Shown here: positions 1 to 24,527 of the stretch, piece after piece
Numbering within the stretch: the first letter of the stretch is position 1
Layout of the letters: the number at the start of each line of letters is the position of its first letter
Source: Candidatus Fermentibacteraceae bacterium
GTDB lineage: Bacteria; Fermentibacterota; Fermentibacteria; Fermentibacterales; JCC-6
Direction: 5' to 3'
DNA length: 24,527 nucleotides
NCBI GenBank assembly: GCA_041686025.1
Contig: JAWLEP010000009.1
Location: forward strand, 44,309-68,835
Translations under genes and position numbers: made by a program
The notes under the pieces: model-generated
Told to the model about the DNA's origin: nothing
What the model saw: only the letters and a program-made list of their open reading frames with translations
Databases searched by the model: none

Positions 1-24
1 TTTTGTGTGCCTGGGTTACGCTAC

Positions 25-48
25 GCCGGGAGGCCGGTGCCCCCCGGC
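25..48 (-). terminator. GC-rich hairpin downstream of the minus-strand operon (possible terminator or mRNA 3' stabiliser)
   Basis: Minus strand reads GCCGGGGGGC-ACCG-GCCTCCCGGC, a 10-bp stem with one G-U pair, about 55 nt past the biotin carrier stop. No U-tract. Confidence 0.3.
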
Positions 49-77
49 AAATGCCCTACCCCGCAACCGTTCAATTC

Positions 78-111
78 AAGTGCCTGGCACTTTCATTGGC
101 ACTTTCATTGG
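78..111. repeat. 12-bp tandem direct repeat overlapping a short palindrome
   Basis: TGGCACTTTCAT at 85-96 and 97-108, then TGG at 109-111. Inverted repeat AAGTGCC-T-GGCACTT at 78-92. The second unit contains the stop codon of the biotin carrier gene. Confidence 0.8.
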
Positions 112-425
112 GACTGGGTGATGCGGACCAGCAGCTGGCCCTTCTCCACGCGGTCGCCGGCCTCCACGGCAACCTCCTCCACCCTGCCGTCCACCTCGGC
201 GCAGACCTCGTTGTGCATCTTCATGGCGTCCAGCAGCAGCAGCACGTCGCCGTCCTCGACGGTGTCGCCCGGAGCCGTCCGGACCTCCACCACCGTGCCG
301 GGAATGACGGCCCGGACCTCGCCGAGGTCGGTGGACCCCCGGAAGGGGGTCACCGAGCCCTCGGGGACCTCGGTGGTGTAGGTGGTGTAGTCGATGTTCA
401 GCCTGCCCAGCTCTTCGTCTTTCAT
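105..425 (-). CDS. Biotin carboxyl carrier protein (biotinyl domain), 106 aa
   Basis: Biotinylation motif DAMKMHNEV (canonical EAMKMxNE), IPGTVVEV...GDTV..GD and V..GDRV..GQLL. Lies 9 nt downstream of the carboxyltransferase gene with a GGGGG SD-like sequence. Confidence 0.93.
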   Translation of the reverse strand: MKDEELGRLNIDYTTYTTEVPEGSVTPFRGSTDLGEVRAVIPGTVVEVRTAPGDTVEDGDVLLLLDAMKMHNEVCAEVDGRVEEVAVEAGDRVEKGQLLVRITQSQ

Positions 426-434
426 GGCGTCCCC

Positions 435-1976
435 CTAAACCGGCATGTTGCCGTGGCGGCGGTCCTGCTGGTGCGGCCTGTCGGTCCTGGCGACCTTCAT
501 GGCCTTCAGAAGGGCGCTGCGGGTGGCCGACGGCCTCTCCACCACGTCCACGTAGCCGCGGGAGGCGGCCTTGTAGGGGTTGGCGAACTCCTTCTCGTAC
601 TCCTCGATCTTCTGCCTGCGCAGCTTCTCGGGGTCCTCGGCAGCCGCTATCTCTTTGCGGAAGATGATGTTGGCGGCTCCCTCGGAGCCCATCACCGCGA
701 TCTCCGCGGTGGGCCAGGCTATGACGAAGTCGGCCCCCAGGTGACGGCTGCACATGGCGATGTAGGCACCGCCGTAAGCCTTGCGCATGATCACCGTCAT
801 CTTGGGCACCGTGGCCTCGCTGTAGGAGTAGAGGATCTTCGCCCCGTGGCGGATCACCCCCGCGTACTCCTGATCGGTGCCGGGAAGGTAGCCGGGGGTA
901 TCCACGAAGGTGATCAGGGGTATGCGGAAGGAATCGCAGAAGCGGATGAAGCGGGCGGCCTTGTCGGAGGCGTCCACGTCCAGCACCCCGGCCAGGACCC
1001 GGGGCTGGTTGGCCACCACTCCCACGGTCCTGCCGCCCAGGCGGCCGAAGCCGATGACGATGTTCCGTGCGTAGTGCTCCTGCACCTCGAAGAAGTCGGA
1101 GTCGTCCAGCACTCCGCGGACGATGTCCTTCACCGAGTAGGCCATGCGCCTGTCGTCGGGTATCACGTGGTCTCCCAGGGGATGGCGGGGCTCGGCGGGC
1201 GGAACCGCCGGGGGGTCCTCACCGGAGTGGGAGGGAAGGAAGGACAGCAGCCGGCGTATCTGCTCGAACGCCTCCTGCTCGCTCTCGGCGAAGAAGTGGG
1301 CGTTGCCCGTTATGGCGGCCTGCGTCCTTGCTCCGCCCAGCTCCTCCTGGCTTATCTCCTCCCCCAGAACCGACTTGATCACCTGGGGGCCGGTGATGAA
1401 CATCTTGGATATCTTGTCCACCACGAAGACGAAGTCGGTGAGGGCGGGGGAGTACACGGCGCCGCCGGCGCAGGGGCCCAGTATCACCGAGATCTGGGGC
1501 ACCACGCCGCTGAGGATCGTGTTCCTGTAGAAGATGTCGCCGTAGCCGCACAGGGAATCCACGCCCTCCTGTATCCGGGCGCCGCCGGAGTCGTTGATGC
1601 CCACCAGGGGCATCTTCATCTTCCCGGCGATGTCCATCACCTTGGTGATCTTGGCCGCGTGCATCTTTCCCAGCGAGCCGCCGGCCACGGTGAAGTCCTG
1701 GGCGAATACGGCCACCGGCCGCTGGTCCACGCTGCCGTAGCCGGTTATGACGCCGTCCCCCGCCAGCTTCTTCTTGTCCAGGCCGAAGTCCCTGCCGGCG
1801 TGCTCCACGAAGATGTCGGTCTCCAGGAAGCTCTCGGAATCCAGCAGGTAGGCGATCCGCTCGCGGGCGGTGAGCTTGCCCCGCTTCTTCTGCTTCGCCA
1901 CCGCCTCTTCGCCCCCGCCCATGATCAGCCGGGAGACCCTCTTCAGGAAATCGTTGATCTTGTTGGCTATGGACAT
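435..1976 (-). CDS. Acyl-CoA carboxyltransferase subunit (propionyl-CoA carboxylase beta / methylmalonyl-CoA decarboxylase alpha family), 513 aa
   Basis: Motifs GKLTARERI, GDGVITGYG, QDFTVAGGSLG, NDSGGARIQEGV, GPCAGGAVYSPA, DTPGYLPG, RKAYGGAY, AVMGSEGA and terminal RHGNMPV. Confidence 0.95.
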   Translation of the reverse strand: MSIANKINDFLKRVSRLIMGGGEEAVAKQKKRGKLTARERIAYLLDSESFLETDIFVEHAGRDFGLDKKKLAGDGVITGYGSVDQRPVAVFAQDFTVAGGSLGKMHAAKITKVMDIAGKMKMPLVGINDSGGARIQEGVDSLCGYGDIFYRNTILSGVVPQISVILGPCAGGAVYSPALTDFVFVVDKISKMFITGPQVIKSVLGEEISQEELGGARTQAAITGNAHFFAESEQEAFEQIRRLLSFLPSHSGEDPPAVPPAEPRHPLGDHVIPDDRRMAYSVKDIVRGVLDDSDFFEVQEHYARNIVIGFGRLGGRTVGVVANQPRVLAGVLDVDASDKAARFIRFCDSFRIPLITFVDTPGYLPGTDQEYAGVIRHGAKILYSYSEATVPKMTVIMRKAYGGAYIAMCSRHLGADFVIAWPTAEIAVMGSEGAANIIFRKEIAAAEDPEKLRRQKIEEYEKEFANPYKAASRGYVDVVERPSATRSALLKAMKVARTDRPHQQDRRHGNMPV

Positions 1977-2025
1977 CTCAACCCCTTAGAGTGTTTATTG
2001 CAGGAATGTCCTGTAAATACTTGAC

Positions 2026-4479
2026 CTATGTACCTGAATCCTTAACCCCATCCGCCATGCTGTCAAGAAAGCCCCCCCCCAGAATCTCCGCCAGCTCCAG
2101 CCGGCGGACGGCGGGGGGAGGAAGGGGCGCCTCCGACTCAGCCATCCGCGAGTACAGGGCGGCGGCCTCCGCCATGGCCCCCTGCTCCCACAGGAGGTCG
2201 GCCAGGGCCAGATTCCCGGGGACGTAGTCGGGGGAGAGCCGCACCGCTTCCCGCAGGAAGGACGCGGCCTCCCGCGGGCTTCCGGTCTCCCGCAGGGCTA
2301 TACCCATGGAGTAGAGGCTGAAGGGCGCCGGCCTGGCGCCGATGGCGCGATGAGCCGTGGCCGCGGCACCCTCACCATTGCCCCCCATGGCCTGCAGGAC
2401 GGACAGGGAGGCCAGCTGCCAGGGCGCCGTCGGGCCCGGGTCCAGGGCCGCGGAGGCGGTGGACAGCGCCGAGTCCCGCAGCCCGCAGCACCAGAGGGCG
2501 GAGGCCCGGGCCGAAAGGGCCGTGCCGGACTCCGACCCCGGCCGCCGGGCCAGCTCCAGCATTCCGGGCTTCATCACCCAGGGAAGCCTGGGCTCGGGGA
2601 GGACGCTGTCCCGGGCCAGGACCGAGGCTGCGTTCACCAGCACCGGATCGCCGGAGAGACGGGCTGCATCCAGCGCCCCCTCCGGCCGTCCGTCCCGGAA
2701 CCTGCTCCAGCAGGCGGCGGTGGCCGCTGCCGGGTCCGGAGAGTCGGAAAGCTCCTCCCCCGGGGTCAGGGCCGAGACCATGCTCCCCCGCAGCCTGGCG
2801 TTGTCCAGGGATTCCGCCAGGGCAAGGGCCCGCCGGGTGTCTCCCTCCGCCTGCCGCAGCAGCGCCAGGGACAGCGTGGCGTCCTCCAGGCCGAGGTCCG
2901 AGGCCCGCTGCAGCTCCGGCTCCAGGCCCGCCGGCAGCAGATAGGCCGGGGTCTGCAGCAGGTCGCCGGACCGCAGCGGGTCGAGCCTTCGGAACCCCAG
3001 GGAATCCAGCCCGGTGCGCAGCAGCAGGTCCTCCCTGGCGTAGGTCACGGCTACGCCGTCCCAGTGGACGGCCCTCCAGAAGGGAAGGTCTGCCAGGAGG
3101 TAGGCCACCGAGCCGGGAGAGGAGGGCCAGTGGACCACGGCCAGGTCGATGTCCCGGGCCACGAGCACCCCGGCCTGCACCGGAAGGGCCTCGGTGCGGG
3201 AAGCCGGAGCGGCCATGGCCAGGTACTCGGCGTAGAACTGCTCGGGGTAGAGCAGGCAGCGGCCGTCCATGTAGAGGGGAAGCCTCTCTCCGAACCTGTA
3301 CTCCAGGTAGCCGGCAACCTCGTGGGTGTTGAACAGGGTGCCCTGCAGCAGGCCCGGGTGGTCCTGCAGGAACTCGGCGGTCTCCCGGGGGTAGATGCTC
3401 CAGTCCACGGAGAGCGAGAGGGGCCGGGAGGGGCCCACCTCCCGGGGGACGCCGAATGCGAAGGGAACCGCCGCGGCCGCCGCCAGGAGCCCTCCGGCCA
3501 GCCAGCCGCTCACCCTCCCCGAAGCCAGGGGCGCCAGCCAGGCCAGGCCGGCCATGGAGAGCAGCTCGATGTTGCGCGAAGCCGCTGCCGAGGCCGCGGT
3601 GAGCAGGACGAGGCCCAGGACCACGGAGGGCCTCACCCGTCTTCTGCGCCGCCACAGAAGGACGGCGGCCAGCAGGGTAAGGCCCACCAGGACCAGGGCG
3701 GTCCTGGAGACGGGCAGCCCCGGCTGATAGCGGGGGTCGAAGGGGCTCCACCACTCCCGTATGGTCTGCCGGAACAGGGGCTGGGAGAAGAAGCCGGTGA
3801 GGTAGCGCAGCGATCCCGGTCCGTTGGGATGCACGGCGGAGACCGCCAGGGAGGCAATGGGCAGAGGCGCCCAGCGGAGCCCCCGGTGCCACCTTCGGCC
3901 GGCCAGGTCGTCGGCCAGGGGAAGGGCCAGCAGGAACGGCCCCATCACGAAGCCCGCGTGGCAGTTGGCCCAGAGGATCTGCAGCGGGAGGAACACGGCC
4001 AGGCCCCACGCCCAGCCCCTGCTGCGGATCCGGGGGACCAGGTAGAGGTACAGCGAGAAGAAGAAGATGGTGGTCAGGTGGGGCCGGACGATCCACCGCG
4101 GATGGCTGAGACCCAGCCAGAGCACCCCCACCAGGGCCAGCGCCCGCCAGTCGGCCCCCCGCCTGCGGGCCTCCAGCCCGGCCAGCACGATGGCGGCGGC
4201 CACCAGAAGGGCCTTCAGCAGTATGGGGCCTACCTCTCCCCCCAGCCGCCAGGAGAGGGCCATGGCCACCTCGGCGCCCCATTCCTGCTGCAGCCACTCC
4301 CGGCCGCACATGGTGTGGGTGAAGGGGTCGGCCGTCCGCACGGTGCCGGAGTCGAGAATGTCCAGGCCGTTGCGCAGGTGCCAGAAGAAGTTGGCGTTGT
4401 GTATCGGCGTGAGGCTGTAGAGCACGCCCAGCGCCGCCAGGACAAGCACCGCCCCCAGAGCCTTCTTTCTAGTCGTCAC
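2026..4479 (-). CDS. Polytopic membrane protein, GT-C glycosyltransferase-like, with C-terminal TPR-like repeats, 817 aa
   Basis: Many hydrophobic segments in the first ~345 aa. Motifs FFWHLRNG, DPFT, EW, RP, LWANCHAGF, FN...AGYL and MDGR resemble a widespread GT-C-like membrane family. The C-terminal region (YSMGIALRETG...AASFLREAVRLSPDY...NLALADLLWEQG) is TPR-like. GTG start overlaps the upstream stop. Confidence 0.7.
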   Translation of the reverse strand: MTTRKKALGAVLVLAALGVLYSLTPIHNANFFWHLRNGLDILDSGTVRTADPFTHTMCGREWLQQEWGAEVAMALSWRLGGEVGPILLKALLVAAAIVLAGLEARRRGADWRALALVGVLWLGLSHPRWIVRPHLTTIFFFSLYLYLVPRIRSRGWAWGLAVFLPLQILWANCHAGFVMGPFLLALPLADDLAGRRWHRGLRWAPLPIASLAVSAVHPNGPGSLRYLTGFFSQPLFRQTIREWWSPFDPRYQPGLPVSRTALVLVGLTLLAAVLLWRRRRRVRPSVVLGLVLLTAASAAASRNIELLSMAGLAWLAPLASGRVSGWLAGGLLAAAAAVPFAFGVPREVGPSRPLSLSVDWSIYPRETAEFLQDHPGLLQGTLFNTHEVAGYLEYRFGERLPLYMDGRCLLYPEQFYAEYLAMAAPASRTEALPVQAGVLVARDIDLAVVHWPSSPGSVAYLLADLPFWRAVHWDGVAVTYAREDLLLRTGLDSLGFRRLDPLRSGDLLQTPAYLLPAGLEPELQRASDLGLEDATLSLALLRQAEGDTRRALALAESLDNARLRGSMVSALTPGEELSDSPDPAAATAACWSRFRDGRPEGALDAARLSGDPVLVNAASVLARDSVLPEPRLPWVMKPGMLELARRPGSESGTALSARASALWCCGLRDSALSTASAALDPGPTAPWQLASLSVLQAMGGNGEGAAATAHRAIGARPAPFSLYSMGIALRETGSPREAASFLREAVRLSPDYVPGNLALADLLWEQGAMAEAAALYSRMAESEAPLPPPAVRRLELAEILGGGFLDSMADGVKDSGT

Positions 4480-5953
4480 GGAGCAAATTCACCCTCTCCC
4501 TGGTCTCGCGGGTGGAGGCCAGGCTCTCCGCGGCGGCGAAGGCCCGGCCACGGTCCTCGCCCTCTTCGGCCAGGGCCCTTCTGAGCCAGCACTCCGCCAG
4601 CTGGTCCCTGGCCAGGGGATCGTCCGTTTCCGGCCGCTGGCTGAATACGTCGTAGGCGTCCCAGGGAAGGCCCGGCGGGTCCACGGTGAAGAGAAGGCCG
4701 TGGAGGGGCAGGCTTCTCCAGGCCCGGGTGGCATAGACCGGCCTGCCCCCCAGGCTGTCGGGAAGGTGTCCTGCAGGCGAGGCCAGCTTCAGACCGAACA
4801 GGTTGCCGTAGAGGTCGGCGGGCACCAGGTCGGGGCGGAGGTCCTCGGCCTCCAGGAGGTATGCGGCGTAGAAGGTCTGGTGGCCCACCGTGCAGTAGAC
4901 GCCCCCCGGACCCGCGGCCCTGGCCATGTCCGCCGCCACCGTCCTGGCGGCCCGGTCCCCGGGGCTCCAGGCCCCCGCCAGGCCAGCCACGGCCCCCGCC
5001 GTCACCACCGCCGCTGCCGGAACGTGGCCGCCTGCGGCCTGGCGGATCCTCGCAAGCCCTCCGGCCATCCACGGGGCCAGGGGCAGGAGCACCAGCCACC
5101 AGTAGGCGTACAGGTCGCGCACGTCGTAGGAGACTGCGAACAGCAGGGCCAGCCCGGCGGACAGCGGCAGCCTCCAGCCTTCGGGCCGCCCCAGCACCAG
5201 CAGCAACGCGGCGGCGGCCCCGAATACCGGCCCCAGGGCGCTCAGCAGCTGGACCAGCCTGCCGGCGGCGGGACCGGCCAGCCTTCCTCCGTACAGGCCC
5301 ATGTAGGAGAGCCAGTGGCCGAAAACGGCCGGTGAGGTGTAGTGCAGGAGGGTGGAGTCACCGGCCCTCAGCGGTACGTAGAGAAGCAGAGTCGCCGGCA
5401 GAAGGGCCGGCGCCAGCCGGGAGATTCCCCGGCGGCGGCCCAGGAAGGCCGGCAGCAGCAGCACCGAAACGGGATGCCCCCCGAATACGGCCAGCCCCAG
5501 CATGTAGGCCCCGGCGGGCCGGCGGCGCAGCATCAGGGCCAGGCTGCAGAGAAGCAGAGCGAGACCGTGCACCTCCAGCAGTTTCAGCTGGCCGAGCACC
5601 GGCGGGGCCAGCGTCACCAGAAGGGCCGTGCCCGCCGAGGATGCCGGGCTGCGGCGGAAGCTCCGCACCGCCCCGTACACCGCGGCGGCGGCCAGACCGG
5701 CGATTGCCGAGGTGAGCATTCGATGGCCCGCATAAGTGGACGCCCCGTCCAGCCGCAGCAGCATCAGTAGGAGCGGATAGCCCGGGGGATGGGCGATCTC
5801 CAGGCGGCTGCCGGCCAGCGACAGCTCCGCACCGTCCACGGCGTCGAAGGTCCGGGGGCCGCACACCAGCGCCGCCAGGCCCACCAGGAGGGCCATGGCC
5901 GCAGCCAGCGCGGCGTCTCTGCGGGAGAGCCGGACCGACGGGGCGGAGGGCAA
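4469..5953 (-). CDS. DUF2723 / TMEM260-like GT-C glycosyltransferase, about 494 aa
   Basis: Signature DGAEL...LEIAHPPGYPL (family pattern DSGEL...L.IAHPPGYP), EVH, LYVPLR and E.LRPD. Proposed true start is TTG at 5953, 2 nt after the upstream TAG and preceded by GGAAGGG. The first 297 codons of the 4469..6844 ORF overlap the neighbouring gene. Confidence 0.8.
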   Translation of the reverse strand: MPSAPSVRLSRRDAALAAAMALLVGLAALVCGPRTFDAVDGAELSLAGSRLEIAHPPGYPLLLMLLRLDGASTYAGHRMLTSAIAGLAAAAVYGAVRSFRRSPASSAGTALLVTLAPPVLGQLKLLEVHGLALLLCSLALMLRRRPAGAYMLGLAVFGGHPVSVLLLPAFLGRRRGISRLAPALLPATLLLYVPLRAGDSTLLHYTSPAVFGHWLSYMGLYGGRLAGPAAGRLVQLLSALGPVFGAAAALLLVLGRPEGWRLPLSAGLALLFAVSYDVRDLYAYWWLVLLPLAPWMAGGLARIRQAAGGHVPAAAVVTAGAVAGLAGAWSPGDRAARTVAADMARAAGPGGVYCTVGHQTFYAAYLLEAEDLRPDLVPADLYGNLFGLKLASPAGHLPDSLGGRPVYATRAWRSLPLHGLLFTVDPPGLPWDAYDVFSQRPETDDPLARDQLAECWLRRALAEEGEDRGRAFAAAESLASTRETRERVNLLRDD

Positions 5954-5955
5954 GC

Positions 5956-8244
5956 CTACCCTTCCGTCGCGGCTGCAGTGAGCGAGTCCAGCCTTCCCGA
6001 CAGCTCGGGCAGCTCCGGTATGGCCCGCAGACGTTCGGCAGCCTCCTCGGTCCTTCCCATGCCCGTCATGGCGGCGGCCAGGTACACCCTGAGCATGGTG
6101 TCGCCGGGGAACCGCCTCAGGCCGTACTCGGCGGCAGCCTCCAGCCTCGGCCAGGAGCCCGTCTCCACCGCCGCGGCGCAGGCCAGCTCGAACATCCTTC
6201 GAGACGGCCGCAGGGTTGCAGCAATTCCCCGCTCGGCCATCAGCATGGCCCTGGGGTAGTCCCCGTCTCTGAGGTACCACAGCGAGGCCAGCTCCAGCAC
6301 GTCCGCGGACTCCGGCCTGATCTGCAGGCACAGCTCCAGGAGGTCGCGTCTGTCGGGGGACCTTCCGGCCAGCAGAGGCGCCCGCAGGCGGGCGGTCATC
6401 AGGTCCATGTCGGCCCCCAGCCGGGACTCTGCCAGCCCGTAGAGGGAGTCGTAGTCCGCCCCGGCCATGGCGGCGGTGGTCACCGCCCAGGCCAGCTGAC
6501 TGCTTCCCGCGCTGGGATGGGAGGCGGCCAGCCTGCCGTAGCGCCAGGCCCCGGAGGTGTCGCCGGCGGCTATCAGAACCCGCGAGTAGGCTGTGTGCAG
6601 CCTGGGGACGGGACCGAGCTCCTCCATCATGGACCGAAGCAGTGTGGTGTCCCGCCTGGCGGTGGCATTTGCCAGCACCGCCGTGATCAGGGCATCCCCC
6701 TCGTCCCGGCGGGAGAGGGAGCGGAGGAGGTCCAGCCGCTCCTGCAGCTCTCCGGGAGAGAGGTTCCGCATCTCCAGGTTGAGGCCTACCCGCAGCAGCT
6801 CGGAGCAGGTGTCGCCCCTGGCGGTGGCCACCCGGTAGGCCCACCTCGACCGGTGCGTCATGCCCAGCAGATGGGCCGACTCCGAGAAGCGCATGAGCTC
6901 GTCGTCCGCCGCCGCCATCCCCATGCTTCCCAAATGGGCGTGCGCCGTTCTGCCGCTGTGGGAGAAGTACCGGTTCTCCCGGCTTCTTCCCTCCGCAGGA
7001 GAGGTGGGCTCTCCCGGGGCCAGGACCAGGGCCGCCGCCAGGGCCGGAAGGGCCAGGGCCGCCGCCGTCCGCCTGCGCCGGGGCAGTCCCGCCAGGGCGG
7101 CGGGCAGGGCCAGGAGGAGCAGCATGGAGGTCTTTACCGGGTCAAGAACCGGGGCCGCAGCCAGCAGGAACAGGGCGGGGTATCCCAGAATCCGGGACAG
7201 CCTCGCAGGCCCCGGCAGGTGGAGCAGCGCCGCCGCCAGCCCCGCCGCCACCAGGGTGGTCCATCCCGCGGCCGCTGCGGTGAGCAGGCCCGCCGCCAGC
7301 AGGGCGGCCCGCACTCCGCCGCCGCCCTTGCGGAGCCCGGCAGAGGCCGCCACCAGGCATCCGGCCAGCAGCGCCCCGATTACGGCCCAGAGGTCGGCGA
7401 AGGAAAGCACCGACCCGGAGAGGGCGGCCACAAGGGCCGCCGCGGTGCCGGCCAGGCAGGCCAGGTATGCCTCGGGTCTGGCCGCAATGGTCGTGCGGGC
7501 CATCTCCCACAGGTCCCGGGACACCGCCCGCAGCAGCAGCAGGCCGAAGAGCACCGTGGGCAGCATGTCCACCAGGAAGACGGTCATGTGCGCCCCGCCG
7601 AAGAGGACGGGCTCGGTGGACACCCGCCACTGGAAGTACATCTGGGCCTCGCCGGCGTTGAAGAAGAGGCCGGAGGTGAGTATCTGCACCAGGTGGGGCC
7701 AGGTGAAGAACATCAGGAACACCGGAGCGAAGAGCACGGTGGTAGCCAGGCCCCTGAGGAAGCGTGCGGTCCTGGCGATGGTACCCACGAAGACGCCGGC
7801 CAGAATGCACCCTATGGCGGCCTCTATGCGGATGCCGGCCGTGGTGCCGGTGAGCTCCACCGCTGGGTTGAAGAAGTTCAGCAGGAAGTGGGCCGCGTTG
7901 CCCCTCTGCAGGGGGAAGTAGCCTATGGCCGTGGACGTGCCCACCATCAGGTCCACCAGCGGCGGGAGCAGGGTGAGGGTCCAGGTGAGCACCATGACCT
8001 TCAGCAGCCGTCCGGCGGGGTAGCCCGAGAGCACGTGGAGCAGCCAGGTGAGCGTGACCATGGGGAAGACGTAGGCTATGGGGAAGTGGAACACGAAGGC
8101 GCTGGAGTGGAATATCCCCGCAGTGGCCTCCGCCTCCAGCAGGTTCCTGACGATCACCGTCGCCGCGAAGAGGGCGGCCAGCCGGGCCGGGGTGGCCGGA
8201 AGCCCCTCCCCCCATCGCAGCAGGGCCATTACGATCCTGCGCAC
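5956..8244 (-). CDS. Large polytopic membrane protein with C-terminal helical/TPR-like soluble domain, 762 aa, function unknown
   Basis: About 410 aa of mostly hydrophobic segments with conserved-looking motifs (IVRNLLE, LLPPLVDL, IGYF, GTTAGIRIE), then an Ala/Leu-rich helical region with TPR-like patterns. Spacing to neighbours is 1-2 nt, implying an operon. Confidence 0.75.
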   Translation of the reverse strand: MRRIVMALLRWGEGLPATPARLAALFAATVIVRNLLEAEATAGIFHSSAFVFHFPIAYVFPMVTLTWLLHVLSGYPAGRLLKVMVLTWTLTLLPPLVDLMVGTSTAIGYFPLQRGNAAHFLLNFFNPAVELTGTTAGIRIEAAIGCILAGVFVGTIARTARFLRGLATTVLFAPVFLMFFTWPHLVQILTSGLFFNAGEAQMYFQWRVSTEPVLFGGAHMTVFLVDMLPTVLFGLLLLRAVSRDLWEMARTTIAARPEAYLACLAGTAAALVAALSGSVLSFADLWAVIGALLAGCLVAASAGLRKGGGGVRAALLAAGLLTAAAAGWTTLVAAGLAAALLHLPGPARLSRILGYPALFLLAAAPVLDPVKTSMLLLLALPAALAGLPRRRRTAAALALPALAAALVLAPGEPTSPAEGRSRENRYFSHSGRTAHAHLGSMGMAAADDELMRFSESAHLLGMTHRSRWAYRVATARGDTCSELLRVGLNLEMRNLSPGELQERLDLLRSLSRRDEGDALITAVLANATARRDTTLLRSMMEELGPVPRLHTAYSRVLIAAGDTSGAWRYGRLAASHPSAGSSQLAWAVTTAAMAGADYDSLYGLAESRLGADMDLMTARLRAPLLAGRSPDRRDLLELCLQIRPESADVLELASLWYLRDGDYPRAMLMAERGIAATLRPSRRMFELACAAAVETGSWPRLEAAAEYGLRRFPGDTMLRVYLAAAMTGMGRTEEAAERLRAIPELPELSGRLDSLTAAATEG

Positions 8245-8245
8245 C

Positions 8246-9013
8246 CTAGTCCCCCCCTCCGGCCAGATGGCCGTATGCGGCGGTGCCCTCCGCCGCCCTG
8301 AGGGTGTCCTCCGCCCCCAGCACCGCCCTGAGGGTCGACTGCAGCCCCCGCATGGTGAGGCCGTCGATCCTGCCCCCCAGGAAGGAGGGCCCCCTAAGGA
8401 CGGCCCATCCCCTGTACTCGTCCTCCGGCCGCGGCGGCGAGTAGATGACCAGATCGAGGCCCCGCCCCTCCCAGGCCTGCATCAGCTGCCCCGCCCGGGC
8501 CGCCGAGCCGGGGCTGAGGCGCATGACCACCACGTCGGGCTGGTACTTGTCCATCAGCGAGGCCACGGTTGACTGACGACCCTGCCAGCCGGCCCATTCG
8601 CCGCGGTCCACCTCCGGCGATATCTCCGCGGGGCGGACCGTCACGCCGCTGTCGTGGGTCAGCAGCGATATGTTGCTCCTTCCCTCCCCCGAGGGCGCGT
8701 TCTCCGGCGGAGGAACGTCAACCAGGAGACACAGGTAGTTCTCCCCGATGGCATCCGCGGCGATTTCGCGGGCCAGCTCCATGGTATCTGCTGCGAAACC
8801 GGTGGGCGAGAGCCTGGCATGGGCTACCCCGTGACCCCGGAGGGTCAGGGAGCGCGGCAGTGAGATGTCGGGATCCATCCCCCTCAGCTCTGCCACCAGC
8901 AGCGGGTTCTCCCGCAGCGGAAAGGCCCGGCCGCCGTCCTCGGGGCCTCCGCCGCAGGCCAGGCAGGCCGCCAGCAGGGCGGCCGCCGTCAGAAGAGCTG
9001 ATAGCCTGGGCAC
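8246..9013 (-). CDS. Putative lipoprotein, 255 aa
   Basis: GGAGG SD 4 nt before the GTG start. Signal peptide MPRLSALLTAAALLAACLAC carries lipobox-like LAAC / CLAC. First gene after a TATAAT box. Confidence 0.75.
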   Translation of the reverse strand: MPRLSALLTAAALLAACLACGGGPEDGGRAFPLRENPLLVAELRGMDPDISLPRSLTLRGHGVAHARLSPTGFAADTMELAREIAADAIGENYLCLLVDVPPPENAPSGEGRSNISLLTHDSGVTVRPAEISPEVDRGEWAGWQGRQSTVASLMDKYQPDVVVMRLSPGSAARAGQLMQAWEGRGLDLVIYSPPRPEDEYRGWAVLRGPSFLGGRIDGLTMRGLQSTLRAVLGAEDTLRAAEGTAAYGHLAGGGD

Positions 9014-9054
9014 GAAACCTCCGATGCGGTTGGCTCTGCCGTCTGCGAAGGTGG

Positions 9055-9083
9055 ATTATACGAAACCCGGGGCGGGATGTGGA
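9055..9083 (-). promoter_or_regulatory. Candidate sigma70 promoter for the 9013->105 operon
   Basis: Minus strand TCCACA-17 nt-TATAAT (perfect -10 at 9055-9060), about 40 nt upstream of the GTG at 9013. Confidence 0.55.
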
Positions 9084-9084
9084 A

Positions 9085-9113
9085 GGAGCGGGGGAGCGAC
9101 GCTCCCCCGCTCC
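9085..9113 (-). terminator. Terminator-like hairpin after the 9122..10885 gene
   Basis: Perfect 13-bp stem GGAGCGGGGGAGC-GAC-GCTCCCCCGCTCC, 8 nt after the stop. Only a weak U tail (TTCC) on the minus strand. Confidence 0.6.
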
Positions 9114-9121
9114 GCTGGAGA

Positions 9122-10885
9122 CTAGGGTACCAGTACGGCCTTCTGGGTGGCTATCTGCCTGTCTGAGACCAGTCTGAACAGGTAGGTGCCCGCGTCCAGG
9201 TTCAGGTCCTGCAGGCCGAAGCTGTGGCTGCCGGCGGCCAGCTCCTCGTCACAGAGGGTGGCCACCCGGCGGCCGGTCATGTCGTAGACGCTGAGCTCGG
9301 CCCTGGCGGCCGACGGCAGATCAACGCTCACCGCACCCGCCGTGGTCAGAGGGTTGGAGGAGACTCCCAGACCAAGCTGCTGGGGCGTCACCACTCCGCC
9401 TTCGGCGTTTGTGCTGTAGGTGATGTCGCCTTCGTAGATCATGTCCAGGCCGCTTTCGAACATGGACACCGGCGAGAATATCACGTAGTCCCAGCCATCG
9501 GCCTCTACGGCCACGGAGATCTCGTTGTCCGGCTGCTCCACGTCGAACCACTGGTAGTAGCTGCCGCCGGCGTCGTTGTACATGATGAACGAGAAGTTCC
9601 AGTCGAAGTTGTCACGCCCGTCGAAGTCGAAGGTGACCCATCCGTCCTGGTAGTTGGCCAGCTCCACCTGGATCCAGTGCAGGCCGTAGCACTCCAGCTC
9701 GTAGGTGTCGCCGGCGACGCCCACCATGTCCTCGATGTCGTAGGCGGGCAGCTCGTCGAAGTAGTGGTAGGTGCTGATCACCAGGGGGCCGGGGTACCAC
9801 TCCGAGGCCTCCTCGTCGTAGAGTCCGCAGCCGTCGTACCACTGGTCGGCCGTGCACCAGCGGTAGTGGCCGTACTCCATGAAGGCCTCCTCGAACGTCT
9901 TGCCGTGGTCGGCGAACATGTCGGCCTGGGCCTCCAGCGTGTTGGCGCCCGGCTCCTCGGCGCAGTTGATCCAGACCTCGAGGACGGCCTCGACGTCGAT
10001 GCTGTTCTCCATGTACCAGGGCCAGGTGAAGGCGCCGTAGTGGTAGAGGTCTCCGGGGGAGGTCCTGATGTCCCACATGGGCCTGGTGAGGGGGTTCTTG
10101 CCGCCGCAGTACATCTGGTAGTCGTCTATCTCGGGCCAGACCTGCTCCTCAATCCAGACCGCGCAGTTCTCCATGAACCAGGTGCCCTCGGCGGGGTCGG
10201 CCGCCATCTGGCAGGCGTGCTGGAACTCGTGGGCCACGGTGCAGATCTTCGTCCCGTCGTTGATGATGTTCCTGTCCATGGCGATGTGGCTGGCCTTGCC
10301 GTTGGGTGTCTCGGGGTTGCTGGGCTCTCCGGCGCAGGTGGTGTAGCCCAGGGTGGAGCCGCCGCATTCGATGACGTAGATGTCGTAGTTGGTGTCTCCG
10401 CCGAGGCCGAGGTCGGAGGGCGGGGCGTAGTAGCCCATATCGTCGATCTGGGTCTCCCAGGCCACGTCGGCGGCGTCGGCTATCTCCTGGCAGTACTCCA
10501 GGTCAGAGGCCCAGGGGCCCTCGTCGGTCCAGTGGATCTTGAAGTAGCCGGCGTCGGAGTCGAACGTGTACTCCGGGTAGGGGCTGAAGTCCGGTCTGTT
10601 GGCCAGGGTGAGCATCTCGTCCCGGATGGGGGCGGATACCTCGTCCATCCTCAGGTAGGCCTCGTGCAGGGCGGGAGTGCCGCAGGGCTCGGTCTCCATG
10701 CCGGCGAACTCCGCGGGCAGCCTGTCCGGGGCGATGACGCTGTAGGTCAGGTAGAGGGCGGCCTGTTCGGCCGTTATCTCTCCGGCCTCCTCGGCCTCCA
10801 GTATCGACTGGTAGGAGGAGACCGCTCCGGCCGCCGGAACGATCAGCAGCAGCGCTGCTGCCAGTGCTGTGTAGGTTCTCATCAT
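9122..10885 (-). CDS. Secreted zinc metalloprotease (gluzincin; MXAN_6640-like) with T9SS-type C-terminal sorting domain, 587 aa
   Basis: Signal peptide; HEFQH zinc motif followed by WFMEN (third-ligand Glu); C-terminal SNP...LSVYDMTGRRVATL...AGSHSF...LDAGTYLFRL...KAVLVP. Confidence 0.85.
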   Translation of the reverse strand: MMRTYTALAAALLLIVPAAGAVSSYQSILEAEEAGEITAEQAALYLTYSVIAPDRLPAEFAGMETEPCGTPALHEAYLRMDEVSAPIRDEMLTLANRPDFSPYPEYTFDSDAGYFKIHWTDEGPWASDLEYCQEIADAADVAWETQIDDMGYYAPPSDLGLGGDTNYDIYVIECGGSTLGYTTCAGEPSNPETPNGKASHIAMDRNIINDGTKICTVAHEFQHACQMAADPAEGTWFMENCAVWIEEQVWPEIDDYQMYCGGKNPLTRPMWDIRTSPGDLYHYGAFTWPWYMENSIDVEAVLEVWINCAEEPGANTLEAQADMFADHGKTFEEAFMEYGHYRWCTADQWYDGCGLYDEEASEWYPGPLVISTYHYFDELPAYDIEDMVGVAGDTYELECYGLHWIQVELANYQDGWVTFDFDGRDNFDWNFSFIMYNDAGGSYYQWFDVEQPDNEISVAVEADGWDYVIFSPVSMFESGLDMIYEGDITYSTNAEGGVVTPQQLGLGVSSNPLTTAGAVSVDLPSAARAELSVYDMTGRRVATLCDEELAAGSHSFGLQDLNLDAGTYLFRLVSDRQIATQKAVLVP

Positions 10886-10910
10886 TCTCTTTCCGTTTGG
10901 CGTTGGTCCG

Positions 10911-10934
10911 GGCCCGGGGGCGCGCCCCCGGGCC
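10911..10934 (-). terminator. Perfect 24-bp palindrome between the two protease genes (terminator or processing hairpin)
   Basis: GGCCCGGGGGCGCGCCCCCGGGCC, 6 nt after the 10941 stop. No U-tract. Confidence 0.5.
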
Positions 10935-10940
10935 TGCTCG

Positions 10941-12680
10941 TTACCTCTGGAGAATAACCTTCCTGGTGGTGCCTCCGGTAGGGCCGGTGAGGCGGAGGAA
11001 GTAGGCCCCGGTCTGCAGACCCTCGGCGCTCCACTGGAAGCTGTGGGTTCCGGCGGCCAGCTCCTGGGCCGTTATCCGGTCCACCAGCCTGCCGGAGAGG
11101 TCGTGCACGCTGAGGGTGGCGAACCCGGCCTCGGGCGTGGTGACGCTCACTGCCATCCCCGGTGCCATGGGGTTGGCCGCCGGCACCACTGCCAGGCCGT
11201 TGTCGGCCACCTCTCCCCCGGCCACGCCGGTGGAGTAGCTTATCTCGTAGTCGTAGAGCTGGTCGAGGGGGCTGTCCAGGGCCGCGAACACGTAGAAGAT
11301 CACCTTGTCCCAGCCGGGAGCTGCCACGCTGAAGCTGGTGGTGGCCGAGGAGTTGTCCACGAACTCCCAGCCGAAGGCTCCCTGGTCCCCGGCGTACTGG
11401 ATGTAGCCCACGATCCAGTCGAAGTTGTCCCGGCCGTCGAAGCTGAAGTCGATCCAGCCGTCCTGGTAGTCGGCCACGTCCACCATGATCCAGTGCATCC
11501 CCGTGTACTCGGTGTAGTAATCGGGGTGATCGCCCTGGTTGCCCGACGCGGGCAGCTCATCGTGGGAGTGCCAGTAGAGGACCCGGGGGCCGGGAGTCCA
11601 CAGCGAGGACTCCTCGTACTCCCAGAACCCGTCGGTCACGGCGTAGGGTCCGGTGAACCATCTCCAGGCGCCGTACTCGGCTAACCACTGGTTGAGGGTC
11701 ATTCCGTTGTTCTCCGCTGTGGTCTCGATGGCTTCCCAGGTGTTCATGCCCTCCACGATGGCGCAGTTGTACCAGACCTCCCGGACGGTCTCGTAGCCGT
11801 CGCAGCGGACCTCCATGTACATGGGCCAGGGGGCTCCGCCGTAGTGGTACATGGAGCCGCTGTCCATGGCCCGCCAGGGCTGTCGGAGGCAGTTCTCTCC
11901 GGTGCCCAGGTAGTCGGCGTACAGGTCGGTGTCCCAGCACTCGTTCTGCATCCACACCGCGCAGTTCTCCTTGAACCAGGAGGGCTCGCAGGCGGCGTAG
12001 GCGTTCTGGACCGCGTGCTGGAACTCGTGGGACGCGGTCTCGTTCATCTGATCCATGCCGAACTCGCTGGAGTCGGCCTCCATGGCTATGTGGCTGGAGA
12101 CGGAGTTCGGATAGGTGGGGCTGGTGGGGTTGCCCTCGGAGGAGCACCAGCCGATGGTGCCTCCGCCCAGGCTGATCATGTAGACGTCCAGCTTCTCGTC
12201 GCCGCCCACTCCCAGGTCGCTGGGGGGCTCCTCGAAGCCCATGTCCAGGCACTGGTGCTGCCAGGACCAGTCGAAGGCCTCGGCCAGCTCCTGCACGTAG
12301 CTCTCGCTGGTGGCGTCGGCTCCCTGGTCGGTCCAGTGCATCTTGAACCAGCCCTCGGGGCTGTCGTAGGTGTACTCGGGCCCGCTGAGCGTGGGCCTGG
12401 CCAGCAGGCTGCGCACCTCCCGCTGAATTGGGGCGGAGCAGCTCTCGTACAGGTCCGCCAGCCGCTCGATGGCGGGGGTGCCGCAGGGCCCGGTCTCCAC
12501 GCCCTCGGTGAGGGCTCCCGGCGGCTGGAAGTCGCCGTCAAGGCCGGCGGCCAGGTAAAGGGCCGCCTCGTCGACGGTTATCTCCCCCGAGTCCAGTGCT
12601 CCATTCACCCTGTGAACCAGCGTCTCCGCTCCGGCCAGAGAGACCAGAAGCAGAGCGCATAGGATAGCTGCATGTCTCAT
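10941..12680 (-). CDS. Secreted zinc metalloprotease paralogue with T9SS-type C-terminal sorting domain, 579 aa
   Basis: GGGGAGG SD; signal peptide; HEFQH plus WFKEN; C-terminal ANP...LSVHDLSGRLV...AGTHSFQW...LQTGAYFLRL...RKVILQR. Colinear with 9122..10885. Confidence 0.85.
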   Translation of the reverse strand: MRHAAILCALLLVSLAGAETLVHRVNGALDSGEITVDEAALYLAAGLDGDFQPPGALTEGVETGPCGTPAIERLADLYESCSAPIQREVRSLLARPTLSGPEYTYDSPEGWFKMHWTDQGADATSESYVQELAEAFDWSWQHQCLDMGFEEPPSDLGVGGDEKLDVYMISLGGGTIGWCSSEGNPTSPTYPNSVSSHIAMEADSSEFGMDQMNETASHEFQHAVQNAYAACEPSWFKENCAVWMQNECWDTDLYADYLGTGENCLRQPWRAMDSGSMYHYGGAPWPMYMEVRCDGYETVREVWYNCAIVEGMNTWEAIETTAENNGMTLNQWLAEYGAWRWFTGPYAVTDGFWEYEESSLWTPGPRVLYWHSHDELPASGNQGDHPDYYTEYTGMHWIMVDVADYQDGWIDFSFDGRDNFDWIVGYIQYAGDQGAFGWEFVDNSSATTSFSVAAPGWDKVIFYVFAALDSPLDQLYDYEISYSTGVAGGEVADNGLAVVPAANPMAPGMAVSVTTPEAGFATLSVHDLSGRLVDRITAQELAAGTHSFQWSAEGLQTGAYFLRLTGPTGGTTRKVILQR

Positions 12681-12722
12681 TCGTACCTCCCCTGTATCCG
12701 GTTAATATCCGTCTGTGGTGTC

Positions 12723-12731
12723 ATTGTAACA
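12723..12731 (-). promoter_or_regulatory. Candidate extended -10 promoter for the protease genes
   Basis: Minus strand TG-T-TACAAT in a locally AT-rich tract, about 42 nt upstream of the ATG at 12680. Confidence 0.4.
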
Positions 12732-12759
12732 CAGCAAGTACATTCCCTATTACATTACG

Positions 12760-12865
12760 CCGGCCTGACGGACAAGTCCATACCCGTTCGGCCAGTTGGC
12801 CGGCATGATCAGCGCCCGCCTGAGGGCGTAGACCCAACTGAATAATCACCGAAGCGGACGGCCGG
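12760..12865. other. Nested inverted-repeat element (possible structured RNA or small repeat element)
   Basis: Five concentric complementary pairs: CCGGCC/GGCCGG, GTCC/GGAC, TTCGG/CCGAA, CAGTTGG/CCAACTG and GCGCCC/GGGCGT. Confidence 0.3.
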
Positions 12866-12876
12866 TTCCCGGCTGG

Positions 12877-12905
12877 TTGCTGCCGCCGGCGGCAGTGGCC
12901 ATACT
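12877..12905 (+). promoter_or_regulatory. Candidate sigma70 promoter with overlapping 16-bp palindrome
   Basis: TTGCTG-17 nt-CATACT, 35 nt upstream of the TTG at 12941. Perfect palindrome CTGCCGCCGGCGGCAG at 12880-12895. Confidence 0.45.
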
Positions 12906-12940
12906 TGAGCCCGTTGCGATCACCAGAGAAAGGAATCCCA

Positions 12941-14332
12941 TTGAAGGCAACCTTCCACGGAGCGGCCAGGATGGTCACCGGCTCGCAGCACCTGCTGGAG
13001 GTCGGAGGCAGGAAGATCCTTCTGGACTGCGGCCTCTTCCAGGGCCACCGCCAGGAGAGCGAGAGGCTCAACCGGGAGCACCCCTACGATCCCTCGGACG
13101 TGGACGTCATCATCCTCTCCCATGCCCACATAGACCATTCCGGCAACCTGCCCACGGCAGTGAGGCACGGTTTCGACGGCATCATCCTCAGCACCTTCGC
13201 CACCCGGGATCTGGCGGCCATCATGCTGCCCGACAGCGCCCACATACAGCACGACGACACCGAGTACCTCAACCGCAAGCGGGCCCGAAAGGACCTGCCC
13301 CCGCTGGAGCCGCTGTACGGCATGGACGAGGTGATGGCCACGCTGGACTGCTTCGTCTCCATTCCCTACGGCAAGAGCTACCGGGTATTCGACAACGTCA
13401 CCCTCAGGTTCCTGGACGCCGGGCACATACTGGGCTCCTCCCAGGTGGAGCTCACCGTCCGCGAGGACGGCAGGAAGAAGGTGCTGCTGTTCTCCGGCGA
13501 CCTTGGCCGGCCCGGCAGGCCCATACTGCGGGACCCGGACTTCGGCTCCCGGCCCGACCTCCTGATCATGGAGAGCACCTACGGAAACCGGCTGCACGGG
13601 CCGGTGGAGGAGGCCGAGGAGAAGTTCGCCCGGGTCCTCAACGACACCCACCAGCGCGGCGGGAAGGTGATCATCCCCTCCTTCAGCGTGGGCAGGACGC
13701 AGGAGGTGCTCTACTACCTGCACGAGCTGGACCTGGCCGGCAGGATACCGAAGATGCCCGTGTACGTGGACTCCCCGCTGTCGTTCAACGCCACCGAGGT
13801 CTACCAGCTGCACCCCGAGTGCTTCGACCGGCGCATGCGGGAGATAGTGCAGAGCCGCCAGACCCCGTTCCAGTCCGACAACGTGCACTTCACGCAGAGC
13901 GTGGCGGAGTCCAAGGCCCTCAACGCAGACCGTACCCCCATGGTGATCATCTCCGCCTCGGGGATGTGCGAGGTGGGACGCATCCTCCACCACCTGAAGA
14001 ACAACATCGGGGACGAGGCGAACACGGTTCTCATCGTGGGCTTCATGGCCGAGCACACACTGGGCCGGCGCCTGGTGGAGGGCGAGGAGACGGTGCGCAT
14101 CTTCGGAGAGGAGTACGCGCGCAGGGCCCCGGTGGAGGTAATCGACGGCTTCTCGGCCCACGCCGACGCCGAGGGGCTGATGCGGTACGCGGCAACCGTG
14201 GGCGAGAGGGCGGAGAAGGTGGTCCTGGTCCACGGCGAGGAGGAGGGCATAGAGGCCCTGGGAAGCAGGATTCGCTCCGAGCTGGGCAGGGAGGTTATAA
14301 TACCCCACCTGGGAGATACCGTGGACCTCTGA
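12941..14332 (+). CDS. MBL-fold beta-CASP ribonuclease (YSH1/TTHA0252-like), 463 aa
   Basis: GAARMVTGSQH, LDCG, SHAHIDHSG, DAGHILGS, SGDLG, MESTYG, SASGM, FSAHAD, VHGE. TTG start at 12941 with AAAGGA SD is preferred over 12905. Confidence 0.93.
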   Translation: MKATFHGAARMVTGSQHLLEVGGRKILLDCGLFQGHRQESERLNREHPYDPSDVDVIILSHAHIDHSGNLPTAVRHGFDGIILSTFATRDLAAIMLPDSAHIQHDDTEYLNRKRARKDLPPLEPLYGMDEVMATLDCFVSIPYGKSYRVFDNVTLRFLDAGHILGSSQVELTVREDGRKKVLLFSGDLGRPGRPILRDPDFGSRPDLLIMESTYGNRLHGPVEEAEEKFARVLNDTHQRGGKVIIPSFSVGRTQEVLYYLHELDLAGRIPKMPVYVDSPLSFNATEVYQLHPECFDRRMREIVQSRQTPFQSDNVHFTQSVAESKALNADRTPMVIISASGMCEVGRILHHLKNNIGDEANTVLIVGFMAEHTLGRRLVEGEETVRIFGEEYARRAPVEVIDGFSAHADAEGLMRYAATVGERAEKVVLVHGEEEGIEALGSRIRSELGREVIIPHLGDTVDL

Positions 14333-14416
14333 GCCTGGAACCGCTTCCGGCCGGCGAGGTAGAGCCTGTTCGGACGCCCCGGGCTTTCGATACCATAAAC
14401 AACTGGAGTGCTGCAG

Positions 14417-15499
14417 ATGACCATATTCACCATGCTGCTGTCCGCCGCCCTGGCCTCCGGAGGGCTGCCCGACTTCGTACCTCCCCCCGGGGGCATCGGT
14501 TGCGAGTACCCGCTGGTCACCGTCCGCGGAGCCGGAATGGGGGGCGTCGAGGGCTGCGCGCCGGCGGAGGCCTCGCTGTCGCTGCTGAACCCCTCCGCGT
14601 CGGCCTGGGTCCGCAGCACCGGCCTGGCGGCCGCCATCGGCTACTCCGAGAGCGACCTGCCCAGCCGGGACGGCAAGTCCCGGTTTCCCTACGTCTCCTT
14701 CGTATTCCCGCTTCCGGGGGGCGTATCCCTGGCCGGGGGCCTGGCCTCCCGCAGCAGCTTCAGCTGCACCGACACCCTGGCCGTAGACGGCTTCACCGGC
14801 GACTACGCCTGGGAGGGCGGCACCGGCGACGGCTACTTCGGGGCCGCCGTCCGCGCCAACCCCCACCTGGCCTTCTCCCTGGGAGGGAGGTTCCTCTTCG
14901 GCAACCTCCAGTCCGAGGTGAGCCTCGACCGCGACTCTGTGGGGCAGGAGATACCGCTGTCGTGGAGGTACAGGGAAGACCTCTACCTGCGGTCCGCCTG
15001 GGGCGTGCAGCTGGGATCCACCTTCAGCCAGGGGCCGGTGAGCTTCGGGGTCTCCATCACCACCGACCGGTCAGGAGACCTGGAGATGGGCCGCGACTAC
15101 CTCTTCGGGGGCGGCTCCGACAGCACCAGCACCGAGATCTACGACATACCCGGCGAGGGCTTCGCCGGGCTCACCCTCCGTCCGGTGGACGGGATCTCCC
15201 TGGGGATGTCCTGGTTCCGGCGGAAGTCGCTGAGCCTTCTGGGCTCCCGCACGGACGCCGGGGACATACTGGCCTTCGGCGCGGAGGCCGACCTCTCCCG
15301 CAGCTTCGCGGTCAGGTCCGGCTACTCCCGCATGAGCGGCCTGTGGCGCGACGGCGCCCGGGCCTACAGCGGCGGCCTCAGCTACAACCTCCCCGGCGAC
15401 AGGGCGGTGCTGGACCTCTCGGTGACCCACGAGGTCTGGGACGACAGCGGCGAGACCACCGTCAGGCTGGGATTCTGGGGATCGGAGCGGTGGCGCTAG
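14417..15499 (+). CDS. Outer-membrane beta-barrel protein, FadL/PorV-like, about 360 aa
   Basis: Signal peptide; N-terminal RGAGMGG...LNPSA motif typical of the FadL/PorV superfamily; alternating amphipathic beta strands; aromatic C-terminus (VRLGFWGSERWR). ATG at 14417 follows GGAG. Confidence 0.7.
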   Translation: MTIFTMLLSAALASGGLPDFVPPPGGIGCEYPLVTVRGAGMGGVEGCAPAEASLSLLNPSASAWVRSTGLAAAIGYSESDLPSRDGKSRFPYVSFVFPLPGGVSLAGGLASRSSFSCTDTLAVDGFTGDYAWEGGTGDGYFGAAVRANPHLAFSLGGRFLFGNLQSEVSLDRDSVGQEIPLSWRYREDLYLRSAWGVQLGSTFSQGPVSFGVSITTDRSGDLEMGRDYLFGGGSDSTSTEIYDIPGEGFAGLTLRPVDGISLGMSWFRRKSLSLLGSRTDAGDILAFGAEADLSRSFAVRSGYSRMSGLWRDGARAYSGGLSYNLPGDRAVLDLSVTHEVWDDSGETTVRLGFWGSERWR

Positions 15500-16224
15500 C
15501 CTTCCTTCCCGGCGAGGTCTGCGTTTTCGTGCCGGCCAGGATGGGCTCCACCCGCCTTCCCGGGAAGCCCCTGGCCGACGTAGCCGGCCTTCCCCTTGTA
15601 GTGCGCGTGATGCAGGGCCTGGAGGGCCCATGGGGGGTGCTGGCGGCGGTCACCGACTCCCCGGACGTGGCGGAGGCGGTCGAAGGCGCCGGCTACAGGG
15701 CGCTGCTCACCGGCCCGGCCCCCACCGGGACCCACCGGGTACGTCTGGCCTGGGATGCCCTGGGCTCCCCGGGGAGACTGGTGGTGAACATGCAGGGAGA
15801 CGAGCCCATGGCGGACGCCTCCTGGATAGGGGCGCTGGCCTCGGTGGACCCCGGTGACGGCGTGTGCACGCTGGCCCGGGAGGCACCGGCGGAAGAGCTG
15901 GCCGGCCCGGGTTCGGTCAAGGTGGTCACCGGGGCCGGTGGAAGGGCCCTCTACTTCTCCCGCAGCCCCATACCGCACGGGGCCGGCCGCCTGCTGGAGC
16001 ACGTGGGGGCCTACGCCTTCACCCCGGACTCACTGGTCCGGTGCACCGACCTGGGCCCCACGCATCTCTCCCGGACCGAAAGGCTGGAGCAGCTGGCCTG
16101 GCTGGAGGCCGGCGTACCCATTACCGTAGTGACCGGGGACTTCGCCGGGCTGGGGGTGGACACCCCCGAGGACCTGGCGAGGGCGTCGGCCGTCTACAGC
16201 GAGATGGAGGGGAGCTCGGATTGA
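15490..16224 (+). CDS. kdsB: 3-deoxy-manno-octulosonate cytidylyltransferase (CMP-Kdo synthetase), 244 aa
   Basis: PARMGSTRLPGKPL, TGTHR, VNMQGDEP, VKVV...ALYFSRSPIP, HVGAYAF, ERLEQL, GVDTPEDL. It is the 3' part of the 12877..16224 ORF; GTG start at 15490. Confidence 0.93.
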   Translation: MALAFLPGEVCVFVPARMGSTRLPGKPLADVAGLPLVVRVMQGLEGPWGVLAAVTDSPDVAEAVEGAGYRALLTGPAPTGTHRVRLAWDALGSPGRLVVNMQGDEPMADASWIGALASVDPGDGVCTLAREAPAEELAGPGSVKVVTGAGGRALYFSRSPIPHGAGRLLEHVGAYAFTPDSLVRCTDLGPTHLSRTERLEQLAWLEAGVPITVVTGDFAGLGVDTPEDLARASAVYSEMEGSSD

Positions 16225-17003
16225 AGCCCGTTCTCATCATGGGTCCCTGCAGCCTGGAGAGCCGCGACGTGGTGATGGCCGTGGCCCGCCGCCTCTCCGA
16301 GTTCTTCGGCGGCCTGGACCGCGAGGTGGAGTGGATATTCAAGGGCTCCTGGCGGAAGGACAACCGCACCGCCGCCGGCTCCTACGCCGGCCCCGGCCTG
16401 GAGGCCGGCATGGAGATGCTCCGGGAGGTGGGCGAGTCCTTCGGCGTTCGGACCACCACCGACATACACGCCGCCGGCCAGGCCGGCCCGGTCTCGGAGG
16501 TGGTGGACCTCCTGCAGGTGCCGGCCTTTCTCTGCCGTCAGACCTCCCTGCTGGAGGCGGCGGGGGAGACACGCCTGCCGGTGAACGTCAAGAAGGGCCA
16601 GTTCATGAGCCCGGCCAACATGGACGGCGCCGCAGACAAGCTCAGGCGGGCCGGGTGTCCCGAGGTCTGGATGACCGAGCGGGGGACCTTCTTCGGCTAC
16701 GGCGACCTGGTGGTGGACCTGCGGTCGCTGTCGGTGATGGCCCGAATGGCCGACCGGGTGGTCCTGGACGTAACCCATTCCCTGCAGAGGCCGGGATCCC
16801 TGGGCAACAGCACCGGAGGCAGCAGGGAGTACGCGCCCCAGCTGGCCAGGGCTGGCGCGGCCTGGGGGGTGGACGGCCTCTTCCTGGAGACCCATCCCGA
16901 CCCCGGAAGCGCCCTCAGCGACGCGGCCACCATGCTGCCCCTGGAGGGCGCCTGCGCCGTGGTGCGGGGGGCCCTGGAGCACTGGGAGGGGAGGCGGGAA
17001 TGA
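16221..17003 (+). CDS. kdsA: KDO8P synthase (metal-dependent type), 260 aa
   Basis: GPCSLES, KGSWRKDNRT, QVPAFLCRQT, VNVKKGQF, TERG, DVTHS, FLETHPDP, LSD. TTG start overlaps the kdsB stop (TTGA). Confidence 0.93.
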   Translation: MKPVLIMGPCSLESRDVVMAVARRLSEFFGGLDREVEWIFKGSWRKDNRTAAGSYAGPGLEAGMEMLREVGESFGVRTTTDIHAAGQAGPVSEVVDLLQVPAFLCRQTSLLEAAGETRLPVNVKKGQFMSPANMDGAADKLRRAGCPEVWMTERGTFFGYGDLVVDLRSLSVMARMADRVVLDVTHSLQRPGSLGNSTGGSREYAPQLARAGAAWGVDGLFLETHPDPGSALSDAATMLPLEGACAVVRGALEHWEGRRE

Positions 17004-17485
17004 GCGGCTTCGGCGAGGTCCGGCTGCTGGCGCTGGACGTGGACGGCACCCTGACGGACGGAAGCCTCTTCTACTCCGGCGGCGACGTGATACAGCGCTT
17101 CAGCGCCCGCGACGGCTCGGGGATAATACAGGCCCGCAGGAACGGCCTCCACGTGGCCCTGGTATCCTTCCGCGACTTCCCGGCCACCCGCTCCCGGGCC
17201 GCCGACCTGGAAATACCGGTGGAGATGCTCTTCCTGGGCTGCGAGGACAAGGCCGGCGCCCTGCGGGACATCTGCCGCCGGCTGGAGCTGGACCTGGAGA
17301 GCTCGCTCTTCATGGGCGACGACCTGGTGGACATACCCGCCATCCGGCTGGCCGGCATCGGCGCATGCCCCGCCACGGGGCACAGGCTGGCCCGGGAGGC
17401 GGCGGACTTCGTAAGCGGGGCCGCCGGCGGCGACGGCGCCGTCCGCGAGGTCATAGACAGGGTGCTGGAGGCCGCCGGTGGATGA
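17000..17485 (+). CDS. kdsC: KDO8P phosphatase (HAD, KdsC family), 161 aa
   Basis: LDVDGTLTDG, F..RDG, MGDDLVD, GGDGAVRE. ATGA overlap with the kdsA stop. Confidence 0.92.
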   Translation: MSGFGEVRLLALDVDGTLTDGSLFYSGGDVIQRFSARDGSGIIQARRNGLHVALVSFRDFPATRSRAADLEIPVEMLFLGCEDKAGALRDICRRLELDLESSLFMGDDLVDIPAIRLAGIGACPATGHRLAREAADFVSGAAGGDGAVREVIDRVLEAAGG

Positions 17486-18440
17486 GAGCCTGTTCGGTGA
17501 GGCCCGCCGGGTCTTCGACATAGAGCGCCGCTGGCTGGACCGCACCCTGGAGCTGGCCGAGGAGAGCTTCGACGACGCGGCCCGCCTCCTTGCAGGCTGC
17601 TGTGGCAAGGTGGTGGTCTGCGGCATGGGAAAGTCGGGCCACGTGGGGCGGAAGATCGCCGCCACCATGGTAAGCACGGGCACCCTGGCCCACTTCCTCC
17701 ATCCCGCGGAGGGGGTGCACGGCGACGTGGGAATGCTGCAGCGGGGGGACGTGGCCCTGGTCCTCTCCAAGAGCGGCGAGACCCCGGAGGTGGCCGCCCT
17801 GATACCCAGCTTCCGCAGGCTGGACATACCGGTGGTGGCCATGGTGGCCGACACCGGCTCCCTGCTGGCCCGCAGCGCCAGCGTGGTCCTGGCCCTTCCC
17901 GACGACGTGGAGGCCTGCCCCTACGACCTGGCCCCCACCGCCAGCTCCACCGCCATGATGGCTCTGGGGGACGCCCTGGCCATGGCCATGCTCCGCATGC
18001 GCGACTTCTCCCCCGAGGACTTCGCCCAGGTCCACCCGGCCGGGATGCTGGGCCGGAAGCTCCTCACCCGCGTCTGTGACCTGATGACCCGCCCACCGCT
18101 GCCGGTGGTGCCGGAGCAGTCGCCCCTGTCCGAGGCCATAGCCATGCTCACCCGCCACCGGGGCATCTGCATCACCACCGACGGTTCGGGCGCCCTCTCG
18201 GGGATTTTCGTCTACGGCGACCTGGGAAGGCTGATGGAGCGCCGGGAGAACGTCCTGGACCTCTCCCTCAGCGACGTTCTCATCCGCGACCCGGTTACCG
18301 CAGGCCCCCGGGAGCTGGCTTCCGTGGCGGTGGGCAGGATGGAGAAGGCTGGCATCACGTCCATCGTGGTGGTGGACGGGGCCGGCGGCCCGGTGGGGAT
18401 CCTCTACCTGCACGACGCGCTGCGGGCCGGGATACGCTGA
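17478..18440 (+). CDS. kdsD: Arabinose-5-phosphate isomerase (KpsF/GutQ; SIS + 2 CBS), 320 aa
   Basis: GMGKSGHVGRKIAAT, FLHPAEGVHGD, SKSGET, EACPYDLAPTASST, GDALA, HPAGMLG and a C-terminal CBS pair. Confidence 0.95.
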   Translation: MDESLFGEARRVFDIERRWLDRTLELAEESFDDAARLLAGCCGKVVVCGMGKSGHVGRKIAATMVSTGTLAHFLHPAEGVHGDVGMLQRGDVALVLSKSGETPEVAALIPSFRRLDIPVVAMVADTGSLLARSASVVLALPDDVEACPYDLAPTASSTAMMALGDALAMAMLRMRDFSPEDFAQVHPAGMLGRKLLTRVCDLMTRPPLPVVPEQSPLSEAIAMLTRHRGICITTDGSGALSGIFVYGDLGRLMERRENVLDLSLSDVLIRDPVTAGPRELASVAVGRMEKAGITSIVVVDGAGGPVGILYLHDALRAGIR

Positions 18441-18441
18441 G

Positions 18442-19029
18442 GTGCTCACCCTCCAGCTCCCCAGGCCGCTTTTTCCGCTGCTGGCAATGGCGTCGCTTCT
18501 GTGCGGATGCTGCGGGCCGCGCACCGACGACGAGATGAGCGAGGGAGAGGGGGCGGTCCAGAGGGTCCAGGGCTTCAGCCTGGTGGAGACCGACGGCGGC
18601 CAGCGGGTCTGGAAGCTGGATGCCGCCACCGGGACGTACCTGGAGAACGACAGCCTGCTGGTGCTTGCCGAAGTGGACATGACATTCTTCGAGGAGGACG
18701 TCCCCGACGCCTACCTGGTGGGGGACTCCGGAAAGGTCCGGACCGCCACCGGCAGCATGCGGGTCTGGGGCAACGTCCACGTGGAGACCGTGGACGGCAG
18801 GGAGCTGGAGGCCCCCGAGCTCTTCTGGAACGAGGACGGCGGCTTCTTCGAGTCGGACTGCACGGTGGTCCTCACCGTTCCCGACTCGCTGGGGCAGACG
18901 GTGATGACCGGGAGGGGCGTACGGCTCACCACCGCCCTGGAGGCGGGCAAGGACGTGGACGTCAGGGAGGCCTTCCAGGTGGTCTACACCGGCTCTGAGC
19001 CCCCGGAGGGCGTGGAAGATGCGCTGTAG
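18442..19029 (+). CDS. lptC: LPS export protein LptC (probably lipoprotein type), up to 195 aa
   Basis: Position between kdsD and lptA-lptB; patterns W.L.A, GNV.V, L.APEL.W, TG.G; N-terminal LLCGCC lipobox-like segment. Start uncertain (18442 GTG or 18487 ATG). Confidence 0.8.
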   Translation: MLTLQLPRPLFPLLAMASLLCGCCGPRTDDEMSEGEGAVQRVQGFSLVETDGGQRVWKLDAATGTYLENDSLLVLAEVDMTFFEEDVPDAYLVGDSGKVRTATGSMRVWGNVHVETVDGRELEAPELFWNEDGGFFESDCTVVLTVPDSLGQTVMTGRGVRLTTALEAGKDVDVREAFQVVYTGSEPPEGVEDAL

Positions 19030-20095
19030 GGCCATCGCCATGCTCCTGCTGCTCTGCGCCGCGGCGGGGGCGGACGTGTTCACCGCCAGCGCCGACAGGG
19101 CGCAGGGCAGGGAGCTGGAGGACGGCGAGGTGGTGGTGGACCTGGAGGGCAACGTCCGGGTCACCGACGGGGAGGTGGTGGTCACCTCCCTCACCGGCAG
19201 GGTCTGGCAGACCGCGGGCAGGGCCCTCTTCGAGGGGGACGTGGTGGTGGTCAGCGACACGGTCACCGCCACCTCCGACCGGCTGGACTACCGCAGCGAG
19301 GCGGGTATCATACGCCTCACCGGAGACGTGGAGCTCACCGACGGCGACAACGTGATCAACGCCAGGGAGGTGGTCTACTTCCGGGATCAGGGCAAGGCCA
19401 CCGCCCGGGACAGCGTGGTGATGACCGGCCCCTGGCTGGGGCGGGTAACCGGCGAGTACGCCCTGTACGACAGGAACAGGGGAAGCCTCTTCGTCACGGT
19501 GGACCCGGTGCTGAGGCGGGCCGGGGACGGGGACAGCATGACGGTCACCGCCGACCGCCTGGAGTTCTTTCCCGACTCCAACCGGGCCGAGGCCCAGGGC
19601 AGCGCCCACGTGGACGTTCCCGCCCGGGAGATCACGGCGGACGCCGAGTACCTGCGCTACTACGGCGACCGGGACCGCTTCGAGCTCATAGGCTCCCCGG
19701 TGGTGGTCTCCCCCGACGGCACGCTCGCGGGGGACTGGATGAGCATACTGATGCATGAGGGAAGCCTCTCGGAAGTACAGGTGGAGGGTGCGGCCGAGGG
19801 GGATTTCACCGACAGCGGGGTGGACCCGCCGGCCACCGGCCACTTCACATCCGAGGGGGCGAAGTTCATGTTCGACGCAGCGGGAGACCTGGACTCCATC
19901 TTCGTCCGGGGAAGCGTGCACCTGGAGGTCCGCAGCGGGGGCGAGGCCGCCGAGAGGGCGGAGACCAACACCGTAACCGGCGACCGCCTCTACATCTCCT
20001 ACAGCGACGGGTCGCCGCAGACCATAAGGGTGGCCGGGAGCGTCAGCGGAACCTACAGCTACCGGGGCGAGGCCCCTGCGAGGAGGGATCTGTGA
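19019..20095 (+). CDS. lptA: LptA/OstA-like periplasmic beta-jellyroll protein, 358 aa
   Basis: Signal peptide; repeated OstA-type strands ([42 protein letters not shown]); located between lptC and lptB. Confidence 0.75.
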
Positions 20096-20847
20096 GCGGC
20101 CGGGAGACCGGGAAGGGCAGCAGCAAAGAGATGCTCCGCACGGAGGGCCTGGTAAAGAGGTACCGCCGGCGAAGCGTAGTGGACGGTGTGAGCCTGGAGG
20201 TGTCCCGGGGCGAGATAGTGGGCCTTCTGGGGCCCAACGGCGCCGGCAAGACCACCACCTTCTACCAGATAGTGGGCTTCATCCGGCCCGACGAGGGCAA
20301 GGTTTTCCTCGACGACAGGGAGATCACCGACCTGCCCATGTACAAGCGGGCCCGGCTGGGGATCGGCTACCTGCCCCAGGAGTCCAGCGTGTTCCGGAAG
20401 ATGACCGTCCGCGACAACCTGCTGAGCATACTGGAGACCATGAAGCTCTCCCGCCGCCAGCGCAGGGAGCGGCTGCACGAGCTGATGGAGGACCTGGGCA
20501 TAGAGAGGGTGGCCGACCAGAAGGCCTACACCCTCTCCGGCGGCGAGCGGCGCCGGGTGGAGATAGCCAGGGCCCTGGTGACCCGTCCCGGCTTTCTGCT
20601 GCTGGACGAGCCCTTTGCCGGCATAGACCCCATCGCGGTGGCCGAGATCCAGTCCATCGTCCGGGGATTGAAGCAGAAGGGTCTGGGCATACTGATCACC
20701 GACCACAACGTCCGCGAGACGCTGGCCATTACCGACCACGCCTACATCATGTACGACGGCCGGGTCCTCCTGTCCGGCACCTCCGACGAGCTGGCCCGGG
20801 ACCCCGAGGCCCGCAAGATCTACCTGGGAGAGCGCTTCCGCCTGTAG
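20092..20847 (+). CDS. lptB: LPS export ABC transporter ATPase, 251 aa
   Basis: Walker [68 protein letters not shown]. Confidence 0.97.
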
Positions 20848-20861
20848 CCCTCTCCGGCCTC

Positions 20862-20964
20862 GGTGGTGCTCTTGCAGTCCCCCGACAACCTTGCATAGTG
20901 TACGTGTAGGCGCAACGAGAAGCCGGTCATGCAGACCGGCACATGAGCGATAGAGGGGTCTGCA
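20862..20964 (+). promoter_or_regulatory. rpoN upstream region: candidate promoter and structured leader
   Basis: TTGCAG (20872-20877) with CATAGT 16 nt or TAGTGT 18 nt downstream; GG-N10-GC core at 20862-20875; hairpin at 20922-20940 and an alternative pairing of 20930-20937 with 20957-20964. Confidence 0.4.
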
Positions 20965-20969
20965 AAGCG

Positions 20970-22406
20970 ATGCCCAACATGGAGATGAGACAGAGCCAGC
21001 GGCTGGAGCAGAAGCAGAAGCTGGTGCTAACCCAGAAGATCCAGCAGTCCCTGGAGATGCTCCAGCTGCCCAGCCTGGACCTGGAGAAGCTCATCCAGCA
21101 GGAGCTGGAGGAGAATCCCCTCCTGGAGACGGCCCAGGACGAGGGCCAGACGGAGGCCGACCCCGACGCCGAAGGGGAGGCCGAGGGCATCGAGGAGGAG
21201 CCCGAGCGGGACGACTCCGAGGAGGATGACCCCCTGGACATCCTCAAGCAGATAGAGGAGAACGAGGGCTACGGCTCGGGGGGAGGCGGAGGCTCGTACG
21301 CAGACGACGAGGAGCCCTGGAGGCCCGAGCCGGTGCAGGAGCCCACCCTCTACGAGCATCTCCTGGAGCAGGTGTACAACCGCCGGCTGAGCCCCGATAT
21401 GGAGGAGGCGGCCATGTACGTGGTCTACTCCCTGGACCGTCACGGTCTGCTCAGCCTCAGCGACGACGAGCTGGAGGCCGGCTGGGACGGTGCCCCCGAC
21501 CTGCTGTGGCAGGCCGTAGACCTGGTTCAGGACCTGGAGCCGGTGGGGATAGGCTCCCGCTCGGCGTCCGACGCCCTCCTGGTGCAGCTGGAGGCGGAGG
21601 GCATGGACCCGGAGTCCCTGGAGTACCGGATGGTGCGCGACCACTTCGGCGACATGGTGGAGCGGCGGCTCCCCGCCATCGCCAGGGCGGAGGGGGTCAC
21701 GCCGCACAGGGTGCAGGAGGCCATGGAGAGCATATCCCACCTCGACCCCTGGCCGGGAAGCGACTTCGCCGGCAGCAGCAACTCCGTGGTGATCCCGGAC
21801 ATCATCATCCGGGAGATAGACGGCGAGCTGAGGGCGTTCCTGAACGACACCCGGTTCCCCACGCTGCACATCTCCGCCCGGAACCGGCGCATACTGGAGT
21901 CCCCCGACACCCCCCAGAAGGAGAAGGAGTACGTCAAGAACAAGTTCAAGCGGGCATCCTGGTTCATCAAGGCCATCGCCCAGCGCCAGGAGACCATGCA
22001 GAAGATCGGGACCTTCCTGGCCGACTACCAGGAGGACTTCTTCCGCCACGGCATATCGGGGCTGCGTCCCCTGACGCTGCAGCAGGTGGCCGACGCCCTG
22101 GACTACAACCAGTCCACCATAAGCCGCGCCATAAACGGCAAGTACATCCAGTCTCCCCGCGGGGTCCACGAGATGCGCTTCCTGTTCAGCCGCGGCCTGG
22201 GCGAGGGGGCGGATCAGATGTCCACCCGCACGGTCAAGGAGGAGCTGCGGAAGCTGATCGCCTCCGAGGACAGGAAGAAGCCCTACTCCGACGCCCGGCT
22301 GGCCGAGATGCTCCAGGCCAGGGGAATGGACGTGAAGAGACGCACCGTGGCCAACTACCGCAACGATCTGGGAATCGAATCGGCCAGGAAGCGCAGGGTC
22401 TACTGA
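20970..22406 (+). CDS. rpoN: RNA polymerase sigma-54 factor, about 478 aa
   Basis: Gln/Leu-rich region I (QKLVLTQKIQQSLEMLQL...ELEENPLLE), acidic region II, EPVGIG, LRPLTL..VA...STISRA..GKY, E...KPYSD, RRTVANYR. Follows lptB. Start could be 20943, 20970 or 20979. Confidence 0.96.
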   Translation: MPNMEMRQSQRLEQKQKLVLTQKIQQSLEMLQLPSLDLEKLIQQELEENPLLETAQDEGQTEADPDAEGEAEGIEEEPERDDSEEDDPLDILKQIEENEGYGSGGGGGSYADDEEPWRPEPVQEPTLYEHLLEQVYNRRLSPDMEEAAMYVVYSLDRHGLLSLSDDELEAGWDGAPDLLWQAVDLVQDLEPVGIGSRSASDALLVQLEAEGMDPESLEYRMVRDHFGDMVERRLPAIARAEGVTPHRVQEAMESISHLDPWPGSDFAGSSNSVVIPDIIIREIDGELRAFLNDTRFPTLHISARNRRILESPDTPQKEKEYVKNKFKRASWFIKAIAQRQETMQKIGTFLADYQEDFFRHGISGLRPLTLQQVADALDYNQSTISRAINGKYIQSPRGVHEMRFLFSRGLGEGADQMSTRTVKEELRKLIASEDRKKPYSDARLAEMLQARGMDVKRRTVANYRNDLGIESARKRRVY

Positions 22407-22452
22407 CTGCAGGCCCCCCGAGTCCCACCCACAACACATGACGGGAGAGCGG

Positions 22453-23838
22453 ATGACCGAAGACAAGCTGAAGGGCTACAGGGGGCCGGCGAGGAAGGTC
22501 CTGGAGGAGAACGGCCTGAAGGTTTGGGACGACGTGGAGCTGCACTCGGGCCCCAACGTGTTCAAGGGCGTGATACTCCCCCGCAGCGAGACGGCGGACG
22601 ACAGCCACATAGTGCTGAAGCTCTACACCGGCTACAACATCGGCATCAGCGCCGACAAGGTCACCGGCTCCAAGCGGCTGGGCAGCCGCGAGGCCCACTA
22701 CCAGATACCCGAGCAGGAGTTCCCCTACGACCCCGAGCACCCCAACGTGAAGCTCCTGGGCACCGGGGGCACCATAGCCAGCCGTCTGGACTACAAGACC
22801 GGGGCGGTGATACCCGCCTTCTCCCCCGGTGAGCTCTACGGCGCGGTCCCGGAGCTGGCCGACATCTGCAACCTCCAGACCGAGAAGCTGTTCGGCATCT
22901 TCAGCGAGGACATGGGCCCCCTGCAGTACACCACCCTGGCCGAGGCCATAGGCACCGAGATAGAGAAGGGCACCGCCGGCATCGTCATCGGCCACGGCAC
23001 CGACACCATGCACCACACCGCCGCGGCGCTGTCCTTCATGTGCCAGGACCTGCCGGTGCCTGTGGTGCTGGTGGGCTCGCAGCGGTCCTCCGACCGTCCC
23101 AGCTCCGACGCGGCCCTGAACCTGATCCACGCCACCCGCACCGCCGCCTACTGCGACGCCGCGGAGGTGATGGTCTGCATGTTCGGCCCCACCAGCGACC
23201 GCTACGGCCTGCTGCACCGGGGCACCAGGGTGCGCAAGATGCACTCCAGCTACCGCAGCACCTTCCGCACCATCGGAGACATTCCCCTGGCCATGGTGGA
23301 CCGGGAGAGCTTCACCTACCTCAAGGACGACTACCGCCGCCGCGACCCCGACAGAGAACCTCTCATCCAGCCGGTGTTCGACGACAGGGTCACCATCGTC
23401 TACTACTACCCCAACATGAAGCCCGACATAATAGACAGCCTGGTGGACAACGGCTACCGGGGCATAGTGATAGCCGGCACCGGCCTCGGCCACGTCAACA
23501 AGCCCCTCTACGAGCCCCTCCGACGGGCCACCGAGGCCGGGGTGCACGTCTACATGACGGTGCAGACCCTGTGGGGCTATACCCAGATGTACGTCTACGA
23601 CACCGGAAGGATGCTGATGGAGCGGGGGGTGGTCCCCCTGGCCAACATGCTGCCGGAGGTTGCCTACATGAAGCTGGGCTGGGCGCTGGCCGCAGCCGAT
23701 GACGACGAGGGCGTCAGGGAGCTGATGCAGACGCCCATCTCCCACGAGATAACGCCCACCGAGCCGCCGGACGGCTACATAATACTGCAGGGCGGCATCC
23801 CCGAGGTGGAGCGGTGCATGAAGCTGATACAGAAGTAG
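22453..23838 (+). CDS. gatD: Glu-tRNA(Gln) amidotransferase subunit D (archaeal-type GatD), about 461 aa
   Basis: N-terminal GatD-specific extension (GVILP...HIVLKLYTGYNIGI) plus GTGGTIASRLDYKTGAV, HGTDTM, GSQRSSDRPSSDA, RVRKMHSSYR, GTGLGHV, VYDTGR, MLPEVAYMKLGWAL. ATG at 22453 follows GGGAGAG (alternative start 22438). Confidence 0.92.
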   Translation: MTEDKLKGYRGPARKVLEENGLKVWDDVELHSGPNVFKGVILPRSETADDSHIVLKLYTGYNIGISADKVTGSKRLGSREAHYQIPEQEFPYDPEHPNVKLLGTGGTIASRLDYKTGAVIPAFSPGELYGAVPELADICNLQTEKLFGIFSEDMGPLQYTTLAEAIGTEIEKGTAGIVIGHGTDTMHHTAAALSFMCQDLPVPVVLVGSQRSSDRPSSDAALNLIHATRTAAYCDAAEVMVCMFGPTSDRYGLLHRGTRVRKMHSSYRSTFRTIGDIPLAMVDRESFTYLKDDYRRRDPDREPLIQPVFDDRVTIVYYYPNMKPDIIDSLVDNGYRGIVIAGTGLGHVNKPLYEPLRRATEAGVHVYMTVQTLWGYTQMYVYDTGRMLMERGVVPLANMLPEVAYMKLGWALAAADDDEGVRELMQTPISHEITPTEPPDGYIILQGGIPEVERCMKLIQK

Positions 23839-23865
23839 CCGGAGAAACGCGAGGGAGGGATACGC

Positions 23866-24363
23866 ATGTGCGGTGAGGGAGACCTTTTCGAGGCAGTTCA
23901 GCTGGAGTTCCCCGAGGGCTGCAACATCATCCTGGGGCAGTCGCACTTCATCAAGACCGTGGAGGACGTCTACGAGGCGGTGGCCCAGACGGTCCCGGGA
24001 GAGCGCTTCGGCCTGGCCTTCTCCGAGGCCTCCGGCCCCAGGCTCGTCCGCTGGGACGGCACCGACAACGAGCTTATACGCATAGCCCAGGAGAACGTGC
24101 TGCGCATAGGCGCCGGCCACTGCTTCCTGATTGTCCTGGAGAAGGCCTACCCCATCGCCGTCCTCAACGCCATCAAGGCCGTCCCGGAGGTGTGCCGCAT
24201 CTTCTGCGCCACCGCCAACCCGGTGCAGGTGGTGGTGGCCCGTACCGACCAGGGCGGGGGCATAATGGGCGTCATAGACGGCGGCCCTCCCACTGCCGCC
24301 GAGACCCAGGAGGACATCGCCGCCCGGCGGGAGCTGCTGCAGAAGATAGGCTACAAGCGCTAG
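23866..24363 (+). CDS. Adenosine-specific kinase family protein (DUF355 / PAE2307-like), 165 aa
   Basis: NIILGQSHFIKTVED, FGLAFSEASG, GAGHCF, EVCRIFCATANP, GVIDG, IGYKR; strong GGAGGGA SD. Confidence 0.88.
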   Translation: MCGEGDLFEAVQLEFPEGCNIILGQSHFIKTVEDVYEAVAQTVPGERFGLAFSEASGPRLVRWDGTDNELIRIAQENVLRIGAGHCFLIVLEKAYPIAVLNAIKAVPEVCRIFCATANPVQVVVARTDQGGGIMGVIDGGPPTAAETQEDIAARRELLQKIGYKR

Positions 24364-24391
24364 CCATTCACCCGGCAGCAACCGGTCGCGA

Positions 24392-24527
24392 TCAGGGGAT
24401 CACTGTCAGCCTTGCCGTGTGCTGCTCGGCACCGGCCGTCATCCGGCACAGGTAGACGCCTGGCGGCAGGGGCCCCGTCTCGAACAGATGCGCTCCCGCG
24501 TCCAGCTCAGCCTCCAGCGCTGGGCTG
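24392..24527 (-). CDS. 3' end of a gene encoding a T9SS-type C-terminal sorting domain (partial, continues beyond the window)
   Basis: Manual minus-strand translation gives ...SPALEAELDAGAHLFETGPLPPGVYLCRMTAGAEQHTARLTVIP-TGA (stop at 24392-24394). This matches the AGxH...LxxGxY..R....KxV tail of the two proteases. Not in the ORF track. Confidence 0.8.
   Translation of the reverse strand, partial: SPALEAELDAGAHLFETGPLPPGVYLCRMTAGAEQHTARLTVIP

Follow-up and report, generated by a model that had tools for sequence, protein, structure and literature searches.

What does a gene for GatD do in a bacterium, given that reviews from 2008 to 2022 describe the GatDE amidotransferase as archaea-only and specific for Glu-tRNA(Gln)? 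The question is raised by a stretch of 24,527 nucleotides from a Candidatus Fermentibacteraceae bacterium (contig JAWLEP010000009.1 of assembly GCA_041686025.1, positions 44,309 to 68,835 of the forward strand), here called the window. A first, sequence-only reading had placed gatD less than 50 nt behind rpoN in a bacterial gene context, and both points hold: 46 nt separate the rpoN stop from gatD, and genes of lipopolysaccharide export precede the pair. The relevant features of the window are the following.

17478..20847, + strand: kdsD-like, lptC-like, lptA-like and lptB genes, the LPS-export context (profile matches)
20943..22406, + strand: rpoN (sigma-54), upstream neighbour of gatD (TIGR02395 above cut-off)
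22453..23838, + strand: gatD, glutaminase subunit of the bacterial-clade GatDE, 461 aa (TIGR02153, PF18195, structural relatives)
22519..22659, + strand: N-terminal domain of GatD (PF18195), residues 23-69, predicted to make the main contact with GatE (Pfam, complex model)
22771..22773, + strand: Thr107 of GGT, asparaginase-type nucleophile (aligned to Thr101 of 2D6F GatD)
22999..23004, + strand: Thr183-Asp184 of HGTDT, catalytic triad (alignment)
23236..23238, + strand: Lys262 of RKMH, catalytic triad (invariant in 34/34 aligned GatD)
23866..24363, + strand: PF04008 adenosine-specific kinase family gene, downstream neighbour of gatD (Pfam)

Profiles, structural relatives and phylogeny identify the window gene as a true GatD with intact catalytic residues. 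Its ATG is preceded by a GGAGAG ribosome-binding site, and a second in-frame ATG lies at 22438. The protein scores 495.8 bits against TIGR02153 (gatD_arch, cut-off 324) and 491.6 bits against NF003217 (cut-off 310); the match to the type I asparaginase model TIGR00519 (359.3 bits) is also above cut-off and lies below both GatD models, and the AnsA model NF006998 gives 120.8 bits. PF18195 is matched with an E-value of 2.4e-13. The closest solved structures are the GatD proteins of Methanothermobacter thermautotrophicus (2D6F) and Pyrococcus abyssi (1ZQ1) at about 1e-113, with asparaginases at 1e-36 or weaker. A tree that contains a single asparaginase outgroup, on a long branch, places the protein among GatD, inside a 100/100 clade of 21 rows and apart from that outgroup. 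All GatD motifs named in the sequence-only reading were located (SRLDYKTGAV at residue 110, HGTDT at 181, GSQRSSDRPSSDA at 208, RKMHSSYR at 261 and MLPEVAYMKL at 399), and Thr107, Thr183, Asp184 and Lys262 correspond to the Thr nucleophile and the Thr-Lys-Asp triad of GatD chemistry (PMC2330236).

The possibility that gatD encodes an ordinary asparaginase, or was brought to its place by an assembly chimera, appears negligible to us. Type I L-asparaginase (AnsA) resembles the GatD core in fold and catalytic residues, and the TIGR00519 cut-off is indeed passed, but AnsA has neither the GatD_N domain nor a GatE partner. The much higher GatD scores, the tree placement and the co-occurrence of gatD with gatE reject the asparaginase identity; the genome encodes a separate, ordinary asparaginase on contig C22. 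A coverage check of the rpoN-gatD junction had been suggested, and contigs span it in 4/4 DNA runs from 3 studies. The order lptB-rpoN-gatD-PF04008 is kept in 5/6 closest loci (L070-L072, L074, L075), the sixth (L073) showing rpoN-gatD-PF04008 on a short contig, so that a chimera is rejected as well. Genomes without GatDE have an empty slot after rpoN, the PF04008 gene lying directly 3' of rpoN in 5/5 checked. The similar codon style noticed by eye is reflected in a GC3 of 0.931 for both gatD and rpoN. RNA runs contained only 5-17% of the sequence words. The nearest named relative is a GatD of the Asgard Sigynarchaeota, and an old archaeal origin of gatD with full amelioration is supported.

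The partner gene, reported as missing from the window, was found on another contig of the same genome (G000), unlinked to gatD:

contig C8, 32053-33780, - strand: gatE, partner of the window gatD, outside the window, 575 aa, TTG start, no YqeY tail

This GatE scores 406 bits against TIGR00134 (cut-off 319.55) and 449 bits against NF003107, just under the cut-off of 456, and Foldseek matches its fold to 1ZQ1 and 2D6F (E 1e-42 to 1e-46). As in the archaeal enzymes, it has a catalytic domain with the Mg-binding residues His29, Glu171 and Glu198 (equivalent to His15, Glu157 and Glu184), an insertion domain and a predicted interface to GatD. A model of the window GatD with the C8 GatE scored 0.70 (best of 3 controls 0.00), with at least 91% contact agreement between runs, a partner pLDDT of at least 87 and an interface formed by GatD residues 32-86. 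The mark applied is attained by 116/157 solved complexes and 2/215 mismatched pairs; resemblance to 2D6F and 1ZQ1 may account for the pass. On this model the window GatD is predicted to form a complex with the tail-less C8 GatE.

This GatE lacks the YqeY tail. Neither PF02637 nor PF09424 matches the protein, the stop codon comes about 60 residues early, and the deletion is common to GatE of this genome and its relatives. No free-standing YqeY that might supply the tail in trans was found in 5/5 genomes tested. Deletion of YqeY from yeast GatB abolishes transamidation (PMC4027206), and the tail of S. aureus GatB is essential for tRNA binding (PMC2811023).

Does this enzyme make Gln-tRNA? The sequence-only reading had left the choice between Gln-tRNA synthesis by an acquired archaeal pathway and a repurposed GatD. 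We surveyed 70 genomes, 46 of them high-quality, of what is probably the phylum Fermentibacterota. The source genome encodes an intact GlnRS (TIGR00440, 767.5 bits), found likewise in 46/46 high-quality genomes of the phylum, and an intact AsnRS, an AsnRS-type match being present in 30/30 phylum genomes tested. With both enzymes intact, indirect tRNA routes are not needed for translation. A Glu-charging activity of the 'GlnRS' was rejected, because its pocket residues are canonical in 24/24 rows, where we take the E. coli reference to define the canonical state. Replacement of glutamine synthetase by GatDE was rejected too, as the genome has two glutamine synthetases. The suggested search for gatCAB gave no amidase-family match in the source genome (94.75% complete), neither gatA nor gatB being found and the lone GatB_N match being gatE itself; gatA above cut-off occurs in 0/70 phylum genomes. 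Both tRNA-Gln (UUG, CUG) carry the bacterial U1-A72 pair, with G73, and not the archaeal-type A1-U72 that archaeal GatDE reads (PMC2330236). Together with the intact GlnRS and the loss of the GatE tail, which binds the tRNA D-loop, this argues against the archaeal pathway. The repurposing half of the proposal is favoured over it, with the evidence pointing to asparagine supply.

An archaeal-style Glu-tRNA(Gln) amidotransferase, acting as a second route or repair step beside GlnRS, would fit the family membership of both subunits, the GatE fold and the retention of all catalytic residues (His/Glu/Glu/Arg of GatE in 87/87 bacterial-clade members). Four Thermoplasmata members of the clade even show a clearer tail match, and one of them adjoins an A1-U72 tRNA-Gln. 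We nevertheless consider such a role improbable. According to PMC4206432, no bacteria were known to have both Gln-tRNA routes, and the exchange against asnA described below would be left without reason. The equivalent of Gln240 of 2D6F GatE is found in 117/118 archaeal and 0/87 bacterial-clade sequences; this residue is presumably in contact with the tRNA. The single bacterial-type GluRS of the genome has Arg at the anticodon position, which we take as a marker of the discriminating type; it is a weak marker, present in 19/19 informative phylum rows regardless of GatDE and also in GatB genomes where no GlnRS-like match was listed.

The distribution of asnA also bears on function. Within the phylum, gatDE and asnA are mutually exclusive and share a chromosomal slot. 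Among the 46 high-quality genomes, 41 have gatE and no asnA, and five have asnA with neither gatE nor gatD. Over all 70 genomes, asnA occurs in 0/60 with gatD or gatE and in 7/10 with neither, the remaining three being 61-84% complete. A tree of 24 genomes built from GlnRS, GluRS and AspRS requires six changes between the two states; 5/5 independent pairs on well-supported branches point in the same direction (sign test p 0.0625, five pairs putting p < 0.05 out of reach). The slot beside hpf holds gatE-gatD in G011, G013, G018 and L099, gatE alone in the source genome and in G001, G005, G044 and G061, and asnA in four genomes (G017, G024, G037, G038). An AsnB-family gene is present in the source genome (C25, 627 aa) and in 35/46 high-quality relatives, and its products may or may not make free asparagine. 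Eleven high-quality GatDE genomes, including the single-contig G005, lack asnA, gatA and any AsnB-family gene. Outside the phylum the exclusion is not strict: among 131 Aminicenantia genomes, asnA was found in 16/73 with GatE only, 6/41 with GatB only and 7/11 with neither, and gatB or a piece of it occurs in 21/50 GatDE genomes reached via other loci.

We propose that this GatDE is an asparagine synthetase that amidates free aspartate at the expense of glutamine, and not an enzyme of Gln-tRNA synthesis, a reading to which we give about even chances. By analogy to the chemistry of archaeal GatDE, the inferred cycle would start with hydrolysis of glutamine by GatD through Thr107 and the Thr183-Asp184-Lys262 triad, and the ammonia would pass to GatE via the GatD-GatE tunnel. 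There, His29, Glu171 and Glu198 would hold Mg while ATP phosphorylates the beta-carboxyl group of aspartate, which would then be amidated, the net products being Asn, Glu, ADP and Pi; the asparagine would be loaded by AsnRS. Complex formation, free aspartate as substrate and asparagine as product are what we infer from the evidence above. In archaeal GatDE the glutaminase is reportedly inactive unless Glu-tRNA(Gln) is present (PMC2330236), so this gating must have changed if free aspartate is the substrate. Furthermore, 10 of the 34 clade-fixed GatE substitutions fall within and 7 beside the predicted GatD interface, so that these do not necessarily reflect a new substrate pocket. The proposed product and physiological role are those of the ammonia-dependent, AspRS-like AsnA, the replacing gene, and of the glutamine-dependent AsnB; however, there is no sequence relationship, neither GatD nor GatE matching PF03590 or PF00733. 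AsnA and AsnB activate aspartate as the adenylate (AMP and PPi), whereas a GatE-type kinase would proceed via aspartyl phosphate (ADP and Pi).

The main rival keeps the tRNA: a non-discriminating AspRS would make Asp-tRNA(Asn), which GatDE would amidate, as GatCAB does in Deinococcus, Thermus and Bdellovibrio. We judge it unlikely. GatCAB with a non-discriminating AspRS is the only Asn source in Deinococcus radiodurans, Thermus thermophilus and Bdellovibrio bacteriovorus, which have AsnRS and GlnRS (PMC4206432, PMC2330236); here, too, AsnRS and GlnRS occur together and the amidotransferase persists where AsnA is missing. The exclusion of asnA is explained equally well, and the two amidotransferases are nearly exclusive in Aminicenantia (45 GatB, 77 GatE, 4 both, n=131). 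The sole AspRS of the genome, of archaeal class, passes NF003483, whose model name is aspartate--tRNA(Asn) ligase, at 505 bits against a cut-off of 353, and the tRNA-Asn has U1-A72. GatE has lost, along with its tail, the motif GXXAXGX implicated in rejecting Asp-tRNA(Asn) (PMC2811023), two clade-fixed residues, Tyr and Pro of the RKQYLDGSIP loop, are as in GatB, and the positively charged loop that follows the third cradle helix is for the most part retained.

Against this stand several observations. The tRNA-anchoring tail, conserved and essential in GatB, is absent from the C8 GatE and poorly conserved in the clade, and the GatE insertion predicted to block AspRS (PMC2943598) is kept. The AspRS of GatDE genomes looks like that of five asnA genomes without any amidotransferase and therefore probably makes no Asp-tRNA(Asn). 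A link of GatDE to the archaeal-type AspRS was rejected, as this type is a trait of the phylum, seen in 28/30 genomes tested irrespective of GatDE, and the bacterial type prevails among other GatDE bacteria. The RPxG motif of bacterial-type AspRS, which we take to mark the non-discriminating type, is found in 12/18 GatB-containing and 2/20 GatB-less GatDE genomes; it is weak evidence, being present in 0/5 GatB-only Aminicenantia. The specificity motifs of AspRS and GluRS are too unreliable to decide the substrate.

Conservation within GatE suggests that its tRNA-binding parts are relaxed. Mean pairwise identities of the catalytic, helical and tail parts are 0.75/0.31/0.22 for 73 full-length bacterial GatE and 0.72/0.51/0.54 for 118 canonical archaeal GatE, a set biased to Thermoplasmatota; in 12 genomes with both enzymes they are 0.61/0.35/0.42 for GatB and 0.77/0.34/0.24 for GatE. 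Most bacterial GatE outside the source lineage have a C-terminus of tail length that weakly matches the archaeal one. The bacterial GatDE form one strongly conserved clade. The GatDE of the source genome is set apart from archaeal GatDE by its bacterial host with GlnRS, AsnRS and U1-A72 tRNA-Gln, by the unlinked genes and tail-less GatE, by the missing Gln240 equivalent, by the swap with asnA and by 34 clade-fixed substitutions at positions present in the C8 GatE.

The many fixed substitutions in the catalytic domain would also fit amidation of another carboxylate (a metabolite, a cell-envelope precursor or a protein) or mainly ammonia handling with glutamine synthetase, the asnA pattern then reflecting a shared nitrogen niche. 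A glutamine synthetase gene (glnA) adjoins gatDE in 8/74 loci, from other lineages, an arrangement that we count in favour of the asparagine reading as well, and asnA coexists with GatE in the 16 Aminicenantia genomes mentioned. We hold this to be rather improbable. The position of asnA in the chromosomal slot of gatE and the 11 high-quality genomes without another recognised Asn source would be left unexplained, and no second conserved neighbour, beyond gatE and glnA, was found across lineages in 74 loci. A dedicated tRNA near gatDE was rejected, since just 2/10 loci scanned contain a tRNA gene and neither of these two is in the phylum.

GatD is already annotated in many anaerobic bacteria, as the sequence-only reading had anticipated, and bacterial gatDE are named as Gln-tRNA enzymes although their hosts have GlnRS. 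We estimate that about 2500 sequence stretches in 185,579 species genomes match the pattern; these are stretches, not species, and include some archaea. Our search of mainly open-access literature found no description of bacterial GatDE, and an asparagine route via GatDE would likely be undescribed. If GatDE makes asparagine, it would fill a pathway hole in genomes without asnA, asnB and gatCAB, change predictions of amino-acid auxotrophy for many uncultured anaerobes and provide an example of a tRNA-dependent amidotransferase losing its tRNA dependence. With slightly less than even confidence we suggest that GatDE represents a third class of asparagine synthetase, tRNA-independent, glutamine-dependent and ADP-forming, which would have had a single origin in archaeal GatDE, dropped the tail that binds tRNA and reached at least a dozen lineages of anaerobic bacteria as well as, in a return transfer, some Thermoplasmata. 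If so, an enzyme of translation would have turned into a metabolic one.

gatD, window 22453-23838, forward strand, open reading frame of 461 aa

The product of this frame belongs to the GatD family. It reaches 495.8 bits in a profile search with TIGR02153 (cut-off 324), carries the Pfam GatD_N domain and finds its nearest solved structures in the GatD chains of the archaeal GatDE complexes 2D6F and 1ZQ1 (E about 1e-113), whereas plain asparaginases match at 1e-36 or weaker. Every motif that the sequence-only reading had quoted for a full-length GatD is present, the asparaginase-type catalytic residues it held to be intact align (Thr107, Thr183, Asp184, Lys262), and the codon style it compared by eye indeed resembles that of rpoN (GC3 of 0.931 in both genes). 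The rpoN-gatD junction is genuine, its 46-nt gap being spanned by contigs of 4/4 DNA runs from three studies, and the order rpoN-gatD-PF04008 is kept in the six closest loci. The PF04008 gene (adenosine-specific kinase family, 23866-24363) follows rpoN throughout the phylum Fermentibacterota, described as LPS-diderm anaerobes in PMC5030696, with gatD present or absent. Elsewhere the window holds a beta-CASP ribonuclease (12905-14332, forward strand) and, judged by eye, two tandem secreted-looking paralogues (587 and 579 aa; 9122-12680, reverse strand), which carry an HEFQH metallopeptidase-like motif and have a sorting-type tail at the C-terminus, as well as acyl-CoA carboxylase beta-like and biotin-carrier-like genes (105-1976, reverse strand).

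GatDE is called archaeal in PMC2811023, PMC2330236, PMC7373986 and PMC9499178, and our search of mainly open-access literature found no paper on bacterial GatDE. The suspicion that GatD is already annotated in other anaerobic bacteria proved right, as NCBI and JGI name many relatives so. The nearest named relatives among the matches listed are Ca. Fermentibacteria, Sabulitectum and Aegiribacteria. A GTDB scan confirmed at least 589 relatives (estimate about 2500 stretches), the best 80 of which include Aminicenantes, Ignavibacteria, Bacteroidota, Calditrichia, Phycisphaerae, Krumholzibacteriota and Thermoplasmata, usually with a gatE-gatD pair. In a tree of 51 rows (IQ-TREE), among them Thermococcus, Bathyarchaeia, Nitrososphaerota, Ranarchaeia and Desulfurococcaceae, the window copy falls into a bacterial clade of 21 rows (100/100, long stem) in which Thermoplasmata copies nest and whose sister (100/97) contains Sigynarchaeota GatD. 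We treat an Asgard donor as no more than a lead, because few of the rows are named and the root rests on a single long outgroup; Aegiribacteria-type copies group apart from the window copy, a hint that the phylum acquired the gene twice. P0123 and P0183 are divergent clade members, with neither the catalytic Thr nor the HGTD motif left in the former, and P0122 (943 aa) and L095:8378-11374 are apparent GatE-GatD fusions or read-through frames.

gatE, rightly said to be absent from the window, lies on contig C8 of the same genome (TIGR00134, 406 bits) and is its only GatB_N match; neither an amidase-family gene nor asnA was found in this genome, which is 94.75% complete. Intact genes encode GlnRS, AsnRS, a bacterial-type GluRS and one AspRS, of the archaeal class, and both tRNA-Gln and the tRNA-Asn carry U1-A72, the pair read by archaeal GatDE being A1-U72 (PMC2330236 and PMC2943598). 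With these direct synthetases and tRNAs, GatDE is not needed for Gln-tRNA in the host cell. Across 70 genomes of the phylum (46 high-quality), gatE exceeds the cut-off in 56, gatD in 57, glnS in 66 (46/46 high-quality) and gatA in 0/70. An Arg at the GluRS anticodon position, which we take as a mark, albeit weak, of the discriminating type, is found in 19/19 informative phylum rows. Among the features that define the Glu-tRNA(Gln) amidotransferase of archaea are the YqeY tail, A1-U72 and a host without GlnRS; the system here has none of the three, and a role in Gln-tRNA formation, one of two options in the sequence-only reading, is very unlikely. The host also has two glutamine synthetases, a separate ordinary asparaginase, a tRNA-Sec gene (C36:8234-8330) and one AsnB-family amidotransferase (C25:33392-35272; likewise, for example, G043 C24 and G061 C4); in two genera such a gene lies 1-2 kb from glnS.

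The C8 GatE (575 aa, TTG start, stop preceding a convergent gene) is modelled by AlphaFold as a confident GatE fold (pLDDT 86.5; top Foldseek hits 1ZQ1 and 2D6F). Its catalytic part is intact, equivalents of 2D6F His15, Glu157, Glu184 and Arg221 being kept in 87/87 GatE of the clade, but the C-terminal tRNA-binding YqeY tail is missing, as in 10/10 loci of the host and neighbouring genus and also in G001, G005 and G061; a search of five genomes for free YqeY found none. Removal of YqeY abolishes transamidation by yeast GatB (PMC4027206). Full-length GatE of the clade show much weaker conservation of the helical and tail domains than canonical archaeal GatE of matched catalytic-domain identity, with a tail identity of 0.18 vs 0.44 for pairs at 65-75%. 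In 12 genomes with both enzymes (16 GatB regions fetched, 12 usable), tail identity is 0.24 for GatE vs 0.42 for GatB, and the GatE catalytic domain is the more conserved one. This domain carries many fixed substitutions; half of 34 clade-fixed ones lie within the predicted interface with GatD or adjacent to it, and two match GatB. Modelling of window GatD with C8 GatE gave 0.70 vs 0.00 for the best control (contact agreement at least 91%, pLDDT at least 87; the score mark is reached by 116/157 solved and 2/215 mismatched pairs), which supports binding of the two, in a pass that may reflect memory of solved GatDE.

Within the phylum, GatDE and asnA exclude each other. asnA occurs in 7/70 genomes, 7/7 without gatD and gatE; 41 of the 46 high-quality genomes carry gatE (40 also gatD) but not asnA, and the other five carry asnA only (Fisher p 7e-7, kin not being independent). 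On a tree of 24 genomes, picked to take in all seven asnA genomes, six state changes are needed and 5/5 independent pairs agree (p 0.0625; G033, with neither state, is omitted). The two states also share a slot.

Occupants of this slot, which an NtrC-like regulator and hpf flank (genomes G, locus L)
gatE-gatD: G011, G013, G018, L099
gatE alone: G000 (host), G001, G005, G061
gatE, beside hpf: G044
asnA: G017, G038
asnA, beside hpf (sequence stretch stops short of the regulator): G024, G037
empty, asnA located elsewhere: G039, G069

In 5/5 GatDE-less genomes rpoN directly abuts the PF04008 gene. AsnB-family genes are patchy (35/46 high-quality genomes), occur alongside either state, and were not found in 11 high-quality GatDE genomes.

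Beyond the phylum, 50 GatDE genomes reached via scan loci (one duplicating a phylum genome, four archaeal) contain one intact asnA and one remnant, and gatB or a piece of it in 21/50. In the class Aminicenantia (131 genomes, two ambiguous ones dropped; class of G081) GatB occurs in 45 and GatE in 77, both in 4 and neither in 11, a near-exclusion; asnA is present in 16/73 GatE-only, 6/41 GatB-only and 7/11 genomes with neither. These counts fit three alternative, partly overlapping asparagine sources and no strict swap. Nine genera with AsnRS and GlnRS lack GatCAB, AsnA and AsnB according to PMC4206432.

Four Thermoplasmata-type archaeal genomes (G113, G084, G104, G106; loci L365-L368 and L139, L093, L124 and L126) carry gatE/gatD of the bacterial clade, and each encodes a full-length GlnRS 64-67% identical to that of the host bacterium; reviews describe GlnRS as absent from all archaea. 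G113 has the two on a single contig of 5.2 Mb together with a second, canonical gatE (L230), and an asnA remnant with two stops immediately follows gatD (C1:3723961-3724218). L124:5292-11377 is a cluster in which glnA, gatE and gatD stand with a class II synthetase core of AsnRS2 type (308 aa) and a tRNA-Gln(CUG) with A1-U72. The Thermoplasmata branch, which bears the tail, may be unlike the bacterial copies.

The repurposing of GatD also considered in the sequence-only reading is favoured: GatDE probably supplies asparagine, with free aspartate or Asp-tRNA(Asn) as acceptor. Action on Asp-tRNA(Asn) is the less likely of the two. In its favour, the sole AspRS of the host exceeds the cut-off of a profile called aspartate--tRNA(Asn) ligase. 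However, GatDE genomes and five asnA genomes without amidotransferase look alike in the anticodon-domain motifs of AspRS; in the latter a truly non-discriminating AspRS would mistranslate. The RPxG motif, presumably a mark of the non-discriminating type, tracks GatB (12/18) and not GatDE (2/20) in other phyla; we give it little weight because it fails in 5/5 GatB-only Aminicenantia. AsnRS was present in 5/5 GatB-only Aminicenantia checked. The only AspRS of the phylum (G000 C13:20642-22009; L159-L184) is of the short archaeal class in 28/30 genomes tested and has an unusual loop inserted in its anticodon domain.

For free aspartate as the acceptor we see an even chance. GatD would free ammonia from glutamine, GatE would phosphorylate and then amidate aspartate, and asparagine would be the product; some other substrate is unlikely. 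The present analysis adds the test of asnA across the phylum, the loss of the GatE tail and a comparison of conservation by domain that has GatB as its control.
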